A DNA stretch of 63,287 nt, counting the filler, from Phoronis australis (lineage: Eukaryota; Animalia; Phoronida), in the NCBI GenBank assembly GCA_002633005.1. It is 7 parts of 7 records of this genome, joined end to end, with 100 filler letters (N's around TTAATTAATTAA, not from the genome) between each part and the next. Parts side by side here need not be neighbours in the genome. Positions count along the whole stretch, not along the records: positions 1 to 21,757 come from NMRA01000644.1; 6 more parts are not named here. The stretch is one strand, 5' to 3'. Of the stretch, positions 1 through 63,287 are shown in pieces; within the stretch, counting starts at the first letter, position 1; each line of letters opens with the position of its first letter. The notes under the pieces are model-generated. The model had not been told where the DNA came from. It made no database searches and saw only the letters and a list, made by a program, of their open reading frames with translations. A program made the position numbers and the translations under genes.

Positions 1-176
1 AGAAGCACCCTTTTTACGCAATCTCAGATTCAGTTGGTACGGCTGCAAGGCATTTCACCATGTATTTAAAGGGCTCGCGAAATCGAGGCTGTTAATCTAT
101 CACCACTAGTACACGCACGCCCACTAGTTATTGTAGATTTTCCGAATAGCCCCATTAGAGCCGTTGCTTTAAAAGC

Positions 177-289
177 TCACTCACAGTCACAAAATCGGCC
201 AGCGCAGACTCCGGACGTGTAGCCAGCACTTTTGCACTCGGAGTCGCAAGCCTGACTCACACAACCTCTGCGGAGTCTTTGCGGCATAG
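177..289 (-). CDS. Prepro-defensin (CS-alpha-beta), exon 2: end of propeptide plus mature peptide
   Basis: Acceptor ctatttcag (cag = 292-290). The phase-1 exon reads (A)MPQRLRR-GCVSQACDSECKSAGYTSGVCAGRFCDCE-TGA (stop 179-177). Six Cys spaced C-x4-C-x3-C-x9-C-x4-C-x-C, a GxC gamma-core motif, and an RLRR furin-type site directly before the mature region. Confidence 0.88.
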
Positions 290-530
290 CTGAAATAGAG
301 GACATTTTTCACTAGTAAAATGCGGTCGTAGTTCATTCTTATCATTCTAACGGTAATTGTGAGCAGTTTCACCCAGGGCTGAGGTTAGGGGGGGGGGTTG
401 CGACGTTGGAATAACACGACCACAATGTAAAAAGTGACCGAAACGCAGCTTGTTGCATAACACTGTTGGAAGGCGTACTCCGGGAAGGAAAGCCAGAATT
501 ATATCAAAAGGACAGATGACTATCAAATAG

Positions 531-665
531 CAGGGATGAATCCAGGATTTTGAATTAGGGGGGCCAGGAGTTTTCCCGTCAGACATTTGCACCCTGAACT
601 GTCAATGGAATCTGAGAAAAATTTAAGGGGTCATGGCACCCTTGGCCCTCTGTAAGTCCGTCGTG
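531..665. mobile_element. Degenerate short MITE (CAGGGGCGGATCCAG-type termini) in the defensin intron
   Basis: Starts cagggatgaatccaggattttgaattagggg and ends gggg-tcatggcacccttggccctc-tgtaagtccgtcgtg, the same G-run architecture as the other CAG-ended elements in this window. TIRs are decayed. Confidence 0.4.
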
Positions 666-2603
666 CAGTTCGTGAAGGATAAGTTCACTACCAGTCTTCA
701 CGATTACACTGAGAACTTCCAAAATTGCCTCTGTTGCCGTTAATGCACAGCAGTTCCATAATAAGAGCTGTTGTATAAAGACCATGGAAGGACGACTGAA
801 ATGATGAGAATATTTTTCGACGCTTTGTGTGTTCAAAATGCGTTTTGAAAAGTTAATACTTTTTTCTATTTTCTTCTTTTTCAGCGATTCACTGTGCAGA
901 CTGGTTACTCTGGTAAAATACAGTTAGGATTGTGTTGGATATGTTATGAGTACTCTCTTTTGTGGCGATGTCACTTAGAAGAGCTGACTGATCCTGTCAC
1001 TCTTTACGTAGCTATATCCTCATGTCACAGGAAGGAACAGTAACGAATAAAGGTGTCCCTATTACACGGGGAGATAATGGAATCTGCGACGGAGATTTTT
1101 CTGTTTGCGTTTTAGATTTGTGGTGTACGTGGATGGAACCGCTCTATTTGGGGGCTGAACGCTTAGATCTTAACACCACGAGAAAATACCATTGTAAATT
1201 TGGGAGTCAATTAATTAAATTCTTGCCACTCGTCAAAAAAGTGAGTCGTGAAAGTAAACCAGTGAACACTTCCTGTTTCTATGGTCGGGAGGTAAACCAT
1301 AGGTATTTTTTGGCTTACGAAACCACAACATTAATTTATCTCAATTTGAAGATGGTTGATTGTTCACCATTTTTTACCTGGCGAAGTTGTGGTCAAAGTA
1401 GCCTACCATTAGTAATTATAGAATTTGTTACCAAATCACATTTTCATTAGTATATGGTCACTTTACGTTTTATACCGTAGGCGATGGTCACTGAGGGTTA
1501 TTATTTGGATATTCGTGATATGCAAAAGTATTTGTAGGAGGGCGAAGCCCGAGTTCAAATGTGCTTGCATGTCACCAAATCTGTCGCTGATGAGTGAAGC
1601 GACGATGTTTTTTTTAATTCTTTGTTAAAATCAATTACCTATTTTAATCATTAATTGTTGATTTTATTTTAAATTTAAAAAGAATTGAGCAGAGTGGCAT
1701 TGGAATTTTTTTAGTGTTGGCGTAGGAATTTTGTTAACAATAGATGTCGTGTCAGGCTTAGTGTAGGTACTTTTATATGTTTTTGTCATAATTTTCATTA
1801 CTTTTCAGGGTATAGAGTGAGTCATAGTCAACTGAGCTTTTGTTTCGCTTTTTATCCAGTATTTCGTTTCGCGTTTGTTTAGAACACCAGCAGAGAGTAT
1901 TGGGATGTTTTGAAGCCAAAAACACCTCTTGGTTCATTGTGCTTCAGTAGCTAATGTACCATAAGTTCAATCAATTATTATTCAATCCGATTTCACGTTT
2001 TAAAGACAAAACATTCCCGTGGGCAGGTGCTGGCTATCTGTAGAAGAGCTGACATGGAAACTAGTTCTTTTGTATCGCACCATGCCGTTTGATAACTCCA
2101 TTATCACACGCCTGTATCAACACGTGTGTTTGATAATGGGCTTTAAAATATAACCACGCCCTTCAGATCTTGAATTGTGAATTCGAGTAACAAACAATGC
2201 ATACAGGCATCATTTTCGAATCTGCATTTGAAATCCCAGTCAACTCTGAACTCGTTTTTGAGTATTTGATGGCGTCGATATTTTGTTGGAAGCGGAAATA
2301 GAATTCCATAGCGGTCAGAAATATTCTGAGACTGATTTGGTTAGAGTGAAAGTCCGAATTCAATTTCTGTTTGGCCATCTAAACTGTAGGATGGAATGCA
2401 GTTTTAAATTTGAAGAATTACCAAAATATGTATTCACGTCCTGAGCTCAACCAGGCTCACGTTCTGCGGACGCAAAAACTAGCAAAAACGCAAAATCTTG
2501 CGAGAAATCGCCAGGTTTTACAAGAACTGCACGTGATCATTTTAAATTCACTTGCAAGTTTTGGCGGAAATAGACCCAGAGCACTGACAGTTATTTTTCT
2601 CAC

Positions 2604-2685
2604 CTTCGTCTTCGCCATCTACCGACACCGCGTGGAGGCAGCCTACAGCCAGCATCAATACAATGAATACCGCAACGCACTTCAT
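2604..2685 (-). CDS. Prepro-defensin exon 1: signal peptide plus acidic propeptide
   Basis: ATG at 2685 gives MKCVAVFIVLMLAVGCLHAVSVDGEDE plus 1 nt, then donor AAG|gtgaga. Hydrophobic signal-like segment. The phase-1 end joins the 289-177 exon in frame to give a 64-aa precursor. Confidence 0.82.
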
Positions 2686-3396
2686 AATTCTAGTTTCCTG
2701 TAATTCAGCGTCAGATGATGTTACTGGGAAACAAGTATATAAAAAGCGAACCAAGTATATGACATTCAAACAAAGAGTGACTAAACGTTCGCAAACCTTT
2801 CATTCATCTATAGAACATTTACCCTTCCGTATTATCTCGTGGAAACTTAAATATATAGGGATATGCAGTCTTCTGTACACCCTCTACCGTAGAGGTCTAG
2901 ATACGGTTAAAGACTAAAGTATCTGCACGAGTCTCTGAGAATTGCCTAACTCCATCTTGTGAAATAGGTCTTACAACTTAACAACAATCATTTAGTAGGA
3001 AATGCGTACCTTGCGTATCTTTAGCTTTTATGTTTTAAAATAACAACTTAAAAGTTGCAATGTTACAGCAAAATAAGTCGAAGTATTTTTCTGGTATCTT
3101 ACAAGTTGGGTTTTGTTTCTTTACATAAGAAAGCCAACTTATTCAGCACAATTCTTGACCACTACGAGCTAATGGTATTTGAAGCTGATGACGCACAGTA
3201 AACATGAGGGTGACGTTCTGAACAATCGCCATCAAAAATGAACCAGCTGATTCATGCCAGTGTAAAATAACCTTCTGGAAAGATGGTATTTCAGTGCCTT
3301 TCGACGTAGATGAAGAAACTCCAGTAGATTTATACGATTTGCCTCGTCAGGAGGAAGCAACTAGAAACTCCCATGATTCAACATGGGATTCCTACT

Positions 3397-3738
3397 AAAC
3401 AGCGTATCTGGGACCCCTGAACGCACTTTTTCAAACTGACAAACACCGTTTAAAAGAACTCAAACATTATTATTTCAACGCCATTTCCCCTTACCTGCTG
3501 TACGCAAAGAGTTTGACAAAGTCCTCTCAATCACAAGAAACGAATCTTTAAGAACTAAAATGAAAGATAATACTATTAATAGAATACCTTTTACAAACAC
3601 GTTCAATCCATGTTTTAAACAGAATTAGCCACGTCTTCAGAAAACATTCTGCATATTTCACCCCAAGTTAAATATCTATTTCCACCTATAATTTATGGGA
3701 GAAAATGTAAAATCCTAGACAATATTTAGTGTGAGCGA
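3397..3738 (+). mobile_element. Penelope-like retroelement fragment (RT C-terminal/linker region), decayed
   Basis: Frame-broken translation ...FPLPAVRKEFDKVLSITRNESLRTKMKDNTINRIPFTNTFNP...ISHVFRKH...PIIYGRK...RQYLV*A matches the recalled PLE pattern R.PF..T..P...I..I.RKH...P.I.Y.R..NL...LV.A. Confidence 0.65.
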
Positions 3739-6560
3739 ATATGGACAATAAAAACCAAACTGACTTGTTGAGTGTGCTAGCACTACACGTACGTGCAACA
3801 AAATCCGGCAATTCCATTAGACACTATCGGTTTTACCTGATATATTTAGCTTCATTTTCTTCGTATAGGAGCTTGACCACGCTGCTTTTGGTATTGGAGA
3901 CGTCCAACACGAATAGGAAAGATCAATCAGAATCGGCATATCTAATAAAAGCTTTACTGACGCTTCATGGCAATCGCCGTCCGAATCAATCTAACCATGA
4001 AGCCTATAGCATGGAAGCTAAATTCGTAGGCCTACCGCATACATAGAACTCATGCTTAATATACATTGCATTTTATCGCAACAAAGTTTCTCTTGTTTAA
4101 TGCCATAGTGTGGAAGAGCACTGTTTTTGTATGGTTTACAGAAAGGATTCAGGTACATAGACTGAAGCAGAAATAAAGAATTATTCTTGACTGTATATTT
4201 TAAATGACATGATGTGGCAATGATGCATACCGCCAATTACCTTCAGTTTTTGGGTGGGAAGTGTACTATTACATGTATTTTCATTTCATATATTAGTGAC
4301 ATGAAGGAGTATTGATTACCCAAATACAGCTTTTACTGTCTGCAGTATTGGATTTCGATGTTTGTTTTACATAGTGTGTTGGTGCGACGAGTTGAAACTT
4401 GCACATGTATACTTATAATGTACAGTGTAGGCAGAATCACAAGTTTTAAGAATTTCAAAAATATTTTTTTCATTTTGATAAACATCAAGTAAGTGTTACA
4501 TGAGCGGTACGCGAAAACCTATTGAACGGCTTTTTTAATGTGTATTGCATCACAATGCTTCATCGAATCACTTTTCAAATAATATTCTAGAAAGTTGCTA
4601 CAAAGTAAAACGCGAGATCTGTGGCGTCTATTCTTCAATCAGTGTTCATCTTGCCTCCTAGCTTGCTGTTACAATAGAAAGTTTTTTATGCTTGCTAAGA
4701 GTCATTTGCTTGGAGTATATATGTAACATGAAAACTCTAATGACCCCGTCATGCATAGCATTTCCATTGAAATTATGATGAAAAACTAGCCAGAAAACCT
4801 AGATTATATTCACCATTAATAGAACACTTAATGCTCCGAAACCAGTGGTAGAACCCCAAGACAGTGTTCTATAACAGTAACTATAACTCTCCATCAGCGC
4901 GTTCGGCCACGCTCATTCGATACGATTCGTAATTGTCCGTACCATGTTGTAAAAAGCACATATAACCTAAACTTAAGAAAGGTTTTCCCTCCAAATGGAA
5001 CCTTCGTCTTTTCTTAACGAGTTTTATGGAGCTGGACTTGTTTTTCACCAGCCTTAAATCATGCAGCCGTATTTAGTGAGCATTATATATCTTACCTTCA
5101 CAATCACTCAACACCACTGATGTGAGTACGCTGTCTGGAAAAATCCATAGACGATGATTGTATTTAAAGGATTATAAAATCCTCCTCTAATTTTTGATTG
5201 GCTGATACTTGGAACATTACTCTTTGTCTAGGACACACGCTGTTTAACCAATCACGAAACATATCATTCTACCTTGAACGATTTAAGATTTTCTCGACGT
5301 TATGCTTTTCACCGCTTCGTAAGGTTTTGTTACAAGTTCGAACTTGTCACCCAAGCGAGAACCCTCCTAGTGTCAAACACACGCGCTTAACTGTGTAGGC
5401 CTATCGTATTAGCTGCGCTAGATAAGTTGGTCATGTTTGTAGAGTGCCTTATTGTGTTGCTCGTGTTGGAAATTTGGGGCTCCGAAAAAATATTGAATTC
5501 TGAGCTGGTTCAAAGTGTATCACAAATAGGCAAGTAATCGTGTTTGCGGGAATTACTGACAAAGAAATTGAAAAAATAGATCTTATTTGACCTTGTACAT
5601 GTAAATACTGTGAATCGTGCAAAGCTTTGATTTATTTATAGCCAAGATTGATTATGTTTTATAAACTTGTGTCTATGAACGATTTCAATCATCATTCAAC
5701 TGAGAAATTTATCCAATCAGCGAGGTGCTAGGACTAGTTCGTGGTATCAATTATGCATAATCGACAATTTCATAAGTACATGCGATAGCCCAATTTGCTT
5801 TATATATTTTCAAAATATGGTTAACCCACCAAATTTTTATCGCACATTGATATTACTTTATGAAGTAGTGGACACGGTAGCGTCATACTTGGACAGACAA
5901 ACATTTTATTGAACGACCTGTGCGTATTCCTTTCGGAATGGTGTGCAATTTATTATTCGAAATAAGGAATTTTAAAAATCTTTTCATGTTATGAGGCAGC
6001 ACGACATCAACGATCTGTCATTTTGAGGGCGCGTTGTGTGTTATGGCTATAGACATTCTATCGCCATTCATGTAAGGACTCGGCTTGCAAATTTATTTCC
6101 TCGCTGTTACCTTCAATAGGGTTGGCTGAATTTTATTTTTTGTTATTCTCTTATGGAAAGTCTCTCGGAAATTTATTGGATATTTTCTTAACTTTAAAAA
6201 GTGCATAAGAACTTTTTTCAGTCTATATTTGCCGGCCGGGTTGAACACCAAAATCCAGATCCTGGAAGTCACGGGTCAGCCGCTTTGAAGTATAATTCAG
6301 AGTGATAACTCAAACATTAAATAGCAGAGAATGAATTTCTTATATTCTTAATTTTGGCCTGGCAAGCATGCCCAGTCTACTTTAAAATGTTTATGATTTA
6401 CGAATGTAGGCACAAAAATGATATTTTCGAGCTAGACGTTCACAGTATAGTTTGCTGGGATGATATACAGACCGTTGACAACAGCCAGTTCCAACATAGT
6501 GGAGCACCAGGGTAGTCAAGACGATGAATTTGGGATTACGTGGCTGCATTTCGGCTGGTG

Positions 6561-7345
6561 TCCACTTAATTACAGCTATTCGTAATTTAATTAATTATTC
6601 NTGATAAATTTGGTCGTCGTTTGCTTTTGTTTTCGAGTCACTCGACATGTCACACTGTTGCTGCGTACCAGGATGTACTCATTATGGCCCAAAGCTTCTT
6701 AGCAGCCCTTCTGCGATGTTGAGTGATGGGAGTGAATACAGGCCCAGTTTGTCGTTAAATGAACACATCGGTGAGCCAAACTTTGATAAGTTTATTATGG
6801 ACTTGTCTAAAGTATTAGAGCTATTTAAAACGTGCCAGGTGACTGGCGAGGGTGTAAGCAGTTTGTGTGTTCAGGTCACTGTACAGTGCGAGCGTGTCGC
6901 GGGACACTTGGGCATGTGCGACAGCTGTCCCTCTGTCCGTGAGACAATAATGAGTACATCCCGGTACGCAGCAACAGTGTGGCATGTTTTTTTATATCTG
7001 GATATCTTAAAAACTGTAAACTAAGACATCAATAATATTTAACACCTGAAGCAAAAGGTGGGTCATTTTTTCTTCAATTTCTATCTCTTTCTTGATTACC
7101 CTGGAAACAGACTTGGACATATTTGACAATGATGTTGTCACTGGCCCTGACCAAAGTTATCCTAGTTGAAAACTAACATGGCCAAGAGGTGTAGTCACTG
7201 TTATGAGCCAAATGTACATTCTAATATGCTGAAAAAATAAATGACAGAGTAATATTACACAGGATAAGTCTGGTCATTTGTTGCAAAACCATAAGTATGG
7301 TACCATTCATTCACAGCGGAGGGCCTCTGAAGTTTGCTTAAAACA
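6561..7345 (+). pseudogene. Decayed Kolobok transposase with THAP-like start
   Basis: ORF 6647-7024 begins MSHCCCVPGC (THAP-like), then KFIMDLSKVLELFKTC...VTVQCERVAGH...DSCPSV...AATV, resembling the Kolobok N-terminal KFI..S.LLELF..C...C..GH...W.SQP...AA. Broken RC-S...AK-CTF (~7187-7221) and EGL*SL (~7318-7335) remnants follow. A 28-bp upstream motif is shared with the KolX locus at 35311. Confidence 0.6.
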
Positions 7346-9024
7346 TGCAGCTGTCCACAGTTGATTTACTGAGCCAGTATTGTTCAAGGAAATTGAAGTG
7401 TATACACAAGTGATTAATTGTCTTTGATATGCCTAATGACTATCCTCATGTATTCTCAAACTGGCTATCTGAGTATCTTATTAATTAAAAATATTTTATC
7501 AGCCATCACACTGCCCTTGTTCTAGTAAGTCAGTTTAGTATAGCTACATCTGGTATTGAGCCTGTGACGATCCAAATGTCACTGAGCCACGTGAAGCTAT
7601 ATCCAACTAGGGTTTTAAAGGCTGTGAAGAACATTTTGAGTCAGTCACCATTCACCAGTGAGTTTGGCTATAGATTTGCCCAGGTCAGTATTTTCCTTCT
7701 TTCTGTTGCTACTGAGCAATTGAAACGTTCTGACAAATTTTGCTCCAGTAATCCTTTATATAAAGCTACAGAAAAGCGAAAAGACCATCAATGGGACTAT
7801 AATTAATACACCCAGGTCTGCCAACTCTGCTAATATACCCCGGCATAACTTCCAATACAGCAAATGGTTACATACTATTCATATATACATGAGAGAATAT
7901 GTATGTGGTTAACATGAAATTGAACTTTTCGGATTCAAAACGGTTTTTTGTTGTAAAAATTATGAAAGTCATGGTTTACACCAGTGTTTGCATTATTGCA
8001 TGACTGCTTGTTTAACTGTGAAATGATTCATTCATGAACTTGAGAGGGTATGTGTGTGACCTGCAGTTTTCTGTAATATATACAAATTTATATGACTGTC
8101 TTCAGTCCAGCCTGACAACTCAAGCAGTCTCTTTGAATTAAGTCTCGGTTTTTTGTGACTGAGTTTGTAGACTTTCAAAGTTTGTCATTTTCTTTAAGTC
8201 CCATAAATTATTTATTTAAAATATAGCTTTACTTAGGAGAAGTTTAAAGTGCTGCTAGGAAATGATGTGCTTGAAAGTTACTAGCTATTCATGCATCAGG
8301 GCCACTGGTGATACACTAAAGTTGACTAGAGCTGATATCAGATTGTGTCATAATTTACTTGCAAAGTTGGCCCATTGTATCTGCAAATCTTCACTAGCCA
8401 CTTTCTTATTAATTGTTAGTCAGTAAGATAGTGATGAAACGACATTACTTTGTTTCTTCTGTGGTTATTTGTGCAGCAAGAGACACAGCAATGTGTAATT
8501 GTTTATGTAAAAATTCACTGTAAACAGACAGCTTCTTATAGAAAGGTCAGTACTAGCCTCCTTCTGGGATTGGAATGTGAGTCATGGATAAATTTTGAGA
8601 AAGGCCTATTGCCCCTAACAAAACTAGGTGTAAAATGTGTAACTTTATCAACGATAGCAATTTTTCCAGTCTTCTCAAACCAATGAAAACTTTGAAACAA
8701 AACATTATTCTGATTGCAACACCAGCAATATTATTTACCTTATAACTTGTAAAACAATGTTCTATCCAATACGTAGGACAAACAAATTTTTTACGCAAAA
8801 ATGTATCACATTCAGTACACCATATCTTAAATGTCAATTGTCATATAATGTTTGATTTTACTTTATTTCTGTTTCTGTTGACAAAGGACGTTATTACATC
8901 CCAAAATTTCAGTTGATCCATTCTTGTTGTTTTATTTACCTATTTATATTCTACATTTCGTGAAACAATAATATCCTTGGGATGATCTGGGTCGCCTTAT
9001 TTAGTTTCACATTTGTTTTCTACG

Positions 9025-9540
9025 TTAAAGATATGCGGAAATTTTCATGGCTCCTTCTTCTGAGCGACATTTACCAGGAGAGAGCGTGACACCAGAGTCG
9101 GATACAGTTGCTACATGTATGACCGCATTGTCCGGTGCGGGCATGACCCAGTTAAGTGTAACTAACGGAAAATAAACTGTAGTAAACATCTCTGCCTCTA
9201 TATAATGGCGAATTTTCAAAATGGATTAACCAAAATTTTTCGTTAAATACGACGCTTTTCATTTGAAAAAACAACCAAGTATGGTTTTCAATTCTTAAAT
9301 ATCGATGAACTAATAAGGTAAAACATTTGGTCCATTTACCAACGCTGATCAGAGGTAACATATCACATATCGAGACAGTAGTGCTAACTATTACCTTTCC
9401 AATTCATTAGATCAGATCTACATGTACATCGATACAAAGGGCGTGCTGAATAAGCATCATAATTGTTGTCTGGGGCTAACGGAATATGAGCGGTGACCAG
9501 TGTAAACGAAAAGTTCTCCACAGGAGTATGTACATGTAAG
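9025..9540 (+). mobile_element. Dispersed repeat with TTAA|AG terminus (Kolobok-like non-autonomous element), copy 1
   Basis: Begins ttaaagatatgcg. Homologous in reverse orientation to 27900-29050, e.g. aaactgtagtaaacatctctgcc, gagacagtagtgcta.ctattacctttcca and gttgtctggggct are shared. Confidence 0.65.
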
Positions 9541-11534
9541 CGACGGAAGCCGGAGGGAGTTAAATTAAGCCAACGGATTCACGTCCCCCAGACCGTTGAG
9601 CAGACGGAGCGCGAAACTGGTCCCCTCCCACTGCGTCTGCGAAAAAACGGCTCGCAAGAGAAATTAGAACAAATTGAATCAAAATAGGGGGCTGGTGCAT
9701 TACCTGGGACCAAGGCGCTGCCGAACGGGGACAACGAAGGTCTGTAGTGGAGCGGGATAAGCGGAGTTTGTGCGAACAATACGTTTTGTAAAGGCTAACC
9801 GATAGAACCTGCGATCAAACGTGAGGCTCCTACATGCACAGCAGCGCATGAAAATAAAGTGTAAATTGATCACGAGCAATTGCGCACGTACGTAGCAGTA
9901 CTCCAACCACACTGCAATAAATAATAGTGACACCGAACCCACTACCAACATTATGCCAATACCAGCACAACTGCTAATGGTAATGAAATGTCAATTGTTT
10001 TCTTTTAAGTACACGTATACCGTATACATGACAGTCCTCCAACAACACTGTGATCATAAATTAATGTGGCATAGAACACGAAAACTAAAATGCAACTTCA
10101 AAGTGGCTATCTGCAACTGAAACGGTTGTGAACTCAATAACCCCATTGACTGTCCTCTTTAACTGTATCTTCTGTTTCCAGACGTAAAGATGATGATATC
10201 ACTGATTCTTTCAAAAGTGGCTTTCAATATGCAACCATTGTAGGACGATTGCTCCTCACAAAATTTTGAAAATTGAAATACAGGGCCTCTCAAAAAATGC
10301 TATCACTTCAGTTGCCACTGTCGAAATGCTGAAATACTAATATAAATTTGACCAATGAATCTAAACGTTCCTGGGTTTTATTTATGATTTCCCAAATTCA
10401 AAATTTTTGGCAGTGTGGACCTGGAGCTCTCGCAAAACTGATTACAGCACACTACGATTATTACCAAGGTAGTTGGTTTAGTTGCTCTCATTATGTCACT
10501 TAGACTGACGCATCTGGGGGTTGTTTACCAAGCCACACAACAGGGGCTGTCTCGTTTACGTATAGTAATGGGTCTATTGTTTTCACGTCTTTCCCCGTGT
10601 GTGCGTGGGCGCAGGTGGTTACCAACCGGTGCTAATAGCTTTCGGTGCAACAATAGACTTAAGACGCGTTCGAGTTGATTACTTTATTAACCTTGACAGT
10701 ATGTTCACAAGCCTACTCAATCAAAATGACCGACTTAATGTCTGTTTTATGCTCCAGCCAGTGCTGCGAAACATTGACTTGTGATGAACTTCTGAGACAC
10801 TTCCAACAGATGTTACACTTGTTGATTCAACAACCGCTGTTTGTGTAGATGACAGGATCATGCATACGATAAGAGGAGGCTCTATGTTATTCATAAACTT
10901 TCGTGCGTGGTGGCTACATCAAAGGGTAACAACTGATTTTATAAATGAATACCTATATCTAAAAGCACAAAAGTCTACCTCTACAACTTAAGTAAGCATC
11001 ATGTAGGCCTACATAGCAACGAGAGAACTCCAAAAATAGTGTGCGTGAATGCCTTAAACTCGGCATAGAAACCAAACAGCAGAAAATTGAGATTTCTTAT
11101 TCTGCTATTTTGTTTTAATTGCTAACATAGTACTGTAGAATTGTAGGCATTTTGAAATTTTGAATTGAAAGTGATCGTCAAATATACATATATGTTGTAT
11201 ATCCAGTGTCCACTTTACTTGTGGATTGGTGGATTGACATCCATGCGTGTACACGTGTGTGCGTTTCTATTCTATTAAATTCAGTGAGTTCATTACAGGC
11301 AGTCCTCTGTCATGCTCAAAAATCAAACATTCAGCTGTCATGTTTTCTTGCAGTGAGAATATCCTGTCGAAGATTTTCACCTTATGATGGAAACGTAGGC
11401 CTAGACCTCAACTTTGGTCAATGAAAATCTCTAGTCAATCAATGTCAATGGTGCACAACCCTGCAGACTTCATACAGCTACAAACTTGATAGAAAAGATT
11501 TGCAATTTTGCATGTCATTATGACGAAAGTTCAA

Positions 11535-12080
11535 CACTCCGAAGGTCCAGTTACTCCGAAGGTTTGTTACCTTTTAAAGTTCACTTCTTTGAATTTCTAA
11601 TATTCCAAAACCAGGTTGGTGTCTGTAATCCTTGTACTGCAAACAAACTCCAAATTATTTGTGGCATTTTCTCTCTTTTGTGTGAACTCAAGATATGTGG
11701 TAATCAGACTGTGGACGGATAAATATAGGTTATGCATATGAGTTTCTAGTACAAGTTTGCACTTGAAGACCCTTACATTGATGCTACAAACTCGATTAAA
11801 AGCTCGAAATTTTGAGTTCAAACCCTAACTTATATCTTTAATGTTGGTTGTATCAACTGCATACTAGGATTTATAAGTTATCCCAGTAAGTCTTTACTTC
11901 TTAAAGCATAGAATAATAGACACTTATCTTGAATTTGCACCAAAGTGTATAAAAGGTTACAAATCGCATGTGAGTTTGGCAGTTTAGCAGTGAACCTTCG
12001 GAGTAATGAATCTTCGAAGTAGTGAACCTTCGGAATAGGGAACCTTTGAGGTGTAAACCTTCAAAATAGTGGGCTGTTAA
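11535..12080. mobile_element. Foldback-type MITE with inverted subterminal tandem repeats
   Basis: Left ctccgaagg units (11535-11565) are inverted relative to five ~16-17-bp gtgaaccttcggagta-type units (11990-12070). Confidence 0.55.
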
Positions 12081-12680
12081 CTTTTCCATCGATGTAAGCA
12101 ACTTAAGTAAAACGCTAAAATACAACAAGAAAAAAACTATTTTTTCTATTAAGCCATTAGCTGAATAAACTTCATATTTCCGACTGAGTATGCAATGAGG
12201 TGTATCACTAGTTAAAGCATGGCTGATTTGAAAATTTGGCGTGAGATAATGAACGTTTTCGTCCTGGATGACAATACATCCGAATTAGTGTTCCGTTCTT
12301 TGCCAGCAACCGTCACAGCATCCTGATTTCTGGTATTACAAATTCCGTCTCATCTCATTACAGTGAACATGGAGCCGACAGTCATCGTTGTGTATACAGA
12401 TTACACCCCTCCCCCCTCCCCCCTAATTAAGATCAGTTAAAGGCCTTGCCAAAAACTCTACAGTGCCGACGTTTACACCGTTCTTGTTATTCGAACTACA
12501 CCCGCTCAATGTTGGCTACGGGCCTGAATAGGATATATGCTTTTGAGTTGAGAGAGAGAGGCGTCCAATAAAGAGTCGCCCTTCATTGGCCAAAGCTCTG
12601 CTTGCTACTGCCCCACGGCTGAACATGTCTGTAAAGTATCTTTGGTTGCATGGAGAATGTTGCTCGTCTTTAGTCAGTTG

Positions 12681-13090
12681 GTTTCAAACGGTTACCTGGC
12701 GGATAAATCGGGCACAATTCAGATATTTGGTCGTGTGTGGCGGGGCTTGACTTGTCTCGCTGTGTTTATTCATGATTCATGGGCTTACGTAGAACAATTT
12801 GGAACTGGTTTCATGCGGTTACCTCATGGGTTGATTTACCTCAAATTTTATCCCTTTCTTTAGACGTCTGGTAGGGACACCTCACCGCTAAAATTGTCTG
12901 GCACCTAACTGTTTTTCCATGTACAGTGATGCTGAACATCGCACAATTGCTTTCAAACGGTTACTTGGTGGGTTGATCTAGCTAAACTCGGGTATTTGGG
13001 CGTGCCTGGTGGGGCTAACCCACAACTAGATTTTTCTGGCAGTGTTCATTCGTGATAACTGGCCTCATGGTGATTATTTTACAACTGGTT
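12681..13090. repeat. Old degenerate direct duplication (~270-bp period)
   Basis: tttcaaacggttac.tgg...tatttgg.cgtg...gg.ggggct...gtgtt.attc.tgat recurs at ~12682 and ~12951. Confidence 0.45.
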
Positions 13091-13566
13091 TTAAGCATCA
13101 ACCAGTATGGCTTTCGTAAGGAGTGATTGCAAATTCTGTAACACTTGAAATTGACCTCGATTCACCGCACTGTGAAAGAATGATAAAACATCTCCAAGCA
13201 TTCGATGCAGAAATTTTGAAATGGTGTATAATATATGCACATTGTTAGTAATTTGAAGAAAAAAAACCACACGTTGTTTAAGGGGCAGAATTTTTAGGGG
13301 TTTGTATAGCGAGGGTGCAGTATTGGAAGTGGTCGACCATGTAGGAAAAGAAAGCAAACCACCAGAATTAAGACAACAAAATCCTTAATTTTGTGATTTT
13401 GCTAAAACTCGCCAACTGTGGTGTGCCTTAAAACCAATGAAATTAAGACCGGCGATGACTTTTCCAGGTTTGTACCCTGGCGTATAATTAGTGCAATATC
13501 GCTCAGCAACAGGGTAAGACCGTTTTTTGGGTTCAAAAATCCATAATTAGCCAGTGACAGGCACTG

Positions 13567-13953
13567 ACTTGGAAATGCAGTTCAGGCTGAAAAGGTGCTT
13601 ACAACACATTTAAAAAACTTAAGTTTTTTATAAACATAAGCTCTGAAAACTAAAGTTTTTCAAAAATTTAAGTTTTTCAAAAACCTATGTTCTAAAAACA
13701 ATTTTTGTCCAAATCACTTGTTCCAAAATACTTAGTTTTTTTGCCAAAAATTTAAGTTTTCGTGATTGAAAAACTGAAGTTTTCAATCACGAAAACTTAA
13801 TTTTTTGGCAAACAATAAGTATTTTGGAATGAGTATTTTCAACAAACCTAAGTTTTCATAACTTAAATATTTTGAACAAGTTTTAGGAACTATCTCAAGT
13901 TATCAAAACTAATGTTTTCAAGGAACTAATTTGAGAACTCACGTTTTCCAAGT
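13567..13953. mobile_element. AT-rich foldback palindrome built from AAAACTTAAGTTTT units
   Basis: Near-perfect central hairpin 13740-13811 (tttgccaaaaatttaagttttcgtgattgaaaa / ttttcaatcacgaaaacttaattttttggcaaa). The arms extend outwards, with termini acttggaaa / tttccaagt. Confidence 0.65.
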
Positions 13954-14792
13954 GCAATAAGTTTCAATAAGACAGGCATTCAGGAAATTCGATTTTCATT
14001 AAATTAAACAAGAGTGGAGAACAGTAACAAGTTTAATGATTTCCATACATCATTTAACAAAAAATAGAGTTCTCTTCACATTTTATTAACAGTGATTAAT
14101 TGCAGAAAATAAAATACACTTCCTCAAAATACATTAATACCTTAGAATAAGTGATTACGTGTAAAATGCAAAAACCTCACAAACTAGAAACATTTCAGGA
14201 ATCAGTTCAATTGCCATAAATACAATGCAATGAAACTAAATAAGACTTAAGATATATTCATTCATGCATCGTTCTCAGTCTTTGACAATATATGAGAATT
14301 GAGGAATATAAATGGAATGTACATACAGATAAATTACTACCAAATCACGAAACAACAGAAGAGAAAATGATTACATGGCCAGGTAGGATTACAACAACAG
14401 CCTATGCTTTGTCAGCAGGTACTTTTTCTACTAAAATTGCAACAATGACACCAGGAATAACAAATCACTTAAAATGCAAATCCAAGAATATCCTCAAAAA
14501 CACGAGCATAAAAAAGTTACAGGTAACTGAGAGCTTATCGGCAATGGGAACAGATGCGATTTTGGGAACTACAATCCTTATGCTAGAAATAGTGCCTACA
14601 ATTAACTATCAAAGGTTTCAACTGTTAAAAATATCAATTTAAAAGTTAAAGTTTCATTTTTTTAAAATCATATTATTACGAAATCCAGTACACCCCATGG
14701 TGGGAACAAGCTTCACTGAAAGTAATCCCATGTACAACCAGGTTATACGAGGTGGAAATTAGAAAACTGAGACATTCAATTACAATTACCTC

Positions 14793-14832
<40 letters not shown>
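14793..14832. repeat. (AT)n microsatellite
   Basis: Direct dinucleotide run. Confidence 0.95.
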
Positions 14833-14834
<2 letters not shown>

Positions 14835-16081
14835 TACACCACAAGCCACTTACTCTTCTGCAGATGCATATGCTCGTTTAGCTTCATAGGTAAATAATCC
14901 ATGTTTTGTGCCCACTGTCAGATGATTGACTGTGGGTTTGTTTAAAAGTTAGCTATGCTTTGAGATTGTGCTTAGATGTAGAACGAATAATGAAATCCAG
15001 TAATTAATTGATTATATGATAACCCCTAATTAGACAAATGAAACTTATTGTTAATTAAGTAATCAACTACAAAGAATAACTACGCTAGCGCCCTCTTTAA
15101 AGATTACCTTAATCAAACAACCAAAACGATCAAATGTCTTATCTGCTATCCAACCTAGGACTCTCCACTTGTTGGATGTCTGTCTTGTTGGTGAATCTTC
15201 GAACTACACTTCCCAAGTAAGATCAATGTTTTCACAATCTTATGTTGCACACCATTTGATAAAAAATGATAACATGTATATTTCATTAACCAAAGTTAAA
15301 TTGGACCCTAAAATTTTTGCAGAATTTTAAATCAATTACATTCCTATGAATTAATGTAGGAACCGAGAGGTGTTGTGTTGGTGACTTTCCAAAAAGAGTA
15401 TATTCGTATTTTAAAATGTTTTGATGCACTGTAGCGAGTTTAGTTTTAACCCTGGAAAGGTCAAATTGGTTCTTGAAAAATGTTCCGAAAATGGAAATGG
15501 TGAGATAAAGTAAAACAGGACATTTTCTCATATTTTTATTGAAAAATAAAAAGTGTACACTCACGATTGAAAGCAGAATTTTTAGCAGTTTGGTATAAGT
15601 ATCATTAAAATTGGTTCAGTAACAGCCAATTAGCAGCTGAATGTTTGACTCCTACTGTAAGTCACAAGAATTAACCTCTGAGTGAAAAATATGTGTGGTG
15701 CTCGCTTTACTTCAATTTTAAAAATACTCATTAATGCCCAAATATTTTGTAATGGATATCAATGGAAAGAAAAAAAATAAGTATTTCACTGGCATAATTT
15801 TCATTTTACAACACGTAGCATGATAATAGATATGAGCTTGTGAATATTATGAAAAATGGCGAAATTTCACTCTTGCTGAATTTCCGCCAAATTGGTTTGC
15901 CCACCCTAACTCTATACATGTATATACGCATCGGCTGTTTGGGAACATTTTTGTGCTTGACCGCAGATTTTTTTGCAAACTCGCTGGAGCAGGACACTTT
16001 GAATATGGTATTAGAAGAAAGAACAATTGCTAAAGGTTTGTTGAAACACTATTGTGTTTTGTGTTTGAAGTGGACGTTCTA

Positions 16082-16500
16082 AGTGGAGCACCCGTGGAAT
16101 TCCTTGTCCCCAGTGTCATTCCTTGAAGTATTATATACAGAAGCTGAGGACACTTCTGATTTCCTCATGGTTTGCTGAACCCTTGTTTTGTGTAAATTTA
16201 TTTTGAGTTTTGCGTTTCATATGGACGGCTTTAGTGACCCAGTGAAGCACACGTGAAATTTTAGACCTAAGTGTCATACTGTGGGGTATATATTTATGGT
16301 GTATTGGGTACGATCAGGAGCTGAGGAAATCTGTGACCTATAATACAGGCGTCCTCAGCCTCTGAGTCTGACCGTCCCAAATACACTATAATACAAAAAC
16401 TTCGGACACTCGATTTTTGTGTGAAGTGAAGCACTCATGGAATTCCTAGTTCCAAGTGTAATGCTTTGTGGTATTATATAGTGTATTGAGGATGATGAAA
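16082..16500. repeat. Three degenerate ~160-185-bp tandem units
   Basis: gtg(g/a)agcac.c.tg.aatt...agtgt.at...gtat.at at ~16083, ~16242 and ~16425. Confidence 0.5.
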
Positions 16501-19500
16501 AATTGAGGATGCCTGTGATTTACAACACGGACCAAGGAATTTCCGGTGACCCATGAATTAACCATATAAGAAACATAAGGATTGGACACTTAAATTTTGT
16601 CAAGACTTGGTTGCCAGCTTCAGCTGTTCTAAATCCAAGTAAAGTCTGAGTGCACCTCCCTCTGACTAATATTCCATAAACAGGGATATTCCTGACCACA
16701 TTTGAGCCTGTCCCCTTTGGGTGCCTCTGATGGTGTCTTTTTAAAAAATGTTGTGTCCGGCAGACTTGGTGTAATTAAGTGGTACCATATGAAACAAACC
16801 TCAAGGGCATTGAAAATTAGAACACGGTCGTGCTATCGCAAAAGTCGTGAACAGGAAATCATAATTTACAATCATATATTGGAAAATGTTAACTGCATGT
16901 TCACTCATTTTAATGAAATCTACAACATTACCCGTGAGTTGTACGGCTGTAAGTTGATTAATAGAACCTTGCATTTTGGAAGAGTTCGGTTTAAAAGATG
17001 CGCCATGGGGTGGCATTACTGCAATGTGCTTGTGCCCTTTTGTATGCACTAATACCACAAATGCGCATCCAGGAAATATGCCTGCATAAACATCATATAC
17101 CTTCTTTCCTTGATTCCTTTGAACTGTTCATGTTGTGAAATGGTTACTCTGAATTCAAGGAGGCTAAATAGCTAACATGGCGGATTTTACTTGTGCTTAA
17201 ACTTTTACATGTACGCCTGTGGCAGATCAAATATTGAGTTTGTGCAAGCAACACGTGTCAAAATCAAAAAAATTGTATGCAATTTAGACTTCCATCTACC
17301 TGTAATTTGCACCAACTTGTACCTCGTTTTATCACTTACTAGTTACCTAGAATTTAAATGCAATGTGTTCGACCTTGACATTATGGACTACTCGTGTTTG
17401 AAAAGCAACGTACACTTGGCTTTGGTTGAGATTTCTGATGTCAGACCATAGGTTTAGTTACAGGAAATTAACTATCGGCAACTGCCGGTTTTCGCAGTAA
17501 TCCTAAGTTAGTGATTTTGTGGTTTTAAACAAGGTCATTTTATAAACTCAGACTTTAAGTACATTCAAATCGAAAATAAATTATGTAAGCGACACTCAAC
17601 TAGCATTCGTGGGCAGGCTAAAACAGAGCTTCTGAATTGCTTCGGCACTGGCTGTGAAAAATCTGGTTTTGTATGAAGCTCGGCTGCCATGAACGTCAAA
17701 AACTAAACTTGATGGGCTTCCACGTTTCTGTTTGCAAATCACCACACGAAGGCAGTTTAATATGATAAAGTAAAAGAAGGTATTTAAAAATTAGTTTGGT
17801 GTTGATTTCGTTAAGTTCCATGCACATTTGAGTAGAAAATACTGAGCAATCCATTTTTAAAGTCCAACCATTATTTTTGTTATGTAGCCCAGTGAGTGAC
17901 CTCATTGGTGATCGAGGAACAGATATACTCAAGTGTTTGGTTTTATTTGCCAGTTTCGCGCCAGCATGACTCTATATGACTTTCTTTAAAGTATGGTAAC
18001 AAAGAATATTTCTGGCTAAGCAATTGAAAATAGTTCCTGAGCATCAGTCTTCATGAAGCACCTGCTAGTATAGAAAAATTGAGAACATTGAGAGGCTGAG
18101 ACACAGACTCTAAGGGTGTGTGCGTTGGGGGGGGGGCTTCTCTTCGGCTGATTTTTTTGTTTATTTACGTAACTTTTTTAAGACTTTCTACATTGAATTA
18201 GTTAAGTACAGAGTTTACATAGCTGATCTAGAGATGAAGGGAACTTGAAAATTGGCTTCTGTAACCTGTTTCTACCCTGCAAAGTTGCTTTAGTTAAGTT
18301 TGAATTGGATCTCCGAAGCTATGCTGTGGGGCTTTAAAGATGGTTATGAACCTTCATCTATTTTGTATATCCCCATTTTACATGTTTTATCTTATTTTAT
18401 TTGTTTTACAACGAAACTCCAAATGCCCAAATATCAAAATCCAAAACAATGCGGGCTATTGGTTATCTTATGAAATGTAAACAATCCCCGTTTTGTTGCT
18501 ATGTTACTTCTTTGACAACATTGCTAACCTTGTGCAAGCGGGCATCGTTTATAAGAAGGGGCACTCAGCCTCGTCTCCGAGCCTCAAGATGGTTCTGATC
18601 AGTTAAACCATTTGAGGCTTCGTAATGGGAAATGAAATGTTTCAGAAGTTTTACAGAAATTGCCGAAATGTCAAACGTAATTTCAAAATTTTCTGCAGTT
18701 TTATATAAAAATAAAACTAATGGTATATTGTAGCAATTTAGATCCAAATTATTGAAAAAATTATGTATTTTGATTCAAAAACAGATTAATACTATTCACA
18801 AATAAGAATTGAAAATATGTACAACCTTTATTTCAGACAATAACTAAAACAATGCCTTCTGTAGCATGAATGGCTGCAATGTGAAAATAATTACCATCTG
18901 TCTTTGTTCAATGACGTAAAGGCATCGGTCAATCATTGTGCAGAAAGTAATTCCCATAACCAAGCCTCAGATGCCATAAGCGACATCTTGAGGCTTGGAA
19001 ACAAAGTTGAAAAGATCACATCTGCGTAAATTGTGTGTAAACACAGAGCAAAACCATCAAGTGGTGCTCATAAGACATTTTCTAACAGATTGTGAAGTAT
19101 TGTTTAGAAATTTTGTAAATAGTAACAAAATACAAGGAACTGAAGTCCTACAACCAGCTGTAATACTTGTGTTAAGAAAGGATGAAACATTTACATGTAT
19201 ATCTTGCAAATCATACATTTCAATTAAATTTCGTATTGGAAAGGTATACAGTGTCTTTAGGTAATTCTTGTTATGCATAACTTATCTGGAAAATGTTTAG
19301 TGGAGTCTTTTAGTTTGTACTCTAAGATGCTAATCAGGGTTTGTTTTATTTCAGGGATTGTGATCAAGGAGCACAGTAATGCTAATGCAAACTTTGTAGT
19401 AAAAGAGGCACCATGTTCCGAAACGCTGGAGACAAGGAGGGAGGGCGAAGACTGAGTAAAGCTGCAAGTCCACTAATAAGCCTGGGACAGTTTTGTGCAA

Positions 19501-19714
19501 AATAAATAGTTGCTTAGTTGTTATTTAGATAATTCATAATTTTTGTAAGTACTTTACCTGAGCACTTTCATAGTATTAAAAGTATTAAAGAACAAGAGTC
19601 GTTTCTTTTTGTAAGTCACAGCTGCACATGCAATAGGATTGAAATGACCAACAAAGCGAACGTTGTTAGAGTTAAAAACCTGAAGCATTGAAATAAAACA
19701 AATCTGTTGTTATA

Positions 19715-20094
19715 CCCACAAACATTAATATTCCTGCATTAGGCCTGTAAAGGCAACATTAGTGGTTCAATATTGGCACTGTACTGGCCCACCACTGCTC
19801 TTTCGCCTAAGTAATTAGTGTACTGGCTTAACATGAGCCCATCAATTGCCCTGTACTGGGCCAACACAGTATGTTAATACTGGCCCTTAACATGGCCGAA
19901 ACCGGTTATCAGTGTACTGGCTCAGTAATGGCGTGCTACTGGTCCTTTACTGGCTCTATATCGCAATCTTGTACCAAGCCCAATACGGGGAAGGTGCGCA
20001 GCATCTTATTGGGTCAGTACTGGCCTACATCATTCGGCCAATACAGAAGACAGTTCAGGGCCAATATTGGCCCAGTACCTGCATGTTTACTGGG
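19715..20094. mobile_element. Non-autonomous DNA element with CCCA..AAACAT / ATGTTTACTGGG termini
   Basis: Imperfect TIRs; the interior carries many gtactggc/tattggc motifs. Confidence 0.55.
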
Positions 20095-21757
20095 GAGTGG
20101 CTGACAGCCTGACAATATCAACTGAACTTACTCGTCGGATATCAATCACAGCAACGACTGGGGCCATTTAATTTTAGACCGCTCTCTGGCAGTAACCTGA
20201 CTTCGGTAATAGTGATAAAGATGGCTCCCTATAGACCCCACCAATTAACTTTTTTCGGTATATATAGTTGATATCTTCAAGTTGGGTACCAATACATGTA
20301 CTTTCTAGGCAAAGCCTACACTCTCTTTGCGACGTTACTCTTGCTTTAAAACACCCAGTCTTGCACAAATATGAACAAATTTCCCGTACTCGATTCTCTC
20401 GGGTAGGCCTACTGACGCCATTTTTCAAAGTAAGAGAACGCACGTCGTGTAATAACCACCAAGCCACTACAAGATTGTTAACTTAGACTTATACTAAAAC
20501 CACCGTGTAGGCTGCAGAATTACCAAATTCGCTGATCAAGATGAATAGGTGGTCCCCACCAACCACCGCTACAAAAGCTTAATTTAACTCAAATAAAACG
20601 TATGGTCGTATGTATAACTTTCATCCGCATGGACCACGCAGTTGAACGTGGTCGTCGTGTATGAAATGGGTCCGCCGACCACGCTGCTGACGAAAGGGTT
20701 GTCGTATGAACGAAAATTGTTTCCAGACCACAGGCACTCTCTATGTTACTTAAACCACGTGGTCGTACGGTCGAAGATTATCCGTCGGTTCCACGCCTGC
20801 TCTAAGATTCATGTACTTCATAGCACGTGGTAGTTTGGACGAAAAATGCCTGCCCGACAAAAAGCGTTCTGACACTCGCGCAAAATTGCGTCGGGTCGGT
20901 GAGGACGAAAATTAACAGCCCCGTCCGCCTTCCCACAGTCATTTAAAAGGGAACTGTAATTTATTCTGAATAAATTCTGGATAGTTTTCTATGAATTGTT
21001 GATTAATTTCACAAATAATTCAACACCAAAAATTAAACTTATATTCTCTGAAGAAGCTAAAAAATTTACCGGCTTGGTCTCTGCTTAGTCTCGTGACGTA
21101 TTTGGCGGGGGCAAAGTCACTGTCCTGTGTTAGCATGCAATCAATTAGCGTTCTTCATATTGTCGGAATAAGAAATTTTAGTGTGAAATGTCGGGTCACC
21201 AGGGATACCTGTTTGAGCCGAGGCAACACAAAGTAATACCCAGTCATCGTCATCGTCAGACGAAAATTTGCCGGTGCAACTGGTGTCAGTGACTGCGCCG
21301 AGGGCAATGTGGACTCTAGCCACCCAGTCAGCCAGCTGTCAGCCAATACTCCGGGAGCTCTGTAAACTTGAAGGGTTGGTAAGTTACCTACTGTAGCTGT
21401 ATGAAGACTATCGTACCACTGTGTGTTGAGCTCCGTTAACCCCGAAATTTCAGACAGCCGTTGACTACCCAAGTATAGTTGACTCAGTTATGCTCGTCAC
21501 CTCGTCGTAAAACTTAGGCTACATCAACATATAAAGCTAACGGACCGGCGGGGGCGCATGCAAAATCTGGTATAGTCACCCGACACTCCCATTGTTCGTT
21601 GCAGCCGTTTAAATGGAAAACAATCAAATAAACGTCATTTGGTAGCATAATTTGCCGCCTTTTTAACAAAGAAGTGTGTCGTCCGTTTCAAGAACAGCAC
21701 GCTCGTGACACGGCGCACGCGCCATTTCATAAAAATTTGAGACGTCTTTCGGGACAT

Positions 21758-21857
21758 NNNNNNNNNNNNNNNNNNNNNNNNNNNNNNNNNNNNNNNNNNN
21801 NTTAATTAATTAANNNNNNNNNNNNNNNNNNNNNNNNNNNNNNNNNNNNNNNNNNNN
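21758..21857. other. Artificial contig linker
   Basis: 44 N + TTAATTAATTAA (stops in all six frames) + 44 N. Confidence 0.97.
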
Positions 21858-24412
21858 CGTTATGTCAAAAGCATGAATATCATGAAATGCTTTGTTGGCC
21901 ATTCATGTGGATTTATAGAAGAATCGTTTATAGTAAAAATGACACACAATTTTCAAATTGGAATGAATAATTAATTATCATTTCAAAAAATTATCAAAAG
22001 TTGGTTGAAAAGGAGTACATTTTGCCAGTTTTAACACCTAGTGTAACTTGTGCCTCAAATTTAACACAAGTTGGAAATGACCAATTCTGATAATTGCATT
22101 GCAGTGTATGGATAGGATTAAAGCATGTATTACTACATTTTCTCTTTCAACTTCTCCCTACTCAAGAGTATTTTCGTAAGAAATTCTATCTCAACAAGAG
22201 TATGATACTATACATACAGAGTTAGAAAAAGGTGGGAATCTAAAAGCAAATTAATGAGTGAGATAGTGAAGACAGATAGAGGGCGCCACAGGAACTGCAT
22301 TCAGATGACAAAAAAACAGCACTATTGGATTCATGCAGACATTATGCATTGCATAAGTGTTAATGTGGCCCCTAACTAGTGTGACTGTGATAGATTCACC
22401 ACTTGATAGAGTGACTGTCTACATGAAGGAGTGTAATCAGGGCCCTCAGTCATCCCAGTAGAAAGGTGCCTATGCCTTCTAAAATGGGAAATTTTTGAGG
22501 TGAGGGGAAGTCTACCTCCCAATCACCATTAATGACACCCCCACCCTGCTGCAAGCCCTCATAGGCTTTGCCTGAAATAGCTAGGCAAGACTAACATTTT
22601 GTGCTCTTTCAAATTGTCACCTGTGTGGGTTAAAAGTGATTCGAAACCCAAGGAGAATTTTTCAATCACTCGACAGGAATTTTTGGGTCTCGCAAGGGGA
22701 ATTTCACATGATTTCTCAATATTTTCAGTGGGGAATGGAACCGATATTCGTACCCAAAATCGAGGGATTGAGGGCCCTGGTAATGTTTCTACACAATAAT
22801 ATTACACCCTATTTGATATGTTGGATATCACAGTTATTGCACAGCTGCACACCATGGATGTAAGATAACTAAAACTGCATACGTGATTTTGTCATAACTG
22901 ATTTCAAATGAAACACAAGACACCAACTAAAACAGTTTCAAAAATTAAAATGCATTCACTAAAATGCAATCATACCAAATATCAAACTTCATACCAACCC
23001 TGTAACTTGAAGAGCATTGGTGTTAAGTGTGAGCTTTTCATACAGGCTCAAGGTAGTTAGTGGACATAGAAGTAATCACAGTATGATGTATGGGACATCC
23101 CAGTTCTTGCAAAATGGCAGTTTGAAAATACTATACAGGCGTAATTTTTTAAAATTTGAAATATCGTATAGATGAACGAACACCAAATGAAATGAAAGAC
23201 TTATAGTGATAGAACATTCAGTATTAGGAAAAATAATACCAAATAATGCCACAACAAAACATGCCGTTACTGACAGCGACACCTGCCAATAACTTCCCTG
23301 TTCACCATTCATANTAATTTCTGTTGTTTCATAATACAATTCACCTGTGCCAGCAACAAAGGTAAGTGTGCCTTGCTGCACAACAACACTTCAATTAACT
23401 GTTGCGACAGTTTCTTAGGGGTTGCCTTACCGAAAACGACATAAACAAAGTCAGTAAAACAGTGACCTTTTCAAAAATTATTTAATGTTTCTCATGAGGA
23501 GTTACTATACAATCATCCATTTAAATGTCTGCATGTACTGAATTGTGATAATCTCTGCACCACATATGAGCCTTCTTGCAGTTTCAAATTAGAAATGTAC
23601 TTGAAAAGAGTTAAATATTTCCATTTAATTTGCTTAAAGTAACTTTTGAAAATACCTGGAAACTGGGCTGAAAATTAATAATTCTTCTAAATTGATAAAA
23701 AATAATTAGAACTGTACCCTTCACAGAACTGCTTTGCAGTATTCCATAAATGAGATTGTGGACTTAAACTAGCAGACTTGTATGTTACAGAATCCTGTTC
23801 TGAGCGAAATGCTGCAGTTAGAAAGATAAATCACTAAAAACTATAGATACAATGATATTGTTATTTTTTGGCAAACCGTCACATACTGCGAGTCATTTAT
23901 ATCCATTATAATAGAGATACTTAGGATATATGCAAATATGATATCCATACAGTGTCACAGTTCTGTGAAACACACATGATTTCTTTAAACAATTAAGAAA
24001 TGCAAACTGATGTTTTTTTAAATAATGACTGTACTTTCATGATGGAATGATAAAACTTTGAAATTGTCAGAACTGCATAATAGTAAAACAGCATTGAATT
24101 TAATTGATACCACTAAAAAATAACAATATGTTATTGATATCATGACTAATCAATATCATATTGTATGGTTAGTTCTTAATAGTGTGTAATTACTGTACAT
24201 AATCAATATTGCTGTATTACTTCTATTAACATTAAAATTAGACCTGCTTTATAACATTATTCCGCTAAATAACACGTTGTTCTACAAGTCTCAGGCTAAC
24301 TAATTCTGTATTCAAGTTGATTTGGTTATTTCAAACTTCATTTAAACAAACTTTTTAGAATAGTCCAGTAAGGCTCATTGAAGCTCAGGTTGACTATATA
24401 TCATCCAGTGTG

Positions 24413-24606
24413 AATAATAACAATCATCATCATTATACATATATTTATATCACATTATTAGCGTCAAACGGCAAATACAACCGTGTAACAACCCATAAAG
24501 TCATCTCACTAGTGAGATAACGATTTGGCGGGAAACCGAGGACGGGGTCGAACACGGGACCCTGGAATTGCTGGTCGCCGACTTTACCACTACACCACGC
24601 AGCGAC
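24413..24606 (-). mobile_element. tRNA-derived SINE
   Basis: Pol III A box TGGTGTAGTGGT (24597-24586) and B box GTGTTCGACCCC (24555-24544) at tRNA-like spacing. Acceptor and anticodon stems do not pair, and a short body ends in an (ATG)n/AT-rich tail. Confidence 0.65.
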
Positions 24607-25150
24607 TGACGTCACCAAGAGTGAAAATAGAATACTTAAATGAGCATGCGCAATAATCCCATGTTCAACAAATCGCATTGTACTGTACTTATACGCTACG
24701 AAAAATAAGACACATAATTTCCATGAAAATGATATCTTAATTCGGTGAAATTTTTCTCTCATGTCCTCTTACTTGTAAATCACTGATCTCTAGTTTGAAT
24801 GCGGGTATCGTGTCGTCAGGATCTTTGACTTGAGAATTATATTCAGTTACCAGTGGTAACCTACTTTAGCAGACGATAATTTCCCGGTTGAAGCTTAGCG
24901 TGAAAAAAACGTGTTTTAAGCTATAATAGTTGGTAAACCTTCATTTATAAATTCAATTTATTTCTATAATATTTAAGTTTTCAATTGGTTATGAGTAAAA
25001 GCATTATTTGACAAAAATAGCCGGGCTTTTCTTAAAAGGTCACGACCTCCGACCCCGGGCCTCTGACATAGAAAGTAGTTACTAAGCCGTGGAGAGTCAG
25101 AAAAGGTAAATCGATTAATTGCAATGTTTCTTGTTTAGTATATGGTATAA

Positions 25151-25300
25151 ATAGATTATTTCATGTTCTCAGCCGTTATCCCCCTTATCTAGAGCCCTCG
25201 TGGATTTTGGAGAATTATCACCCTCGGGGCTAATGCCCCTCGGGCGATAATTCTCCAAAATCCAAACGGGGGATAACGACTTTGCTATGTAATAATCTAT
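25151..25300. mobile_element. ~150-bp nested palindromic MITE
   Basis: Three nested inverted pairs: atagattatt/aataatctat, gttatccccc/gggggataac and tggattttggagaattatcaccc/gggcgataattctccaaaatcca. Confidence 0.75.
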
Positions 25301-27625
25301 ATATATCTCGAGTATCCCAAATAACAGACCTACCAGTACCAACTGACATTTACTTTAATTCTTACTACAAATTACTTGTTCTATTCAGGACAAATTGAAG
25401 ACGAGTAAACCAGGTTTGTCTGGTTCATTTCTATAAGGCCAATTCATAAACCAGTTATATTCTAAAATCAGCATAACTTGTAAAGGTATATTTGCATATA
25501 CAATGCCATCCCTCAACTATCCAAGGGATTCTATCAGGGATGCCAACCTCAAATGTTTTTAGAGGGTGAACACGAAGATGTACAGTGTGAGTCTGATGCT
25601 CAATGAGTGAGACAGTGGCAGGCTTGCCATATGAAACAGGCTATAGTGACTTTCAATAGATACCCGGAATTAAACTAACAGCCCCCAAATATCGGCACAA
25701 GATCCTACATTTTTTCAACTTTCAAGATTCTGTGACGTTGTGAGTGCCCACACTTCTAAATTTTCCATTTCTAGGCCCCAGTTTCCAAAAATACACCATG
25801 TAAAAATATGTCATTTCCAAATATACAGTAAAATTTCAACAATTTTGGACAAAACAATTTCCAAAAATTGTCCTTTCATCATCTTTCAAAAGTTTGTAGG
25901 ATTGTTGTAAATGCCCAGTTTCTCAAAACAAAAACTGCCTAAAGTTTAGCTATGTTATATTGATAACGACTTCATTTTGTACTACATAACTTTTATAAAA
26001 AAATGGGAAAATAAAATTTCATTTATCTGCCAAATTGTGTCCTAAATTAGTGATTTTTTACATTACACCAGGGGGCTTACTATTAGAAATCCCTGGTAAA
26101 TAATAACAAAAAGCCACATAATTTTTCAATGTCTGCCATGGAGATGGACTACTTTCATACCAATGCACCCAGCCCGTTGAATTTTGAAAGCAATTTTGTT
26201 TGCAATAGAACACCTGTAACCTCATATCCAAAACATTACAATACCGTAATAACTTCAATATGCAGGTAAGAAGAAAAAGTAACCGATGCATACACACCAA
26301 AATGAATACAATAGTAAAATTCTTTTATCCGTAATAAAATAGAAAATTTGTTTCCAAAATAATTTAACGATAGTAATAATTTCAGTCACACGCCTGTAGT
26401 ACAGTAAATCTGAAGTCAGTTAATTTGAAGGTGCCTACCTTAAGCGTAGCATGTATGAGATGTAGAGCCAGTGACGTGTTCTCTTGCATCTCCTCAACTC
26501 AACACAGAGCAGTACTGCACTACCAGTTATAGCACACCAACCAATCATGTGACAAATATCACCTTGACACTTATCTGTCTTGAACCAATAAAACCACTCA
26601 ATGCAGTTTAATGAATTAAAAGTTAAAAAGTACAACACTAGGATTGGCCAAAGACAATAGCAGCCTATGTCAATATTATTTGTTTGCTTTTAAATAACTT
26701 TGTTTTATCTACATGGTCTAGACAGGCCAGGGGGGACAGTACAGTGCCTTCCAAGAGTTCTGTAAATGCAAACTTTGCATGACACTGGAATCTATAGAAA
26801 CTTATTTTTTGTGTGAATGCAATACCATACTATCTTTTTATTATTTCTGTAGTCAGAAATCTCTTTGTTCATCCCAGCAATGACACAATGGAAACTATAA
26901 CACTAAAAACCGCAACACTTAAACAAGTGCACTTTATTGACACACCAAACTAGTAGGTGGTGTGATGAACAGCAACACAAAAGCATTTACGTCAATCCAT
27001 TAGTGCTGACCTCAAACAGAACTATCTGTTGGTGGTGAACAAACTGTGGTAATTGCCAAAGTATTGCACAACATCACAGCAGTTTGAGTGTATACCCTTT
27101 TACAGTAACTACCACTTGACAAAAATACAAAGGGATACCTAGGCATTCAGAAGTCCATAATTTAGTTCTCAGCACAGTTTTGTGACACACCTGAAAATGA
27201 TGTATAACGAGATGCATCACCTCAANNNNNNNNNNNNNNNNNNNNNNNNNNNNNNNNNNNNNNNNNNNNNNNNNNNNNNNNNNNNNNNNNNNNNNNNNNN
27301 NNNNNNNNNNNNNNNNNNNNNNNNNNNNNNNNNNNNNNNNNNNNNNNNNNNNNNNNNNNNNNNNNNNNNNNNNNNNNNNNNNNNNNNNNNNNNNNNNNNN
27401 NNNNNNNNNNNNNNNNNNNNNNNNNNNNNNNNNNNNNNNNNNNNNNNNNNNNNNNNNNNNNNNNNNNNNNNNNNNNNNNNNNNNNNNNNNNNNNNNNNNN
27501 NNNNNNNNNNNNNNNNNNNNNNNNNNNNNNNNNNNNNNNNNNNNNNNNNNNNNNNNNNNNNNNNNNNNNNNNNNNNNNNNNNNNNNNNNNNNNNNNNNNN
27601 NNNNNNNNNNNNNNNNNNNNNNNNN

Positions 27626-27690
27626 TGTGTGTGTGTGTGTATTTGTGTGTGTGTGTGTGTGTGTGTTTGTGCGTGTGTGCGTGTGTGTGT
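27626..27690. repeat. (GT)n microsatellite next to a 400-N gap
   Basis: Imperfect GT run. Confidence 0.95.
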
Positions 27691-27899
27691 AAACATGACT
27701 GACACATCAGCAAGTTGACACCACAGTGGCCATTTTTGACACCATTTTGAGAGGTAGAGTAAGTTGCACTGGATCAGCTGCTCCAGTTTCAATTACACAT
27801 GTAAACTGGGACAAGGGGGAAGGTATCATCTCTATTTAACCCTTGCTTGCATAGTGAGTGGGATTCCCAAGCATTCCATGTGGTTTGGACTTTTGCTAT

Positions 27900-29050
27900 T
27901 GTTTATGCAAGCATGCACAGTCTTCCTGTAAATGACCATGTGGAGAATTTCTGGCTTACACTGGCCACTGCTCTGATTCCCTGAGCCCCAGACAACCTTG
28001 ATGATGATGTCCATTCAGCTCACCCTTAGATCTGAGCTAATCAAGTGGAAAGGTAATAGCTAGCACTACTGTCTCAACAATGATGGTTGTTATTACACCC
28101 AAATTGGTTTTCTCTGGCATTGGCACAGAATTACAGCCTGCCTGTGGAGAGTAGTTTTAACTTGGTACATTTTAAATATTACAAAATGACTAAAAAAGTT
28201 AATTTGTGTTTAATTTGACCCAAGTAACAATGGGTTTCATAATTTCATTTTTAATACTCCTGTGTACTTGTTTTTTTACCAGAAACAAGTTGATATCTTT
28301 TTATTTATAAACTTGAAATACCAAAACCCAAGGCAGTGATAGATTTTGATCGCCAGCAATTAGTTTAGTTAATTGAGTACTCATCCCAGAAATTTCTACT
28401 ACACGTGTCATTAATTCAAGTTTAATTTTTATTAGAACAAATCATAAATATATACAAAAGTGCAAATATGGTGATAGCCAAACTGAACATTTGGAATCTG
28501 GACAATTTCAGTTGTAGTGACTACATTACAATTCTAGCTTTTTGTCAATCATAAAAAATGAAGAGTGGGCACATGTTAATCACAATTGTTTCCTGGTAAA
28601 AAATCTGGTTAAACGAGATTGAAAAAATATTAAAAGAATAATCCATGTGCTATTGTTAACTTTGATCAGCGTTTGTAAATCCACCGAGTATATCAATAAG
28701 CACGGTCCTGTATCTTCATTCGTAATCAATGGTTGTAGTTTTTAGCTTATTAGTTCATCGATTTTTATATATTGAAAACCTCACTAGGTTGTTTTTTTCA
28801 GCTGAATACTGCCCAGGTTTTGGATTTTAATGAAAATCATTGGTTAATGCATTTTGAAAATTTGCCAGTGTGTGCAGGCAGAGATGTTTACTACAGTTTA
28901 TGGTCGGGTAATTACGCTTAATGGGTCTTGCTCCATCGGACAATGCGGTAATCACAACTGTATCGAACTCCAGCACCGCCCCTCTTTGATCCTGATAAAG
29001 CCGCTCAGGAGGACGATCAATCGATCCGTGAAAATTATCGCATATCTTTA
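27900..29050 (-). mobile_element. Dispersed Kolobok-like repeat, copy 2 (interrupted ~28080-28650)
   Basis: Reverse-complement homology to 9025-9540; ends cgcatatcttta at 29050. Confidence 0.6.
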
Positions 29051-29688
29051 GAAACGCTTGACTTCCTTATAAGTGAATTATTCATGGTATCACTCATGCT
29101 GGTCCTGTCTGCGGCTGTGTCTAAAAGTGGAGCAAGTCACACCCGCGGTGACAACTTGCACTGTGACAACTCAGTGCACCCAATTTGTGTAAAAACAACT
29201 AACAGTTAATGAGGGAGTACACTAGGAGAAATGAAAAGAGGAACTTAGAATTTAGGTTGACAACAAAAACAAGAATGTCCGAAAATGTCTCAAACACAGC
29301 CAAGACAACTTTGGTGATGATGCTGGCACTGACCGAAACAACCAATGAGGCAGTCAGCAATTCGATGACAGGACACTACACATTACTGCAAATCACATTC
29401 ACAGATGATGAGTGTTCATGATGCGTTTAAATCGCTTGAGCAAGTACATAGAAGAGGCATTTTCATTGGTCCGTAATGTGTAATCCATACTTCGTTTATT
29501 TAAAACGAATTGTGCAGTGATGATGTCACATACATTGACTAATGAGATGTCTGAAAATTTATCAGATGAATACGGTAGCAAACATCAGCCAATTTGTCAT
29601 GTAGTCACTTTGATTATTCTTCGAAAACGAAAACGCATCATGTGGTACTGACAAATGGAAACATGAAAAGGCATAATGTTCATCACAA

Positions 29689-29935
29689 AGAGTATATACC
29701 ATATGTACATGCAACAGTATTATGAGGGATATACCATATGTACATGCATCAATATTGTGAAGGTATATACCATATGCGCATGCATCAATATTATAAGGGC
29801 ATATATCATATGCACATGCATCAACATTATGAGGGATATACCATATGTATATGCATCAATATTATGAGGGATATACCATATGTATATGCATCAATATTAT
29901 GAGGGATATACCATATATACATGCATCAGTATTAT
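29689..29935. repeat. 35-bp minisatellite, ~7 copies
   Basis: Unit gagggatataccatatgtacatgcatcaatattat. Confidence 0.92.
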
Positions 29936-30845
29936 GCTTCACACACTTAATGGGGAAACAAGTCACAAGCTGGGTGACATACTTCAGGCATCCCTGACAA
30001 TCACACCAAGCAATGGCACTGACGTCACTGCTTCACCAACGACAACACTTTGACTGACAACGATGTCGCTAACAGTGAAAATAACACACCTTTCACTGAA
30101 GACGTCACTGAAGATGGTAACATTCAATGTGAATCCATTTTTCATCCACGGTTTGAGATTTTTAATTGCTGAAGTAAGAAACATGCATTTTGCACTTCTA
30201 AAAATTTTAAAAGTCAGCAGGTTTTCTCAAAATTAAGAGCGTTATAATTCACAGTCTTTTTTGCTTCAAGGGCTGTAACTGGTCCCCCTTATACTTACTG
30301 GAGAGAAATTCCATTTGAGTAACAGGTCTGCAACCTTAATGTTGCCTTGTAGTAAACAAATCTCCAGAGTTCTGCAAAATTTTCTTTTTCCTCACTGCAT
30401 AACATATCACACTTCGCAGTGGAAATTAACTGAAGATAAAGATGAGGTATTTTGCTAGATGTATGTAGAATATTACAAAAAGGGACATTTTCTTAAACTA
30501 GGTTCGACATATGTATCATCAAAACTGTTAAAAGTTATCCCATGAATAAATTTAAAACTCGCATCATCAGTTAAAAAAACAACTTCTGATTCAGACCACT
30601 TACCATTATACAATTGGTCTGGTCTTCCTCACAAAGGTTAAAATGATTTCTAGGCCTGAACACAATTGACAGTACTTTAAATGCTTCTGAGGAGAGAGCA
30701 TAATAACATACCTGTCACGATAGGTTAGTTTCAGCTTCCCAAGCAGTGTGGATGGCAGAATTCCAAACATTTTACTGAACCAATCTCAATTCAAACAAAG
30801 CATATGGTGATTTGTGGGGGTGGGGTGCTGTGTCCTCCCCTACTA

Positions 30846-30945
30846 NNNNNNNNNNNNNNNNNNNNNNNNNNNNNNNNNNNNNNNNNNNNTTAATTAATTA
30901 ANNNNNNNNNNNNNNNNNNNNNNNNNNNNNNNNNNNNNNNNNNNN
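30846..30945. other. Artificial contig linker
   Basis: N44-TTAATTAATTAA-N44. Confidence 0.97.
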
Positions 30946-31070
30946 GAGATTGAAGAGTGGTGAGATTGAAGAGTGGTGAGATTGAAGAGTGGTGAGATTG
31001 AAGAGTGGTGAGATTGAATAGTGGTGAGATTGAAGAGTGGTGAGATTGATGAGTGATGAGATTGAAGAGT
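30946..31070. repeat. 16-bp minisatellite, ~8 copies, truncated by linker
   Basis: Unit gagattgaagagtggt. Confidence 0.95.
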
Positions 31071-34000
31071 CCGCTCCCACATGATAAATTTTTAGAAATA
31101 CTTGCTGTGTAAAGTTGGAAAGCATAGGCACATTTGGTTCATTGTAAACTTGGTGAAGTTAACCATTTGAACCTTGAAAGTGTCATGTATCAGTGTGTTA
31201 AAAACATGCTTAAAAATAATTGGAATTGCGGATTTGAATCTTACAAAGGAGCTGATGTTTACCTGGTAGTTCTAACATGGTTTGTCTATGGTTAAGACTG
31301 TGAGCATGAAATTAAGTTGCGCTTTCAAAACAAGCCAAGTTACTGCTTTTCCAGACTGGGAGTCTTGCCAGCTAGACATCAGCCTCCGGTCAAATCGATG
31401 TTTCCATGGAATTAGGTATTGCAATTACAGTGGTCTCCAGTGAATCACAGCTTTATTCAAAGTGTGTTCTCATTTGATGCTTCTTTCACAACTCATTCAA
31501 TTCGCCGTATTACAGTAGTTTTCAAAATTAACTGGATATTGTCGACATTCGATGATGATTGGAGATACAAAACTTTGATGAAATATCCATTTCTTTTCGA
31601 TTAGAAAAAGTTGCAATTCAAGCTAAATCTTGTGAAAATCTTAAGAAGGGGTGATCCACACTCTATTGTCAAAGTTGCGACAAATTATCTCGCAAACTCA
31701 TTTAAACAATAAACAATTAGCTGCTAAGTACACAATTTCACATTAAAATCTTATCAAAATTGTAAGAAAATGCCCTCAGATTGATTTTTATAAGGTTCGT
31801 CCTGAGTGCCAAATAAGTTTGGCAAGAAGTATTTGTCAGACAGTTGTCTGGTTTATTTTGAAAATTGGTCAGAGTACTTTCTGAACCATTAAGTTGCTAA
31901 GAACACATTTGATGCTTAAATTATTTTTGAATGTTCATTGTTAAGAAAGTCTTCTTTCAGTTTTCTGCCAGGTTTCTTTCTTTGTCCTTGTTTTTGGAAC
32001 TTTTATATTTTATGATTTAATATGAATGCCTAACACTGAGTTATCTTGTTAGCACCTCTAGGGTAATACATCTCCTTAAGAATTCAGAATAAATGAGAAT
32101 TGTTTTTATGTTTGGTTGGAGAGAAGAGTTATTTTGCGTGATGAAATTACATTTCTACATTTTCAGATGCTGCCAGCTTGCAATTTCATCTCATTCAGCG
32201 ACTGTATATTCTCATACATTAAAAAATTACCGAAAAGACCCTGTTTTACAGGAAATTTATTAAATTTTAATTAATTGATATTTTAATCATGTTGTTGTTA
32301 AATGGATTATGAAGGAGCGTAGAAAAAATGTCTCAGAAGTAAGTTTTGGCAGTTTTGGGAATTTCGATAATTTTATTGTGGAACTTGGTGATAATTTGTT
32401 ATCGATTTTTGTCACTTAACGCCAGATCATTCTGCCTGCAAATGTCTCAAGGTAATTAGATTCAGATCATTTTGCTTTACTTTGTCTTTGATGGCAATAA
32501 AACAATCAATGTTATCTGGGGCACGGTCCATTAGTCAGGCTTGTTAATAATCCTAAAATGTGTTTACCCGTGGTTCAATGATATCATTTTCATGTTTGAA
32601 CAAACATTTTAGCTTTTGATGTGCCCAAGTTGCAGAAACTGTGAACGGATTCTCAGGGATTTCATTGTCAAAGTTTTCCATGATTTCACTTACTGGAGTG
32701 ATGGCTGAAATGGGTCTGTGTTAAAGTACTGATGACCTTGTTTCTTAGGTTATATAGGGCCCTAGAAAAATGTCCAAATTTGGCAAACTTCGGAATATCA
32801 CATCTCAGAAATGGCTGTTCAGATTCATGCTTTGTTCAATTTTCTCCAAAACGGTGTTAGGAATTGTATTCAAAATGTTTCATTTTAGACTGAGGGGATA
32901 TTTAACAACTTTAAAGTTACATGAAACGAAAATCGAATGTATTAAATTGTAATAGTGTTTTTAGATTTCATCTTAAATATCAAATCAAATTTGATCATAT
33001 TTTTGATGTCATTATTTCGCTGTCAATGTACCTTTCTTTTTGCTAAATTTTACTTTTAAGACATGATCATGTGACCCAATTAAATAAATAGATGGATAAA
33101 TGGTCAAAAATTAAGTTCTACTGTCTTTCAGAAAATATACACTTTTTCTGAGTTAAAATCTACTGTTTTGTAGACATTTGACTAAATCTGCGGGCCCGTC
33201 AACATGGTCCTACATATTATATTTTTGATTTAATGACAGTATTTTTGCTTTTCTGTTGATCTGTGAAAATCAGGTTGTGCATGTCTGTGCTATAAGCCAG
33301 CACTAACATCAATATGACTTGTACCAACCTGAAATTTAAGATATTGTAAGCACTGCACAATGTAATCAGCTCAGGGACTCCCAGAACTGTATGCTAAACA
33401 AGCTCTGTGACCATTGAAAACATGAGAAGTGTGATCTAGTACTAGGGCACAATTTTAGTAACGTTCAATTTTTAAATTTTATATTCTAAGGTTAGAACTT
33501 GATTTTAATTCCGTAAGCATATTTTTGCTTATTGTTTGTCAAAATGGTAAAACCCAGGAGTTACATTCATATCAGACACACAAGAGTCAAAATGGACATA
33601 GTAAGAGACTACTGGAAGGTGTTTTTCTGCCTCAAAAAGCATGGTTCCACTGAAACTCTGACTTTGCAGTATTCAGATGTATGCGAGCGCCGTACGTTTT
33701 GGAAGCTTCACCTTTTTATGTGAAATTGACAGTTCATCATCTGAGAAAAAATCTGGAGTATTTTTGGTCATCTTGACCAGTGAATACAGTCCATTTTATT
33801 TTTCAATTTACAACATAATCATTTTATACTGAAATAATAATTACCTGCCTGTTTGAATTTGTTGTTGCTCTGTGTCAGACAAACATTGAGATCAAAGTAT
33901 GCCACACTTTGTTAATTAAAACCAGATCAGACTTTAATTGAGCTAATTAGTATGTATAGCTACCATTTCCTCGTGAAATTAGCTAATTGCTAGCAATCTA

Positions 34001-35236
34001 AGACTGGTGATTCCAATTATCATATATACATTGTACACATATGGATAAGCAGACATTAGTTGTATCATGATTATATCATAGTCAAGTTGACCAAACATTT
34101 GATTTTGTGGAACAGTCCTTTTTGTCCATCATGAACCTCACTCTTGCTCAAGTGGTTTCTTTTTGCAGGTATCATTTTATAAAAGCATGTCTATACGTCA
34201 GTTAACAGGGTCCAGTTTGGAAGACCTAATGGCCATGTTAGCATGTTTTTTCCATGTTCGATTCGATTTTTCGAGGGAGGGTTACATTTTCACATTGTGT
34301 GATGTAATCTGCTATGTCAGTACGGTAATTAGGGATTGGTTATGGCCACCTCTTTCAGTTTATCAAAACACCTAAAACCACAGTTGAATCTGTATTAAAT
34401 GTTCACATTCAATATGCTTGACCCCATCAGGTTTACATTCCTGTTTTGGTCACTGACAGCAGTTTTCATTATCTGTTCTGCATTGCCCTAGTCTTAGAAT
34501 CTGAGTGCAATGCCTATTATTCAAGACATAAAAATGGTGTGATTGAGACTGTATTTATATGCACAGGGTTAACCAATCACTAAGTGAGTTGAAGTTTTAT
34601 GTGCCACTGATATCATGGTACTATATATAGTCAAGTCTATGCTGTGTTCAGGTACTATAGTCAAGTCTATGTTGTGTTCAGGCCTACTAAACAAGGTTGT
34701 ACCTCTTTCAGTCTATAGTTAAATAACTGTTATGCAATCCATTCACACCTACAGTTAAAATTATTGTGTCCTAAGTTTTAGTTGCTTATCATCAGTGCCA
34801 TCATTTTCCAATGGGAGGCTTTCAAATAGCAACTTGGCCACTGCTCATGTGGGACCAGATACCAGTAGCCTCCAGAGAGCAAGGAGAACTTCAATAACTT
34901 TTGTTTAAAACACATTCTGTTTAATCACATACACCATAAAAGGGGGTTTTCACAAAGTCAAAATTTCTCTATACGCTATACCTGCAAAGTAACTTCTTGT
35001 TCAGCTAGGTGGCGATATGAGTCACCGGTCCGACATAATCAACTCCGATTGCTTCCTGAAGGTTTCGCATTCACCGCAGTTAGTACTTGGATGCGCCATT
35101 GTTTGCGACGAGATTTAACAACAGCGCCACCTAAGTTATAGCTTTTGTAACTCTGCTGTTTTCCTACTGAGTTACAGACCTCTTGCTAAACTACGATCAC
35201 AGAGAATTATAACTGCATTTCTGTTACAATCAACTT

Positions 35237-35930
35237 TTAAGGGCGAAGGCAACCTTTTTCCATGTCATTTTGAGCTAAAATAAGGTTGGTTGGTTATCCT
35301 AGACATATTTTCCACTTAATTACAGCTTTTCGTAATTTTATAGATTACTCGTCCGCTACTCCGGAAGTGACGTTTTAGGAGGCAAGCGTTTCCCGCCACT
35401 TGGTTTTGCGTTGACTTTACCATGCGAATCTGTTCTATTCTACTTTTGTTTTGTGCTGTTTTTCAACAATTGTCGCCACCACTTTCTACCGGCGAGTATT
35501 CTGCGGCAAGATAGGTTAGTAGAGAACTCAACTACGTTGGATTTAGGGTTTGTTTAGTGTGTTGTGAGCTGAAAATGGCTGGAGTCGGTGACCCGTATCA
35601 CAGTGACAGTAGTGTGAGTGACGGAGACCTTTTTCACAGCAGTGGTGACGAGGAATTTTTTCATGGACATTCAGTGGGTGGGTACATGTTTGAGCCCGAG
35701 TATAACGAGGCAGAGTACGCACAGGCACAGGCAGCTGTTGAGAGAAACGAGGCGGCTACAGACGTGGTGACACATCTTGGTGCAAATGCACTGTGTGCGT
35801 TGTTATGCCTACCTCAATGGAATGCTTGTGCTGTTCAGAGTTCGACGAGGCCAAGCCACTACTGGACATGGTTAAGTGGACCTCCAGCATACCACGGACA
35901 GAGGAACAACTGTCCCACTTGCCAGAGTGT
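35237..35930 (+). mobile_element. Kolobok element end carrying a frameshifted KolX / P2X7-ballast-like ORF
   Basis: TTAA then GGGCGAAGGCAACC terminus. ATG 35575 gives an acidic N-terminus with GYMFEPEY; after a frameshift (~35755) it reads RRGDTSWCKCTVCVVMPTSMECLCCSE, matching the recalled PYxFEP...WCxCxxCxxMPTxxExxCCxE signature. Truncated by linker. Confidence 0.75.
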
Positions 35931-36030
35931 NNNNNNNNNNNNNNNNNNNNNNNNNNNNNNNNNNNNNNNNNNNNTTAATTAATTAANNNNNNNNNNNNNN
36001 NNNNNNNNNNNNNNNNNNNNNNNNNNNNNN
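35931..36030. other. Artificial contig linker
   Basis: N44-TTAATTAATTAA-N44. Confidence 0.97.
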
Positions 36031-36104
36031 TGGTTGTGACTGGCCCAGTTGTTGCTGTAACTGCTGTTGTAAGTTTTCTCTGGCTTGCTGAGTGGCCGAG
36101 GAGA
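36031..36104 (-). CDS. NELFA: NELF-A internal exon (Q-rich), truncated by linker
   Basis: Acceptor ctatag; phase 1 joins the previous exon to read (I)SSATQQARENLQQQLQQQLGQSQP. Confidence 0.65.
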
Positions 36105-36864
36105 CTATAGATGCTATTTTGGGAGAAAAAGTAAAGAGGTCAGACAAGGCAGTAAAGGCTCTCCACCATGAACCTGATTGTAACAATCAGCCACTGTACA
36201 CACCATGAACATGCTAGAGTTATGTCACCATTAGGGCAACCTACCATACTCGTCCAGGTTACTGCCCACGGCGCTTAAATCAATTCTGGCGGTAAGCCGA
36301 GCATGGGCGGTAACCAGGACAGGTACGGAAAGTAATGGTGTACCAGCCTGCATGAAGACGGCCTCATCTTAGCAGAATCAGGAGAAGGGGATAATGGATA
36401 AAATGTCAATTCTATCCAAAACGACCAGAAACGGACATTACAGTACACACTAAAATCGGCCAAAACAGTGTGAATTCACAGTTGCGATCGCTGAACGTAG
36501 GCAGAATTCCCCGCGAAGTGCAAGCAGGTAATTCGCTGTCCTGACTGTAAAGTAACTGGAATGGCAAGTCATAACAGTGATTGCCTACCATAATGTGGAA
36601 ATGGAATTCTGTCCTATTACTTCTGAGGTGCGTGTGTGGCACAGGCACAGGCACAGAAAACTTATTTTTGATGTCCATGTATTATACCACAGCCACAAAA
36701 AACTAATTCGCCAGTAGTCAGCACAGCCTGTTGAAGTCATCATGTAGTCCAATCTGTCATCAATACATGCAGACTCAAAATGACTGTACACTACATTCTA
36801 GATACAGTTGAGAACGATCAATATGAAGGTTTACAAGCTCACAGACAGTATCTCCTGCACTTAC

Positions 36865-36940
36865 TGGGGAGGGTAGCTGATCCTCCGATGCTTGGATTTG
36901 GTAAGCGATTTACAGTGGCAGGGAGATAGCTTGGACCAGA
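36865..36940 (-). CDS. NELFA: NELF-A internal exon
   Basis: tttcag...|gtaagt. SGPSYLPATVNRLPNPSIGGSATLP (SYLP as recalled from human NELFA). Phase 0 to 1, consistent with neighbours. Confidence 0.75.
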
Positions 36941-38063
36941 CTGAAACACAAAATGGATTAAACAAATCTTAGACTAGTTTGTAAACCAAACTCTCACAAA
37001 GAATTTTAACATTTAAACAAGGTAAATGTTCGTAAGCAAAACTGTTTGGAGTGAGTTAGTCATGCATAATACCCGTTACGTTGAAATCTAAACATCAAGA
37101 AAGTGATTGGAGATTTTCAGTAATTGCTTAATATCATACAAGATGAGTGAACATGACAAAAAGATTCAATTAACTTCTAGGTCACTATTTTCAGAAATAG
37201 TTCATGAATTTCACCAAAAATCCTACCATAGACTAAGGAAGGCATAAAATTGTAAAGGAAATTAAGAAAAATATAGAATTAGCCATAACTTTTTATCCCA
37301 AAACTTTCCCCTCTCATCGTTTATTAACACTGCAGTACCGTGATACTAACTTTCGTATTAATATTTACAAATCAGGATTATTATACGACTTTCCTTTCAT
37401 TAACTGTGACACAATCCTAAACTGTATTTGCCACATTGTAGAAATTCCGTCAGTAGTCGGATATGTAACATGCCCGTACTTTGAGAACCAGTTTTATGCC
37501 TGTTATTCAGTGGAGGAAACTTGTTCTCAAAACTCGACCAATACCGAAAAGAAGTTTCAAAATATTTTCCACTAGGTCAGAATATGATAAACAACTTGGA
37601 AAAGCTAAACTGTTGAAAAATAGTATAGACGTAGAATATAATTTAGAAATCATGCCAGATGTCTTTTTGGACAACATCCTTGCAACTATTCAAAAATGGG
37701 ACTCACAAAAATATTGAGAACATAAATTTTTCTTCTCTAATCAATACTTACAAAAAAAAACTCTTCTATTTGGGGCGAATATAATTGCTAAAATCACCTT
37801 ACAATTTCTATTTTTCAGAGACTTACCATAGTGTTGCGAATGTTCAAAATTTTACCAAATGTTATTTGGTAATAGCTATGACATACAAACCATGCTAAAA
37901 GCAAAGTAAATTTACCTGAAGTTATTTTTGTTGAGAAGTTTGGCAAAATGAAATTTCACTGGTCCAACATATTGTACACCAAACTGAAGAAGTTTAACTG
38001 TACTGCATTTACGTAAGGTTTGTCACAGACAAGAAATGTATAAAGTTTTGTTAAAAATAATAC

Positions 38064-38146
38064 CGAAGGCATCAAGCCAGCCGCATAGTCTGGTGTGGTA
38101 ACTGCTGCCTCTTTCTCCTTCTTCTGTTGTTCTGCAGCATCAGCTT
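38064..38146 (-). CDS. NELFA: NELF-A internal exon
   Basis: ctttag...|gtatt. EADAAEQQKKEKEAAVTTPDYAAGLMPS contains the conserved TPDYAAGL. Confidence 0.9.
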
Positions 38147-38334
38147 CTAAAGAGGAAGAACACAAGTAAATAATAAACATCGTCATAATAATAATCAATA
38201 ATAATAATTAATGGAATAGAAACTTCATTTCATGAGGATAAAATGCAAATCACGATAGTCCAGAGCTTGTTAAAAGTGTTGTCAAATGAACACTAGTTAA
38301 ACACAGCAGGTGTCCTGATAAGACAACTACTTAA

Positions 38335-38444
38335 CCAGAGAATTATGTGTGCACATGCTTATACTGACAATTATGTATGTACACGCTAAACCTGACAATT
38401 ATGTGTGCACGTGCATATCCTGAGAATTATGTGCACATGCTTAC
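38335..38444. repeat. ~28-30-bp tandem repeat (4 units) starting at a NELF-A splice donor
   Basis: Unit ctga(c/g)aattatgtgtgcacatgctta. Confidence 0.8.
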
Positions 38445-38501
38445 CCTGCTGTTTTCTCCTCCTTTTTGCTTCTTTGGCACCAAGAGGCATTTCAGTGATA
38501 T
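38445..38501 (-). CDS. NELFA: NELF-A internal exon
   Basis: ttttag...|gtaag. DITEMPLGAKEAKRRRKQQ (human, recalled: DISELDMVGAGREAKRRRK). Confidence 0.9.
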
Positions 38502-40802
38502 CTAAAAACTAAAAATTCACGGCAAAGGTAAAATCAGGTTAACTTGTTATTAATGTGAAATGAGAGACTACATTAAACATGCAAAAGCCTGTCAGAACTA
38601 CACAAATACAATTTCCACAGGAGAATACTTTCATGTTAAGCTGTCCTTTGAAACTTCAACAGCTACCGAAATGCAGCATACAAGTCTGACTCGTCTACAA
38701 TTTAATGTCAAAAACATTTCACCAGATCAAACTTCACAGAAACACAGTAACAGCAGAAGAAAAGCCACAATTAGAGTGATTAAAAGTTACAGAGAGCTTA
38801 ACATTTATCAAACTCGGCCTCAATACCAAAATGGCTAGCGCAAACAACAGCTTATCAGATAATTTTTGTTAAGACCCTAATGAACGCAACACCATCCATT
38901 GTTTTGGTTCAGGCTTTGGGATGGAACCCTTTTGAAGTTGGTGATTTCGGCCTGACCTAATTCACACTGTGCAGGTCTTTTACATGTAAAGATGATCTCT
39001 ACGTCAACAGTTACAAAAATGTTGATCAAATCAACACAGTGGAATCAAGCCATACTTCTGCCACTTAAGCATCCCAAAAGTTTCATGTTTGTGTACATAA
39101 ATCTTCATTCACTCCCGCTCAGGCATCAGCCTCCCTCACAAACTGCACCCTGGCATTCCACAGGCAACATTCGTTTACCATAAACAAAATTCATTTCCTA
39201 CGAAGCTATATTCTTTCATGTACTTGCATTTCTTACAATACCCACAAAATAGAGACAAAATAACAGAGTTTGTAAGAAAAAATTTATGTTGTATGGATGG
39301 CAATACAGGCCATGAGATAAGACTGTCTGAGTGTTCATGAGAAATAATACTCCATTAAGGGCTGTTCCAGTAAAATCTNACGGCAGCAGAAATAAAAATT
39401 CATGGGTGGTGGTCTTCAGAAAAAAACTCAAATTATGGGTGGTCGTTCCTATAAGAAGTGATGCATTAAAAATGGGTAGTACTTTTTGACCTGTTAATAT
39501 TGATCCCAATAAAAAAAGCCCGTATTGCCAGTGCAATATGTTCACTAAGCCATTAAACAAGTCATGGGCAACTTGATTTGAGTCAACTGTTTGTCTATAG
39601 TCCTATTGAATTGAAGTTATGCAACACTAAACTGGTTTTAACACATATAAGAAAATTGATGATTTTTAAATAAAAAGTATGAGGAGTAAGCTAAACAAGT
39701 TCCAATATTCACTTGACATAGAAGTATAAAAGAGTTCGTGGAGACAGTTTGAGATTCATAGATCCTTATAATTGAAAAAATGTTCATTGAAATTTTAGAC
39801 ACATGGTGAACAGAGACACCTGGTGGCTGCCAAAAGTATTGCTCACAGGCTACTTTAGTTTTTGACAATATTGGACAAGACAACTAGTTCTTGTCTGTCA
39901 ATCATNNNNNNNNNNNNNNNNNNNNNNNNNNNNNNNNNNNNNNNNNNNNNNNNNNNNNNNNNNNNNNNNNNNNNNNNNNNNNNNNNNNNNTATAAAATCT
40001 GTATATTCAGTTTATTTAGCACACCCTGAATATTCAGAAATATTTCTAATTTGTTTTGTGCAAAATATGTGGACAATTACCAAACTTGGGCTCTGGTACC
40101 CGTGGTAGATGAACATGCATCAACCGCGGGTACCAGAAATGGGTTACGTAGTTTCAAATTGTGACTGGCTTACACTTTTGTTTACAGCAACCTCTAATGC
40201 TCAATATATGAGACAAATTAATCTATAAATACATTCAACAGTTATTTACAGAAAATGTGCAACTTAGAACCATGGAACTCTTTAAACAAAAAATTTTAAT
40301 ACTTTATTTAGTCACTGATGAAAAACGTAAATTGCCAGGTGAAAGTACTCGTGAAATGTTCTACAGCTAAGGGACCACTGACTTTATGTAGGCACATAAA
40401 AATGTATTTTGAAAATCATACTGCATTGTATCCTCAGACATGAATGAAAATACTGTCCATCCGCCACTGTATTGCTATTGTTCTATCACGCCGCCACTAT
40501 ATCAGAAAATGGATATGAACTTGGACCAGGGGGCAGTACGTAACTTTGGAAAATGTCAAGGGCAACGAGACTATCACAATCTTAGGAAAATTACAAAAAC
40601 ATGTTGGTTTTCCCTGAAAAAATCCTCAGATAGATATGTGCAATGGTCGCTAAGTCCAGAAAAGGGCTGAGATAATGTTACTTTTAGGAAAAATGACAAA
40701 TTCAAAACACATTTTTCCCAGAAAGGACCCTCAGAAAGATAAGGCAATGGCCCCGCCAGTCAAGTCAAATGCTGTGCAAATACAGTTGTGTAGCCTACTT
40801 AC

Positions 40803-40892
40803 ACGCATCGTCCATCTTTTTGGCAAAACTTCTCATTTTTACTGGAATACTGTTCATTGTCACTTTCCCTTTATTACTGGCCGCTTCTTGAG
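40803..40892 (-). CDS. NELFA: NELF-A internal exon
   Basis: ttccag...|gtaagt. SQEAASNKGKVTMNSIPVKMRSFAKKMDDA, phase 1/1, continues LLQK-S. Confidence 0.85.
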
Positions 40893-40974
40893 CTGGAACA
40901 TTGAACACACAAAATAAAAATCATACAACTCTAAATTAACACATTGGGATGTCTGATATATGAGTAAAAATACA

Positions 40975-41165
40975 TTTTATACTTTGCATCCACAAATGAA
41001 ATATTCAGCTTCTCAGATATCATGGCCGAAGCCTTCATCAGGGTGATGTCAGAGGCACCTGGTGGCAAGACACAACATTGATGAAGGCTTCAGCCATAAT
41101 GTGTGAGAAGCCAAAAATTTCTGGTAATTTTTTCAACTTCTGGGTGGATACAAAGCATGAAATAT
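40975..41165. mobile_element. Intronic inverted repeat containing two degenerate hammerhead-like cores
   Basis: Inner arms gcttctca...atggccgaagccttcatca / tgatgaaggcttcagccat...tgagaagc; outer arms ctttgcatccac / gtggatacaaag. Confidence 0.55.
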
Positions 41166-41985
41166 TTTTAGTGGCTGAAAAAATTCCTTTTTATCAATAG
41201 CCTTTAGTTTTTAGATTACAAATGCAATCACCCAACATATTTGCAAACCTACTGTGGCGAGGCCGGTTTAAACAGCTCTTCGATGATAGTATACAAATTA
41301 CTGCTGCATTCTTAGACTAAAAGACTCGTTGGTGAGCATAAAGCAGGAGTTGAAATTTAAAACCAGTGTTTCAATGCTTTTCTTTGAGCATAGTAAACAC
41401 CAAAAGAATCTGGAGCGGAATTCATTAAAACAGCTGATACAAGTCATGTTGGGAAAATGTAATTCTGTCCAATTATTTCTGCCATATATTGTATTTGTTA
41501 AATGCCTTTGAAGTGAGATTTACAGGCTAATCACTTATGTCTGTGAATAATTGGTCAAAGGAGTTAGAAATACTGTACAACATTCAGCAATGATGTGAAT
41601 ACAAAGTGACGGGTAAGTTGTCAAAAGTTTTAGGAACGGTATCATCAACATCTATTAATGGATTTTGGAGATACAGCAGTGGAAGTCGTCTGAGTTGCCA
41701 GCAATAACGGCACAAAATGCGCCCATGCACACAAACCCGCACCCTCACACACACACTCAAATATATCCTTGCCTGTGACTGCAAGTGTGTGCGGGTGCTT
41801 GGATGCTATTGAACACTACACTGACTTCTGCCAATTCTACCTTCCTCAACATCCAGTCACAAGTTTGGAATGGCACACAGGCTACCCCAAAGATTGCATT
41901 AACATAGTTTGGAGCTTAAAAATAGTACAAATGCCCATCTAATCACTCTGCTTTCCTATAGGCAATTCACGACTTCAATACTCAC

Positions 41986-42147
41986 ACTTTTGTAACAACT
42001 CAGCCCTCAGTGCAGCTGACTTGGGTTTGCGCTTGAGAGCAAAATGTTTAATGGACGTCGGCTGATTGCCAGCAGTAGACTGCAAAGCCTTCAGGTTGAG
42101 ATACAGACACTCCAGGGGTAACATGCGGGTATCTGTGGACTTCTTGA
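41986..42147 (-). CDS. NELFA: NELF-A internal exon (most upstream one seen)
   Basis: tttcag...|gtgagt. KKSTDTRMLPLECLYLNLKALQSTAGNQPTSIKHFALKRKPKSAALRAELLQK versus recalled human MLPLECQYLNKNAL...VKHFQLKRKPKSATLRAELLQK. Confidence 0.95.
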
Positions 42148-42301
42148 CTGAAAGCAGACCAGAAACAGACCTTCTCCACTTAAATTAAAGTACACGAGGC
42201 AATGAAATCTAGAACATGGGTCTGTTTCAGGAAAAAGTGACATAAGACTTAAAACAAAAATTTGGTGTTACGCTCCACTATCAATTTCTGGAAAATTAAA
42301 A

Positions 42302-42401
42302 NNNNNNNNNNNNNNNNNNNNNNNNNNNNNNNNNNNNNNNNNNNNTTAATTAATTAANNNNNNNNNNNNNNNNNNNNNNNNNNNNNNNNNNNNNNNNNNN
42401 N
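42302..42401. other. Artificial contig linker
   Basis: N44-TTAATTAATTAA-N44. Confidence 0.97.
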
Positions 42402-43239
42402 TGCAATCAGAAATAACGAGAAGAATGTATGGGACGTAACATACGTTGATGCACTGAATATGTAAACGGGTTACGTTGTAGATTAAACATATTTATTATT
42501 GCATGTAATCAGCACATATGTAACAATTTTCTTCTTCGTTCTGTTCAAAGTAATTGTATAACGTGAATTCGTTGGATGTTATATATTTGTTGAGAGTGTG
42601 AACTCTAATCGGAATTTCTTTTGAAAGAACATTTACTAGAAATGGAAGGTGTGTGCGGTAATCGTGATTTTCAAGTTTTGAATAATTGCTCTATATGTTA
42701 TTATTTTGAATATATAAATGAATTTAATCACGGGTTCTTTGTTGTTTACTGTCAATTGGCAAAATTTCTCAACTGATGGAATGAGCCAAACAATATCACA
42801 TTACAGTATTTCTCCGAGCCAGTACACAACTCGTAACGATCACACATAACAGATCCGAAAGATAAAAAGTTTGAGGTTGATCTGTTTTATTTATTATAGT
42901 AAATACGGTCGGATTAGAAGCTGGTAAGAAATTTCACAATGACATTCTGTGAGGGTGTTTTGCGTTTTTCGGACGAACACAAAAAGTGCTATCAAGAATT
43001 GTTAGCTTTGCCGTACAAAAAATTGCTAAAAAAAATCCGCAAAATCTCCTGATGTAATTCGACAAAAAACGAGTTGCACACACTGTGAGGTAAATGAAGA
43101 AACAACAGTGAGATATACCTCCAGCAAAATCTCTACTAGTTTCAATATGACTGCGGAGTCCACTGCGGCAATGTTAGCTCGTGAAATCCACGCAAATAGC
43201 GCCACATTACAAACACATATAACGAAAGGACGTCAATCT

Positions 43240-45168
43240 CAGTGGCGGATCTACGTTTTCAGTAAGGGGGGGGTTTAGGATTCCCGCAAAGCTGGAATCC
43301 TAGGNAGCCAAATAGTGAAATTTCCATAATCCTGTTAAGTTTCTGGCGCTTAACATGTCTGGAGTTTTTCTTAAGATAATTTAAAACCCTTCTCGATTTG
43401 GTCACATGAACTTGGCTCATAAGATTCGTGAAACCATATTTGTGCACCTCTGGGTATGAGTTACGCTACCAGCAAAAATTTTTGTTGGAACATCTGCTTA
43501 CACACACCTTTTTAGCATACGAAAAGTCGTATACGAAAAAGTGTGGTGTGTATACAGGGGTTTGGACAACTACCAAATATTCAAGAGCATAAGGAACACC
43601 GAGGGGGCGTAAAAACTTGAATATCAGATGATCGCGTAACAGCAGCCTCAAGTTGATTAAGAACGAAGACCTGTACTGTTAGTCCGGAAATAAACATGAC
43701 TGTGTTCTGTCTCGTTACGAGAACAACTGGCGAATGATGGTGCTCTCAGCTCATAGTCTATTATTAAAAGCGATAATAAACAAAGGCGAAGGCAATCTTT
43801 TTTTCATTTCCCTTTTAGCAAAAATGAGTAAATTTGGCATGTCCAAAAATAATTTCTATTTCGTTTTCATTGTACACAAGCAATAAAAATACGAAATTAT
43901 ATACAAACTGAGTAGAATTATAACTTATTACCAGTGTGTGTTTCTCCAGGAACGTTAGCCATATCCTTCTGTTGCCTAGACTGTCGAGGAATCTGTATTA
44001 TTATCGGATCCAATGGTTTGCTCGTCTTGGAACCATTCTACCCAGACATCTTCGATGTTTGATCCCAACGCTTGCACTTCGTCAACTGCTCTGTCAATGA
44101 GCACGTAAGCCTCTGCAATGTCAGCATCTCGTTTCGCAGCTCAGATGGCACTAAGCCCCCTGAGGTTGCCAAGTCCATTCAAACGACTTACATGCGCAAC
44201 TAAATTCGATCCGTTCATCATGGACTACTTCAAACCTTGACGACGTATCCCAGGAAGTACTAACATCAAATAAATGCCCATGGGCATGGGCGTTTCGTCG
44301 GGTGGGACTTTCTGCGGAAATTCGAAGAAGACGGCAGTGGTGCTTATTGCGGGTAGAAAGACGGTAGGTGTTGAGGTCGGAACTAGGGCTCCTAAATTAG
44401 GATGCCTATTGTTGTGAAAGTACGGCCTCCCCGCAATATCTGGTGCTGTACACTGTTCGCGAATGCGGTCACTTTGTCAATGTGAGTGCCTCCTTGGTCA
44501 TTCCTTGTATAGACATAACTTGTTAGAGTGCATCTTAAAACGGAATCGGACCACGGCGCTTGCCACAATAGCAATTCTTCGGAAAACCGAATTTTTTCAA
44601 AAATATTACATGTACACTGTATGATATTGCGCTAGACAACTTTACTATACACCAGCTAAATTCGAGTTACAAACGTGTGGAGTGTAATAGCATGACACGG
44701 CATGACAGATGAGGTAAAAACGTTGCACGTTAATTTGCCTGAATATCAGGGATGCGGCACAACAGTATTTTCCCTAATCAAATCAAAACATATCTTAGAG
44801 TAAAGAAGCTAGTTACCTAAAGAAATCAGCTATAGAGCTGCTCTTTCAGCGGTGGAGCCATCGAAAATGCTTGGCTACTTCAGAAGTGTCGACGGAAGCG
44901 CGCGCACAATTGATCTCCGCGCATTTTACCGATGAGCAACGAAGAAACGAAATGCGTTGATTTTCAGATCAGCAATTCACAATGCAAAAAAATATATTTT
45001 TAGAGTGAAACCCCCCCTCAATTTCTTCCAAGTTGGTTTACTTGGGGTTTACACACGCTGACGGTGCCGTTTTTGTTTTGCTGGAGACGTTTTGTTTTTT
45101 TATTTTTAGGTCCTGGCCTAACGGGGGGGGGGTTTAAACCCCCTGAACCCCCCGTAGATCCGCCACTG
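43240..45168 (-). mobile_element. 1.9-kb defective hAT transposon with 16-bp TIRs and 5-bp TSD
   Basis: Perfect TIR CAGTGGCGGATCTACG (43240-43255) / CGTAGATCCGCCACTG (45153-45168). Flanking AATCT duplicated (43235-43239, 45169-45173). Internal transposase remnant. Confidence 0.85.
43935..44560 (-). pseudogene. hAT transposase remnant (THAP12/PRKRIR-ZMYM1-like clade)
   Basis: LRGLSAI*AAKRDADIAEAYVLIDRAVDEVQALGSNIEDVWVEWF, then frameshifted IPRQSRQQKDMANVPGET. Resembles the recalled hAT pattern L..LS..LQ....DI..A...I...PR...RQ..R.N.P..T. Confidence 0.7.
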
Positions 45169-48000
45169 AATCTTACGCTAAAACTTTACTTGTCACTGAA
45201 TCTGAACGTGTAGTGAAAAGTCTCAAATCAACCGAGTTATCATGCTGTATGTGTCTGTCAGTCAATCAGCCGGTGATTTCCGATATCTCGCTTTTTACGA
45301 AAGGGGAAGTCGATAGGTCCGAGTCTGATGGGAACTCCACATCAAAAACGTGAACTCTGCGCTGAGCGGTCTATAGAAGAAAGAGAAATCGTCTATTTTC
45401 AGGTCATTTTTCTATGCCACTTTGGCTTAAAAGGATGTCTGGACCCCTTCCCTAGATCCCCCTTTGCCCACTGGCAGTCAGTCTATCACTTCTCGGTGAC
45501 TCTTTCCAGTCTAAATAATTGGGTAATTTGCCAAGTCGTGTACTGGACTGCCTTTGTCAGATCGAAAACTTCACAAGTAAGTTATCAAGCGAATTCGATC
45601 AAATGGTAAGCTTTCAAATAACCAACAAAGCTGAGGCTGAGAACATGATTGTTGGATTAAACGCACGAAGTCCTTATAATGACAATTCCTGAAGACCTAC
45701 ATGACGCGCGTCATTATATAGCTCTGTCCTCTACACTGTATGATGGCGCAGACTATTGTTTCGCATGACGCTTTTGTCTAGATGTCAAAAATCAAGAAAC
45801 CGCTTCAATCATATTTCCATTCTCGACTCCTAGTGCTGTAACACATATTGTGGCACGCTACACCTACAGCCTCGCCCCCAAGCCTCAAGATGGCGCTAGT
45901 TTGGCTACACCTATCGCCGTCCGGGTGACATTATGTGTTTGGCATTGTCCGCACTGGCAACATATTTTGCTGTTGGGATCAATCACCTCATTGGCAATTA
46001 TTGACAAAAAGGAATTTTAATCTTACGTAATCAGAATCAGAATATGAATATACTCAATTACTAATTGATCGCCTTATTCTGAATGGTTTTTGATGTGGTA
46101 TGATTTAGTATTTCATTTTCCCTATTCGAGGTGCTAACTGCAGCGGATTAACCAAAGGGCTGACAAGACGTAATGTCCCATGTCAGAAATTAGGTTTTTG
46201 TACATGTGACAAAATTATACGACGTTGTGCAAGTTTGTCATAGGCCTACAAGTATTTATGCTCGATATTACATCGTCCGTCAGAGGTCGCGCGCACCCTA
46301 GGGTTTTTAATGCAACGATTGTACGTTAAAGGAGTAATAAACCACACACCTTTCTTCCAAATCAGTCTTTGATTCAGGACACTCTCATTCTCTTTCTTAC
46401 TCAGATTATAAATGATTCGTTTGGTGAGAAGAATTACTGATAGGCGTTGATACCAGTCCCAAGTTGTTCATGAGTCGGCATCACTGAGTTACAGCTGGGT
46501 CCAAGGCAGTATGACCATTCAGTGAATTTCAAGAGATTTATTACAACTTATTTCATTTCAAAGTACATGAAGACCATGATACTTTGGAAAAGCACATACT
46601 GAGACAGTGAAGAAAGTCTAAGCTTTCCATCACCAGAACATGGTTTGCAGTGTCCGCAGTAAAAAGCCGAAAATTTGCGTTTTGGTCTCTACTAAAGCTT
46701 GGTCTTTCCAATGACATGCCCACAGTTGCGTCCAACACACTGTCACATTCCTATTACGAAGTAATTTACGCCAATGAGTTGTTAATGCTGTGCGTACGAC
46801 TGTGTTTTGTTGGAACATTTCCGGTTCCGTCTTGGTCATCGAATGATATGTCATCTGACTTGTCTAAGATCATCCAGCGTTAGGTATCCATGCTCTTTTT
46901 GAAAACTGGCTACAAGTTCTAGTTTATTTACACTATCACAGTATTGCGCATAGGAAGAGAAGTGGCCCATCTATAAGTGAAGAAAAACGGGAATACCCAA
47001 TCTTGTGATGTAGAGAACACTGCAACTGAAGCGTGTTAATACTTGGATTCGGACATGGCTGGATGGCAGAAACAGTCTGAATTCAGATATCTTTTCAGCT
47101 CTAGCCTTAGAACTGCTTTGGACAGCCTATCGAACTACATGCCAAGAGTTTTTCAATACGACATTTTTGGGTGTTAAAATCGTGTTACAGAACATTTCAC
47201 AGTTGCGTTTTGGCTTAGACCTACTGCAATTGTACAACCTTTTAATCCAGATATTCAACCCAGTTGTCCCGTTTTTTCATTATCGAATGTNTATTCAACC
47301 CAGTTGTCCCGTTTTTTCATTATCGAATGTTGGTCGTGACAGCTACGCAAAATGTGTTCAAAATAACATTGACTCTTTGTTATGAATACTATTTTCCAGA
47401 GTTCACTTTGTTGAGTAACATGGCAATCGTAAAAATGTGTTCTAATGACTCTTGTTTACTGTAACATACACTACATGTACAAAGATCACTAATTTTTACT
47501 TCTACAGAAAATCCTACACTGCAACCAATATAATGAGCTTTCCACAGTGCATTTCAAAGCTGTACAATAGATGGAGTTTGTCCATTTTTATCTATCAAAA
47601 ACCTCTATATGTAGTTGGAGTACGTAATTATTTTATATTATATTTTTTATCATATTTTTGTAACTGCCACTGCATCCTGAATTTTACTGAAGACCACAAT
47701 TGTATAAAACAGCACAAAAGATACACCTAATATGCTAAGATGCATAATTTTGGATGTATGCCTGACTAAATTCTTCATAGCAACTGTGAGGGATCCATGT
47801 TCTAAAAAATTTGCTTTAGTGTGCAAATCTTTTGAAACGTTGACATTATTTCCCTGCTGGCTGAACTAGTCACTTACGTAACCACCCTGGTTCATTACCT
47901 TTTTAGGTAATTATTACACCATGTTATTTCTCACATTTTGGCAACACTCTTAGCTTTTAGAATTAATTATTTTTAAACCTATCAGGTTTGCGAAATGATA

Positions 48001-48224
48001 CATGCACGCCCCTAGCTTAAAAATGGGGGGCTCGAATATTTGGGAATGTGGACCTTTTACTAAGGATCACAGGGTACGTTTAGAGTTATGAATGGTGCAT
48101 TCGCCGAATTTCGGTAGTTCCTGTCTTTTTGGTGGACGTTTGTCTCGTTTCCTACTTTTTTCTGAATTTTTGTCCACTTCGTACGAGCCCCCCGAGTCAT
48201 CCCCTCTCCCTGGATACGCGCATA
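48001..48224. mobile_element. 224-bp MITE with imperfect TIRs and 5-bp TSD TGATA
   Basis: Termini catgcacgcccctag / ctggatacgcgcata; internal ggggggctcg / cgagcccccc; TGATA at 47996-48000 and 48225-48229. Confidence 0.65.
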
Positions 48225-49057
48225 TGATAATTATTTATGAATTACATTGTTTATATTTTGTTTGTGAAATAATCATACACAATCAAGAACTGATAACGGG
48301 CTTCTAACGATACGACTCTTAAGCAAGTCGGATGGTAAAGGGCGGGGTTGCGAACAGTTTTAGTGACTGCAAATTCCATAGCAAGATCCTGAACACCAGA
48401 ACAAACGAATGCAAACAAATTCCGCGCGCTCGGGGCGCAACCTCAGCAGCTTGAGATCGAAGTTGTCACTCCAGGGCTAGAATCTATGCTAAAGACAAGC
48501 TGTTTTCACAATTGTCATTTGATTACTACATGCACGCCCCTAGCCTAAAAATGGGGGGCTCGAATTTTTGGGACTGTGGACCTTTTACTAAGGATCACAG
48601 GGTACGTTTAGAGTTATGAATGGTGCATTCGCCGAATTTCGGTAGTTCCTGCCTTTTTGGTGGACGTTTGTCTCGTTTCCTACTTTTTTTCTGAATTTTT
48701 GTCCACTTCGTACGAGCCCCCCGAGTCATCCCCTCTCCCTGGATACGCGCATATGATAATTATTTATGAATTACATTGTTTATATTTTGTTTGTGAAATA
48801 ATCATACACAATCAAGAACTGATAACGGGCTTCTAACGATACGACTCTTATGCAAGTCGGATGGTAAAGGGCGGAGTTGCGAACAGTTTTAGTGACTGCA
48901 AATTCCATAGCAAGATCATGAACACCAGAACAAACGAATGCAAACAAATTCCGTGCACTCGGGGCGCAACCTCAGCAGATTGAGATCGAAGTTGTCACTC
49001 CAGGGCTAGAATCTATGCTAAAGACAAGCTGTTTTCACAATTGTCATTTGATTACTA
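48001..49057. repeat. 528-bp tandem duplication (2 copies, ~98% identical)
   Basis: 48001-48528 repeated at 48529-49057 with roughly ten substitutions and one indel; no N at the junction. Confidence 0.92.
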
Positions 49058-49316
49058 CTCGACGTTTAGTAGCAACACCAATAATAATTATACCGGGTGG
49101 GTGTTGGAGTTTGAAACTTTACTGAAACCTGTAATGCAATTAGTACAACAAAACCCAGGGTGAAAAACACTAAGTGCGTTTAGTTATCGTGCAATATTCA
49201 TTTGAAATTAGGACGCTAATAAGCTAATAACTTGATTTCTATACCTTTTACTTTGTACACCTTTAACAAATGATAAGTATATGGCACACTTAGAACTTCA
49301 TGTCATAATAGGGTAC

Positions 49317-49949
49317 TTAGGTTTGGACGAAAACGTTTGCATCTTTGCCAACTGAACTTTCTGCACGGCAGATGAATCCTTTATAATAAGCAGGAATGCT
49401 TTTCACGGAGACGTCGAGGTTGTTTGTGTTCTCACTAGTTCTTCCGTACTGATCAAGCGAGGCTTTCTTTCGGTTGTACAAAATTGGAAGCTGACCTCCT
49501 TGCATATCGGAGACATATTCCCAAGACACGTCTGGAATGGGATCTCCGGACGCTGCGCATCTCAGCTGCAGCGTATCGTTCACCACCCGGACTCCAGTCT
49601 TGCTAGAGATGATGTCGGGCTTCACGCACGAGAAGTCTACGTCACTGGTTTCATACAACAAAGATTTGGTATGGGGCGTTCTGCAGTAAAGCGCTGATCC
49701 TCGCCTGAAGTAGGATTGTTTTGGAATTGCTTTGAGCCAGGCTACTTCACAGTTACAGTGAATGGGGTTGCCATAGATGCTGAGCATGTCTAAGTTGGAG
49801 AAAACGGGCTGAAGATCTTGCGCACGGAAGGTGGGAATTTTGTTCATGCTCACATAAAGGCGTTTGAGTTCTCTGAAGGACTGGAAATGGCTCGCTTTGA
49901 TTTCGGTCAGTAAATTCCCACCCAGAACAGCCGTTACCAATTTGGGTGA
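49317..49949 (-). CDS. LRR-LRRCT-Ig domain protein, 3' part (5' end lost at linker)
   Basis: Three LRRs (LVTAVLGGNLL, LKRLYVSMNKI, LDMLSIYGNPI), LRRCT (NPIHCNCEVAWL...C..P...C) and an I-set Ig (LQLRCAASGDPIPDVSW...FICRAES). Uninterrupted ORF ending TAA. Confidence 0.9.
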   Translation of the reverse strand, partial: SPKLVTAVLGGNLLTEIKASHFQSFRELKRLYVSMNKIPTFRAQDLQPVFSNLDMLSIYGNPIHCNCEVAWLKAIPKQSYFRRGSALYCRTPHTKSLLYETSDVDFSCVKPDIISSKTGVRVVNDTLQLRCAASGDPIPDVSWEYVSDMQGGQLPILYNRKKASLDQYGRTSENTNNLDVSVKSIPAYYKGFICRAESSVGKDANVFVQT

Positions 49950-50049
49950 NNNNNNNNNNNNNNNNNNNNNNNNNNNNNNNNNNNNNNNNNNNNTTAATTA
50001 ATTAANNNNNNNNNNNNNNNNNNNNNNNNNNNNNNNNNNNNNNNNNNNN
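49950..50049. other. Artificial contig linker
   Basis: N44-TTAATTAATTAA-N44. Confidence 0.97.
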
Positions 50050-50124
50050 ATTGAATGTTACATTGGTTGATTGAATGTTACATTGGTTGATTGAATGTTA
50101 CATTGGTTGATTGAATGTTACATT
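50050..50124. repeat. 20-bp minisatellite
   Basis: Unit attgaatgttacattggttg, ~4 copies. Confidence 0.92.
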
Positions 50125-50935
50125 GTTGTATCTGATATTATTAGACCCCTTGTTGTCATGTAGGAACCTGTTTGTTAGCATTTTTTCTTGAAAAATCAAA
50201 TTTCTAAAGAACCTATCAATAAACAACTAGTCAAAGTTATTTTTTAGTGGAGACTGCTTTAACTTCCCCAGGCTAAAAATTTTCACTCAAAACTTGCAAA
50301 TTCTGTTTCATAAATATTCGCTCCATTAGCTGCAACGGCCCAAGAACTTGGTTTATTGAAAATTAGCACTATAATATTACACAAAAAGTGTGACTCGTAC
50401 CTAAGGATATGGGTTCTTGAAGGAAAGTCCTGAACAGAGGTTCATAGTTAATTGGTTGAATAGATAAAATTGACTAGTTGGATTCGGAAATTTTCACATC
50501 TGTAAATTGATTGTTTAGAAACATTGTCACGTGACATTAGAAACATTGTATTTCTGTACTTGATATGTTTCTGTGGTCAACACAGATCATAAAATTTTGT
50601 TTCCTTCGTTTAAATTTGTTGTTATTTTAGAATGTATTTGACAAAACATGACTCTTGGTAAAAAAATAAAAAAACAGTCTATAGCTATGACTGTTTATAA
50701 ATTAAGATGAGGACGAACTCAACATATATTATTTGTCTGCAAATTGAAATGTTATGCTAATTTAATTCTTTAAAGTTCTGGCGATATTCAAGTAGTTACG
50801 TGAAATTTTGCACTTGATCCGTGTTCTCTGAATACATTATTGTTGACTCTCCCTCTTCAGTTTCAATATCTTAGCTAAGAAGTAAATCGTCCATTTTTTG
50901 TAATGCGATTTCTGCATTGGATTCACGTGTTTCAG

Positions 50936-51028
50936 CCGGTGGAGACACTGCCTTTGCTATTTACCAACGTTACGCAACAGGAAGCAGTAACACAGGATTT
51001 GCCGCTCATTTTGGTGGCGCCCTCTCAG
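50936..51028 (+). CDS. Rhomboid protease (secretase-type, RHBDL/Rho-like), penultimate exon with catalytic His
   Basis: tttcag|...|gtcagt. GGDTAFAIYQRYATGSSNTGFAAHFGGALS(G); AHxGG motif, His codon 51007-51009. Confidence 0.88.
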
Positions 51029-51522
51029 GTCAGTTAGCTAGATTATTTCTGAAGCTCAAAATGTCTGCCTATTGCAGTTTTTCGTGTAGCATGCTGTATC
51101 CTAAATGTATGCCTGGAATCAAGATAGTAAGCCCTGTTGATAGTAAAATTTTTGTAAGTCAGATAGACTTCATTCAATTCAAACAAAGCTTCACAGTTCC
51201 ATCTTAGTTAATGCAATCGTGCAGAGTCCTGCGTTATTTTTCCAATCATGCATTCAGCCCTTCAGATATGCCAGTTTTCACCTAATAACTCAGATATAAT
51301 TGTGTACAGTAAAATCTCGCAAATTTAGGTCACAATATGGCCGACAAGTGAAATTTATTTCATCATCATTCGTGAAACGTGTAGCACCCACCAAATGAAG
51401 TTTATACCACAACTGCCAGCAAACGTTTTGGAAATTTCTGGGCATTCACAGCTACCATAGGACAAACTTTTGAAAAATATAAAAGGCATTTTAGGAAGTT
51501 ATATATGTCCAAAATTGGAGAG

Positions 51523-51627
51523 ATTTTACCATAATGAGGCTGGATCAGACGTCTGCATTTTACCATAATGAGGTAGGATCTGACCTCTGCATTTTACCAT
51601 AATGAGGTTGGGACAGACGTCTGCATT
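51523..51627. repeat. 34-bp tandem repeat x3 in rhomboid intron
   Basis: Unit attttaccataatgagg..ggatcagacgtctgc. Confidence 0.9.
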
Positions 51628-51698
51628 GTGTTTGCTGTAGTGTGAAAATCAAAAACAAGCGAGACATGTTCTTTACTCCATGGAACACTCCATTTCAG

Positions 51699-51874
51699 GT
51701 CTCCTTATTGGCATTCCTGTGTTGAGAAATCTTCACGAGAAACCATGGGAACGCATTTTCTTCTGGGTGGCCATTATCATGTATTGTGTTGCTGTCTTAT
51801 TCGCCGTCCTATGGAACGGTTTCTGGCCCGGCTTTCCTGACACCGACTGGAAGCCATGCTGTGTGTACCCATAG
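51699..51874 (+). CDS. Rhomboid protease, last coding exon
   Basis: tttcag|, phase 1, completes Gly: GLLIGIPVLRNLHEKPWERIFFWVAIIMYCVAVLFAVLWNGFWPGFPDTDWKPCCVYP*. Resembles the recalled GL..G..VL.N......E....W pattern and seventh TM of animal rhomboids. Confidence 0.88.
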
Positions 51875-51937
51875 GCCCATAAGGTTTCTTAATATATATT
51901 TCTGTGTTGGTTCTATTCTGTGTAAAATTCCGACCTC

Positions 51938-53052
51938 GTCTATGCATGATTCAAGCTATATGCGAACTTTCAAGACTATTCTGTACAAAAATGTGTCCCT
52001 GTTTGCAGTTACGAGTTATCTCTTAGAAATCAAATTTTAATTTATTAAAATATGCTTTTATACAATTTTCTAGTCTTTCAAACGCAACTGTAAAGTAAAA
52101 ATAATGAATGCAGTCATTACTGATTCTCTAAGTACCATACAGGCACTAATTTATTTGTTGTGTCTTTGGTAATTTATGCGAGCAAATGTCAGCAAGTGTT
52201 TTGGGGTCTGAACTTTTTTGTGTTGAAAGTTTGATTATTCTCATATTGCCCTCATCTGTACATATTTTGGGACTGATATTTTTTTGCTGGAAGTTGTTTT
52301 TGATTAATGTCGTGTTGCTGAATTTGAGCAGGGTTCCTGCTCACGACATGCAAGTTTCTGTTCATTGATTCACAATAGTTTTCCAAATAAACTGGACAGA
52401 CTTTGGCAGAATGCTCTGCAAAACTTGCACCAATATCTTGCCAGACTTGTTTGGGCGTTTAGTCAAATATTTGTTGTAGTAAAATAATTGNGTCTATGCA
52501 TGATTCAAGCTATATGCGAACTTTCAAGACTATTCTGTACAAAAATGTGTTCCTGTTTGCAGTTACGAGTTGTCTCTTAGAAATCAAATTTTAATTTATT
52601 AAAATATGCTTTTATACAATTTTCTAGTCTTTCAAACGCAACTGTAAAGTAAAAATAATGAATGCAGTCATTACTGATTCTCTAAGTACCATACAGGCAC
52701 TAATTTATTATTATTTGTTGTGTGTCTTTGGTAATTTATGCGAGCAAATGTCAGCAAGTGTTTTGGGGTCTGAACTTTTTTGTGTTGAAAGTTTGATTAT
52801 TCTCATATTGCCCTCATCTGTACATATTTTGGGACTGATATTTTTTTGCTGGAAGTTGTTTTTGATTAATGTCGTGTTGCTGAATTTGAGCAGGGTTCCT
52901 GCTCACGACATGCAAGTTTCTGTTCATTGATTCACAATAGTTTTCCAAATAAACTGGACAGACTTTGGCAGAATGCTCTGCAAAACTTGCACCAATATCT
53001 TGCCAGACTTGTTTGGGCGTTTAGTCAAATATTTGTTGTAGTAAAATAATTG
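51938..53052. other. ~555-bp duplication split by a single n (probable unmerged contig overlap)
   Basis: 51938-52490 is near-identical to 52492-53052, with n at 52491. The same pattern occurs at 47252-47330 (n at 47291). Confidence 0.85.
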
Positions 53053-53938
53053 TCATACATCGGCAAAGAGTTTACTGTGACATCATAGCTGGTATTTTTT
53101 TATTTGTAAATGTACTTGTGTTACAAGTTGTGACTGTTTCAACAAAGTGTGTGTGGAGATTTTGGCAAGAATTTGTCAGAATTGAAACATGTTGCAGTCA
53201 AATATGTCAAAATTTATTTTTGGTGTCAAATTTCAACTTTGTCCTCTTTATTTGGAAACTGCTGTTATAACAGAAGCTTTAAATTAGAAAATGGAGGCAA
53301 GTAAAATATTATTTATTCTTCTTGAAGTAGTGTAACACTTTTGGCTGATATTAGATCTCGCTTATACCCTATAAATGTGTGCGTTTTTATTATAACAGAT
53401 AGTCGCCACATTTACTATAAATTTTAACTCTTACAGTGTGTACTTCTCAAAATGCAAAGACGGAAGAGATACTTTGTTCAATTTTATATTATTTAGTAAA
53501 TTCATCTATAACAATTATTTTTCTATGTGTATTGAAACATTACCAGTTTTCTGAAGACTTAATGTACGAGATATGTTTATGGAAGATTGTCAGTATATAT
53601 TTCTATGTTCAGATACGATAATCGCTGGATAATGTCGTAAAAAGGACAACACGCATTCGCCCGCAATGTCTAAAGTAAAATAAAAATGTGCCTTCCTTGC
53701 CTTGAAAGGAAGGTAAAATATTGGTGTTCACATTTTAGGCATGTGAGTTGAGCCTTTGGTGCGAAGGTGCGGAGTAGTTCCCATAGTTGTTCATCAAGGT
53801 CAAGGACGATGTGTAACCCGTAATTTGTGGAATGATTAATTACTTTTAACCTCATAACAATCTGGGAATCTTGTCCTTTGTCGTTTGCAACTTTACTTTC
53901 AGTGATTTTCATTTAAGACTGCACATAGCACTGTTTAT

Positions 53939-54180
53939 CTGGCTAAGCAATAAAACAGAACTACTGGGTAGGCCTTTTACTCTAGTAAAATCCATATTAC
54001 AATGTTCTCACTGTGATAGGATTCTATTTCGCTTAACATCAAATGGAAACAGAATGCTGTCACAGAGGCTCATTATTATTAAATGATTTTATGGAAATAG
54101 AATCCTATCACGGTGAAAAATATCATGCAACCAATTTTATGGCAATAAAAGGGTTAATTTGATTTTCGTTTTTAGCCACC
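53939..54180. mobile_element. Palindromic MITE
   Basis: tcactgtgataggattctatttc / gaaatagaatcctatcacggtga, with outer ggctaa / ttagcc. Related copies at ~56620-56905 and ~57574-57670. Confidence 0.65.
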
Positions 54181-56365
54181 TAAACAGGTCACAATGTGCC
54201 TCTGAACATCAATTATGTTACTTAATCTGTCGGGTTACCAGGGTGTTTGTGTTAGTCGTTCGTTATGCCCTCGATCTCGGAAACTACTGCCCACAGAGGG
54301 CGCTGGGTCTTTCAAGACCCAAACACCAATAATTGGGTCAAGCCTTTCCCGTCTAAGTTTTTAATGGACTTCAGTTGGTCTGTGGGTGTGTTTTTATATG
54401 TAAGCAAATATCATAGACAACAGAAGCGGAACTCTGATATTTTCTTTTGAAATTCCCAAAGAAGGCACCACTCTCTTGCACTGCGACTCAGTTAGCAGAT
54501 GACATGCTTACTGTAAGTAAAACATGCTATCACATCAGTTGCCACTAGGGAATAGTGATGTGGGCGCCAACTGTGAAACTAGAGTATTGTAGGTCATGGC
54601 CTCAGTGATGTGCATTGAGAATTTTCATATACTAATTCCTATGGGGGAACCCAAAACAAATGGTTCCACCCCAAAACTTGAAGACATTGGTTTTCAAAGA
54701 TGGTGCTCGTTTTGTGGCTTGGAAAAAAATGGTGTTGTTCATGTGTTCAAGATGAGGTGTTTACTATTTTCGTGTGGCGTGTTATTTTTACTTGTGGCTC
54801 AGTACTTGTATTTGTGCACATATGCAATTTTATTGTTTACTTATTTCTCTGGGTTCTTGTAGTCATCTGTTTATTGTGTATGTCAGTAAAACATTTTCCA
54901 TGTTTTTATCAGTGTGGTGCAGTATAATGTAGTACAATGAAGGCACTTAATTGGACCTGTCCCTTGACATGATCTTTGACCTTTGGCACGATTATTACTT
55001 TGAGTTTTGACACCATTACTAGGTAGATGTTATATTGCCAATGTATATGGCTACCAGTACTTTATTGGTACAGGGGAAATGTTACGTAAAAATAAAGCTA
55101 CTTTTTCCTTTTTTTTCCGTTAGTATTTTTCGTTGTTTAAGTGTTCGCCCTGATTGCAGGGGCAAAATAGTGGCGAACATTTTAGAGCATGTTGTATTGA
55201 TGGGCACTAGGTTGAGTTGATTTAGGTATTTTTGTTTGTGGTGAGTATGTTTTTCCAGATTATGTCAACTCAAGTTTGAATGATGTTTTTATACGTAGCA
55301 CCATGCTGTATCTACAATGACAATAAAAATTTGAAACTCTTTTTGTCTTTTCACATTCGTATTGTCGGCACAGCCATCGATGTCGTTGAAACTTTGTAGG
55401 TACGTTCACCCGCCTTCGGTTATTTTCACAAGACATTTCCTTTGCTCTCGCCTGCTGACCGCAAAAATGTGGCGACTCACTAAGTTTTATTTGAAAGTAT
55501 AAAAACGAGGAATTCAACAGAAATGAGCATTCCCTGACAATAAAACAAGAGAAAGTGCCAAGTTATTTTACTTGTCCATTTTACTCGTCTAATTATTTCT
55601 CAGAACTGCCTAGGGTTGAGCCGGGGAAACAAAACTACTGGAATAGTAGCTCTGACGACTGAACTTGATAAGGTAGGCGTCAATTTATGCATCAAAAGCA
55701 AACGACTGTTGGTTCAATGGAAATCTCAACATGCTATAGACCATGGGCGTTTCATCGGGTGGGCTTGTCTATGGAAAACCCCTGTATCCGTCACACGACG
55801 GGAAATATAGACCTCCGCGAAACGAAATTTCAACAAATAGTGCCGTCATTGGTCCGACTGCGTCCAAAAATAATGGACCTCAAGTTTTTCATTGTTCGTA
55901 AATTTCATGTCGATCGGACGGGAATTGCTATACATGTCGGTGTACACCGTAGTGATGTGTATGCGTGCTATGAACCTGTTAAAAGGCAGCGTATCAACCG
56001 CTTTACTTTCTGATTGGTAAAATAAAGCGCATGTATACTGAACAACACGGATGGAAGCAGTTACCCGTAAATAATAGAATCGATATCAATACCTTGCCAA
56101 AATTGCACTTATCCTTCTTTCATTTTTGTACCCAGTATGCAAATTAACAGGTCACCTGACCAAAACGAGTTTGATCTTGACTATAAGGAAATGCGTGGCT
56201 TTGAACAGACGATTTTTAACATGTAGCCAAGTCAAATGCTCTGTCTGATAATTCGGCGGAATTAAGAGTAAATATTTATTGACAAGTAAGTCAGGGTAGA
56301 GTTCAGTGACCGGCGTTAGGACCGCGCTAAAAAGCAAGACTTCGCGAGATGTTACCATGTATTTT

Positions 56366-56426
56366 CAGGGGCGGATCTACGTTTTCAGTAAGGGGGGGGG
56401 TTTAGGATTCCCGCAAAGGTCGAATC
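56366..56426. mobile_element. Second copy of the hAT terminus seen at 43240, truncated by linker
   Basis: caggggcggatctacgttttcagtaagggggggggtttaggattcccgcaaag, nearly identical to 43240-43291. Confidence 0.85.
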
Positions 56427-56526
56427 NNNNNNNNNNNNNNNNNNNNNNNNNNNNNNNNNNNNNNNNNNNNTTAATTAATTAANNNNNNNNNNNNNNNNNN
56501 NNNNNNNNNNNNNNNNNNNNNNNNNN
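56427..56526. other. Artificial contig linker
   Basis: N44-TTAATTAATTAA-N44. Confidence 0.97.
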
Positions 56527-59070
56527 TCATCTAAATCTAGTTTCGCATAACTACACGCAGTGCACAGCAACGAATGTCACACTAGATACAGTGGTAGGTC
56601 TTAGCAAGAAGCCCACTCCACTCCCTAAAAACGAAAATCGAGTTTGGCCTGTTAGTCTCATAAATCGGTTTCAAAGTATTCCTTACCGCGATAGTTTTCT
56701 ACTTCCATTACCAACTCAAGTCACAGGCAATTGACTCGTGCGCCGCTTTCGATTATTTCAGAGTTGGCCAGTCTCAATGAAGTCTGAAGTCTGAAGTATT
56801 TTAATTGTTCTTGTTGGTAACAGAAGCACAATCCTTATCACGGTAAGGAATATTTCGAGATCTGTTTTACGAGGGCATAAGATCTAGTCCCGTTTGATTT
56901 TTTCCACAGCTGAAATGCAGTTTCAAAATTCAAAATCAACGGAATCATCATCCTTGATATGGGTCCTATAATTTCAAAGCGGCGCGGTTCTTGCACACTC
57001 GAACAACAATGGGGAAAATCAAAAAGTTTGGTTTAAATTCCAAACAAATCAAAAGCAAAAGAAAATAACATGAAAAGGATTCAGCAGCTTTCAAACCACA
57101 TACAAAGCCTTCTGTGGCAGCAGTATTGTTTTTGTTCTTGGAGTGGATGAACCTTTGATTCTTTGTTTTTTCTTAAAATGGCGAGTTAGCATTGAACAGA
57201 ATAAAGTTGTCCTATAAACTCTGCGTGGTACACAATAGAACACAATCGATTTTAGGGCCATTATTCACCATTGGGGTTACTGTTGCCAGTTGGGATATAA
57301 CACCTTGCAATTGTGAACTTTAACCAGAGTTATAAAACATAAAAATTATTTGTGTTTTTGTGATGTTACTGGAAATGCCCGATTTCCGTCGTTGACTTGC
57401 AGTCATTCGGTAGAATTAACTGAAATGTAGGCCAGTGACCTTATCACAGCTAAAAACAAAGACACAAAACCATTTTTATATCTATGCTTACGATTGGGGT
57501 TCAGTGATATCACATAGACAACACTGTCGCAGATAGTGTCACTAGTTAAAACTGTTTTTCGACCTGATTAACCGGCTAAAAATGAAAATCAGTCGAGGTA
57601 GGACTTTTACTCTAAAAGTTCGGTCTCATAATATTCCTTGCCGTTCTCCTTCCGTTACCAATCTCAAAACCATCAGAGTTTATTAGCCCCCCCCCCTAAA
57701 ATTGCGGAATCGTTAATTTTTATTTTTTCTGGAAATCCCCTCACAGGAGAAAGTGAATAACTCTGTAATTGACGTTGCGAGAAGGTAATTTCGCCAGGAA
57801 TCGTTAAAGGGGATTTTGACGAGCTTTCGCTTTCCATGGCTCTGTAAATTAACATTTGACTGTTCAAAACAACGAGCATATTATGGTGTAATGCCGGAAC
57901 CTCTGGCAACATTACGTGCAGTATCAGCCCTTTATGGACACCTAATTTCTTTGTATTTAAATCTGTTCTATTCCATGTCCAATTTGCAGAATTAGACAAA
58001 TTTAAAAGTCAAATTTCATGGAAATGTGCAACTTTAAGTACGTCGATTTTTCACTTTGTAAAATACAAAATTTTGTGATACAAAAATATCAAAACCTAAT
58101 TGCTTTTCATCAATGGTGACAGAAGAGACTAAACCTCCCGTGGTATATGCACGTGCCCCCCAAGACGTCAAGAGATAAGCGTGGAGCCAGGGGCAGTCGA
58201 GAAAAGAAAAACCTCGAAACAAGGAGAAGAGAAAAAAATCGGGAGAACATTTGACAACTATCAGTGCATGATTTATCCTTTGAAGGCCGTGGTCACGACA
58301 TTGTCGTTAGGGGGCTCGCTTCTTGCGGCATACGTTACCTAAACACACTGGAAAACGTGCTCCTAATCATTCATACATGTATTTTGAAAAAAATTGAGAG
58401 TATTCGTAAAGCACAGCTTTTGTGGAGCGTATTGAATTCACTAGGTTTTTAAATTCTATAAGACAATTTTGCGAACGGAAAACAATATTTTTCCAGAGGC
58501 CCCGCTCTAGCAACGGATAATGGATACAAAGGTCTCTCTATTTTTTCGTTTTTTCCCTCTAAATTCTTGTATATTACTTGAGGAAAATTGATGACCTGAT
58601 AGATTGCATTAGTTGCTGAGCATGTCTTGTTTTTTTTTGAAAGCATATATCTTTTCATATTTATTGTCCCAGCTCTTGAAGGAAGGATTCCTGGCGTCCG
58701 TGGAAGTGCATCATTTTCTCCAGCCACCAGAAACTGTTTTACTTGTTTTTCAACGAGGGATATTGAAACAACTCCAAAAGAACTTTACCATGAAATTCCG
58801 GACGTCGCCTTTTCAAAAATACCTTCAAAGAGTGACCCTGATAAAATGAACTTTTCCCAAACTGGATCATAATAAACTGAACCTTGACCGTAGATCCAGC
58901 GCAGATGGATTGCTACGAAGCTGAGCTGTTTGTCTCAAGTATCTTTGTCTCACTGAATCATAGCTGAGGTGACCAGCGCCTAGCCTAGCTAGTTCATTCG
59001 TCATTCAGTTCGTATTTCCACACTGGCAGCTCTCGGCTATCGTGACTTGATGACTTGAGGCAGTGATACG

Positions 59071-59240
59071 CGTAAAATGTAACAATTTCGTAAAATGTCA
59101 CAACTTTTAAATTTTATGTCACTGTTACAGCTCACGCTGCTAGGCCTCTCCTAAAATGTAACAATTTGTTACATTTGACTTAATTGTTACAATTTACCAA
59201 GAATGCACGTGCGAGAGTTGTAGCATTGTTACATTTTACG
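59071..59240. mobile_element. MITE with repeated GTAAAATGTAACA motifs
   Basis: Perfect 16-bp inverted repeat cgtaaaatgtaacaat / attgttacattttacg; the motif recurs at ~63203-63232. Confidence 0.6.
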
Positions 59241-59299
59241 GAAGTGAAGTCATTTTTCATGAGTGTTCACGGTATTTTTCACAGGGAAGAAAACGGTTC

Positions 59300-59760
59300 A
59301 CTCACTTCTTTCCCGGATTGTTTGAATGAAATTATGTCTAACGTGCTAGCTTCAACTTATAAATGTGTACATTATGTGCTTTACATAGTTTTTAACACGA
59401 ATAGTTTCTTGGTGTAATGAAAATGTACCGCGTACAGTTTCAATTCCATACGAAGGGAGTTTCCAGGATCAGGTTAAGAAGTTTGTTATTAAGCGTCGTT
59501 CTTGCAAACTTTTTGGGCGCTCACAGGTTATAAACCAATTGTGTATCCGGCATTACAGTAAACAAACTTCCCTTGATAAGCACAAACAATTACATCGTAG
59601 GCCCTATTTTGGCTAATGACTATTGTATTTCTTCGGGGGAAAAACGAACCCATGGAAATTTCCACGGAAAGAAAATTCAATTTCGGAAGCCAATTTGATA
59701 GAAAAATCACCCGCTTTAGTTCACGATAGTTGGATTTATTTCGTCCAGTATTGTCTTGAA
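59300..59760 (-). pseudogene. Possible highly decayed LINE (CR1/L2-like) RT fragment
   Basis: Scattered peptides FSPEEIQ*SLAKI, KLLNLILET, SLHQETIRVKNY and DIISFKQSG occur in the order expected for an RT N-terminus. Many stops and frameshifts. Confidence 0.3.
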
Positions 59761-60495
59761 GTCATTGCTAATGCAAGGTCAAAGTTTCTCATATCGACGG
59801 GTTCTTTCAACCACCTTATTTGTAAAAGTCTGTTGACGAAGTCCATCTCACTGCTGTGCTGGCTAAATTTCTTATGAAGCACACTATTCGCGCGCGCACC
59901 CACATAGGGAAACAAAAAACTACATCAGAGAACTAAATATACCATAGGGGTCCACCTGGCCAAGAATTTCTTGTGATTACAATATTCATTTCTCTACACG
60001 ATGATAATCGATGATTTTCGTTTTGGCAACTTCTAAATTTGGTTGATTAGTTTCGTAAGATGAAGTTTTGAATTACATAATATTTCGGACCCATCAGATT
60101 GCCCCAAAATATATCTTTGGGCGTAACCTCTAATAACTGATCTGTTTTTGACTAATCCATTCACTAAACGTCATCCAATTAAAAGACTGCACAATATTGC
60201 AAAACCAGTACAGATGGAAATATCCTCTAACTCATTATCACAGAAAAAGTAGTCATCATTTGGTAAAATTTCAATCTTGTGAAGATAAGTATTTGTATTG
60301 ATAATTCTGTAATTTGGTGAATCGAAATTGTTGAGTCATTCGGTAGATTTTAGATTTCAAAAGTATGCTTTTATGTTTATAACGTACATCCAAACTCCAC
60401 AGAAGTTCAGTTTACCAACACTTCTGCTGTCACGTCGTGAAAACTTGAGATCCATGATTTACTTCGAAGTCACTATTGTTGAAGTTAGACACGGA

Positions 60496-60793
60496 TTTGC
60501 ACATCACAGGCAACGCAAACATATTTCTTGTGATCTACAATCCCAATTGTCACGTGATGCCGCACCCTGATGACACTAGTCTTCCTAATCAAAACGGACA
60601 GCGAACTTATTAACTTGCTGATCTAGTTACAGAATTCGTTGGTTTGCGTATCACAGGCAACGCAAAAATATTTCTTGTTGTGATCTACAAACCCAATGAT
60701 CATGTGATGCGGCACCTTGATGAAAGTAGTTTTTTTCTAATCAAAACTTATAGCGAAATCACTAAGCAACTGATCTAGTTACAGAATTTGTTG
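60496..60793 (+). repeat. 147-bp tandem dimer with degenerate hammerhead-like core
   Basis: Two diverged copies starting tttgc..atcacaggcaacgcaaa. Each has (C/T)TGATGA...tag...ctaatc-AAAAC. Confidence 0.75.
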
Positions 60794-60984
60794 CTTTGGA
60801 TGATCTCTTGAATAAGATTTATAAACTGGACATCTTTTCACTTTTCAGTAAATTGCTACCCGCGGCTCGCGATTCAGAACACAAACTGCAGTTCTAACAG
60901 CTTGCAGATAGGTTGGTTTAGCTCACAAAATTAAAAAAGGTCGCAACTGAGAACATGTAATACAGATGCGTTCGAAGCTTAGAT

Positions 60985-61980
60985 CAGGGCCGTAGGAAGC
61001 GGGGGGGGGNNNNNNNNNNNNNNNNNNNNNNNNNNNNNNNNNNNNNNNNNNNNNNNNNNNNNNNNNNNNNNNNNNNNNNNNNNNNNNNNNNNNNNNNNNN
61101 NNNNNNNNNNNNNNNNNNNNNNNNNNNNNNNNNNNNNNNNNNNNNNNNNNNNNNNNNNNNNNNNNNNNNNNNNNNNNNNNNNNNNNNNNNNNNNNNNNNN
61201 NNNNNNNNNNNNNNNNNNNNNNNNNNNNNNNNNNNNNNNNNNNNNNNNNNNNNNNNNNNNNNNNNNNNNNNNNNNNNNNNNNNNNNNNNNNNNNNNNNNN
61301 NNNNNNNNNNNNNNNNNNNNNNNNNNNNNNNNNNNNNNNNNNNNNNNNNNNNNNNNNNNNNNNNNNNNNNNNNNNNNNNNNNNNNNNNNNNNNNNNNNNN
61401 NNNNNNNNNNNNNNNNNNNNNNNNNNNNNNNNNNNNNNNNNNNNNNNNNNNNNNNNNNNNNNNNNNNNNNNNNNNNNNNNNNNNNNNNNNNNNNNNNNNN
61501 NNNNNNNNNNNNNNNNNNNNNNNNNNNNNNNNNNNNNNNNNNNNNNNNNNNNNNNNNNNNNNNNNNNNNNNNNNNNNNNNNNNNNNNNNNNNNNNNNNNN
61601 NNNNNNNNNNNNNNNNNNNNNNNNNNNNNNNNNNNNNNNNNNNNNNNNNNNNNNNNNNNNNNNNNNNNNNNNNNNNNNNNNNNNNNNNNNNNNNNNNNNN
61701 NNNNNNNNNNNNNNNNNNNNNNNNNNNNNNNNNNNNNNNNNNNNNNNNNNNNNNNNNNNNNNNNNNNNNNNNNNNNNNNNNNNNNNNNNNNNNNNNNNNN
61801 NNNNNNNNNNNNNNNNNNNNNNNNNNNNNNNNNNNNNNNNNNNNNNNNNNNNNNNNNNNNNNNNNNNNNNNNNNNNNNNNNNNNNNNNNNNNNNNNNNNN
61901 NNNNNNNNNNGGGGGGGTTATTTGGCGACGTCGAAATGGTTTGTACCCCCCTCAATAATTTTGGCCTTTCTACGGGCCTG
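60985..61980. mobile_element. TIR element with 5-bp TSD TAGAT spanning an assembly gap
   Basis: TIR cagggccgtaggaag / ctttctacgggcctg; TAGAT at 60980-60984 and 61981-61985; poly-G on both sides of the gap. Confidence 0.8.
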
Positions 61981-62729
61981 TAGATAAAATGATAAAAGAA
62001 TTCTCAATGCTTGTTTATGGACGATTTCCACAGGATGGCTCATTCCTTTTAAAGGCATCAGTGTAAAGATGACCTTTTACATTCAGGGTCGGTTTTATTT
62101 AAGTTGAGCGTCACACAGTGTTCGAAGTTCAGCAAATTAATGTACTAGCTCGATGTTTTCTACCCAATTAAAGTTCCGCTGACTAATCTGCATTTTTTTG
62201 TTATTTTTACGCTTTTTGGAGATTCTAGCTAGTAGTTGGCTCGAAGAACCTGACGCGATTTTATTGTTAGCGCAGGACTAAGGACGTCTTGATTTCTGTA
62301 GATTGGTTAAAACACAAGTGTGGTTGTTTGACCATCTGTACCTTGATCCAGACTCTCTCATATTCAAGGTAGTAATGCCACGTAAAGCTACGAAGATTTT
62401 CGCTTGTGCAACTCTACTCTGGTTTAGTAGACCGACTATGCGATGCGACATAAATTACATTGTATTCGACCAAGCTGCATTGAGAAATTGAAATTATGCC
62501 ATGTAGATGTTACACATCTTTGTAACTAAATATACTTTTTAGTACGCACTTGAATATGAATACGCCATTTGACTCAACAGCAAGAGTGCTTGATTCCGAT
62601 TCTTTGAAAAGGAATGTTTTCAACAAGAGACAAAAATAACACGGTGGGTAATCCCCACGTTTAGATGTAAGTCGTAAGTAAACGATTACAATCTGAATTC
62701 AGTTCTTGTGCCAACTATAGGAAGCTTAT

Positions 62730-62762
62730 AGCAATGAGCTATACCAGGTATAGCTCATTGCT
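62730..62762. repeat. Perfect 33-bp palindrome
   Basis: agcaatgagctatacc-a-ggtatagctcattgct. Confidence 0.85.
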
Positions 62763-63287
62763 TATAGTTATGTCACAAACAATATCGTGCTTACCCGTAG
62801 TTCAAAAATAATCAATTATTTGAAGTTTGCGCAGTGGTCTAAACAAAATTTTATACCTTAACCTCATCGTTTCCCAAAAGTAGGTCTACTCTGCATCCAC
62901 ACTTGTCAAGACGTTTCTCAAAGTATAGTTGCGGTTGAACATAGGAACCCCTTTGAAATCGCTTTGAAACAACACTCGCTGTCCATTATGGGAAACCAGA
63001 AATGAGATGATTTTAAAATCTTTGAGTACCATGATGTATAAGCACTTTGCTAAGCATGTATACATGTATTGTGTATATTGCACAGTGTCCTCGTTAAATC
63101 AATTCAATAATAATAGTAATAATGATAATGGTTAGCCAAATTCATGCCGGTCAGCCCGGAGGACATTCCTATAGAAGAGGTATACGAAAAGTGCCGGTCA
63201 ATGTAAAACGTAACATTGACGTAAAATGTAACAGTTGCTACAGTTTACAAGCCAAGGCAGCTCTCATGTAGCTATCCGTCAGTGCAC

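What the first reader, a model, noticed from the sequence alone, without database searches (positions are those of the whole stretch)
177..2685. Hidden two-exon prepro-defensin with an acidic 29-aa CS-alpha-beta mature peptide
Seen: splicing 2685-2604 (donor gtgaga) to 289-177 (acceptor tttcag) gives MKCVAVFIVLMLAVGCLHAVSVDGEDEAMPQRLRR/GCVSQACDSECKSAGYTSGVCAGRFCDCE*. The ORF track reads exon 2 in a different frame, so the peptide is easily missed. Established: signal peptide + acidic propeptide + RxRR site + C..CxxxC..GxC..CxC, with a phase-1 intron ahead of the mature exon, is the arthropod/mollusc-type defensin organisation. Unusual: the mature peptide has 4 acidic versus 2 basic residues (net about -2) and a very short first loop, whereas most such defensins are cationic. 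Inference: an anionic antimicrobial peptide, or a toxin-like/ion-channel-binding peptide comparable in size and charge to short acidic scorpion CS-alpha-beta peptides.
Basis: partly seen in the sequence, partly recalled or inferred. Interest (0 to 1): 0.85.

Follow-up and report, generated by a model that had tools for sequence, protein, structure and literature searches.

The report
Acidic mini-defensin from abundant peptide family
An unidentified animal genome holds a small spliced gene for a likely secreted, mildly acidic 29-residue peptide with a predicted insect-defensin/scorpion-toxin fold; it belongs to an abundantly transcribed family and is most likely an ordinary host-defence peptide.

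Summary
Exons 2685-2604 and 289-177 (minus strand, GT/AG, phase 1) give a 64-aa frame ending in a 29-aa peptide with six Cys (spacing 4-3-9-4-1), 4 acidic and 2 basic residues. AlphaFold gives a helix plus two strands (pLDDT 92) that fits short scorpion toxins and defensins at under 1 A. One contig from a run guessed to be RNA shows the same junction and a third, 5'-UTR exon, but it is a close paralogue or allele, not this copy; three raw RNA runs give no junction read for this copy. New here: thousands of stranded reads show exon 1 of relatives spliced to at least four other second exons that keep the R-x-R-R site in register, so this is one member of an abundant secreted-peptide family. The toxin idea is weak: the core reads GVCAG, defensin-like, without the K-C-x-N signature. 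Anionic defensins are already described. The host phylum could not be determined. If it is a deuterostome or annelid-like animal, the six-Cys defensin type would be new there as far as I read. Verdict: new member of a known kind, moderate interest.

The parts
3495..3554 (-). 5'-UTR exon (5' end not determined; 3554 is where the contig starts)
   Evidence: X1 contig matches 3494-3554 with 0 differences in 61 nt and joins to 2696, skipping 797 nt with GT..AG ends; 2 X4 reads show the same joint; donor context. The stretch also matches another contig at about 84% across the donor, so it may lie in a repeated element.
2698..3494 (-). intron in the 5' UTR, 797 nt, GT..AG
2604..2697 (-). exon with 12 nt of UTR, start codon (2685), signal peptide and first part of the propeptide; ends in phase 1
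   Evidence: conserved at 90-95% in thousands of stranded reads from paralogues
2629..2685 (-). predicted signal peptide, residues 1-19
   Evidence: Lys at 2, hydrophobic core (Kyte-Doolittle up to 3.5), small residue at -1; cleavage site inferred by eye, no SignalP available
290..2603 (-). phase-1 intron, 2314 nt, GT..AG, inside the propeptide
   Evidence: joint 290/2606 in the X1 contig, one substituted base between
267..289 (-). end of the propeptide with the R-L-R-R processing site
   Evidence: R-x-R-R in the same register in four other paralogue exon starts read by hand from loose ends
180..266 (-). mature peptide, 29 aa, six Cys (spacing 4-3-9-4-1), pI 4.5, charge about -2.3 at pH 7, predicted CS-alpha-beta fold
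177..179 (-). stop codon TGA
1..156 (.). genomic repeat starting 20 nt after the stop codon; no AATAAA/ATTAAA on the gene's strand in 1-176
   Evidence: reads on both strands, loose ends at 156/157 with low agreement of 0.36-0.41; motif scan

Best explanation
This is a spliced gene whose 64-residue product is likely secreted and cut after R-L-R-R to release a 29-residue peptide predicted to fold as a three-disulfide CS-alpha-beta mini-defensin, most likely a host-defence effector. Steps: transcription from the minus strand and removal of two GT-AG introns (shown for a close paralogue or allele, inferred for this copy); signal-peptide removal near residue 19 (inferred); C1-C4/C2-C5/C3-C6 pairing (inferred from the gap-free match of all six Cys to solved structures); furin-type cleavage (inferred, supported by the site's conservation across the family); release into body fluid or mucus (inferred). 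With a net charge near -2 it is unlikely to lyse membranes by charge attraction. I favour binding to a specific microbial surface target (cell-wall precursor, glycan or lipid), narrow in spectrum, as one rarely expressed variant of a family that keeps its export exon and varies its mature exon.
For: Fold: helix 6-16 and strands 21-24 and 27-30, pLDDT 92 from a single sequence. Foldseek: BmBKTx1 (3e8y) TM 0.85, rmsd 0.6 A over 28 columns; cobatoxin 1 and Centruroides defensin-1 at probability 0.99-1.0. VIA-align best rows navitoxin Z 5.0 (rmsd 0.9, 30 aligned), then BmBKTx1, defensin-1, nasonin-1M and termicin at Z 4.0-4.7. Sequence: cobatoxin 1 E 3e-4, scorpion defensin-1 E 1e-3; 9 of 10 hits among 1.84 billion representatives are lepidopteran secreted proteins of tandem six-Cys repeats. 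Precursor plan matches insect defensins (signal, acidic propeptide, RxKR; PMC11116330 passage) and tick defensins (RVRR; PMC9208123 passage). Core motif GVCAG resembles the defensin GYCAG, not the toxin GKCMN (PMC5116183 passage). Family: depth at 2625 is 1233, 2257 and 3582 reads on one strand against 2, 1 and 0 on the other in X2-X4; their 3' ends run into other exons keeping R-x-R-R with x = T, S, G (raw reads) or Y (X1 contig) (read by hand). Anionic defensins with antibacterial activity are reported.
Against: No activity data. No Foldseek match reaches E 0.001 (best 0.046); Z 5 is in the range the tool calls common; all 3 Pfam hits are below their cut-offs; Atlas hits are at most 0.84, leads only, and are scorpion-toxin families. 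The best sequence and Foldseek hit is a K+-channel toxin, not a defensin. The joint 290/2606 has 0 reads in each of X2, X3 and X4 (about 18-19 in 100 of each run read). The only junction evidence is one contig of a run only guessed to be RNA, which differs in exon 2 by 7 substitutions and 6 gap bases and has an unrelated 3' UTR. Only the first one or two mature residues of the abundant paralogues were visible, so they need not share this fold. The host and tissues are unknown.
Confidence: 0.6

Rival explanations
1. The copy is an intact-looking but silent or decaying duplicate (or a presence/absence allele) in a birth-and-death family; its relatives do the work.
For: 0 junction reads in X2-X4 while relatives give thousands of exon-1 reads. 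A repeat begins 20 nt after the stop and no poly(A) hexamer lies in 1-176. The 3' UTR does not align with that of the close relative in X1.
Against: Frame, both splice sites, six Cys and RLRR are intact. The near-identical relative is spliced in X1, and 2 X4 reads carry the 5'-UTR joint. Only about a fifth of three runs from one study was read, from unknown tissues and other individuals. The window ends 176 nt after the stop, so a poly(A) site may lie outside.
Confidence: 0.2
2. The peptide is an ion-channel ligand used in chemical defence or predation, convergent on short scorpion K+-channel toxins.
For: Top sequence and Foldseek hit is cobatoxin 1, top VIA row navitoxin, best Pfam Toxin_2 below cut-off. 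The first loop is short (4 residues; 2 in the X1 relative, read from gaps), one of two stated prerequisites. A conserved signal exon with variable mature exons is also how toxin families look (recalled). Tc32 binds Kv1.3 without the usual surface.
Against: No K-C4-x-N: the residue before C4 is Val and +2 is Gly. Only 2 basic residues, so no basic ring. The acidic propeptide with RxRR matches defensin precursors. Likeness at 29 residues is driven by Cys and Gly.
Confidence: 0.12
3. It is a secreted signalling or protease-inhibiting cysteine-rich peptide (neuropeptide-like, reproductive or wound-related) that uses the defensin fold.
For: Signal + propeptide + RxRR is also the plan of peptide hormones (recalled). 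Negative charge fits receptor or enzyme binding. The fold is shared by plant trypsin inhibitors (PMC7203481 passage) and LURE1.2 appears among weak VIA rows (Z 2.5).
Against: High family abundance and apparently faster change in the mature exon (3 of 153 against 7 of 101 substitutions, P 0.09; with the indel P 0.03) fit defence better than conserved signalling, though weakly.
Confidence: 0.08

Closest known systems
Six-cysteine arthropod/mollusc-type defensins with short n-loop (scorpion defensin-1 6BI5, tick defensins, nasonin-1, termicin)
   Same: Six Cys with CxxxC and CxC, G-x-C core (GVCAG against GYCAG), helix plus hairpin, signal + propeptide + RxRR.
   Different: 29 residues against about 40 in ticks; net about -2; first loop 4 residues; no relative found in the sequence collections at precursor length; host apparently not an insect (inferred).
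Short scorpion K+-channel toxins (cobatoxin 1 1PJV, BmBKTx1 1R1G/3E8Y, tamapin; Pfam PF00451)
   Same: Size, Cys spacing without gaps against cobatoxin 1, backbone rmsd 0.6-1.1 A.
   Different: No K-C4-x-N signature, few basic residues, Pfam score 16.2 against cut-off 25.1.
Anionic defensins (Amblyomma defensin-2, Bombyx anionic defensin, SpliDef)
   Same: Acidic pI (4.5 here; 4.44, 4.12 and 4.3 in the paper) on a six-Cys frame.
   Different: SpliDef is 50 residues with a 10-residue first loop; no direct sequence comparison was made.
Lepidopteran tandem six-Cys repeat proteins ('tenascin-like', 'knottins-like' in NCBI)
   Same: Repeat unit with similar spacing, 32-42% identity.
   Different: Multi-repeat 210-644-aa proteins; low E-values come from summed repeats; not a single-domain prepropeptide.
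Sea-star CS-alpha-beta sequences in Tarr 2016 (three Patiria/Asterina entries)
   Same: Same superfamily, in a deuterostome.
   Different: The one row shown has spacing 6-11-3-9-2-9-1, eight Cys, which I read as macin-like; not the six-Cys type.

Membership tests
CS-alpha-beta (cis-defensin) superfamily | CxxxC in a helix and CxC in the last strand, six-Cys frame | tested here: met
   spacing 4-3-9-4-1; helix 6-16 covers C2/C3, strand 27-30 covers C5/C6
CS-alpha-beta (cis-defensin) superfamily | helix packed on a two-stranded sheet like solved members | tested here: met
   predicted model only; TM 0.75-0.85, rmsd 0.6-1.3 A to top members, but no E <= 0.001
CS-alpha-beta (cis-defensin) superfamily | C1-C4, C2-C5, C3-C6 disulfides | tested here: inconclusive
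   the tool reports no bonds; inferred from one-to-one Cys alignment with cobatoxin 1 and defensin-1
Arthropod/mollusc-type six-Cys defensin | signal peptide + propeptide + dibasic or furin site | tested here: met
   hydropathy and RLRR; site conserved in paralogues; cleavage itself not shown
Arthropod/mollusc-type six-Cys defensin | first-loop length within the family range | tested here: inconclusive
   4 residues: inside 4-16 (PMC5116183), outside 5-16 (PMC3234185)
Arthropod/mollusc-type six-Cys defensin | Pfam defensin model above cut-off | tested here: not met
   PF24552 14.8 bits against 27; PF00304 14.4 against 25.1. PMC5116183 finds no criteria that unify 'invertebrate defensins', so I file it under the superfamily only.
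Arthropod/mollusc-type six-Cys defensin | antimicrobial activity | not testable with these tools
   needs assay
Scorpion alpha-KTx-type K+-channel toxin | K-C4-x-N signature | tested here: not met
   GVCAG around C4; definition from PMC8252768
Scorpion alpha-KTx-type K+-channel toxin | short n-loop | tested here: met
   4 residues
Scorpion alpha-KTx-type K+-channel toxin | Pfam Toxin_2 above cut-off | tested here: not met
   16.2 bits against 25.1
Scorpion alpha-KTx-type K+-channel toxin | channel block; venom-gland expression | not testable with these tools
   tissues of X1-X4 are not given

The most novel reading that the evidence does not exclude
The host is a deuterostome (echinoderm, acorn worm or lancelet) or another marine phylum from which six-cysteine arthropod-type defensins have not been reported, and it runs a large, very abundant family of them: one conserved export exon coupled to fast-changing mature exons, some shrunk to scorpion-toxin size (first loop 4 and 2 residues) and acidic. 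That would extend this defensin type to a new branch of animals and give an independent natural series of loop-shortened defensins.
Probability: 0.35. Interest if true: 0.65.

Novelty: new member of a known kind. Interest (0 to 1): 0.38.

Why it matters
Tiny split genes like this are missed by annotation, and no relative of precursor length was found in the 5.8-billion-protein search (limited sensitivity). It opens an unannotated, abundant family of secreted peptides. An acidic 29-residue defensin fold is a compact test case for how anionic defensins act, which PMC3234185 calls unresolved, and for whether loop shortening alone moves a defensin towards ion channels. If the host is a deuterostome, the known range of this defensin type changes. 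As it stands it is one more member of a large, well-studied superfamily.

Tried and rejected
No whole genome is held, so paralogues could not be searched in DNA. Within the window there is no second copy of any exon. The look-up of sequencing runs: no RNA holder listed; X1 held 0.19 of the words and X2-X4 came by species label. Word-indexed protein search with the exon-2 frame (43 residues, 7 of them from the intron) found no candidate among 23-76-aa proteins. Attempts to place the host failed: the LRR-Ig fragment gave 0 of 78 and 0 of 663 candidates at E <= 0.001, 0 of 55 pattern matches confirmed in metagenomes, and Atlas clusters 'commonest Chordata' for 9 of 10 rows, which the tool says does not give range. 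Pfam found nothing at E <= 0.001 in 193 further open frames (137 + 56) and only the LRR-Ig among 12 scanned at 0.05, apart from one weak HEAT hit. Rfam 0 and tRNA 0. No paper holds the N-terminal 7 residues; the k-mer search gave nothing relevant. Paper searches for this defensin type in deuterostomes (listings only) showed none, but most subscription papers are not covered. The search for related loci would not take either exon (too short). No complex prediction was run, as no binding is claimed. Rejected: chance motif (0 of 100 simulations plus RNA evidence); exon 1 using another acceptor in the intron (no such joint; no alternative gives RxRR); phase-1 intron as a family marker. Earlier-findings look-ups gave nothing on this genome or sequence and only prokaryotic items for 'defensin'. 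One notebook entry misread the 38.1-kb exon as ending in a stop; one search shows it open.

Full report
Observation. The minus strand holds an 82-nt exon from the ATG at 2685 to 2604, followed by GTGAGA, and a 113-nt exon from 289 to the stop at 177, preceded by TTTCAG. Together they give one 64-codon frame. The last 29 residues follow R-L-R-R and hold six Cys at spacing 4-3-9-4-1, four D/E and two K/R, pI 4.5. The strict CS-alpha-beta pattern occurs once in the window and in 0 of 100 simulated windows. Of 122 AG sites after the donor, only 289 yields an RxRR-type site, though it is not the most pyrimidine-rich.

Splicing and expression. Four runs of one organism label were laid on 1-4000, and X1 again at lower stringency. 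One 313-nt contig of X1 (RNA is the tool's guess) runs 3554-3494, then 2696-2606, then 290-184. It shows the predicted junction and an upstream untranslated exon behind a 797-nt GT-AG intron, so the gene likely has three exons. The contig is not this copy. It has 0 differences in 61 nt of the 5' exon, 3 in 92 nt of exon 1, but 7 substitutions and 6 gap bases in exon 2 and a 3' end that does not align. Read by hand, the gaps shorten the first loop from 4 to 2 residues; 2 of the 7 substitutions were not listed, so its charge is uncertain. In the raw runs X2-X4 (about 18-19 in 100 of each read) the exon-1/exon-2 joint has 0 reads and the 5' joint has 2 reads in X4. Expression of this exact copy is therefore not shown. 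It is also not shown that organism A is the window's own species rather than a very close one.

A family. In X2, X3 and X4 position 2625 is covered by 1233, 2257 and 3582 reads on one strand and 2, 1 and 0 on the other, about 97, 200 and 324 per million records read. Most are 90-95% alike, and they leave the window at 2604-2609 into other sequence (1154, 2048 and 2700 reads for the main type; 516 and 147 for two more in X4; 104 loose-end rows were not shown). Read by hand, these loose ends keep the register of this gene's second exon and end the propeptide in R-x-R-R with x = T, S or G, and Y in an X1 contig, against L here. This supports the reading frame and the cleavage site. Of the six exon-1 changes displayed for the main type, the three in the signal core are synonymous and the three near the cleavage site are not (3 of 6 synonymous, P 0.17 against a quarter; 59 rows of that table were not shown), which is weak support. 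Only one or two mature residues of these relatives are visible, so their folds are unknown. The contrast in divergence between upstream exons and exon 2 for the X1 relative is suggestive only (P 0.09; 0.03 counting the indel).

Fold. AlphaFold on 31 residues without an alignment gave pLDDT 92, a helix at 6-16 and strands at 21-24 and 27-30. Foldseek's best rows are cobatoxin 1, tamapin, Centruroides defensin-1 and BmBKTx1 (TM 0.74-0.85, rmsd 0.6-1.3 A), none at E <= 0.001. VIA-align over 48,161 chains ranks navitoxin (Z 5.0), BmBKTx1, defensin-1, nasonin-1M and termicin first. By sequence, cobatoxin 1 (E 3e-4) and defensin-1 (E 1e-3) align with all six Cys without gaps. Pfam Toxin_2, Defensin and Gamma-thionin all score below cut-off. 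Among 1.84 billion representatives 10 proteins pass E 0.001; 9 are lepidopteran tandem-repeat proteins and 1 is an unrelated-looking unnamed 1062-aa protein. Scores are modest, as expected at this length, but agree on the superfamily.

How it likely works. Export by a 19-residue signal peptide, three disulfides, furin-type cleavage after RLRR, and release of a 2.9-kDa peptide: all inferred. The precursor plan is that of insect and tick defensins (PMC11116330 and PMC9208123, passages). The core around C4 is GVCAG; PMC5116183 contrasts defensin GYCAG with toxin GKCMN (passages), and PMC8252768 defines the K-C4-x-N signature while noting exceptions such as Tc32 (passages). I therefore favour host defence (0.6), by specific binding to a microbial surface component rather than charge-driven lysis; that last step is inference from the charge alone. 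Rivals: silent or decaying duplicate (0.2), ion-channel ligand (0.12), signalling or inhibitor peptide (0.08).

Comparison with what is known. Anionic defensins are reported from Amblyomma, Bombyx and Spodoptera (PMC3234185, passages). Loops of 4-16 residues are within the insect range. Phase-1 introns near signal peptides are general, and 5'-UTR introns occur in BmP05 and opiscorpine 3 (PMC5308243, passages).

Host. No tool named the organism. The window is gene-poor, 38% G+C, CpG o/e 0.71, enriched in TACATGTA (28 against 3.7 expected) and TAGGCCTA (12 against 0.8), both strands counted, and holds an LRR-Ig exon. From recall only, this looks like a marine invertebrate such as an echinoderm, acorn worm, lancelet or lophotrochozoan; a paper search did not back the k-mer impression. 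PMC5116183 does not mention deuterostomes in its text and says typical arthropod/mollusc defensins were unreported from annelids. Its supplements list three sea-star sequences, the one row shown having eight Cys, and none from Branchiostoma, Saccoglossus or Strongylocentrotus (term search only). The echinoderm section of PMC11767717 (sections 8 and 23 read) and passages of PMC10608444 and PMC7203481 name no six-Cys CS-alpha-beta defensin there. These are few sources, and subscription papers and bioRxiv supplements were not searchable.

Verdict. A real, well-formed gene model for a small acidic CS-alpha-beta peptide, one member of an abundant unannotated family; a new member of a known kind. 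Interest 0.38. It would rise to about 0.65 if the host proves to be a phylum without such defensins on record and the paralogues share the fold (probability about 0.35).

Noticed in passing
window 49317-49949 (-): LRR + Ig-domain coding exon whose 5' part is lost in a scaffold gap (Pfam LRR_8 E 8e-6, Ig_3 E 4e-5; Atlas LRR-Ig clusters 0.90-0.95); ends in a stop right after the Ig domain, with no transmembrane part in this frame.
   Followed up: partly
window 38501-38445 and 38146-38064 (-): Two small AG..GT-bounded stretches whose phases fit and keep one charged, Lys/Glu/Ala-rich frame open; possibly exons of an unannotated gene.
   Followed up: partly
window 2604-2697 (relatives in runs X1-X4): At least four other second exons and several different 5' ends attach to relatives of this exon; the main type begins its mature part with Ile-Thr, others with Cys (hand-read). 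The family deserves its own study.
   Followed up: partly
window 6646-7024 (+) and 35577-35930 (+): Short frames that look transposon-derived (THAP-like start; acidic start then Cys-rich), by recall; no Pfam support. 6645-6685 and 6947-6987 form a 41-nt inverted repeat at 95%.
   Followed up: no
window 47999-48529/48527-49058 and 51938-52490/52492-53052: Tandem duplicated blocks of about 530-560 nt at 98% identity, possibly assembly artefacts.
   Followed up: no
window 21758-21857, 30846-30945, 35931-36030, 42302-42401, 49950-50049, 56427-56526: Scaffold joints made of 44 N, a 12-nt all-frame-stop linker and 44 N: draft assembly, so order across them is uncertain.
   Followed up: no
window 567-577 (-): A kappa-B-like site inside the long intron, but within a repeated stretch covered by unrelated contigs; probably incidental.
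   Followed up: no
P0002-P0010: Lepidopteran proteins labelled 'tenascin-like' or 'knottins-like' are secreted arrays of 4-11 defensin-like six-Cys repeats; the labels look wrong.
   Followed up: no
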